Virus genome (UHGV): UHGV-0099061 | Direction: 5' to 3' (one strand) | Length of the DNA: 31,035 nt | DNA from: a virus | Shown here: positions 1 through 31,035 of the stretch, piece after piece | Layout: every line of letters starts with the position of its first letter | Position numbering within the stretch: the first letter of the stretch is position 1 | The notes under the pieces: model-generated | What the model was told of the DNA's origin: nothing | Databases searched by the model: none | What the model saw: only the letters and a program-made list of their open reading frames with translations | Position numbers and translations under genes: made by a program

Positions 1-7009: not shown

Positions 7010-8488
7010 ATGTTGTCCATCAAAGAAAGGGTTATTCAGTCAAAATGTGAAAACGATGGCCTGTTTTTCAATCGCTACTTCTATAAGCAAGCAAACGGAA
7101 CGAAGATGTTAATCTCAGGCCATCATTTAGCCATCCGTGATGCACTGCAACGCGTTATCAATGGTGAGATAACCCGACTCATCATCAATATTCCCCCAGG
7201 GTACGGCAAAACCATGATCGCCACTATCAATATGATGGCGCGGTCCCTCGCAATAAATCCCCGCACACGCTTCCTTCACGTTTCCTATTCCAACAACCTG
7301 GCGCTACTCAATTCCTCGACAGTAAGAAACATGATCTGTACGCCTGAATATCAGGCAATGTGGACCATGAAGATCCGCAACGATGCCAACAGTAAATCGA
7401 TGTGGTGGACTGAATACGGCGGCGGCGTGTATGCAACGTCATCGCTTGGTCAGGTTACTGGGTTCCGTGCAGGGTATATGGAACCGGGATTTAACGGCGC
7501 GTTAATCATCGATGACCCATTAAAACCCGCTGACGCTTACTCTGACGTGGTGAGAAAGCAGGTTAACACTAACTATAACGACACGCTTGCTTCACGTCTG
7601 GCAGTGCAAACAACGCCTGTTATCGTCATCATGCAACGCATCCACTACGATGATTTGTCAGGCTACCTGCTACGCGGTGGGAGCGGGGAGAAATGGCATC
7701 ACCTGAACCTGCCAGTGAAGATCGACAATAGCGTTGACTATCGGGATTTGTACCCTGAAAACGAGTTCGCTATCCCCATTCCTCACAATCTGCCAGATGG
7801 CTGGCTATGGCCTAAAAAGCACAATGACAGCCATGAAGCAGGACTGAAGGCACACAGACGGTCATTTGAGGCCCAGTACATGCAGCGCCCGCGTAAATTC
7901 GACGAAGAGGGTGCATTGTGGACTGAAGCAATGATAACCGCAGCGCACCGGATGCAGATAACGCAGGAGAAAATACGCACTGTAATAGCTATTGACCCGG
8001 CGACAACATCATCTGATGAGTCTGACGAAACAGGGATCGTGGCATGTTCCGCCTATGGTGGCGGTAAGAATGCTCAGTATTCTGTTGATGGCGACTACTC
8101 AGGCCGCATGTCTCCTAACGACTGGGCGCAGGCATCAATGAACGCCTACAACATCCATGAAGCTGACGCGATGGTTATCGAAACTAACCAGGGCGGCGAA
8201 ATGGCAGAGGCCACGTTGCGTAATGCCGGATTCAAAGGCCGTATTGTTAAGGTGCATGCAAGTAAAGGTAAGTTCGCCCGCGCCGAGCCAATATCGGCAC
8301 TGTATGCACAAGGAAGGGTGGCACACACTGGTGAGCTGTACACGCTGGAAAATCAAATGATGGAATACGTGCCAGCCACCGCTAAAAAATCCCCTGACCG
8401 TATGGATGCTATGGTATGGGGTATCACTGAACTAAGCCAGCCACAGGCGATGGGCCTCATGTTACCTAAGCGCCTGCGAGGGTTTTAA
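7010..8488 (+). CDS. terL: terminase large subunit
   Basis: ~493 aa; Walker A-like PPGYGKT; acidic nuclease-like segments; position between terS and portal; start ATG 7010 (GTG 7004 possible). Confidence 0.85.
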   Translation: MLSIKERVIQSKCENDGLFFNRYFYKQANGTKMLISGHHLAIRDALQRVINGEITRLIINIPPGYGKTMIATINMMARSLAINPRTRFLHVSYSNNLALLNSSTVRNMICTPEYQAMWTMKIRNDANSKSMWWTEYGGGVYATSSLGQVTGFRAGYMEPGFNGALIIDDPLKPADAYSDVVRKQVNTNYNDTLASRLAVQTTPVIVIMQRIHYDDLSGYLLRGGSGEKWHHLNLPVKIDNSVDYRDLYPENEFAIPIPHNLPDGWLWPKKHNDSHEAGLKAHRRSFEAQYMQRPRKFDEEGALWTEAMITAAHRMQITQEKIRTVIAIDPATTSSDESDETGIVACSAYGGGKNAQYSVDGDYSGRMSPNDWAQASMNAYNIHEADAMVIETNQGGEMAEATLRNAGFKGRIVKVHASKGKFARAEPISALYAQGRVAHTGELYTLENQMMEYVPATAKKSPDRMDAMVWGITELSQPQAMGLMLPKRLRGF

Positions 8489-8588
8489 GTTATTGATTAT
8501 TATCAACTTCGAAAAATTTTCGAAGATGAACAATAATAATTCTCAATTAGCTACACAAAATCTGCCTCACAATCCCTCACGAATTTTT

Positions 8589-8615
8589 CTATTTTTCGCG
8601 TAGCAACGCGTAAAC
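8589..8615 (+). promoter_or_regulatory. conserved 27-bp intergenic motif (TATTTTTCGCGTAG-N3-CGCGTAAA), copy 1, upstream of portal gene
   Basis: 24/27 identical to 20902-20928; contains direct repeat CGCGTA; sits 22 nt upstream of portal start in an AT-rich 148-bp gap. Confidence 0.45.
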
Positions 8616-8636
8616 ATGTATTCAGGAGTAAACATT

Positions 8637-10007
8637 ATGCCATCCAATTTAGAATTGGCGGTTAATGCTGCCTTGTCTCAACGCCAGGCGGCCTTTGCCC
8701 GCTATGCAGCGGCACATCCGTTCACTATGGGGATAGATGCCAAACGTGATGCTGCGTGGAGTGAATACGGATTTAAAGAAGAGATCACGTATCACGATCT
8801 ATACAAACTGTACAGACGCGGCGGCATCGCTCACGGTGCTGTAGAAAAGATTGTTACTACTTGCTGGCGCACCAAGCCAAAGATGATTGAAGGAACTGAA
8901 GACGAGAAAGCGAAAAAGGAAACACCGTGGGAAAGAGAAATCAAGAAGAAATTTAACAACAGATTTTGGCGCACTGTTGCTGAATGTGATCGCCGCCGCC
9001 TCATTGGTCGTTACTCTGGTCTGTTAATTCATATCAGAGATAACAAGCCGTGGGATCAGCCAGTGACAAAAGGCGTAGGCATTGCAAAATTTACCCCTGT
9101 GTGGGCTGGCGCTCTTACACCGAAGGACTTCGAAGAAAACCCGGATAATGAAAACTATGGCCTGCCAACGTGGTGGGAATACAAAGAACGCATTAACAGT
9201 AAGACCATTGCCAGAAAGATCCACCCTGACCGCATATTCATCTTTGGCGACTATTCTGATGATGTCATCGCTTTCCTTGAACCTTCCTACAACGCATTCG
9301 TATCACTGGAAAAAGTGGAAGGCGGTAGTGGTGAATCATTCCTGAAAAACGCAGCGCGTCAGCTTGCCATTTCGTTCGATAAAGAGATTGACTTCCGTTC
9401 CCTGGCTGCAACATACGATTGCGACGTTACAGAGTTACGCGAAAGATTCAATGAGGCTACGGCTGAAATGAATAAGGGTAATGACGTAATGATGGCGTTA
9501 CAGGGTGCGACAGTAAGCCCGCTGGTTACTGCCGTATCTGACCCGTCATCAACCTATGACGTAAACCTGCAAACCGCCGCCGCTGGTGTTGATATTCCAA
9601 CCCGCATCTTGGTTGGGAACCAGCAGGGAGAACGCGCATCAACCGAAGACCTGCGTTACTTCAACAGCCGCTGCATGACCCGCAGGGAGGAAATCGGTGG
9701 CGAGATTGAAGATCTGTTCCGCAAGATGGCAGATCTACGCCTTATCAGTATGCCAGTAGATGTATCAGTGCTATGGGACGACCTTAACGCCATGACCAAA
9801 GCAGAGCTACTGGAAGCCGCAGACAAGATGGCGCAAATCAATCAGGCTTGTTTGGCTACTGGTGAAGAAATATTTAGCGGCGATGAGATCCGCGAGGCTG
9901 CCGGATACGATGGCCCAGCCAGTGAAGTAGAAACGGAAGAGGATGACGATGATGAAGGTGAAGAAAATAATCAGGCGAATACCTCCAGCCGCGATAATGC
10001 CATCTAA
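8637..10007 (+). CDS. portal protein
   Basis: ~456 aa ORF directly after terL; AGGAG SD before ATG 8637; acidic C-terminus; standard packaging-module position. Confidence 0.75.
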   Translation: MPSNLELAVNAALSQRQAAFARYAAAHPFTMGIDAKRDAAWSEYGFKEEITYHDLYKLYRRGGIAHGAVEKIVTTCWRTKPKMIEGTEDEKAKKETPWEREIKKKFNNRFWRTVAECDRRRLIGRYSGLLIHIRDNKPWDQPVTKGVGIAKFTPVWAGALTPKDFEENPDNENYGLPTWWEYKERINSKTIARKIHPDRIFIFGDYSDDVIAFLEPSYNAFVSLEKVEGGSGESFLKNAARQLAISFDKEIDFRSLAATYDCDVTELRERFNEATAEMNKGNDVMMALQGATVSPLVTAVSDPSSTYDVNLQTAAAGVDIPTRILVGNQQGERASTEDLRYFNSRCMTRREEIGGEIEDLFRKMADLRLISMPVDVSVLWDDLNAMTKAELLEAADKMAQINQACLATGEEIFSGDEIREAAGYDGPASEVETEEDDDDEGEENNQANTSSRDNAI

Positions 10008-10893
10008 CACCGAAGACCCGACCATGACAGGGAAGTTAAGGTCGGGAGCTATTAAGCGTTTTAAAGCCTGCCTGAAGAAAGTTGCGGATCCGTATATCGC
10101 CATATTGGACAGAATCCAATATAGCCTGGCTGTTAATAAGAAATACACCTTTCAGATTTACATGGATGAACTGCATGACATGCTGGAGGACGCCAGCGAC
10201 ATGATTGATGAGATATTCGAGCTAACCGACCCGGAAAGTTTTTGGTTTTGGCAGAATTACGTGAAGGTGGCTTATCAGCGCGGCACGGCACAGGAATATG
10301 CCAACCTCGCTAACCAGTCTGTCACGTACTCAAGCGCCTATCCTGATGTGTCTGTCGTGCTATCCAGCACAACTTACCGCACACGCCTTGCCCTTGTCCG
10401 TACCCGTGTATTTGAGGAAATGCGCGGGCTGACCGCACAGATCAAAAAGGATATGGCCCGGCGATTAACCGAAGGTATGGCCCGTGGTTTAAATCCACTG
10501 GAAATAGCGCGCACATTGAATCAGGAAACGCAATTACCTCTATACAGATGCAAACGTATTGCCCGAACTGAAATATGCACAGCGTTACGCACAGCGCGTA
10601 TGGATGAGGCAGAAGCGGCGACAGAGGAATTTAATCTCCGCACTATGCAAATGCACATTTCGGCATTATCGCCGACAACCAGGCTATCACACGCGCAGCG
10701 GCACGGGAAAACATACACCATAGATGAGCAGCGCGAATGGTGGAGCAGATCACCAAATTCAATTAACTGCAAATGTAGCACGATTACCGTATTAGTTGAC
10801 GAAGACGGTAACATATTAAACGAAAGAATATTAGATCGGGCGCAAGAAAACTATAAAGTTGCGCACGCTAAATATGGCGAAGATTGGGAGTAA
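9997..10893 (+). CDS. head morphogenesis protein (Mu F / SPP1 gp7-like minor head protein)
   Basis: Position after portal; F-like sequence character (..RCKRIARTEICTALRTARMDE..) as recalled; start uncertain (ATG 9997 overlapping portal stop, alternatives 9943 and 10024). Confidence 0.7.
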   Translation: MPSNTEDPTMTGKLRSGAIKRFKACLKKVADPYIAILDRIQYSLAVNKKYTFQIYMDELHDMLEDASDMIDEIFELTDPESFWFWQNYVKVAYQRGTAQEYANLANQSVTYSSAYPDVSVVLSSTTYRTRLALVRTRVFEEMRGLTAQIKKDMARRLTEGMARGLNPLEIARTLNQETQLPLYRCKRIARTEICTALRTARMDEAEAATEEFNLRTMQMHISALSPTTRLSHAQRHGKTYTIDEQREWWSRSPNSINCKCSTITVLVDEDGNILNERILDRAQENYKVAHAKYGEDWE

Positions 10894-10898
10894 AAACC

Positions 10899-12191
10899 GT
10901 GAGTAAAGAATTGATTCAGGTTAATACCAAATTAACCGCTAATACAATCCGCCGTGAAACGTATAACGGGCGGGAACATATTGTTGTTCCGTCCTACACG
11001 TTACCCTTTAACATCGTAATGAACCGGGAATATTACCCGGAAGCTGAAATTATCGCTAATTACCAGTCACTGGAGGGTACGCTTGCCCCGCTGGGCCATC
11101 CTACCGTTGACGGTAAATTTGTTTCCGCATTTAGCCCGGAAGGATTAAACACGGGTTTTTGTGGAGCGTGGAACAGAAACGTTGAATTACGCGGCAATCG
11201 TGTTTATGTGGAAAAATGGGTGGACGTGGAAACCGCCAGCCATTCAGAGCAGGGCCGGGAATTGTTAAGCCGACTGGAAGCGCTGGAGAAGGGAGAGAGC
11301 AAAGATCCTATCTGGTCGTCCGTCGCTGTATATCGCCAGCGTATGCCAGCCACCGAAGACATGAAAGCCCAGGGCGCTGACCATGTAGTGAAAATCATGT
11401 CGATCGACCATGACGCTATTTTGCTGCATGAGCCTCCAGCCGCTTCACCGGAACAAGGTGTAGGCCTGATGGTTAATACTGACCAGGCAAAACCGTTAAT
11501 GTCGGTGGCGATGAAAGAAAACAGCTACAGAACACTTGAGAAACAATTAACAGACGCGGCGCGGGATTTATTCCCTGATGCTGATTATGTGTATGTGGTG
11601 GACTTCACTGATAAAGAGGTGACGATCGCCACTAATGCGGAAAGTGCTCAAGTTTGCGCATATGAAAAACAGGCTGATAAAATTATTCTCAATAATGGCG
11701 AGCTTGCAACCAACGAGGAAAGTAAATCATGGTTTGCTCAGTTCGCTGAACACCTTTCTAATCTTTTCTCCCTGAATGAAAAAATTAAGGCCAATAAATC
11801 GGAGGACGATCCCATGCCTTTGACCAAAGAAGAACGCGCCGAACTGGTAAAAGAAATTAACGAAGGCTTAGCCGCCAATATCGCTAATGCAGTAGCAGAG
11901 GCATTAAAACCAGTACAGGCAAGCGTAGAAGAATTACAGACCAACCAAGAAGAATTACAGACCAACCAGAAAGCAATTAAAGAAGAAATTGCAGCAAACG
12001 CAGATAAAGAAGTAGCAGAAAAACGCGCCGCAGTAGCAAAAGTTCACGGCGAAATTGTTGCTAACGCATTAAGCGGTGAAGCGTTAGACGCAATGTTTAA
12101 ATCCCTGGGTAAAGCAGCACCAATGGCAGCAAACTCAGCCGCTGGTGGAAATAAACCTGCCACCCCTGACATTAACAACTATTTCGCATAA
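10899..12191 (+). CDS. putative scaffold / prohead assembly protein
   Basis: GTG 10899 with GGGAG SD (track starts at TTG 10884); C-terminal coiled-coil with repeated EELQTNQ; position between head morphogenesis and capsid genes. Confidence 0.5.
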   Translation: MSKELIQVNTKLTANTIRRETYNGREHIVVPSYTLPFNIVMNREYYPEAEIIANYQSLEGTLAPLGHPTVDGKFVSAFSPEGLNTGFCGAWNRNVELRGNRVYVEKWVDVETASHSEQGRELLSRLEALEKGESKDPIWSSVAVYRQRMPATEDMKAQGADHVVKIMSIDHDAILLHEPPAASPEQGVGLMVNTDQAKPLMSVAMKENSYRTLEKQLTDAARDLFPDADYVYVVDFTDKEVTIATNAESAQVCAYEKQADKIILNNGELATNEESKSWFAQFAEHLSNLFSLNEKIKANKSEDDPMPLTKEERAELVKEINEGLAANIANAVAEALKPVQASVEELQTNQEELQTNQKAIKEEIAANADKEVAEKRAAVAKVHGEIVANALSGEALDAMFKSLGKAAPMAANSAAGGNKPATPDINNYFA

Positions 12192-12201
12192 GAGGTGAAT
12201 T

Positions 12202-12603
12202 ATGGCCCGTTTTCGTCGTGTAAATATTGACGGCAAATCCGTTACTGAAACAGCAGTATCTGCCGCAGCACTTAAGCCGGGTACTCCGGTAAAAATGGCG
12301 TCTGGTAAATTCGCTGCCGCAACTGATACCACAGGACGTATTTATGTTGTTAACCCGGCATACCATGAAGGTTTAGGCATTGAAGATGCGATCCCGGTTG
12401 GTCATTCCGTGGTTGCTGACTACGCAGAAGAAGGACGTGAATTTGCGATTCTGCTTCCTGAAGGTGCTTACACCAAAGACGCTGCCATCACCATTGGTGA
12501 AGGTGGCTTTAAATTGGTTACATCTGATGAACCTGTTTTCGCTTTCTGCCAGGAAACTGTAACCCTTGAAGCGGCTGATTTTGTACGTGTCCGCGTTGCA
12601 TAA
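12202..12603 (+). CDS. putative head decoration / structural protein (133 aa)
   Basis: AAGAGGTGA SD; position immediately upstream of major capsid gene; function by position only. Confidence 0.45.
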   Translation: MARFRRVNIDGKSVTETAVSAAALKPGTPVKMASGKFAAATDTTGRIYVVNPAYHEGLGIEDAIPVGHSVVADYAEEGREFAILLPEGAYTKDAAITIGEGGFKLVTSDEPVFAFCQETVTLEAADFVRVRVA

Positions 12604-12622
12604 TAATAAGAGGTGAAAAACT

Positions 12623-13675
12623 ATGTTGTTTAATAAACACAACCTTGCTACCAACAGCCGCATTCGTGCCCAGTGGGATCACCTTTGGGCGCAGCGCAAC
12701 ATGTTCAATGATCAGGACGGCGCTCTTATTGCCGCAAATATGGCAAACATGACCGCTGACATCCTGGCATGTAATGCCGTTGGCGGCTTCGATCAGGAGT
12801 TCTGGAAAGCTGTCGATAACCAGATTATCGAAATGAGCACCGAAGAGACTGGTATTGAAATCGTAAACGATTTGATGGCTGTGCAAACCGTATTGCCAAT
12901 CGGTAAAACCGAGAAAATGTACAGCGTATCCGGTGATATTAACGATGAAGTTGTCGTTAGTATCGATGGTCAAGCCCCGCATGGCTTCGATCACACTGAA
13001 TATGGCAGCGATGGCGACCCGATCCCGATGTTCGCAGCGGGTTACGGTGTCAGCTGGCGTCATTCCGAAGGTCTGAAAACTGTTGGTATTGACCTTGCAC
13101 TGGATAGCCAGCGCCTGAAACTGCAAAAATTCAACAAGGCCCGCGTTGATTATTACCTTAACGGTAACGCAAAAATCAACGTCAACGGTAAACCTGGCCA
13201 GGGTATTAAAAATCACCGCAATACCCAGCAACTAGTCATGACCTCCGAAGATCTCACCACTGACGGATTCGATGCTCTCATCAAATTCTTCACCACTGGT
13301 GCATTCGGTGTTATGGCCCGCAACAACCGCGTTGACCAGTATGATCTCATGTGGGTGTCACCTGAAATTATGGCTAACCTGGCAGCGCCGCACATTGCAA
13401 ACGGGACTGTCGTAGGCAGTGTTCTGAATATCGTTAAACCGTTCATTCCGGTTAAAGAAATCCGTCAGACCTATGCACTGAAAGGCAACGAGTTCATTGC
13501 CTATCAACGCCGCCGCAACGTCATTACCCCGCTGGTTGGTATGACTACTGGCGTAGTGCCTCTGCCGCGCACCATGCCTACCGATAACTACAACTTCAAA
13601 ATCATGTCTGCCGAAGGCTTACAAATCACCTGCGACATGCTGGGCCGTTCCGGTGTTGTTTACGGTCACAAATAA
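12623..13675 (+). CDS. major capsid protein
   Basis: 350 aa; AGAGGTGA SD; largest head ORF after scaffold; followed by strong terminator. Confidence 0.7.
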   Translation: MLFNKHNLATNSRIRAQWDHLWAQRNMFNDQDGALIAANMANMTADILACNAVGGFDQEFWKAVDNQIIEMSTEETGIEIVNDLMAVQTVLPIGKTEKMYSVSGDINDEVVVSIDGQAPHGFDHTEYGSDGDPIPMFAAGYGVSWRHSEGLKTVGIDLALDSQRLKLQKFNKARVDYYLNGNAKINVNGKPGQGIKNHRNTQQLVMTSEDLTTDGFDALIKFFTTGAFGVMARNNRVDQYDLMWVSPEIMANLAAPHIANGTVVGSVLNIVKPFIPVKEIRQTYALKGNEFIAYQRRRNVITPLVGMTTGVVPLPRTMPTDNYNFKIMSAEGLQITCDMLGRSGVVYGHK

Positions 13676-13694
13676 TTTCGTATTTCCTGTAACT

Positions 13695-13722
13695 CCCCGG
13701 CGCGATGCCGGGGATTTTTTTT
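13695..13722 (+). terminator. rho-independent terminator after capsid gene
   Basis: Stem CCCCGGC / GCCGGGG, 5-nt loop, followed by T8. Confidence 0.7.
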
Positions 13723-13740
13723 GTATGTGGAGCAAACAAA

Positions 13741-14127
13741 ATGGTCACTACAGAACAGGCGCGGGAATATCTTGAAAGCCAGGGTATTGACCTGCCAGAC
13801 ATTATCTTATCTTTGCTGGTGGAGCAGGCAAATAGCGTTAATGAATGCCTTGATGCCAACTATCCGGCCTCCACTGCAACATTGATTCAGCTTTATCTGA
13901 TTGGCCTGTTAGGACTAAGCCAGGCTGATAAATACGTTTCCTCGCAGACTGGGCCGAACGGTGCGAGTCAGTCATACCGCTATGTCGATTTCAACAAACG
14001 ATGGAAGGCGGCCTATTCGTTGCTTTACTCCATTGATAAACATCACTGTACAGCCGAACTGATTCCAGCAGATCCAGAAAACACCGCGCACGCAGGGCTT
14101 TGGATAGGTAAAAGTGGGAGGATGTAA
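13741..14127 (+). CDS. putative head-tail connector / neck protein (128 aa)
   Basis: ORF with GGAG SD; first gene after capsid terminator; function by position. Confidence 0.45.
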   Translation: MVTTEQAREYLESQGIDLPDIILSLLVEQANSVNECLDANYPASTATLIQLYLIGLLGLSQADKYVSSQTGPNGASQSYRYVDFNKRWKAAYSLLYSIDKHHCTAELIPADPENTAHAGLWIGKSGRM

Positions 14128-14129
14128 CA

Positions 14130-14315
14130 ATGTGGAACGACCTGACATTACCGGATCCGTTATTGCCGAAACTGTTTACCCGCGTATGGGTGAAGACAGA
14201 CACCGGGCGACAGGTAGCCGCCTACCTCAATGATGCTGGCGAATGGGTAATTCTTTGCCCGCGCGTGGCGAAAACCCATCCGAAAATTGTTAAATGGAGC
14301 TATGGCTATGAGTAA
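14130..14315 (+). CDS. hypothetical small structural-module protein (61 aa)
   Basis: GGGAGG SD; tightly coupled to neighbours. Confidence 0.4.
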   Translation: MWNDLTLPDPLLPKLFTRVWVKTDTGRQVAAYLNDAGEWVILCPRVAKTHPKIVKWSYGYE

Positions 14316-14676
14316 GATCGCGAGATTCAGTTACAAGGCATTAGCCACCATTTACCCCGTAACGCGTGACGACTGGACAAACTCCGACGTATACGGTGCG
14401 CCATACCTGGTAGATTGTGCATGGGAGCGTACTGACGGAACCGCAACAGACGCAAACGGGAATGAGGTTAGCAACACGATAACCGTATATACCGAACTGC
14501 TTCACAAGATGCAGCCAGTGCAGCTCCCGGAAAAAGGATGGATGCTTGCCACTGGTGACACTACTGCTATTTCCGACCCGCTGGCGGCTGGGGCCAACTT
14601 TATAACCGGAATCGTTGAATGGGACATGAGCATGTTTAACGACACGCCGGATTATAAGATCGTAACAGGGGGTTAA
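14308..14676 (+). CDS. putative neck / head-tail joining protein (122 aa)
   Basis: ATG 14308 overlaps previous stop (ATGAGTAA); position. Confidence 0.45.
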   Translation: MSKIARFSYKALATIYPVTRDDWTNSDVYGAPYLVDCAWERTDGTATDANGNEVSNTITVYTELLHKMQPVQLPEKGWMLATGDTTAISDPLAAGANFITGIVEWDMSMFNDTPDYKIVTGG

Positions 14677-14678
14677 TT

Positions 14679-15143
14679 ATGCCTATTAAGGGCGTTAAAC
14701 GCGTCAGGGAGCGATTGAAGCAGGAGCTAAAGGAAATTACAGACAGAAAAACGCACGATGTATTATGGCGAGTGGGGCTTGTTGCTGGTGGATTTGCTGC
14801 AAATATGACGCCGATCGATACTGGTTTTTTAATTAACAGTCAATTCCAGTATATAGGTGACACTCCTGAGGGTATGCAATTACGTCTGGGTTATACCGCC
14901 CGCTACGCTGAATGGGTGCATGACATGCCGGGCACATTAAAAGGCCAGCCGCGCGAACATTTCGGGAAAACAAATAACCTTTCAGATTTCGGGCCGAAAC
15001 AGGTAATTGAGTTCGGCGGCGGTACTGGAAAAGGTAAATATTGGGACCCAAACGCGGAGCCGGAATTTTTGCGCAAGGCATTCGAAGATCCAAACAACGC
15101 CGACGATATTTATAAAGAGATTGTAGAAGGTTACAAAACATGA
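14679..15143 (+). CDS. putative head closure / tail completion protein (154 aa)
   Basis: GGGGG SD; position in neck block. Confidence 0.45.
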   Translation: MPIKGVKRVRERLKQELKEITDRKTHDVLWRVGLVAGGFAANMTPIDTGFLINSQFQYIGDTPEGMQLRLGYTARYAEWVHDMPGTLKGQPREHFGKTNNLSDFGPKQVIEFGGGTGKGKYWDPNAEPEFLRKAFEDPNNADDIYKEIVEGYKT

Positions 15144-15526
15144 AACGCAGCGAAGTATACGACGAAATAAGGGATTGGATTAAATCCCACGGATACGATG
15201 AGGGCTATATTTTGCAGGCCCGTTTCTGGAATGAGCGGAGCAATTCGAATAATGACAGATACATCGTAATCCAGCAAAACGGCGGCGCGGCGGGAGAAGA
15301 GGCGATAACCCGTGACTATTTTCGCATCCTGGTTATTTCAGCGCGTAACGATGCAAATATTAGTGAAGTGGAAGACCTCGCCGACGCAATACGTCAAAGT
15401 ATGATAACCGAGTATAAAACTGATAAAATTACACACATGAAGCCAGTTGGCGCTATTCCCGCAATGCAGACGAGAGAAGGGCGCTTTATTTTTACCGTAG
15501 CTTTTCAAACCATAATATCCAGATAA
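15140..15526 (+). CDS. putative tail terminator / tail completion protein (128 aa)
   Basis: ATGA overlap with previous gene; position immediately before major tail gene. Confidence 0.45.
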   Translation: MKRSEVYDEIRDWIKSHGYDEGYILQARFWNERSNSNNDRYIVIQQNGGAAGEEAITRDYFRILVISARNDANISEVEDLADAIRQSMITEYKTDKITHMKPVGAIPAMQTREGRFIFTVAFQTIISR

Positions 15527-15539
15527 GAGGTAACTAAAC

Positions 15540-16016
15540 ATGTCTCAGACTTGCGAAAAAGGCACGTTTACAGGCCGTGACGTTGCTGTATTCTTCGCTA
15601 TCGCTTGTCCAAATGCGAAGCCGGAAGCTGAAGCGTACAAAGCGTTAGGCATGATGCGTGGTAAAACACTTTCCGTTGAATGGGAAACCTCTGACGCCAC
15701 CGCCGATAAATCAGCCGATTACACGAAAGAATCAATGGTTACTTACAAATCCGTTTCTTTCTCCGGCGACGGTGTGTCCCGCACTGAAGAAATCCATAAT
15801 CAGAAAGCGCTGAAGCGCCACGTAATTACGCCAGGTGAAACCACCGGATCACAACCTTATGTATGGCTGAAGATCGTTTCTCCTGTAGACGTAACTGAAG
15901 GCCCATTCCTTTGCACTTCCTTTAAAGAAGAAGATCCGCATGATGATGTTTCCACCTGGTCTATTGAGTGCGAAAGCGCTGGCAAGGTAACGGTAGGCGA
16001 CGTTCCGCCAGCATAA
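15540..16016 (+). CDS. putative major tail (tube) protein (158 aa)
   Basis: AAGAGGTAA SD; followed by strong terminator; position upstream of chaperone and tape measure genes. Confidence 0.55.
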   Translation: MSQTCEKGTFTGRDVAVFFAIACPNAKPEAEAYKALGMMRGKTLSVEWETSDATADKSADYTKESMVTYKSVSFSGDGVSRTEEIHNQKALKRHVITPGETTGSQPYVWLKIVSPVDVTEGPFLCTSFKEEDPHDDVSTWSIECESAGKVTVGDVPPA

Positions 16017-16033
16017 CAGCCAATATTAACAAT

Positions 16034-16059
16034 CGGGGCCATTTGGCCCCTTTTCTTTT
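16034..16059 (+). terminator. rho-independent terminator after major tail gene
   Basis: Stem GGGGCC / GGCCCC with ATTT loop followed by TTTTCTTTT. Confidence 0.65.
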
Positions 16060-16071
16060 AAGGTGAATACT

Positions 16072-16770
16072 ATGATCCATGTTCGTACAGGACAATTTGC
16101 TGCCGTGGTGAACGGTAAGCGCTATGAGTTTAATCCTTGCTTTGCTGCGATGGCTAAAATCGGCAACGATAGTGAGCTTGTCGAATATTTCGCACTTATC
16201 CACGGCGGCAAATATCCATCACGATTGCCAGCAGATCCAGACCTACGCAATCGCATTCTGGCGCGGTGTTATGGTGAAATAGTTAAGACATCAATGCACA
16301 TCCTGAAATGTTGCTCAGACGACGAAATAGGCCAGTTATTGGGCGAATGCTGGTTTACTCCTTCGGGTAAGTTAAAGTTAAAGCCCGGATTAATGCCGAT
16401 CGAGGATATCATCACGCTTGCGCAGCACTGCATGTACCACGGTCTTATTGGTGATGGCCCGGAAGAAGAGTCCGGGGAAATCCCGGAAGGGGAATATAAG
16501 CCGACTTTTAACGTCCTTGAATTCGTCTATTCTGCCGTTGCTCACCTGGGCTTGTCAGAATCGGAAGCATGGAATATGACAATGACCGGATATAGGGCCG
16601 CTGTACGCGCTAAAACGCCGCCAGACGAAAGAAACGAGAAAAGCAAGCCAAACATTCACATAAATAAACGTGCTTATGACGAGCAAATGGAGGCCGCTAA
16701 AAAGGCACTAGAAAGAATGAAAAATCGTGAGCAAGAAAAGCCCGGTAGATCCGGGCGTTTTGCTAATTGA
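16072..16770 (+). CDS. putative tail assembly chaperone (233 aa)
   Basis: AAGGTGA SD; position between major tail and tape measure genes; no frameshift partner found; 3' end overlaps a convergent reverse-strand gene. Confidence 0.4.
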   Translation: MIHVRTGQFAAVVNGKRYEFNPCFAAMAKIGNDSELVEYFALIHGGKYPSRLPADPDLRNRILARCYGEIVKTSMHILKCCSDDEIGQLLGECWFTPSGKLKLKPGLMPIEDIITLAQHCMYHGLIGDGPEEESGEIPEGEYKPTFNVLEFVYSAVAHLGLSESEAWNMTMTGYRAAVRAKTPPDERNEKSKPNIHINKRAYDEQMEAAKKALERMKNREQEKPGRSGRFAN

Positions 16771-17137
16771 AATCTTTAATTGCTGTACCTGGTGAACTGT
16801 GTGTGATTGTATTGTATACAGACTTTGCCTTACTGCGATCTTTCCATTCTTTTAGGATGCAGTTATCAAACTTTGCGATAACCCTTGAAGGGGATAATTC
16901 TTCAACATCCATGTAAGTAAATCCTATCGTGCTGGTTACTGAATACCATACGTGATAACTATAATTACCGTCATGCTCGATTCTTTGTGGTTCCCCCATT
17001 ATTTTATTCACTTGCTCACAAGTCATTCCAACTTGCAAATTTTTATCAGCTAACTTAACGAAATCAGTTGATCTTGCGCACCCTGTAAGAGCTAAAGCCA
17101 TAACACCAATGAGAACCGCTTTGATTATTTTTTTCAT
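16763..17137 (-). CDS. lipoprotein (124 aa), second gene of reverse-strand pair; BamE/SmpA-like sequence character
   Basis: AAGGGG SD; signal peptide with lipobox LTGC; mature part (..LQVGMTCEQVNKIMGEP..) resembles small BamE-type lipoproteins as recalled. Confidence 0.65.
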   Translation of the reverse strand: MKKIIKAVLIGVMALALTGCARSTDFVKLADKNLQVGMTCEQVNKIMGEPQRIEHDGNYSYHVWYSVTSTIGFTYMDVEELSPSRVIAKFDNCILKEWKDRSKAKSVYNTITHSSPGTAIKDFN

Positions 17138-17147
17138 GATTTACCCC

Positions 17148-17807
17148 TTAATTCCAGTTGCAAGCGTTTTTCACTTTGTCGATGTGGTTATAAAGACCAT
17201 CAATGTTAAACACTGCTTTCTCAATGTCGCCAGCTTCCGGCACTACTTCAATGATGAATTGTTTTTCGTTAACCAGTTTTTTAATCATTGGGATGGCTTT
17301 TTTGCCGTCCCATAATCCAAGAGCTTTATAATTAGTTGACCGCCACCACTCAGTAGCTACAGCTTTGTGAACGCCGATCCGGTAGTTAATATAAGTAGTG
17401 TCCCCGGCGTCAGTTACATGGTGTGACCATGCTACGAACATTTTTGTTTTATTACCCTGGCAAGCGATTGTTAATACCGGTTTATTCTTATCCTGTGCCT
17501 TCAGTGTCGGGAAAGCATCAAGACTTCCGCTGAATTGTTCTGCTTTCACAAAAAGGAATACGTTTTTTGCGTCCTGCATATCATCTTTTCTTTCAACTAC
17601 AAGCCACTGTTTACCAGCATTTTCTTTTTCTAACTGTGCATCGTATGCGGCTTGTTTTGCTTGTTGTTCTGCAAGCCATTTAGCATTTTTCTCTGCTAAT
17701 GCTTGTTGCTCTTGATTGGTCACTATAGGCGCTTTTTCATTATCCTCATTGCAACCAACCAGACCCAATACCGCCGCAATCATTGCCACTTTTGCTAACC
17801 GTTTCAT
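17148..17807 (-). CDS. lipoprotein (219 aa), first gene of reverse-strand pair
   Basis: GGTGGG SD; signal peptide with lipobox LVGC; Gln/Ala-rich coiled-coil-like segment after the lipobox; promoter-like palindrome upstream. Confidence 0.65.
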   Translation of the reverse strand: MKRLAKVAMIAAVLGLVGCNEDNEKAPIVTNQEQQALAEKNAKWLAEQQAKQAAYDAQLEKENAGKQWLVVERKDDMQDAKNVFLFVKAEQFSGSLDAFPTLKAQDKNKPVLTIACQGNKTKMFVAWSHHVTDAGDTTYINYRIGVHKAVATEWWRSTNYKALGLWDGKKAIPMIKKLVNEKQFIIEVVPEAGDIEKAVFNIDGLYNHIDKVKNACNWN

Positions 17808-17852
17808 AACCCACCACGCTAACTTGATTTACTGACCATTCCCTTTAGCTTC

Positions 17853-17896
17853 CTTATACAAAATGGAGTCGTTGAAGTAAAGCCATTTTGTATAAA
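17853..17896. promoter_or_regulatory. perfect 12-bp palindrome TATACAAAATGG-16 bp-CCATTTTGTATA, probable divergent promoter/operator
   Basis: Seen directly; each arm gives CCATTTTGTATAA(A/G) pointing outward towards the lipoprotein operon (left) and tape measure gene (right). Confidence 0.55.
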
Positions 17897-17934
17897 ATAG
17901 ATGCACAGATCACATTTTTGCATGAGGTTAAATC

Positions 17935-20277
17935 ATGGCTACCAGTGTAGGTACAATTTATTACGAAGTTGATGCGAAAACTGGTCAACTTCTCGTTGCA
18001 CAACGACAGGCAGACCAGGCCTTTGATCGTATAGAGCGCGGCGCAAAACAGGCTGACCGCCAGGTAAACACCCTGAAAACATCCATCAAGGCACTGACCA
18101 GGGTTATCCATCTGCTAATTGCTGCGGAGGCTGTGCGCCAATTTATGGATATGGCGGAGCAAGCAAAAATGCTTCGCGTAAAAATCAAAATGCTTACGGG
18201 CGATGCGGAGTCCGCCGGACGGGTTTTCGACGGCCTGAAAGCAATATCCAGGGAGACGGGGCAGAGCCTGAAAGATACTGGCGAATTATGGCAAGGCCTG
18301 GCTATCTCACTAAAAAACACCTCCGCTACGGAAGGGCAATTGCTTAACCTGGTTGGCACTATTCAGAAAATGGGTGCATTAGGCGGCGCGTCAGCGGAAC
18401 AGATGTCTAACTCAATGCGTCAATTCCGTCAGTCTATCGACGGCGGTGTTCTTCGTGCCGAAGAATTTAACAGCCTGCTTGAAAATACGCCGACCATCGT
18501 ACAAACAATGGCCCGCCATATGGGATTATCAATGGGCCAGTTCCGCGCCGAAATGCTGGACGGCAAGATCACGGCTGAAAGGATGGTTAACGCAATACAG
18601 GCGGCTACGCAGGAAACAAACGATAAGTTTGCTCAGTTGCCGCGCACATCCGGCATGGCTATCAATGAGCTTAAAGTAGAAATTATGGGCCTTGTTGAGC
18701 AGTTGGATGATCTTTTTGGCGTGTCAGATGGCGTTGTTTCAGCTATCGACTTGATCACGAAAGGCGTTAAAGGGCTTGGCGATGGCGCTAAATTCGCTAA
18801 AACCTGCTTCGACACACTCAAAACGGCTGGTAGCGAATTTATCGACATGTTTGATGATGTGGCTGTTAAGGCTGGAGAGGTGGCAGAGAAGATCATCGCA
18901 ATGGTGACGCCAATCAAGGCGCTAATGGATGGCTATAAATGGATGAAGGAGGTAGTAGGAGAGCAAACCGACGAATATAACAGCAACTACGAGAAGAAAT
19001 ACGGGAAGACCGTTGGCAAGGTCATGCAACTACAGGATGATCTGACCGCAGCAATCCAGGCTACAGAAGAAGCAAGGAAAAATGAACAGAATGCTGCCAA
19101 TGACGGAGCGATTACCGGATTCGACAAGCCAGTAGACAAGCCGAAAAAACAGAAAAAAGAGAAGAAATCGGAAGCTGATCGGCTTGGTGACAAAGGTATA
19201 AGCGTTTCTGATCAGTATAACAAAGACGCCGCCGCCATGCGCAAAGCGTTGGAGAACGGCAAGGCCATTGATGCTGCATTTGCCCAGGGTAAAATCACGC
19301 TCCTTGAGTACCGCGCCGCGCAAAAAGGGATCGGCAAGGAACTGAAAGAAGAATTAGCACAAATTCCGGTAGATGAATTGCGTGATAAATGGTCACAAAT
19401 AGTAAGCCCGATGGATCAGCTAAAAGGCGAAGTTGACCCCATCCAGCAGGCGCAAAATGAATGGGCCATCCGTAAGCAAATGCTTATAGACCTGGGCGCT
19501 ACTGAAGCGCAACAGAAACAGGAATTGTTAGCCTATGAGCAACAGATCCGCGATCTGAAATGGGAACAATGGCAGGCGCAAAGCGACACAAACGGCCTTA
19601 TCGGTGATTGTGTTAATGGCCTTAAAGGCGGAATGAGTAATGCGCTTGTTGGCCTGTTAAACGGCACTCAATCATTGAGTGATGTTTTTGCTAACTTAGG
19701 AAGCAATATACTCGGCAATATCGGTAACAGACTCTCAGACATAGCTGCAAACTGGATAGCAGATCAGATCATGATGGAGACACAAAGCAAGGCCACGCAA
19801 ACAAGTACAACAGCAAGCGCGGTAGCAGCTCAGGGAAGCATTGCTGCGGCGGCGGCCCCAGCAGCGGCGGCAACTGCGGCGTCAACTGGCGGTAGCTGGG
19901 CGGCGGCTGGTTCGGCGGCGCTCACTGCGATCATGTCGCTGGCTACGTCAATTTTCGGCGGCGGTCGCTTTAATGGTGGTAGCGTCATTGGTGGTAATAT
20001 GTACCGCGTAGGGGAACACAACAGGCCGGAGCTATTCCAGACATCTAACGGCAATCAATATATGATCCCTGGCGAGAACGGCAGAGTTATTCCGGGCCGT
20101 GATATTGGCGGCGGTGGCGGTATTAGTATGCCTGTCAGTATCAGCATTCAGACCACGAACGGATTCAGCGACGAAGACAGCCGCAGACTTGAATTAACAA
20201 TGGAACGTGTAGCCATGAAAATGATAACAAGGGAATCTCAAAGACCAGGCGGAATGTTGCAACCTCGCCGCAAATAA
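17935..20277 (+). CDS. tail tape measure protein
   Basis: 780 aa, largest ORF between tail tube and tip genes; helical N-terminal region; Gly/Ala-rich hydrophobic segment near C-terminus; GAGGT SD. Confidence 0.8.
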   Translation: MATSVGTIYYEVDAKTGQLLVAQRQADQAFDRIERGAKQADRQVNTLKTSIKALTRVIHLLIAAEAVRQFMDMAEQAKMLRVKIKMLTGDAESAGRVFDGLKAISRETGQSLKDTGELWQGLAISLKNTSATEGQLLNLVGTIQKMGALGGASAEQMSNSMRQFRQSIDGGVLRAEEFNSLLENTPTIVQTMARHMGLSMGQFRAEMLDGKITAERMVNAIQAATQETNDKFAQLPRTSGMAINELKVEIMGLVEQLDDLFGVSDGVVSAIDLITKGVKGLGDGAKFAKTCFDTLKTAGSEFIDMFDDVAVKAGEVAEKIIAMVTPIKALMDGYKWMKEVVGEQTDEYNSNYEKKYGKTVGKVMQLQDDLTAAIQATEEARKNEQNAANDGAITGFDKPVDKPKKQKKEKKSEADRLGDKGISVSDQYNKDAAAMRKALENGKAIDAAFAQGKITLLEYRAAQKGIGKELKEELAQIPVDELRDKWSQIVSPMDQLKGEVDPIQQAQNEWAIRKQMLIDLGATEAQQKQELLAYEQQIRDLKWEQWQAQSDTNGLIGDCVNGLKGGMSNALVGLLNGTQSLSDVFANLGSNILGNIGNRLSDIAANWIADQIMMETQSKATQTSTTASAVAAQGSIAAAAAPAAAATAASTGGSWAAAGSAALTAIMSLATSIFGGGRFNGGSVIGGNMYRVGEHNRPELFQTSNGNQYMIPGENGRVIPGRDIGGGGGISMPVSISIQTTNGFSDEDSRRLELTMERVAMKMITRESQRPGGMLQPRRK

Positions 20278-20283
20278 ACTAAA

Positions 20284-20310
20284 CCCCGGTGCAATGCCGG
20301 GGTTATTTTT
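20284..20310. terminator. rho-independent terminator after tape measure gene (possibly bidirectional)
   Basis: Stem CCCCGG / CCGGGG with 7-nt loop followed by TTATTTTT; also lies 3' of the convergent reverse-strand gene. Confidence 0.65.
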
Positions 20311-20363
20311 CGTATTTATAAACGACCATTCCGCGCGATATATCCCCTTTCGAATATCTCGAC

Positions 20364-20618
20364 TCACTTATGAGTGCCTTTCACGCCACATAACTTGTTA
20401 TAGGCATGGTGCTCAACAATTAACCAAACCTTCAAATCTTCGCTAAACAGCCTCCAATCAAGATTGATATCCATTTTGTATCCGTAACCGTCGCGTAACT
20501 TTTTGGGGTAAACTTCTTTTCTCAGAAAGGCTTTAAGTAATTCCTTACCTTTCTTGATGATCCGGTCCTGTGCGTTTTTCTGTGCTTTCAGATTTCTGTC
20601 AATCGCTACCAGTTTCAT
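20364..20618 (-). CDS. hypothetical basic protein (84 aa), second gene of reverse-strand two-gene cassette
   Basis: ORF with GGGGTGAG SD 17 nt after the stop of the upstream 51-aa ORF; Lys/Arg-rich N-terminal half. Confidence 0.5.
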   Translation of the reverse strand: MKLVAIDRNLKAQKNAQDRIIKKGKELLKAFLRKEVYPKKLRDGYGYKMDINLDWRLFSEDLKVWLIVEHHAYNKLCGVKGTHK

Positions 20619-20635
20619 AACTCACCCCATCATCC

Positions 20636-20791
20636 TTAGTTAAGTGCCTTCAGGAAGAAGTCCCGGTATTCATCTTCTTTCGCATTCATCATGAATTGAC
20701 CGTATTTGAATGCGTCGTCGAAACCCTTAACGATTGCTATTTCCACTTGTTCGAATGCGTTATTTAGCATTACTACTACATAGCGTTTCAT
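20636..20791 (-). CDS. hypothetical small protein (51 aa), first gene of reverse-strand two-gene cassette
   Basis: Found by reading; GGAGG SD 5 nt upstream of ATG; MKRYVVVMLNNAFEQVEIAIVKGFDDAFKYGQFMMNAKEDEYRDFFLKALN. Confidence 0.4.
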   Translation of the reverse strand: MKRYVVVMLNNAFEQVEIAIVKGFDDAFKYGQFMMNAKEDEYRDFFLKALN

Positions 20792-20901
20792 TTTGGGCCT
20801 CCTTCGTTGGTACTACTTTCTTCTTGCTTTCTATATACATCTTGTTGCGTGCTATGTGAAGCCATTTTGTAAACTAGCTATAATCATTGTGACAATGATC
20901 T

Positions 20902-20928
20902 TATTTTTCGCGTAGAAGCGCGTAAAGA
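20902..20928 (+). promoter_or_regulatory. conserved 27-bp intergenic motif, copy 2, upstream of M-like gene
   Basis: 24/27 identical to 8589-8615; 31 nt upstream of ATG 20959. Confidence 0.45.
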
Positions 20929-20958
20929 TATATACAAAATGTAACTTGTGGGGGTTTT

Positions 20959-21312
20959 ATGCCGGAAGTGTTCAGATGGACGCCGCAAAGAAGCTACAGC
21001 GTGACCAGGAAGCCAGACGTATCTGTTGTTAAGCTGGGCGATGGTTATGAGCAAAGACAGGTAAAAGGTATCAATCCATTGCTTGATAGCTACACCCTGG
21101 TGTTTAAAGGCAGTAGCGCCGGATGTGGTGATGGTGGAAACGTAGCAATCCAGGCGGAAGCATTCTTGAGGGCGCGCGGCGCGGTCGAGGCTTTTTACTG
21201 GTCGCCGTCAATGGATAACGTGCAAAGGCTTTTTGTCTGTCGGCAATGGAGCATGACTAAAGACGGGCCTTTGTACACGCTAAACGCAACGTTTGAGCAA
21301 GTTGTTGGCTAA
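20959..21312 (+). CDS. minor tail protein (lambda M-like)
   Basis: 117 aa; FRW..., GDGYEQR and C-terminal FEQVVG resemble lambda M as recalled; position before L-K-I-J. Confidence 0.7.
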   Translation: MPEVFRWTPQRSYSVTRKPDVSVVKLGDGYEQRQVKGINPLLDSYTLVFKGSSAGCGDGGNVAIQAEAFLRARGAVEAFYWSPSMDNVQRLFVCRQWSMTKDGPLYTLNATFEQVVG

Positions 21313-21509
21313 TGGGGGTTGTTATGTACGGGACTTGTGTAGTTGACAAAACTTACGCTTTTACATTGTTTGACGACTATGAGATCAACGACCTTACTGT
21401 AAAAGCTGACAACGGCGATATATGGTATCTTCACGACGTTGGTGATGGGTACGTTGGGTGTAGATCCCGGGAAGGGAAGGAGGTTTTATTTTTGGTTGAT
21501 GGCGTATAA
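21312..21509 (+). CDS. small protein, paralog-family member relocated in tail module (65 aa)
   Basis: ATG overlaps M-like stop (TAATG); motif F..FDDYEI ... DNGDIWYLHD matches the early-region paralog family; followed by a terminator. Confidence 0.5.
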   Translation: MGVVMYGTCVVDKTYAFTLFDDYEINDLTVKADNGDIWYLHDVGDGYVGCRSREGKEVLFLVDGV

Positions 21510-21515
21510 ACACGA

Positions 21516-21543
21516 CCCCGCGCGAAGCGGGGTTATTTTTATT
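21516..21543 (+). terminator. rho-independent terminator
   Basis: Stem CCCCGC / GCGGGG with GCGAA loop followed by TTATTTTTATT. Confidence 0.6.
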
Positions 21544-21665
21544 CTATTTCCATTAATGCTATATTTTCTGCTATCGTTTTCCAGTCCAGATCTACAGCAT
21601 GAACGCCAAATACTATCAACCCCATTATTATTAGCGCCAAAACTTCTATTTTTATAATCAGTCAC

Positions 21666-21914
21666 CTATAAGTTATCACGCAGATAATTAACGCCCTTAT
21701 CAGTGACGAATGAATGGTTAACCTGGTTTTCATCCGTCATGATGATGAATAACTTTTCATGTAGGTATTTCGCTTTCGGGTACAGCGTTAAACAGACCTG
21801 GTACAGTATCCCGCGCTCAATCAGCAAATCAATAAATTCGTGTTCATGATAACCGATGAGGCGGGCGGCCTGTTTCAACGTGTACACATAATCACCGTGA
21901 TTGCGCCGCCCCAT
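21666..21914 (-). CDS. hypothetical protein with helix-turn-helix-like segment (82 aa), third gene of reverse-strand trio
   Basis: ORF; segment YTLKQAARLIGYHEHEFIDLLIERGIL looks like a DNA-binding HTH; start 9 nt after upstream gene stop. Confidence 0.5.
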   Translation of the reverse strand: MGRRNHGDYVYTLKQAARLIGYHEHEFIDLLIERGILYQVCLTLYPKAKYLHEKLFIIMTDENQVNHSFVTDKGVNYLRDNL

Positions 21915-21923
21915 GTTGCCGCC

Positions 21924-22271
21924 TTATTTATCGAATGCTGAAAGGTTATCGATACAGAAATCTTTCGCCGCTTTTTCGTATTCGCGTTTTGCTTCTGGAT
22001 CGTCAGCCGGGAAACCTTTTGCGTGTATTTCACCAGGGCAAGACTGGTCCATAGAATCTGCATAATAAGCAGTGAAGCTACCATTAATATCTTTCGGGTT
22101 CATATCTTCCACCTCATCAACTATCTGTACCGGATTAGCAGCATATTTCACTGGATGGCCTAAACTACATTCAAGAATCCTGCCTTCTTCCAGGGCTACT
22201 TCTTCGCTATCAAATAATCCGAAACACTCCTTGCTACCACTTAACCACACATCAAGACTGTATTTTTTCAT
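21924..22271 (-). CDS. hypothetical protein (115 aa), second gene of reverse-strand trio
   Basis: ATG 22271 with GAGG 9 nt upstream preferred over longer track ORF (to 22373); overlaps upstream gene by 20 nt. Confidence 0.45.
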   Translation of the reverse strand: MKKYSLDVWLSGSKECFGLFDSEEVALEEGRILECSLGHPVKYAANPVQIVDEVEDMNPKDINGSFTAYYADSMDQSCPGEIHAKGFPADDPEAKREYEKAAKDFCIDNLSAFDK

Positions 22272-22440
22272 TTTTGTTAGCCTCATATTTGACAGGTTCG
22301 ATCTGGTATCCCAAAAGGCGGTCATCCTCAGCAAGTAAAAGCGCGTCAACCAATGCTTCACCCTCGTCGTCATACAGGGCGATAACCTTTTCCCTACCGT
22401 CTGTCATGAATACCGTCAACTTCCATAGCTTTTCAGTCAT
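22252..22440 (-). CDS. hypothetical acidic small protein (62 aa), first gene of reverse-strand trio
   Basis: Strong GGAGGTG SD 6 nt upstream of ATG 22440 (longer track ORF to 22560 has no SD); Asp/Glu-rich. Confidence 0.5.
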   Translation of the reverse strand: MTEKLWKLTVFMTDGREKVIALYDDEGEALVDALLLAEDDRLLGYQIEPVKYEANKNEKIQS

Positions 22441-22569
22441 AACGCACCTCCGCGCCATTTTGTTAACTATGCTTCCGTTTGAGTAAAATATACATATTGT
22501 AAAAACCGCGATCAATCCATTTTGGTATGATTTAGCGTGACGCAGATCACAGAATGACAAGGTGAGAAA

Positions 22570-23274
22570 ATGCGCAATATTCCGAGAGAAATGATTATTG
22601 ATTCCGTCGATGCCGGAGTCGGCGCGGTAATTGACTTGTTTGAATTAGACCTCACGCCCCTGGGTGGCGAGGTTATCCGCTTCCATTCCGGCGTGAATGG
22701 CTATTACGGCCCGGTTATCTGGAAGGGGGTGGCTTACAACAGCTACCCTATCGAGGCCACTGGCTTCGAAATGAAAAACGAGGGTGTCTATTCACGCCCG
22801 CAAATGGTTGTAGCCAACATTGGCGGCCTAATCACCGGGATGAATAACGATTTCAACGACCTGCGAGGAATGAAAGTTACACGCCGCCAGGTGGAAGTAA
22901 AATACCTGGACGCCATCAACTTCCCCAACGGCAACCCGGATGCAGATCCGTCTATCGAGGCGGTGTCTTTTTACGTCGTTGAGGCGATGAGCGAAGAAAC
23001 AGCCGACCAGGTGCAATATGAGCTGTCAACGCCAATTGATGCTGACAAGGCGGTTATCCCAGGGCGCACAATCCTTGCTGACGTTTGCCAATGGCAATAT
23101 CGCGGCGACGGTTGCGGATACAGTGGCGGCCCTGTAGCTACTGATAAAGACGAATCGACCAGCGATCCAAAGCTGGATAAATGCAGCCACCGCCTGAGCG
23201 GTTGCCGTTTACGTTTCCCGCGCCCGAATCCGTTACCAATTTCATGTTTCCCAGGATCGAGCAAGGTGGGTTGA
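22570..23274 (+). CDS. minor tail protein (lambda L-like)
   Basis: 234 aa; AAGGTGAG SD; C-terminal Cys cluster (CQWQYRGDGCGY...C...C) as in lambda L; position. Confidence 0.8.
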   Translation: MRNIPREMIIDSVDAGVGAVIDLFELDLTPLGGEVIRFHSGVNGYYGPVIWKGVAYNSYPIEATGFEMKNEGVYSRPQMVVANIGGLITGMNNDFNDLRGMKVTRRQVEVKYLDAINFPNGNPDADPSIEAVSFYVVEAMSEETADQVQYELSTPIDADKAVIPGRTILADVCQWQYRGDGCGYSGGPVATDKDESTSDPKLDKCSHRLSGCRLRFPRPNPLPISCFPGSSKVG

Positions 23275-23276
23275 TT

Positions 23277-24008
23277 ATGGCACTTGAAGATAAAATGATT
23301 CGCTATGCAGCAGCCCACCCGCGCGAGGAAGTGTGCGGGCTGGTGATAGATAACGATTATTTTTACCCGTGCGCTAACGTGTCTGAAACGCCGCACAACA
23401 GCTTTAAAATCTCGCCTGACGATTATATCAAAGCTGACGAATTGGGCGTTATAACAGCCGTTTTCCACTCTCACGTTGAAGATATTCCGGTATTGTCGGC
23501 ACGGGATCGACAACAGCAGGTTATTTCCGGCCTGCCGTGGTTTTTATGTTCCGGTGGCATGGTGAGGAAATTCCGCCCGGTGGCGCACCTGTTAGGCCGT
23601 AAATTTGAACACGGGAAAACAGATTGCTACTCGCTTTTTCGTGACGCCTATCACCTTTGCGGCGTGGATCTGCCTGACTTTGAACGCCACGATGGGTGGT
23701 GGCTGCGTGGGGAAAACCTGTACATAAAAAACCTGCCATTGAACGGGTTTTTCATGGTTGATGCGCAAAGCATTCAGCCTGGTGACGTGATTATTCGCCA
23801 GCCGTTCAAGGGTGCTGACCCATGTCACGCGATGATTTACCTGGGCGATAACACTGTTTTGCATCATGACAATGCCGGACTGCTAAGCCGCCGCGAGCAA
23901 ATGCGGCCCGCGTATGTTCGACAAACGCATTCAATATGGAGATCTGACAAATGCTCAAATTTAGATTTACGGGCAATCTTCGAAGATATTACGGCAAAGT
24001 GTGTTTAA
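23277..24008 (+). CDS. tail assembly protein (lambda K-like; MPN/JAB plus NlpC/P60 peptidase domains)
   Basis: AGGTGG SD before ATG 23277; HSH motif in N-terminal half; Cys (DCYSLF) and His (HAMIYLG) typical of NlpC/P60; position. Confidence 0.8.
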   Translation: MALEDKMIRYAAAHPREEVCGLVIDNDYFYPCANVSETPHNSFKISPDDYIKADELGVITAVFHSHVEDIPVLSARDRQQQVISGLPWFLCSGGMVRKFRPVAHLLGRKFEHGKTDCYSLFRDAYHLCGVDLPDFERHDGWWLRGENLYIKNLPLNGFFMVDAQSIQPGDVIIRQPFKGADPCHAMIYLGDNTVLHHDNAGLLSRREQMRPAYVRQTHSIWRSDKCSNLDLRAIFEDITAKCV

Positions 24009-24481
24009 ACGTTGATACGCCAGCACAAGGACTTAGCCTATTGACCGCGCAGAATCAGGAGTTCAAGAAGGCTTTTTTAAATACACCTTTGCGGTTACGG
24101 ATTGCCGGGAAAGATTATAACGAAAAGACGGCCCCGGCAGCGGTTAATAGTAAATACCCTGACGGAACTACCGTCATTATTGCGCCAGTAGTTGAAGGCG
24201 GTATTGCTGGGATTGGTGTTGTAGGCTGGATCCTGATTGGTGTTTCGGTGGTTAGCGTTGCGTTCTCAATCTTTATGTCCCGCAACATGAAGATAAAAAC
24301 ATCGGCAGAAAGCGCACAAGATAACACCATAACGAACAACACCTACACCAGCATTGAAAACAAGGTGGGCCAGGGTAGACCAGTGCCAATACTATTAGGT
24401 GAAATGAAAATAGGTTCAAACGTCGGATCGTTAGGCATAGACACAAGCAACAATAGAGACGCCTTAGACGTTGTAAGTTAA
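23951..24481 (+). CDS. tail assembly protein (lambda I-like)
   Basis: GGAG SD before ATG 23951; overlaps K-like 3' end by 58 nt; C-terminal hydrophobic segment; position immediately before J-like gene. Confidence 0.7.
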   Translation: MLKFRFTGNLRRYYGKVCLNVDTPAQGLSLLTAQNQEFKKAFLNTPLRLRIAGKDYNEKTAPAAVNSKYPDGTTVIIAPVVEGGIAGIGVVGWILIGVSVVSVAFSIFMSRNMKIKTSAESAQDNTITNNTYTSIENKVGQGRPVPILLGEMKIGSNVGSLGIDTSNNRDALDVVS

Positions 24482-24494
24482 CAGGAGAAAAACC

Positions 24495-31035: not shown

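Follow-up and report, generated by a model that had tools for sequence, protein, structure and literature searches.

Introduction

Elements that give differential mRNA stability within operons are known from E. coli, among them the 5' stem-loop that stabilises ompA mRNA and the RNase E processing of the papB-papA transcript. For stabilisers of the ompA type to protect, the hairpin must lie near the 5' end. In phage P1, Lpa-dependent late promoters carry a palindrome in place of the -35 element, together with a standard -10 element. The mEpimmI phages are reportedly a new family of temperate gut coliphages, proposed in 2025, whose early, N-like antitermination is said to have been studied already; we know of no work on the tuning of their late genes. 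Phages of the mEp021 group depend on Nus factors and carry three nut sites, where lambda has one fewer (PMC11893012).

The window, by which we mean the whole 31,035-nt stretch of viral DNA analysed here, aligns to mEp021 at about 23.2-53.4 kb, from just past the Q-like gene to the tail-tip gene. Seven deposited temperate coliphages share 87-91% identity with the region around the motif described below: mEp021, mEp010, mEp013, mEp044, mEp515, mEp554 and MagusPhagus. This similarity places the window among the relatives of the mEp021 (mEpimmI) coliphages.

Results

A repeated element precedes the portal gene and an M-like gene

The gene for the large terminase, TerL (7004-8488, + strand), which has a Terminase_6C domain, ends with its stop codon at 8486-8488, and the portal gene (8637-10007, + strand, PF06381) starts with the ATG at 8637. 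The original prediction held that the gap between them, 8489-8636, carries a 27-bp motif that recurs upstream of a gene for an M-like minor tail protein (20959-21312, + strand, PF05939), matching at 24 of 27 positions with perfectly conserved flanking blocks. This was confirmed. The 25-nt core, TATTTTTCGCGTAG-NNN-CGCGTAAA, appears at 8590-8614 and at 20902-20926, on the + strand in both cases, with no mismatch outside the NNN triplet; 0.00 matches were expected by chance (100 shuffles). Taken as 27-mers, copy 1 (TATTTTTCGCGTAGCAACGCGTAAACA) occupies 8590-8616, one position to the right of where it had first been placed (8589-8615), and copy 2 (TATTTTTCGCGTAGAAGCGCGTAAAGA) occupies 20902-20928 as predicted; the two agree at 24 of 27 positions and score 63.2 and 66.9 bits, respectively, with our covariance model. 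BLAST similarity spans about 46 bp, window positions 8579-8624 against copy 2 of mEp021. The block common to both copies can be written TTCTnATTTTTCGCGTAG-NNN-CGCGTAAAnATrTATnCA or, as RNA, TTCTnA-TTTTT-CGCG-U-AGmA-r-CGCG-UAAA-nAUrUAUnCA.

Copy 1 belongs to a conserved leader block, 8584-8636 on the + strand, that runs up to the portal start codon. Its parts are, in order, a U-rich tract, a potential hairpin, an A-tract, ATGTATTC, the Shine-Dalgarno sequence (SD) AGGAG (8624-8628), a spacer, and the ATG at 8637; the direct repeat GTAAACAT occurs twice within it, at 8610-8617 and 8628-8635. The potential + strand hairpin of copy 1 pairs CGCG(U) at 8597-8601 with (A)CGCG at 8606-8610 around the loop AGCA (8602-8605), with a predicted fold of -6 kcal/mol, and it is flanked by a T-run (8592-8596) and by TAAA (8611-8614). 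In copy 2 the corresponding + strand hairpin would pair CGCG at 20909-20912 with CGCG at 20919-20922 around the loop UAGAAG; the SD of the M-like gene, GGGGG, lies at 20950-20954. The distance from motif to start codon is constant at each site and unequal between the two, 20 nt for portal and 30 nt for the M-like gene.

The core can form a hairpin with a G/C stem of 4-5 bp and a purine-rich loop, with folding energies of -6 to -7.7 kcal/mol; by itself it is weak (z = -1.4 to -1.7), and no significant folding was found for the wider leaders. Three further U-A pairs could lengthen the hairpin past a conserved U.U mismatch. Viewed as DNA, the same core is a dyad, TTTTCGCGT-N4-ACGCGTAAA, symmetric at 18 of 22 positions, or alternatively a pair of direct repeats, CGCGTA-N4-CGCGTA, set 10 bp, one helical turn, apart.

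Both copies are fixed in number and position across one phage group

A regular-expression search allowing up to 5 mismatches found exactly two copies in the window and two in the complete mEp021 genome. An unfiltered covariance-model search likewise returned two copies, at 63-67 bits, with the next match at 11.9 bits; no third or degenerate copy turned up in either sequence by either search, nor did an antisense copy that might act in trans, on either strand of the genome. An exact-pattern scan of IMG/VR recovered the motif ahead of portal genes 45 times and ahead of M-like genes 33 times, along with two unrelated matches of the chance type and one copy split from M by an inserted gene. When loci were retrieved through their proteins, the motif was present at 49 of 49 portal loci and at all 30 M loci of the group. 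A metagenome scan anchored on the promoter-like element that neighbours copy 2 added about 24 motif loci. In all, the motif was found in about 100 relatives and nowhere else. In the phage database the motif occurs only in the seven group members, at two places in each. Position and orientation of both copies are constant in all relatives found.

It is absent from M-like genes of other phages at 70% identity or less. Portal genes with about 60% identity, from Enterobacter, Citrobacter, Klebsiella, Serratia and other E. coli prophages, also lack it, and in these relatives different terminase types accompany the head module. A scan of species-representative genomes for deeper relatives gave no match. 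In one prophage of the group an inserted HNH endonuclease gene separates copy 2 from the M gene and its ribosome-binding site; the motif there still marks the 5' end of the unit and lies more than 500 nt before the M start codon, a layout showing that the motif is independent of adjacency to a ribosome-binding site.

The element is under strong purifying selection

Across 49 distinct sequences, the portal leader block (8584-8636) has a nucleotide diversity (pi) of 0.011, compared with 0.19-0.23 for third codon positions and for the neighbouring spacer at 8559-8583. That spacer, which reaches on the + strand from the TerL stop codon, or from the insert described below, to the conserved block, is hypervariable (pi 0.198, 64% of columns variable) and holds no conserved promoter hexamers. 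The core at the M site has pi 0.061 versus 0.29-0.33 at neutral-like sites. Overall the motif is 5- to 20-fold more conserved than neutral-like sites nearby; it is under strong purifying selection, and it is the most conserved non-coding sequence of the late region examined here. Neither block shows codon periodicity in its variation, and no credible small open reading frame lies over them, only spurious ones with TTG starts. The motif is unannotated in all seven deposited records, and its sequence goes unmentioned in the searchable literature.

The copy 1 27-mer is invariant in 8 of 8 genomes and canonical at 44 of the 49 IMG/VR loci. What variation there is falls mostly in the central triplet (CAA, AAG, AAT, AGG, CTA, CGA or AAA), and CAA and AAG are now and then exchanged between the portal and M sites. 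Only two substitutions were seen in the stem, both C-to-T, one in each arm, and each would yield a G.U pair in + strand RNA; the pair that closes the hairpin is U-A, U.G or U.U. In two metagenomic contigs the M-site centre is shorter by 1 nt, which spaces the arms 9 bp rather than 10 bp apart; a portal-site contig from one of these samples, not necessarily from the same genome, has the normal 10 bp. Arm changes at the M site are unmatched at the portal site of the same genome. Conservation is directional, with TTCTnA upstream of the dyad and nATrTATnCA downstream, and the T/A asymmetry beside the CGCG arms is essentially invariant, with a single T-to-C variant.

Pair counting over the stem found 97.8% of cells paired, with three one-sided, wobble-compatible changes and no double changes. 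Since no compensatory two-sided change exists, covariation lends the stem no statistical support; shuffle controls gave the observed value, and they are uninformative because the core barely varies. A metagenome scan for covariation returned nothing beyond the variants already known.

The AT-rich palindromic part of the gap is a dispensable insert

The original prediction had been drawn to the gap as a whole, as an unusual AT-rich spacer of 148 bp with near-palindromes. That description is accurate for the window, and the near-palindromes TTGATTATTATCAA (8493-8506) and CGAAAAATTTTCG (8510-8522) fold into a strong hairpin (z = -4.5). Both lie, however, within a 70-bp AT-rich palindromic indel at 8489-8558 that is missing from all seven deposited relatives; to this indel alone the spacer owes its unusual length and AT-richness. 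Among distinct relatives the insert is carried by 10 of 49 (about 20%) and absent from 39; it occurs in about 9 of 35 E. coli prophages. Its carriers share identical boundaries and show a few internal differences, and they fall into two flank lineages. Because most relatives lack it, the usual gap is 78 bp, not 148 bp.

The insert is 83-85% identical to one other E. coli locus, an AT-rich island beside eutA (16 genomes matched in all, and the locus was the same in both of the two matches examined). A dispersed miniature palindromic or mobile element was considered and rejected, only that one non-phage locus being matched. From these comparisons the insert is an old, dispensable indel outside the conserved element. 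The impression of a functional AT-rich palindromic gap is thereby corrected. The proposal of a late regulatory site is supported for the motif, which behaves as a functional cis-element tied to late structural genes, and falls for the gap palindromes, which are no part of it. Further copies in relatives had been named as a check: with copies in about 100 of them, strongly conserved and never joined by a third copy in a genome, the finding survives in a narrower form.

Transcriptional setting of the two copies

The group has a true Q antiterminator (PF03589, 103 bits), and a conserved Q-type cassette lies before the holin gene (about 3766-3838), with the -10 element TAAAAT, a start-proximal, -10-like AACAAT and a strong terminator. 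On the model of lambdoid phages, the late genes would be transcribed from this cassette by a terminator-resistant polymerase. Reverse-strand islands, flanked by bidirectional terminators, interrupt the late region. Strong terminators lie downstream of both copies, at 13694-13714 and at 21514-21534; the latter is bidirectional and follows the M-like gene and a 65-aa open reading frame. A ParE-like toxin pair adjoins copy 2.

Copy 2 is preceded by a sigma-70-type promoter-like element, GTGAAG-N17-TATAAT (20856-20884, + strand), conserved in 31 distinct sequences; TATAAT does not vary among them, and the -35-like hexamer hardly does. TATAAT sits 17 nt upstream of the motif, and the predicted start is near 20891, which would place copy 2 at about +11 to +37 of the predicted transcript. 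A stricter promoter scan does not call this element, whose -35 hexamer matches at 3 of 6 positions; unrelated metagenome matches to the degenerate pattern also have a perfect TATAAT, and TGAA at the -35 position. For copy 1 we found no promoter-like site upstream outside the dispensable insert. The restart regions of the tape measure, L-like and tail-tip genes have different promoter-like elements and lack the motif, and among the proteins scanned there was no late activator other than Q.

Discussion

A proposed leader element acting on late mRNA

We tentatively favour the reading of the motif as a transcribed, strand-specific leader element, composed of a U-tract, a GC hairpin of 4-5 bp and an A-tract, that acts on late mRNA, although we would stop somewhat short of calling it probable. 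We infer that RNA is the active form and that the role lies in processing or stabilisation. Two late units would be served, the head module from the portal gene onward and the M-like tail-tip gene, and in each the core would form a short RNA stem-loop, CGCG, a purine-rich loop of 6 nt and CGCG, between the invariant U-tract and UAAA. Late transcripts would be made from the upstream late promoter by Q-modified RNA polymerase, with copy 2 additionally transcribed from the local sigma-70-type promoter. The motif would then act on the RNA after its synthesis, most plausibly as a module for processing and stability. Once the single-stranded U-rich tract had been cut, the GC hairpin would lie close to the new 5' end, and the levels of portal, head and M mRNA would be uncoupled from those of the upstream terminase RNA or of antisense RNA. 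As an alternative or in addition, the hairpin might be the docking site of a sequence-specific RNA-binding factor, which the strict conservation of the primary sequence suggests.

The two contexts and the variants bear on this interpretation. Because copy 1 occupies a promoterless site within an operon and copy 2 a site just past a predicted promoter, only action on RNA or on the elongating polymerase would appear to fit both. The variant pattern, with variation clustered in the loop, is consistent with a hairpin in the + strand. By rough reasoning, mutation bias alone could produce the two C-to-U changes with a probability of about 1 in 9 to 1 in 4. The centre shortened by 1 nt is easily borne by a loop and not by two half-sites in DNA, which favours the hairpin. 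In the primary transcript of copy 2 the hairpin would begin 13-17 nt from the 5' end, which by textbook knowledge would be too far for protection unless cleavage came first.

A possible operator in double-stranded DNA

The most serious competitor, which we regard as unlikely but a genuine contender, is that the imperfect dyad TTTTCGCGT-N4-ACGCGTAAA is bound as DNA by a putative regulator of the phage or the host, which would repress the head and M units by roadblock, or activate them; the sigma-70-type promoter before M might, for example, be silenced in this way in the lysogen. Symmetry at 18 of 22 positions speaks for such a site, as does the usual operator pattern of strictly conserved arms and flanks around a variable centre. 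Copy 2 would span about +11 to +37 relative to the promoter-like element, whose -10 is perfect, and this is a classical operator position; exactly two sites per genome would be compatible with a dedicated regulator.

Copy 1, on the other hand, has no promoter in a compatible position, and its distance to whatever lies upstream shifts by 70 bp in the 20% of genomes with the insert. Neither constant half-site spacing nor co-variation of the two sites was found: the arm spacing at the M site is 9 bp in two contigs while the portal contig from one of the same samples (not necessarily the same genome) keeps 10 bp, and substitutions in the M-site arms occur with no matching change at the portal site. 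The asymmetry of the arms is essentially invariant and shows no drift toward symmetry. It is the directional conservation, the wobble-compatible changes in the stem, the tolerance of loop length and the independence from the ribosome-binding site that lead us to prefer the RNA element over an operator.

Particular binders were also considered and rejected. The palindromes of the immunity region, of the TTGCA-N4-TGCAA type, differ from the motif, which excludes a CI-like repressor; an operator of the ParE-like toxin-antitoxin pair beside copy 2 would leave the portal copy unexplained; and the host boxes of PurR, TyrR, CRP and IHF gave no convincing match by eye.

A possible docking site for a dedicated regulator

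A more specific form of the docking proposal would make the twin motif the place where a putative, dedicated phage regulator docks on the RNA, or else a further kind of target for the N-like protein Gp17, and expression of the head module and of the tail-tip gene would be coordinated without Q. We consider this improbable. If true, it would reveal a second, family-specific layer of late control acting on RNA or on the elongating polymerase, with no counterpart in lambda.

Possible control of elongation

In our estimate, control of elongation is quite improbable. The element would be an extra nut-like (boxB-like) hairpin for Gp17 or another factor, or a pause signal, and the RNA polymerase so modified would read past the terminators that follow the two copies. 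In favour are the group's dependence on Nus factors and its three nut sites (PMC11893012). The boxB hairpins of mEp021, GCCGC-UGGAAGU-GCGGC, GCGC-UGAAAU-GCGU and UCGC-UGCGAA-GCGA, resemble the motif in style, with a G/C stem of 4-5 bp and a purine-rich loop of 6-7 nt beginning with U, and a rare variant at the M site has the loop UGGAAG, whose GGAA fits the GNRA type. Strong terminators follow both copies, and a nut site can work near a promoter or within an operon, as both contexts would demand.

All three real nut sites, however, have a boxA 7-8 nt upstream of the stem, whereas in the motif the U-tract abuts it; and in more than 90% of genomes the loop has A as its second base, where GNRA-type nut loops have G. 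A nut site proper was rejected, since a boxA (like GCTCTTTAA) is missing; the loop type appears to differ as well, with AGCA or AGAA in most genomes and a GNRA-type boxB in the three real sites. The canonical Q cassette already gives processive antitermination of the late genes, and inspection of the 10-12 nt past the hairpin found no conserved consensus pause sequence.

A possible activator-dependent late promoter

It seems highly doubtful that the motif is a late promoter in which the palindrome, centred near -21, replaces the -35 element before AAAnAT as a weak -10. The second-position A and the final T of AAAnAT (-11 and -7) are indeed invariant in both copies, the geometry from the centre of the palindrome to this -10 is constant, and the M unit, lying between terminators, needs a promoter of its own. 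Yet the start implied for copy 1, about 8624, would coincide with the first base of the SD and give a leader of 13 nt; there is no usable -35 (CTATTT or TTATTT); and copy 2 already has a far better conserved promoter 17 nt upstream. Other restart regions use different elements without the motif, no late activator but Q was found among the scanned proteins, and the Q antiterminator with its late promoter and terminator cassette would make extra late promoters unneeded.

Packaging and other excluded identities

The original prediction had offered, besides late regulation, a packaging initiation site, and for this or any other recognition site of the terminase the proximity to the terminase genes and the direct repeats spaced by 10 bp, which could contact the HTH ring of the small terminase, are the points in favour. 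The small terminase (TerS) is of Sf6 type (PF20901, 127 bits) and TerL has a Terminase_6C domain, a combination which we take to mark the P22/Sf6 headful class. In that class the pac site lies inside terS. The motif, by contrast, follows TerL and is not unique: the other copy, conserved to the same degree, precedes a tail gene at a distance of 12.3 kb. Octamers of CGCGTAAA in terS and TerL show neither enrichment (P about 0.14) nor flanking similarity, and the portal relatives at about 60% identity pair the head module with other terminase types and have no motif. The packaging proposal is hardly credible and we have dropped it.

Other identities were rejected outright. The motif is no sigma-70 promoter, its own hexamers being poor and copy 1 having none outside the insert; nor is it an intrinsic terminator, which was found at neither copy on either strand: past the hairpin come UAAA on the + strand and an A-run on the - strand. 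A Q-binding or qut site is excluded in that the late cassette shares only GCGTAAAC, an octamer not conserved in relatives and counted 3 times against 1.3 expected, which is not significant, and in that copy 1 is promoterless. Rfam gave no match at the gathering threshold over the whole window, and only noise at E values up to 10 around the copies.

Significance and comparison with known systems

The motif offers a precise target of 27-55 nt for mutagenesis and transcript mapping, and the pair of copies is a specific signature by which these prophages can be recognised in genomes and metagenomes. Should it serve in processing or stability, it would account for unequal levels of terminase and head proteins made from one Q-dependent transcript; should a factor bind it, a new regulator would come to light.

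Like the Lpa-dependent promoters of P1, the motif presents a palindrome, centred about 21 bp upstream of a possible start-proximal, -10-like hexamer, before late structural genes. Unlike them, it has a poor -10, a start for the portal copy that would fall inside the SD, and only two sites, in phages whose late genes are governed by Q. With the operators of dimeric phage regulators it shares a palindrome of 18 in 22 positions, conserved arms and a variable centre; it differs from them in a spacing that varies by 1 bp, in having one copy without a promoter, and in directional conservation that extends beyond the dyad.

The likeness to the nut sites of lambda and mEp021 (PMC11893012) lies in the small G/C stem and the purine-rich loop of 6 nt that starts with U. 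The motif is also, like them, transcribed and followed by terminators, in a group that has an N-like protein, and action within an operon is possible for both. It differs in lacking a properly spaced boxA, in having loops (AGCA or AGAA) that are not of the GNRA type, and in its place in the late region, where nut sites follow early promoters.

With the ompA and papBA elements the motif has in common a short stable hairpin directly after an AU-rich single-stranded tract, a place in the untranslated leader between a gene of low need, terminase, and genes of high need, those for portal and head, and strand specificity with a distance to the start codon that is not critical. Those elements are defined by structure and show little sequence conservation, whereas the primary sequence of the motif is essentially invariant, even to the U.U mismatch, which suggests a sequence-specific partner. 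The motif is a new, family-specific, short conserved cis-element of a kind familiar, as stem-loops or operators, from the late regions of phages.

Mosaicism and possible exchange at the terminase-portal junction

Portal relatives at about 60% identity (L296-L301) share the head module of portal, Mu-F and scaffold genes, but have it joined to three differing terminase combinations. Terminase_3 is partnered by DUF2280, by an Sf6-type TerS or by Terminase_2; Terminase_6C also occurs, paired with DUF2280. One head module with differing terminases marks the TerL-portal junction as a mosaic recombination boundary. Where the gap is longer in these relatives, a small Cys-rich ORF lies inside it (e.g. 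MPKKCKCSSCERRRKGW...).

Between TerL and the portal gene, the palindromic insert of 70 bp (8489-8558) shows about 85% identity to positions 2501-2560 of the comparison sequence L294, inside an AT-rich island adjoining eutA. The insert matches 16 E. coli chromosomes; the two matches examined fall at the identical locus. The match suggests that a short sequence was swapped between a prophage and the eutA-adjacent island, by insertion or loss.

The portal gene and its leader

The portal protein (8637-10007) belongs to PF06381, formerly DUF1073. RefSeq/PGAP calls it, along with hundreds of homologs, "anti-CBASS protein Acb1 family protein". The gene's position between the terminase gene and that of a Mu-F-like head protein makes this an odd name, and it may be a misleading one for the family. 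A direct repeat, GTAAACAT, occurs twice in the conserved portal leader, 18 nt apart. The copy at 8610-8617 is immediately 3' of the hairpin within the motif and is followed by an in-frame ATG, while the copy at 8628-8635 is immediately 5' of the portal ATG. Phage mEp021 (L001 3047-3070, aligned to window 8616-8639) has ATA where all other members have the portal ATG. The start given in its record is the in-frame ATG that matches window 8616, which has no Shine-Dalgarno (SD) sequence; translation could alternatively begin at an in-frame TTG one codon past the usual start. The difference may be peculiar to this record, through its sequence or its annotation.

The leader of the M-like gene

The M leader contains a minimal start-stop ORF, ATGTAA (20938-20943), retained in all members of the mEp021-like group. 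Two variants are seen, GTGTAA in L256 and ATGTGA in L073, both with the start-stop reading intact; two variant events are too few to judge retention, and an SD in front of the ATGTAA is absent. In the group member L221 (IMGVR_UViG_2695420423_000006), on the minus strand near L221 position 8669, an HNH homing-endonuclease gene (MNWNDIFHYQEGEIYWKT...) precisely separates motif copy 2 from the ribosome-binding site of the M-like gene, as an insertion. HNH gene positions vary in other group members.

Reverse-strand islands and late-gene promoter candidates

Two reverse-strand islands are carriers of cargo genes. The island at 20364-20791, adjoining motif copy 2, encodes a ParE-like toxin (PF24732) and a 51-aa upstream partner; that at 17148-17807, ahead of the tape-measure gene, encodes a VasI-like protein (type VI secretion, PF11319).

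A conserved Q-type late promoter cassette (3766-3838), almost unchanged across six genomes, lies just ahead of the holin gene. Its promoter hexamers are TTTGTA-N18-TAAAAT. A few nt past the predicted start is a -10-like AACAAT, likely a sigma-dependent pause element, followed by a strong terminator, ACCCGGCCCCGCGCCGGGT plus a T-run, immediately 5' of the holin gene.

A second repeated element, distinct from the twin motif, occupies intergenic positions 17876-17915, 20860-20884, 22454-22470, 22516-22555 and 29886-29912. It consists of GCCATTTTGTA..., frequently accompanied by CACAGATCACA, which includes a GATC, and by an extended -10-like TGgTATGAT or TGgTAGAAT. The element occurs in every intergenic region where plus-strand late genes resume after a reverse-strand island, and the genes downstream of its sites are the tape-measure, M-like, L-like and tail-tip genes. 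It looks like a family of internal promoters. In mEp021 a resembling sequence, CAAAATGGTATGAC, directly precedes the repressor gene (L008 ~11175-11190).

Follow-up and report, generated by a model that had tools for sequence, protein, structure and literature searches.

Why should a temperate siphophage carry, inside its tail gene cluster, two lipoprotein genes that are read in the opposite direction, and what might their products do? The window considered here, i.e., the whole 31,035-nt stretch of viral genome UHGV-0099061, belongs to an mEp021-like (mEpimmI) E. coli prophage, and the slot in question lies between a DUF6246 gene at the tail-assembly-chaperone position and the tape measure protein (TMP) gene (Table 1), a synteny of the DUF6246 gene that is kept in all relatives examined. 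The original prediction, made from the letters of the DNA, had described two adjacent minus-strand genes for lipoproteins of 219 and 124 aa without Asp at +2, placed between chaperone and tape measure genes, overlapping the former by 8 nt and flanked on the right by a palindromic element. This description was borne out by the ORF list, by the fit of LVGC and LTGC to the lipobox pattern, by the +2 residues, by the overlap itself (16763-16770), by a perfect 13-nt inverted repeat and by the DUF6246 and TMP_3 matches of the bordering genes. The tail operon had also been called otherwise unidirectional, which is incorrect given the further minus-strand cassettes of the window. A search of the window against Rfam gave no match, and PADLOC gave no defence-family match.

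Table 1. Features of the lipoprotein slot and of other parts of the window discussed in the text (positions of the window).
Feature	Position	Strand	Basis or detail
Lysis cassette, separate	3984-5014		endolysin and Rz-like spanin
DUF6246 gene, tail-assembly-chaperone position (left slot boundary)	16063..16770	+	Pfam PF19759, 184.7 bits
GC-rich terminator hairpin, GCCCGG-TAGAT-CCGGGC	16740..16756		terminator scan
124-aa lipoprotein gene	16763..17137	-	ORF list
219-aa lipoprotein gene	17148..17807	-	ORF list
Putative sigma-70 promoter of the two-gene unit	17853..17881	-	found by eye and script; TTTACT (17881-17876), 17-nt spacer, TATAAG (17858-17853)
Perfect 13-nt inverted repeat, 16-nt spacer	17854-17866/17883-17895		between the start of the 219-aa gene and the TMP start (17935)
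TMP gene (right slot boundary)	17935..20277	+	Pfam TMP_3, 169 bits; PHROG 1538
Other minus-strand cassette	20364-20791	-
Other minus-strand cassette	~21924-22560	-
Other minus-strand cassette	29506-29808	-

Both ORFs are considered real, and not chance reading frames, because dozens of prophage and viral contigs share them and because both are under purifying selection (dN/dS 0.07-0.26); RefSeq already holds the two genes, the larger as 'TagO' (NCBI name 'T6SS-associated protein TagO') and the smaller as 'hypothetical protein'. The N-termini read MKRLAKVAMIAAVLGLVGC followed by NEDN in the 219-aa protein and MKKIIKAVLIGVMALALTGC followed by ARST in the 124-aa protein, each with a K/R-rich n-region and then a hydrophobic h-region, and with a lipobox (LVGC with Cys19 and LTGC with Cys20, respectively) as defined by the pattern [LVI][ASTVI][GAS]C after a positive n-region and a hydrophobic h-region. 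No homologue deviates at the lipobox Cys or Gly (12/12 for the larger protein, 9/9 for the smaller). Judged from these sequences, both proteins are predicted substrates of Lgt and LspA that would be sorted to the outer membrane by the +2 rule (N in the larger, A in the smaller; no Asp).

The 219-aa protein carries a VasI/TagO domain. Residues 55-218 match Pfam VasI (PF11319) over profile positions 25-184 of 184 with 58.1 bits (gathering threshold 26.5; E=1.2e-15), every residue that is invariant in the VasI family is retained, as is the C-terminal ACNW motif, and the mature domain contains a Cys pair that is invariant among homologues. The cut-off of TIGR03360, the equivalog model for the VasI/TagO of type VI secretion systems (T6SS), was not reached (47.4 vs 124.2 bits), and the N-terminal RLxCYD region of canonical VasI is replaced by the lipobox and a helix. 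In structural models of moderate confidence (pLDDT ~70), lipobox Cys19 is followed by a short tether, a long helix (~31-63) and the VasI/TagO beta-sandwich (~55-218), a layout that suggests an IalB-like domain held on a helical stalk of ~33 residues. Within the family, the phage clade stands isolated (only 5 representatives reach E<=1e-30, vs 585 at E<=1e-10) and has so far been found only in E. coli and Shigella prophages; used as a profile, the 12-member alignment retrieved no further relatives from a 5.8-billion protein index and none at all from GTDB species genomes. In other temperate phages, VasI genes repeatedly occupy classic lysogenic-conversion positions: Brucella phage BiPBO1 has one that directly follows the repressor, and P2-like phages carry theirs at the prophage end, behind ogr.

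The 124-aa protein, which bears the motif LQVGMTCEQVNKIMGEP and an invariant Cys40/Cys93 pair, had been credited with BamE/SmpA-like sequence character. The likeness holds at the level of the predicted fold, an alpha-alpha-beta arrangement of the BamE/OsmE/BLIP kind whose model, likewise of moderate confidence (pLDDT ~70), matches OsmE and BamE, but stays below threshold at the level of sequence, where the protein missed the cut-offs of both the BamE Pfam family PF04355 (18.9 vs 23.2) and the OsmE model NF008423 (17.8 vs 65). A BFVD search with the model yielded weak 'lipoprotein' matches alone (TM ~0.4), and PDB sequence searches with profiles of both lipoproteins yielded only noise. The BamE/BLIP fold is a generic one, fitting enzyme inhibitors, T6SS immunity proteins and BAM accessory proteins as well.

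The arrangement of the genes is that of a moron, i.e., an autonomous, horizontally exchanged unit on the opposite strand at the junction of the chaperone and TMP genes. The unit is present, absent or replaced among syntenic relatives, has a terminator of its own and deviates in GC content (0.37-0.42 vs 0.46-0.53 in the flanks). The flanks are conserved but the cargo differs in mEp021, mEp010, mEp013, mEp044, mEp515, mEp554, MagusPhagus and many prophages; both lipoprotein genes are absent from the viable phages mEp021, mEp010, mEp044, mEp554 and MagusPhagus. The VasI gene is accompanied by the 124-aa gene in the window and at loci L004-7, L015-21 and L029, by a gene for an unrelated 106-aa protein at L014, L022-25, L027, L028 and L030, and by neither at L008 and L031, where it stands alone; a homologue of the 124-aa gene is found with a gene for a 138-aa protein at L040, for a 129-aa protein at L010-12 and for a 59-aa protein in mEp013. 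The slot is thus combinatorial and the lipoprotein genes assort independently, with no obligate pair, which does away with the two-gene module as a unit that had been proposed for the locus. An obligate two-component system, which was considered, is ruled out by the same independent assortment.

At least nine different cargos occupy the slot, and a signal peptide or TM segment is present in almost all of the alternative ones. For the alternative cargos of 106, 129, 138 and 59 aa, no functional clue came from Pfam or PHROG, and the annotation of mEp021 does not list its slot protein as virion structural. The same 138-aa cargo occurs in mEp021, which uses OmpA, and in mEp010, which uses LamB, and three different cargos occur among LamB phages; slot cargo is uncoupled from receptor use.

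Transcription of the unit would begin in the divergent intergenic region, where a putative sigma-70 promoter was found whose -10 element falls in the left arm of the palindrome. A consensus promoter scan made no call for the lipoprotein unit because the last base of the -10 element is G; in most relatives this element reads TATAAA. The inverted repeat, TTATACAAAATGG-N16-CCATTTTGTATAA, is kept in 8/8 relatives whatever their cargo, and is a conserved element of the phage backbone and no part of the cargo; its half-site occurs in the window more often than expected (8 matches vs 1.39). At the other end, a hairpin lies 7 nt past the stop codon of the 124-aa gene, inside the 3' end of the DUF6246 gene, and is followed by a minus-strand T-run. 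It is the two-gene unit's own terminator, apparently a bidirectional one, and the annotations of mEp021, mEp013, mEp515 and mEp010 include its minus-strand equivalent. We infer a leftward promoter and expression of the unit in the lysogen; a unit with such a promoter and hairpin end would be expressible from a repressed prophage.

As to what the products do, the best guess by analogy, a tentative one, is that they are prophage-expressed envelope proteins that protect the lysogen against incoming phage at a step after adsorption. Transcripts would run leftward from the sigma-70-type promoter in the palindromic intergenic region to the hairpin after the second gene. The two proteins would leave the cytoplasm through Sec, receive their lipids at Cys19 and Cys20 and reach the periplasmic face of the outer membrane by Lol sorting, the larger presenting its VasI beta-sandwich on the helical stalk and the smaller a compact BamE/OsmE/BLIP-like domain. 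Each lipoprotein would then act alone in the periplasm of the lysogen, stopping an attack that crosses the envelope, the likeliest target being a superinfecting phage whose tail tip or tape measure and DNA pass through the periplasm. The logic would follow the HK97 moron that encodes gp15 from this slot, with no receptor masking as in Cor or Llp.

Four other readings were weighed against this one. Host conversion for fitness or virulence that has nothing to do with attack by phages or T6SS, as with Bor, Lom, IalB or OsmE, is rather unlikely; it could take the form of envelope stress tolerance, of BAM tuning of outer-membrane biogenesis, of serum resistance or of adhesion and invasion. The VasI protein of P2-like phages also matches Pfam IalB, albeit weakly, the 124-aa model matches OsmE and BamE, the morons Bor and Lom have such roles (PMC3594210), and a VasI gene of a C. 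rodentium prophage has been listed as candidate virulence cargo (PMC6456863), but the BamE and OsmE sequence matches of the 124-aa protein remain under their thresholds. The bacterial hosts are mostly human and food isolates, STEC included, which would suit such a role, but the two-gene module is rare, being found in 15/5426 complete E. coli genomes (always on the chromosome), and unrelated envelope proteins replace one another in the slot rapidly and in varying combinations, a pattern more typical of conflict genes than of genes with housekeeping-like roles.

A connection with T6SS, wherein either or both lipoproteins would shield the periplasm as orphan immunity or shield proteins or would modulate the host's own T6SS, is distinctly unlikely. 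It is recommended by the passing of the Pfam VasI gathering score, by the NCBI name TagO and by VCA0118 (VasI), which contributes to T6SS killing and without which Hcp secretion proceeds (PMC3166118). Nevertheless, the gene resides in a phage tail operon outside any T6SS locus; no T6SS gene cluster surrounds the VasI gene in any locus examined, the neighbours being the phage DUF6246 and TMP genes. The shortfall against the equivalog model, the isolation of the phage clade and the replacement of the RLxCYD region by a lipobox and helix likewise speak against this reading, as does the fact that VasI itself is not known as an immunity protein, and the fold matches are generic ones of moderate Z.

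Receptor masking of the Cor/Llp type, in which one or both lipoproteins would bind the outer-membrane receptor used by the phage itself, so that adsorption or triggering fails, is very unlikely. Both proteins are predicted outer-membrane lipoproteins of a temperate phage, and the mEpimmI family does use lipoproteins for exclusion: Lpp021 and Lpp010, which are Cor-like, have been tested in these phages (PMC11893012). In the window, the gene downstream of J encodes an 81-aa signal-peptide protein and no proper Cor-like lipoprotein, and the function could therefore have moved. Against this, the tested Lpp proteins are ~72 aa in length, Cys-rich and encoded downstream of J (PMC11893012), and their type tracks the receptor, which the slot cargo does not; mEp013 has a homologue of the 124-aa protein in addition to a type-C Lpp, and the window proteins exceed Cor and Llp 2-3-fold in size. 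The statement in the original prediction that Cor- and Llp-type genes classically lie at this kind of position is contradicted by the location of Lpp021 and Lpp010, and the likeness to Cor or Llp in sequence or fold that it had suggested looking for was not found with any known Cor/Llp/Lpp member; a PHROG search of both lipoproteins gave no family annotated as exclusion. The receptor-blocking interpretation is unsupported because slot cargo is uncoupled from the receptor and the tested exclusion lipoproteins lie after J; superinfection exclusion in the broad sense, by analogy, remains the best guess. Lastly, a part in the phage life cycle, be it in lysis as a spanin-like lipoprotein or in the tail as an assembly or structural factor, is hardly tenable and effectively refuted by the viable relatives without either gene. 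The location inside the tail gene cluster, a coiled-coil-like helix on a lipoprotein that superficially recalls spanins and a weak PHROG Rz-like match (E=0.089) are countered by the separate, complete lysis cassette, by the placement of the genes on the opposite strand with their own terminator and by the lack of a C-terminal TM segment in both proteins.

A bolder form of post-adsorption protection, itself an improbable one, would regard VasI-domain proteins as widespread periplasmic 'needle blockers' that temperate phages have captured repeatedly, with the 124-aa protein as a separate inhibitor. VasI, tethered to the outer membrane in the mEp021-like slot and soluble in BiPBO1 and P2-like phages, would bind the phage tail tip or tape-measure conduit, or its T6SS homologue, the spike, on the way through the periplasm, and lysogens would resist phage injection and/or T6SS attack; the BamE/BLIP-fold lipoprotein would independently inhibit a cell-wall enzyme borne by the tail or delivered as an effector. 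Needle blocking would also explain why VasI is found in some T6SS loci though it is dispensable for secretion. Should phage entry or T6SS attack indeed be blocked, this would be the first molecular function for the VasI/TagO domain, which comprises ~1,900 representative sequences and has remained unexplained in V. cholerae and even in T6SS loci in general (PMC3166118, PMC13584744). A T6SS accessory protein would also be linked to anti-phage defence, as work on Serratia SDIC4 hints, and the chaperone-TMP slot of mEpimmI phages would constitute a natural library of envelope-acting conflict genes.

Several known systems resemble the window pair in part. Ltp of Streptococcus phage TP-J34 reportedly targets the incoming tape measure protein. 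Ltp is a prophage lipoprotein that excludes superinfecting phage after adsorption (PMC3952083), but its host is Gram-positive, its fold is unrelated, and its gene lies in the lysogeny module rather than in the tail operon. The 124-aa protein differs from BamE and OsmE (SmpA_OmlA) in a C-terminal tail of ~25 residues and a conserved Cys pair, and in being phage-borne and dispensable. The C-terminal ~160 residues of the 219-aa protein are a bona fide VasI domain akin to that of VasI/TagO (VCA0118; PF11319, TIGR03360), and both are predicted to be exported; VasI/TagO proper, however, is an accessory of some T6SS loci with an SPI signal and RLxCYD motif(s), in place of which the phage protein has a lipobox and a helical stalk.

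SDIC4 of Serratia consists of two signal-peptide proteins that confer 10-200-fold phage protection in E. coli, for which the B component, with a reported VasI-like fold, is sufficient (bioRxiv 10.1101/2024.01.28.577318). Like the window pair, SDIC4 is a two-gene module with signal peptides on both products and no T6SS link; its proteins, by contrast, are soluble and of the SPI type rather than lipoproteins, and it is chromosomal, in a defence island beside BrxR, whereas the window pair is phage cargo. The SDIC4A and SDIC4B sequences, taken from the preprint supplement, did not match the window proteins by BLASTP or HMM searches (hhalign probability <1%), a weak test given that single SDIC4 sequences were compared, and SDIC4B did not match Pfam VasI. 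Cor (phi80, N15 and HK022), Llp (T5) and Lpp021/Lpp010 are likewise outer-membrane lipoproteins that phages encode and that infected or lysogenic cells produce; they are ~60-75 aa in length, are encoded beside the receptor-binding gene (J or the tail fibre gene) and follow the receptor in type, whereas the window proteins, of 219 and 124 aa, are encoded beside the TMP gene and are independent of receptor type.

The closest positional precedent of the window unit is the gene-15 moron of HK97, the first moron to be described, which lies between the tail chaperone and TMP genes and whose product, an envelope protein made by the prophage, prevents injection of the genome (PMC3594210). The original prediction had overlooked this identity of the slot, as well as the VasI/TagO domain of the larger protein. 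The gene-15 unit occupies the same place in the tail operon and has its own promoter and terminator, deviant GC and a prophage-expressed envelope product (PMC3594210). HK97 gp15 is a single small YebO-like inner-membrane protein, whereas the window encodes two outer-membrane-type lipoproteins (VasI and BamE-like) with no sequence relationship to gp15, and exclusion, shown for gp15, is proposed here by analogy. As it stands, the locus is a well-behaved example of a known phenomenon, namely a moron at the HK97 gene-15 position.

The two minus-strand genes lying between the gene at the tail-chaperone position and the tape measure protein (TMP) gene very probably form a moron, an autonomous and horizontally exchanged transcription unit, with two independent cargo genes for predicted outer-membrane-anchored periplasmic lipoproteins. 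The unit has a GC content of 0.37-0.42, against 0.46-0.53 in its flanks, and is closed by a GC-rich hairpin; its promoter is treated as putative because a consensus promoter scan did not call it. ORF list and sequence agree with the original prediction of adjacent lipobox genes: they are 10 nt apart, are preceded by Shine-Dalgarno-like motifs (GGTGG before the 219-aa gene, AAGGGG before the 124-aa gene), and encode N-termini in which a K/R-rich n-region and hydrophobic core precede a lipobox (LVGC, Cys19, in the larger protein; LTGC, Cys20, in the smaller). As had been stated, Asp is absent from position +2; since Asn (219-aa protein) and Ala (124-aa protein) stand there, the E. coli +2 rule predicts outer membrane sorting, and an invariant Cys pair in each mature domain is consistent with a periplasmic location. 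Both genes are under purifying selection (dN/dS of 0.20-0.26 and 0.07-0.16 for the 219-aa and 124-aa genes). The expected 8-nt overlap of the 124-aa gene with the end of the chaperone-position gene was also found, and represents a lineage-specific C-terminal extension of DUF6246, because this ORF stops before the cargo in relatives (such as L004, M1/5). In this lineage the DUF6246 ORF runs through the terminator hairpin at 16740-16770 (encoding ..PGRSGRFAN) and enters the 124-aa gene at its 3' end.

Positions of the features discussed, in the window unless another locus is named
Feature	Position	Strand	Basis or remark
DUF6246 protein gene, tail-chaperone position	16063-16770	+	184.7 bits
Terminator, GC-rich hairpin with T-run	16756-16740		terminator scan; 7 nt past second stop codon
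124-aa lipoprotein gene	16763-17137	-	ORF list and sequence
219-aa lipoprotein gene (VasI)	17148-17807	-	ORF list and sequence
Putative sigma-70-like promoter, TTTACT-17-TATAAG	17881-17853		intergenic region
Perfect 13-nt inverted repeat, 16-nt spacer	17854-17895		divergent intergenic region
TMP gene	start 17935		profile matches
Half-site 13-mers	1222, 1549, 17854, 17883, 20471, 20862, 20930, 29867
Second full palindrome copy, AGCTTC-TTATAaCAAAATGG-N16-CCATTTTGTAaAc-N11-AGATCAC	about 1520-1585	-	between + strand ORFs
Portal-position gene	8616-10007; L049 5861-7231	+ (window)
Second reverse-strand cassette	20364-20618 and 20636-20791	-	directly after TMP gene
81-aa protein gene	29506-29751	-	SPI-type signal peptide (MKKLIVACILSALSFGAFA-SV)
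Locus with VasI-domain gene gp67 (201 aa), Brucella phage BiPBO1	L043 2910-4327		same direction, immediately downstream of transcriptional repressor gp68
Two-gene cassette after ogr, Escherichia phage 500465-2; Citrobacter phage phiSM	L041 3358-4588; L042

The window represents a temperate siphophage or prophage of E. coli, of the mEp021-like (mEpimmI) kind, with flanks 81-89% identical to MagusPhagus, mEp013, mEp554 and mEp021, in none of which the DUF6246-TMP stretch found a match. The exact gene pair, named 'type VI secretion system-associated protein TagO' and 'hypothetical protein' in RefSeq, occurs in 15 of 5426 complete E. coli genomes, chromosomally every time, and in 17 IMG/VR viral contigs. 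Gene neighbourhoods, tblastn over all loci compared, and the six sequenced mEp phages showed the slot to be two-position and combinatorial: the promoter-proximal position holds the VasI lipoprotein, a secreted protein of 138 aa, related ones of 119 and 129 aa, or a TM protein of 59 or 35 aa, and the distal position the 124-aa lipoprotein, a 106-aa protein without signal peptide, a 100-aa TM protein, or nothing. The VasI gene is accompanied by the 124-aa gene, the 106-aa gene or none, and the 124-aa gene by the VasI gene or those for the 138-aa, 129-aa or 59-aa proteins, so that the description of the pair as a two-gene module had to be given up. Unrelated promoter-proximal cargos begin with the same signal-peptide start (window 17751-17807; 5' ends in the comparison loci L002, L010, L045 and L003): the VasI lipoprotein and the 129-aa protein open with MKRLAKV.., the 138-aa protein with MKRLIKA.., and the 119-aa and 59-aa proteins with MKSLAK../MKSLIN... 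As these first codons are conserved at the DNA level, the pattern suggests cargo exchange breakpoints inside the signal-peptide coding region.

The palindrome predicted beside the genes proved to be a perfect inverted repeat; because it is kept, together with the first codons of the promoter-proximal gene, in 8 of 8 aligned relatives regardless of cargo, it belongs to the backbone. Its half-site CCATTTTGTATAA (<=2 mismatches) occurs eight times against 1.39 expected, a count reached in 0 of 100 shuffles, some of the sites lying where minus-strand cassettes meet resumed tail genes (20.8-20.9 kb, 29.87 kb); the element could serve as operator, restart-promoter element or recombination linker. 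The tail operon is not otherwise unidirectional, given additional minus-strand cassettes at 20364-20791, about 21924-22560 and 29506-29808. The first encodes an 84-aa 'ParE family toxin-like protein' (RefSeq), which in near-identical prophages matches Pfam ParE_like; a 51-aa ORF comes next in the cassette. The portal-position gene, which matches Pfam Phage_portal_3 in relatives, bears the RefSeq name 'anti-CBASS protein Acb1 family protein'; the name is probably an artefact of a shared family model.

As to function, we tentatively favor protection of the lysogen, whereby lipoproteins expressed from the prophage would stop a superinfecting phage at a post-adsorption step, much as the product of HK97 gene 15 (gp15) does. 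Other temperate phages carry VasI-domain genes (~27% identity) at typical lysogenic-conversion positions; in BiPBO1 the gp67/gp68 layout resembles that of exclusion genes which are co-transcribed with cI and expressed in the lysogen. In P2-like phages, C. rodentium phiSM among them, the gene follows ogr behind that of a zinc-ribbon protein (110 aa, TM segments predicted), and encodes a secreted protein of 297 aa that combines three RLxCYD repeats with a VasI domain; the phiSM gene has been noted as cargo (PMC6456863). In phiSM it is the zinc-ribbon gene that bears the 'tagO' label, apparently an annotation slip. For the two window proteins, a role in host fitness or virulence is unlikely, and protection against, or modulation of, the T6SS decidedly unlikely.

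The 219-aa protein matches Pfam VasI (PF11319; 58.1 bits, cut-off 26.5; residues 55-218) and has every invariant residue of a 60-sequence family alignment (C116, T121, R143, C216, W218), but scores 47 bits with the T6SS VasI equivalog model, below its 124-bit cut-off. Family members usually combine an SPI signal peptide with an RLxCYD motif, few having a lipobox, and the phage clade is isolated in this large family, since only five of 1868 representative relatives from an exhaustive profile search reach E<=1e-30. VasI itself (VCA0118) is exported and needed for full killing, is not required for Hcp secretion, and has no known mechanism (PMC3166118); TagO/VasI is still entered as unknown in a 2026 review (PMC13584744). 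The BamE/SmpA-like character proposed for the 124-aa protein survives in the predicted structure, whereas sequence matches to BamE, DUF7738 and OsmE are all sub-threshold: compared with solved structures, its model (pLDDT 70) matches OsmE (6.7), a BLIP-like protein (6.7), the BLIP-like protein BLP (6.3), BamE (6.3), the B. fragilis T6SS immunity protein BtiO (5.9) and BLIP (5.8). In a bat-gut siphovirus, a protein 29% identical to it is annotated SmpA/OmlA, its gene likewise lying among tail-region morons. The significance would be modest, unless the VasI domain proves to block phage tails or T6SS needles in general.

Cor-like masking of the phage's own receptor, as originally proposed, is very unlikely, because slot cargo does not track the receptor: mEp021 and mEp010, which use OmpA and LamB respectively, have the 138-aa cargo in common, the LamB users mEp010, mEp013 and mEp044/mEp554 have three different cargos, and mEp013 combines a 124-aa homologue with a type-C Lpp. 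The tested exclusion lipoproteins of this family are Lpp021, against OmpA-using phages, and Lpp010, against LamB-using phages (PMC11893012); Lpp021, Cys-rich and 72 aa long, has its gene after J. Just past J, where relatives encode a Cor-like exclusion lipoprotein, the window has the 81-aa protein instead, whose 'IVAC' fits the lipobox regex with only 7 residues ahead of Cys and which matched nothing in the phage collection and PHROG 2243 only weakly. A role in lysis or in virion structure is all but excluded, since the phage has a separate spanin cassette (3984-5014) and relatives that lack both genes are viable.

Two known systems bear on the favored post-adsorption protection. In the Serratia anti-phage system SDIC4, a periplasmic module of two genes given the signal peptides of both proteins (sequences from the preprint supplement, taken from pGM249 in gene order), neither component matches Pfam VasI or resembles the window proteins in sequence or profile; SDIC4B is reported to have a VasI-like fold and to suffice alone for 10-200-fold protection (bioRxiv 10.1101/2024.01.28.577318). 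In Supplementary file 3 of that preprint, the pGM248 (SDIC3) sequence holds only the second-gene ORF of pGM249 (SDIC4), and rows may be mislabelled. Positional precedent for the slot is provided by gene 15 of HK97, with which the naming of morons began; its envelope-located product blocks injection of the genome and leaves the receptor untouched (PMC3594210).

What the first reader, a model, noticed from the sequence alone, without database searches (positions are those of the whole stretch)
17853..17896. Recurring CCATTTTGT motif marks intergenic regions, here as a perfect 12-bp palindrome between divergent operons
The 9-mer CCATTTTGT (or its complement) occurs at least eight times by eye: both arms of the palindromes at 1553-1586 and 17855-17894, then 20861-20873, 22454-22465, 22516-22524, 29901-29909 and one coding copy at 20473-20485. 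About 0.2 are expected by chance in 31 kb. It is usually followed by an A/T-rich -10-like hexamer (TATAAA, TATAAG, TAAACT, TTAACT, gTATGAT), sometimes as an extended TGn -10. The sites lie upstream of the early gene 1628, the tape measure gene, the lipoprotein operon, and the M-like and L-like genes. This fits a phage promoter or operator consensus that coordinates the accessory cassettes with the tail genes.
Basis: seen in the sequence. Interest (0 to 1): 0.6.

Follow-up and report, generated by a model that had tools for sequence, protein, structure and literature searches.

The report
Shared promoter box of mEp021-like prophages
A 9-base word (CCATTTTGT) that recurs next to promoter-like sequences in front of most predicted transcription units of this E. 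coli prophage family is real, strongly non-random and conserved, and probably lets one still unidentified factor switch many scattered phage promoters together.

Summary
CCATTTTGT occurs 9 times in the window (0.55 expected). Eight copies lie in the 7.7% that is intergenic (about 96-fold denser, P~1e-8).

The window is the late half of an mEp021-group prophage. The whole prophage has 15 exact copies, including at the pL-like, pR-like and nutR2 promoters. All core-family loci longer than 3 kb carry it; 33 sister-clade loci and 10 distant relatives have none.

The word is a quasi-palindrome, (A/C)CA-WWW-TG(T/G), that usually abuts a -10-like hexamer. At four intergenic regions (three of them divergent) two boxes face each other with exactly 16 bp between them. 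At 17855-17894 this gives two interleaved back-to-back promoters, one for a TagO/VasI-like cassette and one for the tape measure gene.

The box's position relative to the best-conserved -10 hexamers varies. That fits a bound factor better than a core sigma-70 element. Copy 1578 belongs to a lambda-pR'-like promoter (box between -35 and -10, then AACGAT) downstream of a lambda-type Q gene.

The trans-factor is unresolved, because Rep, Q and the box are always inherited together. This is a new variant of a known kind (closest in design: P1 late promoters). Interest is moderate.

The parts
17855..17866 (.). Site B left arm TATACAAAATGG (9-mer at 17858-17866). Read on the minus strand it is CCATTTTG followed by the -10-like TATAAG (17858-17853), with a -35-like TTTACT (17881-17876) at 17 bp. 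This is the predicted leftward promoter of the TagO/VasI-like lipoprotein cassette (CDS 17148-17807, minus).
   Evidence: In relatives this arm is often ACAAAATGT or ACAAAACGG.
17867..17882 (.). Site B 16-bp spacer AGTCGTTGAAGTAAAG. It holds the interleaved -35 positions of the two back-to-back promoters.
   Evidence: Spacer length is 16 in all family copies. Mean column conservation is 0.92.
17883..17898 (+). Site B right arm CCATTTTGTATA plus the -10 (TATAAA 17891-17896 or TAAAAT 17893-17898). This is the predicted rightward promoter of the tape measure gene (ATG 17935). It has no good -35.
   Evidence: Relatives have TAAAAT or TAGAAT, which preserves TAnnAT.
17908..17914 (+). GATCACA block about 10 nt after the -10, in the tape measure 5' leader. 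It belongs to a second recurring word, CAGATCACA (the CRP-consensus right half AGATCACATTT).
   Evidence: conservation 0.995.
1553..1561 (.). Site A left ('orphan') arm ACAAAATGG. It faces the end of the upstream plus-strand genes and lies at -46..-38 of the rightward promoter.
   Evidence: It drifts to ACGAAATGG or ACAGAATGG in 11 of 17 unbiased loci.
1564..1612 (+). Site A rightward promoter, lambda-pR'-like: -35 TTGTTT (1564-1569), 17-bp spacer ending in the box CCATTTTGT (1578-1586), -10 TATAAA (1587-1592, with TGn), then AACGAT (1607-1612) followed by GCGG. It lies upstream of gene 1628-1906.
   Evidence: The lambda pause element AACGAT+GGG is from PMC4005639. The roughly 51 nt from the box to the ATG are almost invariant in 17 loci.
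3820..3845 (+). Intrinsic terminator just before the holin gene (ATG 3863). It is the only plus-strand terminator predicted between site A and the lysis genes, so it is a candidate tR'.
   Evidence: (D5).
13736..13744 (-). Copy overlapping the RBS spacer and ATG (13741-13743) of a head gene. It is conserved in mEp021 but may be held by translation signals, and there is no gene in its own orientation.
20471..20479 (+). The only fully coding copy. It is inside, and antisense to, the ParE-like toxin gene (20364-20618, minus). It may be a chance copy.
20837..20845 (.). M region degenerate left arm ACATCTTGT, exactly 16 bp from the right arm. On the minus strand it abuts TATATA (20837-20832) and faces the ParE-like cassette (first gene starts at 20791).
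20862..20884 (+). M region right arm CCATTTTGT (20862-20870), then TAAACT (20870-20875), then the highly conserved TATAAT (20879-20884; column conservation 0.976), with GTGAAG (20856-20861) at 17 bp. This is the predicted promoter of the M-like tail gene (ATG 20959). Relative to TATAAT the box lies at -29..-21.
20934..20942 (-). One-mismatch copy (ACAAAATGT on the plus strand) in the leader of the M-like gene. It is moderately conserved (0.91).
22455..22489 (+). L region box 1, CCATTTTGT (22455-22463), overlapping a -35 TTGTTA (22460-22465). An 18-bp spacer that varies between relatives follows, then the -10 TAAAAT/TACAAT (22484-22489).
22487..22531 (.). L region second module. The degenerate left arm ACATATTGT (22492-22500) abuts the minus-strand -10 TATATT (22492-22487), with -35 TTGATC (22515-22510); this is the predicted leftward promoter of the KilAC cassette. 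After 16 bp comes the right arm CCATTTTGG (22517-22525) followed by TATGAT (22526-22531), which faces the L-like gene (ATG 22570).
29901..29915 (.). Copy between the lipoprotein gene (29506-29751, minus) and the fiber gene (ATG 29949). On the plus strand ACAAAATGG abuts TAGAAT (29910-29915), with GTGTAA (29887-29892) at 17 bp, so here the box abuts a -10 in reverse orientation.
29930..29938 (-). One-mismatch copy (CCGTTTTGT on the minus strand), 29 bp from the copy at 29901.

Best explanation
CCATTTTGT is the core of a promoter box specific to the mEp021 (mEpimmI) group of temperate E. coli phages. It is a 9-bp quasi-palindrome, (A/C)CA-WWW-TG(T/G), usually followed by TA, and it sits inside or against the core of most of the phage's predicted promoters apart from the core of the main early promoter pR.

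Most often it fills positions about -21 to -13 and abuts a -10-like hexamer. These promoters mostly lack a good -35.

At three divergent regions (tape measure, M-like, L-like) and at site A, where no gene faces left, two boxes face each other with a fixed 16-bp spacer (25 bp centre to centre). At 17855-17894 this makes two interleaved, back-to-back promoters about 58 bp apart start to start. The leftward one serves a TagO/VasI-like cassette and the rightward one the tape measure gene. Each box lies at about -17 of its own promoter and about -42 of the opposite one.

Shown: enrichment, intergenic location, adjacency to -10-like hexamers, fixed geometry, conservation, and restriction to one clade.

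Inferred: the box is the docking site of one phage-specific DNA-binding factor that controls these scattered promoters together. I think an activator or loading factor made in lytic growth is more likely than a repressor, because the promoters are intrinsically weak and the gene-facing arms are the best conserved. In design this works like the 9-bp box of phage P1 late promoters. The factor itself is not identified.
For: Enrichment:
- 9 copies versus 0.55 expected in the window.
- 15 exact copies in the 54.7-kb prophage and none in about 13 kb of flanking chromosome.
- 8 of 9 copies lie in the 7.7% that is intergenic, P = 1e-8.

Promoter association:
- Almost every copy is followed by TAAACT, TATAAA, TATAAG, TATACT or TATGAT.
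- The pL-like copy (TTGATC-N16-TAAACT) lies about 70 nt upstream of the nutL boxA. The copy at L002 23323 lies about 10 nt upstream of the nutR2 boxA (nut sites from PMC11893012).

Geometry:
- All family palindromes have N16.
- The M and L regions have degenerate left arms at exactly N16.

Conservation without ascertainment bias:
- Boxes score 0.95-0.99 against a column mean of 0.84-0.90 in 28-35 distinct upstream sequences.
- The site A right arm is invariant in 17 loci even where the downstream protein is only 60-64% identical.
- mEp021 has the same layout.

Clade specificity:
- All core-family loci longer than 3 kb carry the word, at 1-8 copies each; only one 2.9-kb fragment has none.
- There are no copies in 33 sister-clade loci or in 10 distant relatives, which are enterobacterial except for one contig labelled Chryseobacterium.

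Against a fixed core-promoter element:
- The offset from the box to the best-conserved -10 is 0, 1, 2, 8 or about 20 bp.
- TG is at the canonical -15/-14 in only about 3 copies.
- Copies exist where no gene can be served (1553-, L002 23259-, 15776-, 10948-).

Precedent: P1 late promoters consist of a 9-bp palindrome, N4 and a -10, with no -35.
Against: - No transcription start sites or binding data exist.
- No candidate ligand was found. About 45 early proteins show no Lpa-like, HTH or zinc-finger match beyond Rep, Q and an O-like initiator domain.
- The variable box-to--10 offset is awkward for an activator that must touch RNA polymerase.
- The flanking -10 hexamers, the GATCACA block and parts of the spacers are as conserved as the box, so the footprint does not single out the box.
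- Family divergence is low (81-99%), so some of the conservation is simply common descent.
- The pL copy varies (ACAGAATGG) in many relatives.
- A T-rich tract followed by TG upstream of a -10 could by itself help sigma-70 polymerase.
Confidence: 0.5

Rival explanations
1. Intrinsic promoter element with no dedicated factor. The T-tract plus TG next to the -10 acts as a surrogate extended -10 or spacer element for host sigma-70 polymerase. The complementary A-tract (ACAAAATGG) at about -42 acts as a proximal UP-like site for the alpha subunit of the opposite promoter. N16 is then simply the distance that satisfies both roles.
For: - Three copies have a canonical TGn extended -10 (1578, 22517, 22455).
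- ACAAAATGG matches 7 of 9 positions of the proximal UP subsite consensus AAAAAARNR (consensus recalled from memory).
- The box lies at -45..-37 of the strong pR-like promoter and of the leftward L-region promoter (shared AAAATGG-A-TTGAY).
- The 25-bp arm spacing equals 59 - 17 - 17 (my arithmetic).
- No regulator was found.
Against: - Nine near-invariant positions, including the 5' CC, in 15 or more paralogous copies is far more than sigma or alpha contacts normally impose.
- TG is out of register in most copies.
- The sister clade and other enterobacterial relatives with the same sigma-70 lack the word entirely.
- Orphan copies and one coding copy exist.
- Tail-gene promoters active without control would be expressed in lysogens.
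Confidence: 0.22
2. The box is the binding element of the phage's lambda-type Q antiterminator. Site A (1564-1612) is the late promoter pR', and Q also loads at the other rightward box promoters (tape measure, M-like, L-like, fiber). The late region, segmented by terminators and reverse cassettes, would then be read by Q-modified polymerase started at several points.
For: - The Q protein is lambda-type (7UBM, E = 1e-39; PF03589).
- Q-lambda binds a 13-bp asymmetric, non-repeat site as a monomer (PMC9388147). My recollection is that this site lies between -35 and -10 of pR'.
- Site A aligns element by element with lambda pR', including AACGAT followed by G-rich sequence (PMC4005639). Relatives keep AAnnAT there.
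- Site A is the only short gap between the Q gene and the lysis genes that has a promoter-like sequence, and a terminator precedes the holin gene.
- The 51 nt from the box to the ATG are nearly invariant.
- Plus-strand, gene-facing arms are better conserved than cassette-facing arms.
- Q is one of only three recognisable DNA binders in the phage.
Against: - The same box occurs at the early pL-like promoter, antisense to rep, and at leftward cassette promoters, where Q loading would send terminator-resistant polymerase against the tail genes.
- AACGAT is found only at site A.
- The spacing from box to pause element (20 nt) differs from lambda (about 13).
- The A/T-tract orientation is opposite to that of the lambda spacer.
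- Site A is 3.9 kb from the Q gene, and the terminator is 2.2 kb downstream of it.
- Q is only about 35% identical to lambda Q, so its DNA specificity cannot be inferred.
Confidence: 0.15
3. The box is an operator of the prophage repressor Rep (CI-like), or of another repressor, distributed over the genome so that one protein silences every internal promoter in the lysogen. This would resemble the stoperators of mycobacteriophage L5 and would explain why the whole family has a single immunity type.
For: - There are three copies in the 900-bp immunity region, and they form the longest repeat shared between the pL and pR regions (D3/D4).
- The pair spacing of 25 bp equals the operator spacing used for cooperative CI binding in lambda (from memory).
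- The variable position over core promoters suits steric repression.
- Rep at 90% identity or more always co-occurs with the box.
- The family has a single immunity group (PMC11893012).
Against: - At pR, the promoter Rep must shut off, the box lies upstream of the -35 and not over the core.
- A different word, TGC(A/G)AGT together with TTGACTCG/CGAGTCAA, is concentrated in the immunity region (4 of 7 prophage copies in 900 bp) and does overlap the pR and pL cores.
- The box has no second half-site one helical turn away, as an HTH dimer needs (my inspection).
- Most box promoters look too weak to need repression.
- Cassette genes expected to be on in lysogens carry the box.
Confidence: 0.08
4. 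The palindromes act as nucleic-acid structures (hairpins in read-through RNA, terminators or processing sites), or the word is a recombination linker that marks module boundaries, rather than a protein-binding promoter element.
For: - Site A folds into a 15-bp hairpin (-20.2 kcal/mol, z = -6.3) with a GC-containing inner stem followed by AUUUUGUU. Site B folds with a 13-bp A:U stem (-13.4 kcal/mol, z = -5.2).
- The left-arm variants ACGAAATGG and ACAGAATGG keep G:U pairing (my inspection).
- Homology to other E. coli prophages begins at the left edge of the site B palindrome (query positions 729-756).
- In two contigs the gene next to site A is replaced exactly at the arm.
Against: - Single boxes and the degenerate arms at M and L cannot form such hairpins.
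- Site B has no GC stem and no trailing U-tract.
- No Rfam family matches.
- Nine bases is too short for homologous exchange.
- Structure does not explain the adjacency to -10-like hexamers.
Confidence: 0.05

Closest known systems
Late promoters of phage P1 (Lpa-dependent: '-22 box' plus -10)
   Same: A 9-bp palindromic box close to a TAnnAT -10 hexamer, no usable -35, repeated in front of many dispersed operons on both strands of one phage genome (P1 record: AAGTTACTT-N4-TACAAT and others). Late expression needs the phage protein Lpa (PMC8198154).
   Different: - The box sequence is unrelated (AAGTTACTT versus MCAWWWTGK).
- P1 has a fixed 4-bp gap, with the box centred at -22. Here the box abuts the -10, is centred at about -17, and the offset varies.
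- The box here also occurs at early promoters and as N16 inverted pairs.
- No Lpa-like protein was recognised.
- The phage here is a lambda-style N/Q-regulated siphovirus.
Lambda pR' with its Q-binding element and sigma-dependent pause element
   Same: For copy 1578 only: a sigma-70 promoter downstream of a lambda-type Q gene, a conserved asymmetric element in the 17-bp spacer, the same pause hexamer AACGAT followed by G-rich sequence, and a terminator before the lysis genes (PMC9388147, PMC4005639).
   Different: - The spacer sequences are unrelated.
- The pause hexamer is 8 nt further downstream.
- The promoter is 3.9 kb from Q, and the terminator is 2.2 kb away with about 10 small genes in between.
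- Lambda has one such site, whereas the box here occurs 15 or more times, including at early and leftward promoters.
Stoperators of mycobacteriophage L5 (gp71 repressor sites); comparison from memory
   Same: A short site repeated dozens of times in short intergenic regions across a temperate phage genome. It co-evolves with one regulator and ties immunity to the whole genome.
   Different: - L5 sites are 13 bp, strictly asymmetric and in one orientation relative to transcription, and they act on elongation.
- The box here is quasi-palindromic, occurs in both orientations and as inverted pairs, and sits on promoter cores.
- Rep is CI-like, not gp71-like.
Long divergent-promoter operators such as bioO (BirA); comparison from memory
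   Same: A 40-bp inverted repeat (12 + 16 + 12) covering two overlapping, divergently oriented promoters, as at 17855-17894.
   Different: bioO is a single locus bound by a known dimer. Here the arms also occur singly and at many loci, and no binding protein is known.

Membership tests
Sigma-70 extended -10 promoter | TG at -15/-14, one base upstream of the -10 hexamer | tested here: not met
   This register is found only at 1578 (TGT-TATAAA), 22517 (TGG-TATGAT) and perhaps 22455. In the majority class (CCATTTTG|TAAACT, TATACT, TATAAG) TG is at -14/-13. At the tape measure promoter, with the conserved TAAAAT, it is at -16/-15. At the M-like promoter TATAAT lies 8 bp downstream.
Sigma-70 promoter (general) | A -10 hexamer TAnnnT with a -35-like hexamer 16-18 bp upstream, and a transcription start 6-9 nt downstream | tested here: inconclusive
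   -10-like hexamers follow most copies. Acceptable -35 hexamers occur in about half: TTGTTT (site A), TTTACT (TagO side), TTGATC (pL and L-left), TTGTTA (L P1). None is present at the tape measure promoter or L P2. Start sites cannot be tested with these tools.
P1-type late promoter (Lpa-dependent) | 9-bp palindromic box AAGTTACTT-like, fixed 4-bp gap to the -10, no -35 | tested here: not met
   P1 boxes read from NC_005856: AAGTTACTT-N4-TAnnAT. Here the sequence is different and the gap is 0-2 bp (8 at M). The architecture is similar, but this is not a member.
P1-type late promoter (Lpa-dependent) | Presence of an Lpa homologue | tested here: inconclusive
   PHROGs and Pfam scans of about 45 early proteins named no such family. 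No direct comparison with the P1 Lpa sequence was made.
Lambda-type Q-dependent late promoter (applies to site A, 1564-1612) | Lambda-type Q gene upstream | tested here: met
   Q matches 7UBM at E = 1e-39 and PF03589. However, the Q gene ends 3.9 kb upstream, not adjacent to the promoter.
Lambda-type Q-dependent late promoter (applies to site A, 1564-1612) | -10-like pause element in the initially transcribed region | tested here: inconclusive
   AACGAT at 1607-1612 is identical to the lambda element and is followed by GCGG. Relatives have AACAAT or AATGAT. It lies at about +8..+13 rather than +1..+6, and pausing itself was not tested.
Lambda-type Q-dependent late promoter (applies to site A, 1564-1612) | Q-binding element between -35 and -10, bound by Q | not testable with these tools
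   The box occupies that position, but its sequence is unrelated to the lambda spacer and Q is only about 35% identical to lambda Q.
Lambda-type Q-dependent late promoter (applies to site A, 1564-1612) | Terminator between the promoter and the late genes | tested here: met
   Terminator at 3820-3838/45, directly before the holin gene. It is 2.2 kb downstream of the promoter, unlike lambda.
CI-type repressor operator (Rep) | About 17-bp pseudo-symmetric site with two half-sites one helical turn apart, clustered over the pL and pR cores | tested here: not met
   No conserved partner half-site lies 10-11 bp from the box (inspection). The box lies upstream of the pR -35, not over the core. A different repeat, TGC(A/G)AGT and TTGACTCG/CGAGTCAA, is the one concentrated on the pR and pL cores.
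L5-type stoperator | Asymmetric site in one orientation relative to transcription, bound by the immunity repressor | tested here: not met
   Copies occur on both strands and as inverted pairs. The box is quasi-palindromic. Binding cannot be tested here.
Intrinsic (bidirectional) terminator | GC-rich stem followed by a U-tract | tested here: not met
   Site B has only a GG/CC base and an A:U stem with a 16-18-nt loop, and the terminator scan does not call it. Site A has a GGCATTG/CAGTGCC inner stem plus AUUUUGUU, so the feature is inconclusive for that one site.

The most novel reading that the evidence does not exclude
The box is the loading or recognition site of a phage factor that acts at eight or more dispersed promoters. 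The factor would be either the lambda-type Q protein itself (multi-site Q loading in a late region cut into units by terminators and reverse-oriented cassettes) or an unrecognised small activator among the roughly 45 proteins of unknown function. That would make this an Lpa-like system that arose independently inside a lambda-style N/Q-regulated siphovirus. It could also explain why the family shows a single immunity type, since changing the regulator would require changing 15 or more sites.
Probability: 0.3. Interest if true: 0.65.

Novelty: new variant of a known kind. Interest (0 to 1): 0.42.

Why it matters
The mEpimmI phages are reported to be as common in human gut E. coli as lambdoid phages (PMC11893012). 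That paper characterises their repressor, N-like antiterminator and nut sites, but it does not mention promoters of this kind.

A single conserved box at most predicted transcription-unit starts gives:
- a map of the family's promoters;
- an explanation of how tail genes separated by reverse-oriented accessory cassettes could still be expressed together;
- a defined bait (the 40-bp palindrome at 17855-17894, or 1540-1630) for finding the missing regulator.

If the ligand is Q, it would extend the one-promoter Q paradigm. If the box is only a strong host-polymerase element, it is a compact bidirectional promoter module of practical use.

Tried and rejected
- Script (no answer; locus file not yet available) gave nothing and were repeated later.
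- A literature search for the 9-mer returned only unrelated primer coincidences. The mEpimmI paper does not mention such promoters, and the 2023 antitermination paper is not held.
- Covariation test for the trans-factor. Rep at 90% or more and Q at 80% or more occur only in the same family that carries the box. The next homologues are at most 51% and 37% identical. No mosaic genome separates them, so the test cannot be done.
- Replacement box in relatives. No alternative over-represented 9-mer appears in 10 distant relatives or in the sister clade. The sister clade has a terminator plus RBS, not a promoter, before its tape measure gene.
- Box as a -35 element. This holds only at L P1 (TTGTTA-N18-TAAAAT). 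At the other copies no -10 lies 16-19 bp downstream (inspection).
- Box as half of a 17-18-bp dyad. Flanks on either side match the expected partner at chance level, except at 17883 (CCATTTTGT|ATAAAATAG, 7 of 9).
- CRP sites as a general partner. TGTGA-N6-TCACA at 9/10 or better: 4 observed versus 1.9 expected, not significant. Kept as a side observation only.
- Sigma-54, sigma-32, sigma-28 and several host regulator consensus sequences were compared by eye from memory. None fits across copies.
- The immunity-region footprint has too little divergence to tell the elements apart.
- The 85-aa 'MarR family' protein as a Cro-like ligand was rejected. It is the N-terminal domain of an O-like replication initiator.
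- Rfam gave no match in the window.
Full report
**What the window is.** The window is the late half of a temperate E. coli phage of the mEp021 / mEpimmI group. It is 81-87% identical to MagusPhagus, mEp021 and other mEp phages. It is 99.8-99.9% identical, over the 1.3-kb stretch compared, to a prophage present in nine complete E. coli genomes. In NZ_CP030768.1 that prophage lies in abgT (about 4,283,700-4,338,400). Its early half holds:
- a CI-like repressor (Rep);
- a leftward replication operon;
- a rightward operon with an N-like gene, erf, ssb and methyltransferase genes;
- a Q gene followed by about 25 small genes;
- then lysis, head and tail genes.

The tail region is interrupted by four reverse-oriented accessory cassettes bounded by terminators: a TagO/VasI-like lipoprotein, a ParE-like toxin pair, a KilAC antirepressor set, and a small lipoprotein.

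- CCATTTTGT occurs 9 times on both strands against 0.55 expected, and no shuffle exceeded 3. It is the most over-represented non-simple 9-mer in the window.
- With a gene list built, 7.7% of the window is intergenic. Eight of the nine copies lie there: 3.34 versus 0.035 per kb, binomial P = 1e-8.
Several of its coordinates are 1-2 bases off. Its site at 22516-22524 is a one-mismatch copy (CCATTTTGG).
- The palindrome at 17853-17896 is exact: TATACAAAATGG, 16 bp, CCATTTTGTATA. The palindrome at 1553-1586 has the same 16-bp spacer.

**It is genome-wide in this phage, not a tail or cassette feature.** The complete prophage has 15 exact copies and the roughly 13 kb of flanking chromosome has none. 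The extra copies are in the early region:
- One is in the pL-like promoter on the minus strand (TTGATC-N16-TAAACT), about 70 nt upstream of the nutL boxA.
- One is inside the first codons of rep.
- One lies directly upstream of the -35 of the strong pR-like promoter (ACAAAATGG-A-TTGACT-N17-TATATT).
- An inverted pair lies upstream of ninG. Its gene-facing copy (TTGTTT-N16-TATACT) sits about 10 nt before the nutR2 boxA.
- One lies at the start of the helicase gene.

The nut sites are those described in PMC11893012, a paper that does not mention promoters of this kind.

**Anatomy of the box.** Aligning all copies shows no conservation 5' of the 9-mer and TA or TTA 3' of it. The extended consensus is CCATTTTGTAWAMT, and the following hexamers are TAAACT, TATAAA, TATAAG, TATACT or TATGAT.

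An unbiased footprint anchored on the coding starts of the tape measure, M-like and L-like genes (37-40 loci, 28-35 distinct upstream sequences) shows the box is kept. It also shows which changes are tolerated: CCGTTTTGT, ACATTTTGT, CCATATTGT, CCATTTCGT and CCATTTTGG/A. The word is therefore a quasi-palindrome, (A/C)CA-WWW-TG(T/G). The common variant ACAAAATGT is symmetric in its flanks. At the fiber gene the box abuts a -10 (TAGAAT) in the reverse orientation.

**The paired form.** A pattern search that allowed spacers of 14-18 bp found both palindromes in about 26 viral contigs, always with 16 bp. The M and L regions have the same structure with degenerate left arms at exactly 16 bp:
- M: ACATCTTGT-N16-CCATTTTGT
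- L: ACATATTGT-N16-CCATTTTGG

Read on the minus strand, each left arm abuts its own -10-like hexamer facing the reverse cassette: TATAAG at site B, TATATA at M, and TATATT at L. The one at L has a good -35, TTGATC, at 17 bp, which the consensus scan found independently.

The palindrome at 17855-17894 is therefore best read as two interleaved, back-to-back promoters:
- Leftward: TTTACT-N17-TATAAG, for the TagO/VasI-like cassette.
- Rightward: box plus TATAAA/TAAAAT, for the tape measure gene, with no usable -35.

Their predicted starts are about 58 bp apart. Each box lies at about -17 of its own promoter and about -42 of the other (my arithmetic).

**Conservation.**
- Boxes score 0.95-0.99 against column means of 0.84-0.90. 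The adjacent -10 hexamers, a GATCACA block and the RBS are equally conserved, so the whole proximal module is constrained.
- Gene-facing (plus-strand) arms are better kept than cassette-facing or orphan arms.
- In an unbiased set for site A (17 loci, 10 distinct sequences) the roughly 51 nt from the right arm to the ATG are almost invariant, even where the downstream protein is only 60-64% identical. The orphan left arm drifts to ACGAAATGG or ACAGAATGG.
- mEp021 has the same layout at the same gene junctions.

**Clade specificity.** Every core-family locus longer than 3 kb (tail tube protein at least 81% identical) has 1-8 copies; only one 2.9-kb fragment has none. All 33 loci of a sister clade (68% identical) have none, and neither do 10 tail-module relatives, which come from other enterobacterial genera apart from one contig labelled Chryseobacterium. 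The sister clade has a terminator and an RBS, not a promoter, in front of its tape measure gene. The box therefore goes with this family's segmented late region. Most of these relatives come from hosts with the same sigma-70, so the box is unlikely to be a general host-polymerase signal.

**Promoter element or binding site?**
- The offset between the box and the best-supported -10 is not fixed:
  - 0 bp at pL, nutR2-P and the TagO side;
  - 1 bp at site A and L P2;
  - 2 bp at the tape measure promoter, where relatives alternate TAAAAT and TAGAAT;
  - 8 bp at M, where TATAAT is highly conserved (column conservation 0.976);
  - at L P1 the box overlaps the -35 of TTGTTA-N18-TAAAAT/TACAAT, whose spacer varies as a true spacer should.
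- TG is in the canonical extended -10 register in about three copies only.
- Copies exist where no gene can be served.
- Nine near-invariant positions in 15 paralogous copies exceed what sigma or alpha contacts usually impose.

These points favour a bound factor over a pure core element, but they do not prove it.

**Who binds?** Only three sequence-specific DNA binders are recognisable:
- Rep: HTH_3 plus S24 peptidase domains; matches lambda CI structure 3BDN at E = 1e-20.
- A lambda-type Q: matches 7UBM at E = 1e-39; PF03589.
- The N-terminal domain of an O-like replication initiator, which had been annotated 'MarR family'.

About 45 other early proteins have no informative match.

Rep is an unlikely ligand:
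- At pR the box is upstream of the -35.
- A different repeat, TGC(A/G)AGT with TTGACTCG/CGAGTCAA, has 4 of its 7 prophage copies within the 900-bp immunity region, on the pR and pL cores.
- The box has no partner half-site one helical turn away.

Q is a serious candidate for at least one copy. Q-lambda binds a 13-bp asymmetric site as a monomer (PMC9388147), which I recall lying between -35 and -10 of pR'. Site A lines up with lambda pR' as read from the database:

| | -35 | 17-bp spacer | -10 | gap | pause element | next |
|---|---|---|---|---|---|---|
| lambda pR' | TTGACT | TATTGAATAAAATTGGG | TAAATT | TGACTC | AACGAT | GGG |
| site A | TTGTTT | CAGCAGTGCCATTTTGT | TATAAA | 14 nt | AACGAT | GCGG |

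AACGAT followed by GGG is the lambda pause element (PMC4005639). A terminator precedes the holin gene.

Against Q as the general ligand, the box is also present at the early pL-like promoter and at leftward cassette promoters, where terminator-resistant transcription would run against the tail genes.

Covariation cannot decide the question. Rep, Q, the structural genes and the box are always inherited together, and the nearest outside homologues are at most 51% (Rep) and 37% (Q) identical.

**Comparison with known systems.** The closest design is the P1 late promoter, which I read from the P1 record: a 9-bp palindrome (AAGTTACTT), 4 bp, TAnnAT, no -35, repeated before many operons, and dependent on Lpa (PMC8198154). 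The sequence, the spacing and the presence at early promoters all differ, and no Lpa-like protein was recognised. The box therefore works like that system but is not a member of it. Lambda pR' is the closest match for copy 1578 alone. L5 stoperators and the bioO operator are looser analogies that I recall from memory.

**Verdict.**
- The finding is real, and its promoter association is well supported.
- The palindrome at 17855-17894 is a bidirectional promoter module, one of four such pairs.
- The mechanism I consider most likely is coordinate control by one phage-specific factor docking on the box. I put about 0.5 on a dedicated phage factor other than Q or Rep, most likely a lytic-phase activator. 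Q and a repressor are scored as separate rivals.
- The main rival is an intrinsic sigma-70/alpha element (about 0.2).
- This is a new variant of a known kind, and interest is moderate.

Noticed in passing
window 17906-17914, 22543-22551, 29895-29903, 5671-5679; also 1531-1546, 20888-20903; L002 19870-19885, 23276-23291: A second recurring word, CAGATCACA (4 copies versus 0.18 expected), lies next to many boxes. It belongs to 16-bp CRP-like palindromes (CGTGACGCAGATCACA, TGTAACACAGATCACA, CGTGATGCGGATCACA). Relatives of site A carry perfect TGTGATCTTCATCACA or TGTGATCTGTATCACA. The flanks match the extended CRP consensus (AAATGTGATCT, AGATCACATTT). The centre is about -60.5/-61.5 from the predicted start of the far-arm promoter at sites A and B, which is class I geometry. 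Every copy contains a GATC (Dam) site, and the phage encodes an adenine methyltransferase. Genome-wide enrichment of CRP-like sites at 9/10 or better is not significant (4 versus 1.9).
   Followed up: partly
window 1564-1612 and 3820-3845: Site A's rightward promoter looks like a lambda-type pR': the pause hexamer AACGAT is identical to lambda's. However, it is 3.9 kb from the Q gene and 2.2 kb, with about 10 small genes, from the only terminator before the holin gene. The Q protein has an insertion of about 25 residues in the zinc-ribbon arm relative to lambda Q.
   Followed up: partly
window 8590-8624 and 20902-20936: A conserved 35-nt element, TATTTTTCGCGTAG(C/A)A(A/G)CGCGTAAA, with a small CGCG hairpin occurs in the leaders of both the portal gene and the M-like tail gene (D14). 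It is highly conserved upstream of the M-like gene in relatives (0.965). Its predicted folding is unremarkable (z = -1.5 to -2.5). It might be a translational operator or processing site.
   Followed up: partly
L002 14890-14985 and 15786-15824 (early half of the prophage, outside the window): Candidate Rep operators. TGC(A/G)AGT has 4 of its 7 prophage copies within 900 bp. The palindromes CTTGCGTCTTTGCAAG and CTTGTCTGCAAG lie 25 bp apart near pL. TTGACTCG ... CGAGTCAA bracket the -35 and +1 of pR.
   Followed up: partly
window 22484-22492: The -10 of the rightward L P1 (TAAAAT, 22484-22489) and the -10 of the leftward KilAC-cassette promoter (TATATT, 22492-22487) overlap on opposite strands. 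The predicted starts are about 16-18 bp apart, which is the geometry of a symmetric bidirectional promoter.
   Followed up: no
window 17829-17855 and site A right edge (L013, L032): Mosaic junctions coincide with the boxes. In ten E. coli genomes, homology to the window begins at the left edge of the site B palindrome (query positions 729-756). In two viral contigs the gene next to site A is replaced exactly at the arm. Cassettes seem to be exchanged as units of box plus gene.
   Followed up: no
window 27276-28363: The 1656-aa tail tip fiber gene (24495-29465) contains 108-bp tandem, diverged repeats (about 6 copies, 61-90% identical, D1-D3). These presumably encode a repeated coiled or fibrous segment.
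   Followed up: no
window 13695-13726, 20284-20315, 3820-3851: Three terminators share nearly the same stem sequence, CCCCGG(C/T)GC(G/A)ATGCCGGGG or a related form (D5). This suggests duplication of terminator modules along with the cassettes.
   Followed up: no
window 16763-17807, 20364-20791, 21666-22440, 29506-29751 (all minus strand): There are four reverse-oriented accessory cassettes between tail genes: a VasI/TagO-like lipoprotein plus a small BamE-like protein; a ParE-like toxin with a 51-aa partner; a KilAC antirepressor with two small genes; and an 81-aa lipoprotein that may be the superinfection-exclusion Lpp described in PMC11893012.
   Followed up: partly
window 1550-1592: The site A palindrome extends into its spacer (GGCATTG ... 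CAGTGCC) and folds as a 15-bp hairpin (-20.2 kcal/mol, z = -6.3) followed by AUUUUGUU. It could also act as a terminator or processing site for read-through early transcripts.
   Followed up: partly

Follow-up and report, generated by a model that had tools for sequence, protein, structure and literature searches.

A conserved reverse-strand gene pair with a ParE-like family member, inserted between the tape-measure and M-like genes of mEp021-type Escherichia coli prophages

Two small genes encoding proteins of 51 and 84 amino acids (aa) are located, in that order, on the minus strand of the virus genome UHGV-0099061 (the whole stretch analysed, 31,035 nucleotides, is called the window below), within the interval between the tape-measure and M-like genes. 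The question raised by this locus is whether the two genes form a toxin–antitoxin or small defence pair, as was suggested by the first-pass annotation made from the sequence alone, or whether they are accessory genes of another kind. The coordinates of both open reading frames and the 17-nt spacing between them were confirmed. The position of the cassette between the terminator that follows the tape-measure gene and the M-like gene was confirmed as well, since a hairpin was found at the expected place and the next gene on the plus strand (20959-21312) encodes a minor tail protein of the lambda M type (Phage_min_tail, PF05939, E 1e-27). Both genes had been credited with a strong SD, which holds for the 51-aa gene; that of the 84-aa gene is weaker. 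The features of the cassette are as follows.

20282..20304, both strands: two-way terminator hairpin, G+C-rich (terminator scoring)
20305..20363, minus strand: remnant of a third operon gene (cassette alignment and operon ORF tables)
20364..20618, minus strand: 84-aa gene, encoding a basic protein that is a member of PF24732 (ORF table)
20619..20635, minus strand: intercistronic spacer of 17 nt with the weaker, G-rich SD GGGGTGAG of the 84-aa gene (sequence)
20636..20791, minus strand: 51-aa gene, encoding the protein MKRYVVVMLNNAFEQVEIAIVKGFDDAFKYGQFMMNAKEDEYRDFFLKALN (ORF table)
20798..20805, minus strand: strong SD GAAGGAGG of the 51-aa gene, 6 nt before the ATG (sequence)

The 801 bases around the cassette showed 100% identity to prophages of E. 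coli M1/5, FAH and MS 21-1, and the cassette region showed about 83% identity to the phage mEp021 and its relatives mEp010, 013, 044, 515, 554 and MagusPhagus. The window is an E. coli prophage of the mEp021 (mEpimmI) type. In mEp021, the counterparts of the 51-aa and 84-aa genes are gp68 and gp67, respectively, both annotated as hypothetical. The paper in which the mEpimmI phage group was defined (PMC11893012) contains no discussion of either gene.

Homologues of the 84-aa gene were found in 45 IMG/VR contigs, 7 isolated phages and 35 complete E. coli genomes. A phmmer search against 1.84 billion representatives gave only 7 matches, a profile search added six sequences, and a scan of GTDB genomes revealed no homologues. 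The pooled dN/dS values, calculated by the Nei–Gojobori method over distinct nucleotide alleles, were 0.085 for the 84-aa gene (n = 33) and 0.075 for the 51-aa gene (n = 25), with synonymous divergence near saturation (up to ~0.7 per site). Both genes are therefore real and constrained by strong purifying selection (dN/dS about 0.08); the low ratios together with the many homologues set the pair apart from chance ORFs. Homologues of the 51-aa protein are 76–100% identical and Met-1 is conserved in them; the N-terminal extensions given by other gene callers are not conserved, so that this protein really begins with Met-1 at 20791.

A comparison with sister phages showed how the pair came to lie in a tail module. 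In sisters whose M proteins are 67–71% identical, the gap from the tape-measure stop to the M start is either 2–11 nt or 168–497 nt, the latter with other small ORFs on either strand. In the window and its close relatives, this gap is 684–1396 nt, and all 30 contigs with an M protein of at least 82% identity have gaps of this size with the 84-aa gene. Among the 5,426 complete E. coli genomes scanned, this M type and the 84-aa gene co-occur in the same 35. The cassette has a GC content of 0.39–0.43 and an inverted GC skew, and the flanking tail genes have a GC content of 0.48–0.60. In relatives, as many as seven small genes, all preceded by an SD of their own, make up the reverse-strand operon; beyond the pair there are up to five extra small genes in varying combinations, while the 51/84 pair stays and its spacer is conserved at 17–23 nt. 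The third gene in most relatives is a 30-aa ORF (MEDDKFTWREIWNIW...RNGRL). In the window, its start and middle have been deleted, and the operon is a minimal version consisting of the pair and the remnant. Extra DNA between genes that are adjacent in sisters, a terminator, low GC and gene variation downstream identify the cassette as a moron by origin and architecture, the first two genes of which are kept throughout the lineage; the terminator and the GC deviation are observed, and the promoter is a candidate suggested by conserved hexamers. In these siphophages, the tape-measure/M junction stands out as a hotspot at which small accessory genes insert. Insertion hotspots are the usual sites of prophage-borne defence functions. 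The defence reading of the first-pass annotation found no counterpart among the known systems of PADLOC-DB v2, no model of which was matched by either protein (E up to 10).

The location between the tape-measure and M-like genes is also the one point that speaks for virion or tail-assembly (chaperone-like) proteins. Such a role is highly improbable: the pair is encoded on the strand opposite to all tail genes, has its own terminator and lower GC, is absent from the sister phages with gaps of 2–11 nt and falls into no structural PHROG or Pfam category, and the occurrence of PF24732 relatives extends to plasmid and ICE-like backbones. The first-pass annotation would have given up its reading on finding homology to a virion or assembly protein; none was found.

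The region upstream of the pair contains conserved motifs on both strands, which are listed below together with one motif copy located inside the 84-aa gene.

20471..20481, plus strand: intragenic copy of CCATTTTGTAT, a by-product of the codons TAC-AAA-ATG-GA (Tyr-Lys-Met-Asp)
20832..20860, minus strand: candidate sigma-70 promoter of the cassette with -35 TTCACA (20855-20860), a 17-nt spacer and -10 TATATA (20832-20837) (conservation)
20856..20941, plus strand: putative divergent control region common to the cassette and the M-like gene (conservation)

Among 40 distinct relatives, the -35 block GGCTTCAC and the -10 block TGTATA(T/C)AG are nearly invariant, and the spacer between them varies in sequence with its length fixed at 17 nt. 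Conserved hexamers separated by a spacer of varying sequence and fixed length are the footprint of a promoter, and a cassette promoter is thus predicted at 20832-20860 on the minus strand. A strict consensus scan missed it, the sixth base of the -10 hexamer being A in place of T. The SD of the 51-aa gene is conserved in relatives as (A/G)GGAGG or GGGGG. On the plus strand, an invariant TATAAT (20879-20884) with a -35 element GTGAAG (20856-20861) faces the M-like gene. This -35 hexamer overlaps that of the cassette, and the cassette and M-gene promoters may therefore compete. The leader of the M gene folds no better than shuffled sequences (z -1.3). The only dyad (ATCATTGT-g-ACAATGAT, 20883-20899) overlaps the putative M-gene promoter and not the cassette's own.

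Boxes of the 9-mer CATTTTGTA were found at 20863-20871 (plus strand) and 20933-20941 (minus strand). There are 6 copies of this 9-mer in the window versus 0.59 expected, and none of 100 shuffles reached 6. The copies that lie between genes form a conserved feature of their own with a regulatory appearance.

The first-pass annotation proposed that an antisense transcript could start from the plus-oriented CCATTTTGTAT element inside the 84-aa gene. The element is present, at 20471-20481 and not at 20473-20485. An antisense RNA circuit, in which a transcript driven from this element would regulate the pair, could draw on the over-representation of the 9-mer and on the regulatory look of its intergenic copies, yet it is scarcely credible. 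Only one sub-clade (12 of the 45 homologous genes) has the intragenic copy, which is fully explained by the Tyr-Lys-Met-Asp codons: it is lost where relatives encode Lys-Phe, as most of them do, or use AAG for Lys. In addition, no promoter-like site was called there and no Rfam family matched. It was the comparison among relatives that led to the rejection of the antisense promoter.

The 84-aa protein belongs to the Pfam family PF24732, 'ParE-like toxin domain'. It was identified by a profile-HMM search, one of the checks proposed at the first pass, with a score of 45.3 bits (E 9e-12; gathering cut-off 24.4) over residues 19-75, corresponding to profile positions 2-67 of 67. Its relatives score 30–73 bits, and every relative tested passes the cut-off, down to 31% identity. 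The name of the RefSeq record (WP_000779577.1, 'ParE family toxin-like protein') agrees with this assignment, so the earlier failure to recognize a RelE/ParE motif reflects the limit of reading by eye. No other toxin family in Pfam was matched (E up to 10), nor did the relatives tested match another one; a match to phrog_1525 (function unknown) was found. For the two cassette proteins, NCBIfam gave no match, and neither phmmer nor profile searches of the PDB gave a hit. The literature library that was searched contained nothing on PF24732, including experimental work on it, or on the RefSeq accessions and PHROGs.

Across relatives that are 31–100% identical, the invariant columns are L28, K40, L41, G46, R56, W65, H70 and N74. 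In our reading, the pattern [DG]-W-R-L-x-S ... W-x-h-h-x-H-x-x-Y-N appears to resemble the RelE/ParE signature G-D-Y-R-I-x-Y ... H-R. The order of secondary-structure elements in the AlphaFold 2 (AF2) model, beta-alpha-beta-beta-beta-alpha, is compatible with the RelE/ParE fold, the model being of low confidence. Alignments made using hhalign with approximate sequences of RelE, YoeB and RK2 ParE were not significant; that with the YoeB sequence had a sensible register at a probability of <1%.

The 51-aa protein is an orphan. Its RefSeq record (WP_001329613.1) is named 'hypothetical protein', its sole family match is phrog_29810 (function unknown), and no match was found in Pfam, NCBIfam, PADLOC or the PDB. 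It contains many hydrophobic and aromatic residues and has a net charge of about -1. AF2 modeled it as one long helix (residues 2-50; pLDDT 82.6, pTM 0.42), which indicates a protein without a globular fold of its own and without a recognizable DNA-binding domain.

The description of a small upstream protein followed by a basic downstream one proved accurate: the 51-aa protein is slightly acidic, its gene has the stronger SD and always lies directly upstream of the 84-aa gene. The distribution of the two genes is nested. Both are present in 43 of the 45 viral contigs and in 34 of the 35 E. coli genomes, and the 51-aa gene was never seen without an 84-aa neighbour (0 of 41 viral loci). In two viral contigs (L016 and L019) and in E. 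coli UMNK88, whose prophage is L019, the 51-aa gene has been deleted and the 84-aa gene is intact. In the complete genome of UMNK88, where the 84-aa protein (WP_000779575.1) is intact, blastn revealed no copy of the 51-aa gene anywhere, and alleles down to 76% identity were found in the other 34 genomes. The partner-less 84-aa ORFs lie directly behind the conserved putative promoter region and a G-rich SD, and they retain all the family-invariant residues. The two alleles differ by 7 synonymous and 3 non-synonymous substitutions (pS 0.141, pN 0.015); the counts are small, and the ratio indicates that the 84-aa gene stayed constrained without its partner. A simple microhomology deletion (ATGAAAC) was considered as the origin of these alleles and was not adopted; the junction is compatible with it, and the diverged 5' UTR leaves the end-points ambiguous. 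In strain MFDS1019527, a 1-nt deletion affects codon 5 of the 51-aa gene beside an intact 84-aa gene; this frameshift may reflect an erroneous assembly, or a restart at Met8 could bypass it. Since an intact 84-aa gene occurs without the 51-aa gene, the 51-aa protein is not indispensable. The toxin–antitoxin likeness noticed at the first pass thus stands as regards the toxin-type family and the operon layout, and it does not extend to an indispensable antidote.

These alleles bear directly on the reading of the pair as a classic obligate type II toxin–antitoxin or abortive-infection module. In such a module, the 84-aa toxin would kill once freed and a labile 51-aa antitoxin would neutralize it, and partner-less alleles would survive only through silencing of the toxin or a suppressor in the host. 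The ParE-like family match and the operon layout agree with it: the two small, adjacent, co-directional genes lie 17 nt apart, both have an SD, and this arrangement recurs in the 43 contigs and 34 genomes mentioned above. That the whole lineage retains the pair is also what is expected of an addictive element. Moreover, the reverse type of damage occurs, namely a broken 84-aa gene beside an intact 51-aa gene in strains PAR and Ecol_244, and truncated or frameshifted 84-aa genes, again beside intact 51-aa genes, in P0035-P0040. Prophage ParE-type modules whose antitoxins have no DNA-binding domain are known, such as PaaA2-ParE2, and PaaA2 likewise departs from the DNA-binding antitoxin of the type II scheme (PMC8630535). 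However, loss of the antitoxin with a functional toxin kept should be impossible in such a module, and UMNK88, L016 and L019 keep a constrained, intact 84-aa gene without the 51-aa gene, to which MFDS1019527 may be added. In complete genomes, the 51-aa gene was lost in 2 of 35 cases and the 84-aa gene in 2 of 35, and this equality counts against the classic module, for which a strong asymmetry is expected. The two proteins do not co-diverge, no DNA-binding domain of an autoregulating antitoxin was recognized in the 51-aa protein, no operator was found over the cassette's own promoter, and no PADLOC model matched. We consider the classic module unlikely; as the effector appears to be tolerated alone by E. 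coli, the pair does not behave as an addiction module.

The absence of co-divergence deserves attention, as it also bears on the possibility that the operon merely joins two accessory proteins without a functional link, the 84-aa protein working alone, as its relatives from other phages and from plasmids seem to do, and the 51-aa protein having its own host or phage target. An identical 51-aa sequence adjoins 84-aa proteins whose identity ranges from 67% to 100%, and the pairwise distances correlate weakly (rho 0.15), which leaves no trace of co-evolution at a specific interface; the 51-aa core is almost invariant whatever its neighbour, as if constrained by another target. The operon of the relatives, with as many as seven small genes in a row and an SD for every one of them, and the viability and continued constraint of the partner-less alleles fit this possibility as well. 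Distant PF24732 genes, which were found in Sortsne-like and Kosakonia phages, in other phage contigs and in plasmids of Pantoea, Citrobacter, Salmonella and Serratia (with a DUF2857 neighbour), have unrelated upstream genes, none of a known antitoxin family and never a homologue of the 51-aa gene. A variety of partners is equally typical of toxin–antitoxin 'mix and match', so that this point carries little weight in either direction. On the other hand, no 51-aa gene has been seen away from an 84-aa gene, the junction of the two with its spacing of 17–23 nt survives in 43 of 45 contigs while the genes downstream are shuffled, and an acidic protein upstream of a basic one with the stronger SD first is the type II pattern. 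We regard unrelated neighbours as rather less likely than not, though more likely than the classic module.

The nearest known system appears to be paaR2-paaA2-parE2 of CP-933P, a cryptic lambdoid prophage of E. coli O157:H7. Like the cassette, it is prophage-borne and has a small helical partner without a DNA-binding domain directly upstream of a ParE-type protein; with such a partner, regulation must come from something else, in that system as here. Overexpression of ParE2 induces the SOS response, and PaaA2 forms complexes with ParE2 (PMC8630535). In contrast to that system, the 51-aa protein has no sequence similarity to PaaA2, there is no third regulator gene, the 84-aa protein matches PF24732 only and survives naturally without its partner, and the cassette sits in the tail module, not in the immunity region.

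The pairs ParD-ParE, RelB-RelE and YefM-YoeB share with the cassette a two-gene operon with the antitoxin first and a small basic toxin of the RelE/ParE type. Their antitoxins are DNA-binding (ribbon-helix-helix or Phd/YefM), autoregulating and indispensable, whereas none of these properties was found in the cassette. The conserved Arg, His and Tyr residues toward the C-terminus of the 84-aa protein presumably recall RNases of the RelE/YoeB type. RegB of phage T4 is an endoribonuclease with a RelE/YoeB-like fold that is encoded without an antitoxin and cuts selected mRNAs. It would be a precedent for the solo use of a RelE fold, which fits the way PF24732 genes occur singly among rows of small genes in Sortsne-like and other phages. 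However, RegB belongs to the early programme of a virulent phage, while the 84-aa gene lies in a reverse-strand island of a temperate one.

As to location, HK97 gp15 (superinfection exclusion) and JBD26 Tab are morons of tail modules or late operons (PMC10884400, PMC3594210). They are likewise independent units in a late or structural operon, with lower GC, and are absent from sister phages; their benefit is expected in the lysogen and is typically defence against other phages. Each of them consists of one protein of an unrelated kind, and morons tend to be sporadic, whereas the cassette is a fixed pair (35 of 35 prophages) with a toxin-type protein.

Taken together, these characteristics lead us to favour, tentatively, a toxin–antitoxin-like accessory pair, in which the effector is tolerable alone and the helical partner is a dispensable modulator. 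The pair would be the constant promoter-proximal core of a reverse accessory ('moron') operon that was inserted at the tape-measure/M junction and is now fixed in the mEp021-type (mEpimmI) lineage. The operon would be transcribed, most likely in the lysogen, from its candidate promoter at ~20832-20860 (minus strand) to the terminator at 20282-20304, which would end both the tape-measure transcript (plus strand) and the cassette transcript (minus strand). The 84-aa product is a small basic protein, by its family PF24732 of the RelE/ParE toxin type, and probably acts on nucleic-acid machinery; the conserved set Lys40/Arg56/His70/Tyr73-Asn74 would fit an RNase-like site better than pure gyrase poisoning. 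The clade-specific helical 51-aa peptide most likely binds and damps the 84-aa product, as PaaA2 does with ParE2. The likely pay-off would be competition at the level of the lysogen or the phage, for example superinfection defence or the control of host or phage transcripts.

A further, rather improbable variant is that PF24732 proteins are no toxins in the sense of addiction and comprise free-standing effectors of the RelE/ParE fold in temperate and virulent phages and ICE-like plasmids, for example site-selective RNases or topoisomerase modulators, and that the 51-aa peptide is a regulatory or specificity subunit added by the mEpimmI phages. The locus would then show a free-standing effector gaining an 'antitoxin', with a toxin–antitoxin module seen at its birth and not in decay.

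A toxin-type gene named in RefSeq and prophage-borne ParE-type pairs (PMC8630535, PMC8706911) were already known. The orphan 51-aa partner, the nested distribution, the partner-less alleles and the finding of a pair fixed at a hotspot of insertions are new. The value of these findings is incremental and current views are not overturned. The RefSeq label 'ParE family toxin-like protein' is no proof of an addiction module, and the natural partner-less alleles are a ready-made toxicity test of such 'toxins'. If the 51-aa peptide binds the ParE-like protein, it would be a new antitoxin-type partner without relatives, in the toxin sub-family PF24732.

The junction between the tape measure and M-like genes (20278–20958 in the window; L129–L178 among the related loci compared) is an insertion hotspot. 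In the sister phages, these two genes are either 2–11 nt apart or separated by a gap with small ORFs, and the alternative gaps are 168–497 nt long and contain unrelated ORFs of 33–132 aa on either strand. A gene remnant was found immediately after the 84-aa gene of the cassette:

20305–20363, minus strand: remnant of a 30-aa gene (MEDDKFTWREIWNIW...ARNGRL), the start and middle of which are gone in the window

In most relatives, the 30-aa gene is located no more than 8 nt after the 84-aa gene. Further small genes of the relatives encode proteins of 49, 58, 59–61 and 95 aa, and their combinations differ.

Genes of the PF24732 family (ParE-like toxin domain), to which the 84-aa protein belongs, were found on plasmids and in siphophages. 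The highest PF24732 score among the proteins seen (73.5 bits) was obtained for an 82-aa protein from an ICE-like plasmid backbone.

L097, 2001–2249: 82-aa PF24732 gene, Pantoea agglomerans plasmid pFC61912-B_E
L054, 1989–2210: 73-aa PF24732 gene, phage Sortsne
L055, 1489–1710: 73-aa PF24732 gene, Kosakonia phage Kc237

The plasmid set comprised pFC61912-B_E and 38 other plasmid records. In pFC61912-B_E, the 82-aa gene is flanked by a DUF2857 gene and a replication gene of the STY4528 family, with parB upstream, and in Citrobacter and Salmonella plasmids the PF24732 match overlaps an annotated DUF2857 gene. DUF2857 might be the partner of the PF24732 protein in the plasmid lineage. In Sortsne and Kc237, the end of a 123–125-aa gene overlaps the start of the 73-aa gene by 4 nt, and a holin–lysin pair is located two genes downstream of the latter.

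The tail module is broken up by two additional low-GC islands on the reverse strand, and a small ORF follows the M-like gene:

16763–17807, minus strand: low-GC island
21666–22560, minus strand: low-GC island
21312–21509, plus strand: 65-aa ORF beginning at the M-like gene's stop codon

One of these islands contains a gene for a VasI/TagO-like protein (PF11319, E 1e-15) and encodes a 124-aa protein with weak DUF7738/BamE matches; the products of the other are a short antirepressor-like protein with a KilAC domain and two proteins without an assigned function. The 65-aa ORF, annotated as gp70 in mEp021 and present in relatives, gave no match in a family search.

The putative divergent promoter region (20855–20899) contains an invariant plus-strand TATAAT (20879–20884) that faces the M-like gene. 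The -35 block belonging to this TATAAT coincides in part with that of the candidate minus-strand promoter of the cassette, so that one -35 region is common to both promoters. A perfect dyad, ATCATTGT-g-ACAATGAT (20883–20899), overlaps the plus-strand -10 and start site; its arms vary among alleles (e.g., AATTC...GAATT), with partial symmetry kept.

The 9-mer CATTTTGTA occurs in six copies in the window versus 0.59 expected and, with the exception of the copy inside the 84-aa gene, forms inverted pairs in three intergenic regions:

1552–1560 (minus) with 1578–1590 (plus, GCCATTTTGTTA): before the gene starting at 1628
17857–17865 (minus) with 17884–17892 (plus): before the gene starting at 17935
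20863–20871 (plus) with 20933–20941 (minus): before the gene starting at 20959

All three regions lie directly 5' of plus-strand late-gene blocks, and a reverse-strand island precedes the blocks at 17935 and 20959, the two checked for the upstream strand. Adjoined by -10-like TATAAA/TATAAT boxes, the inverted pairs look like operators for a phage regulator.
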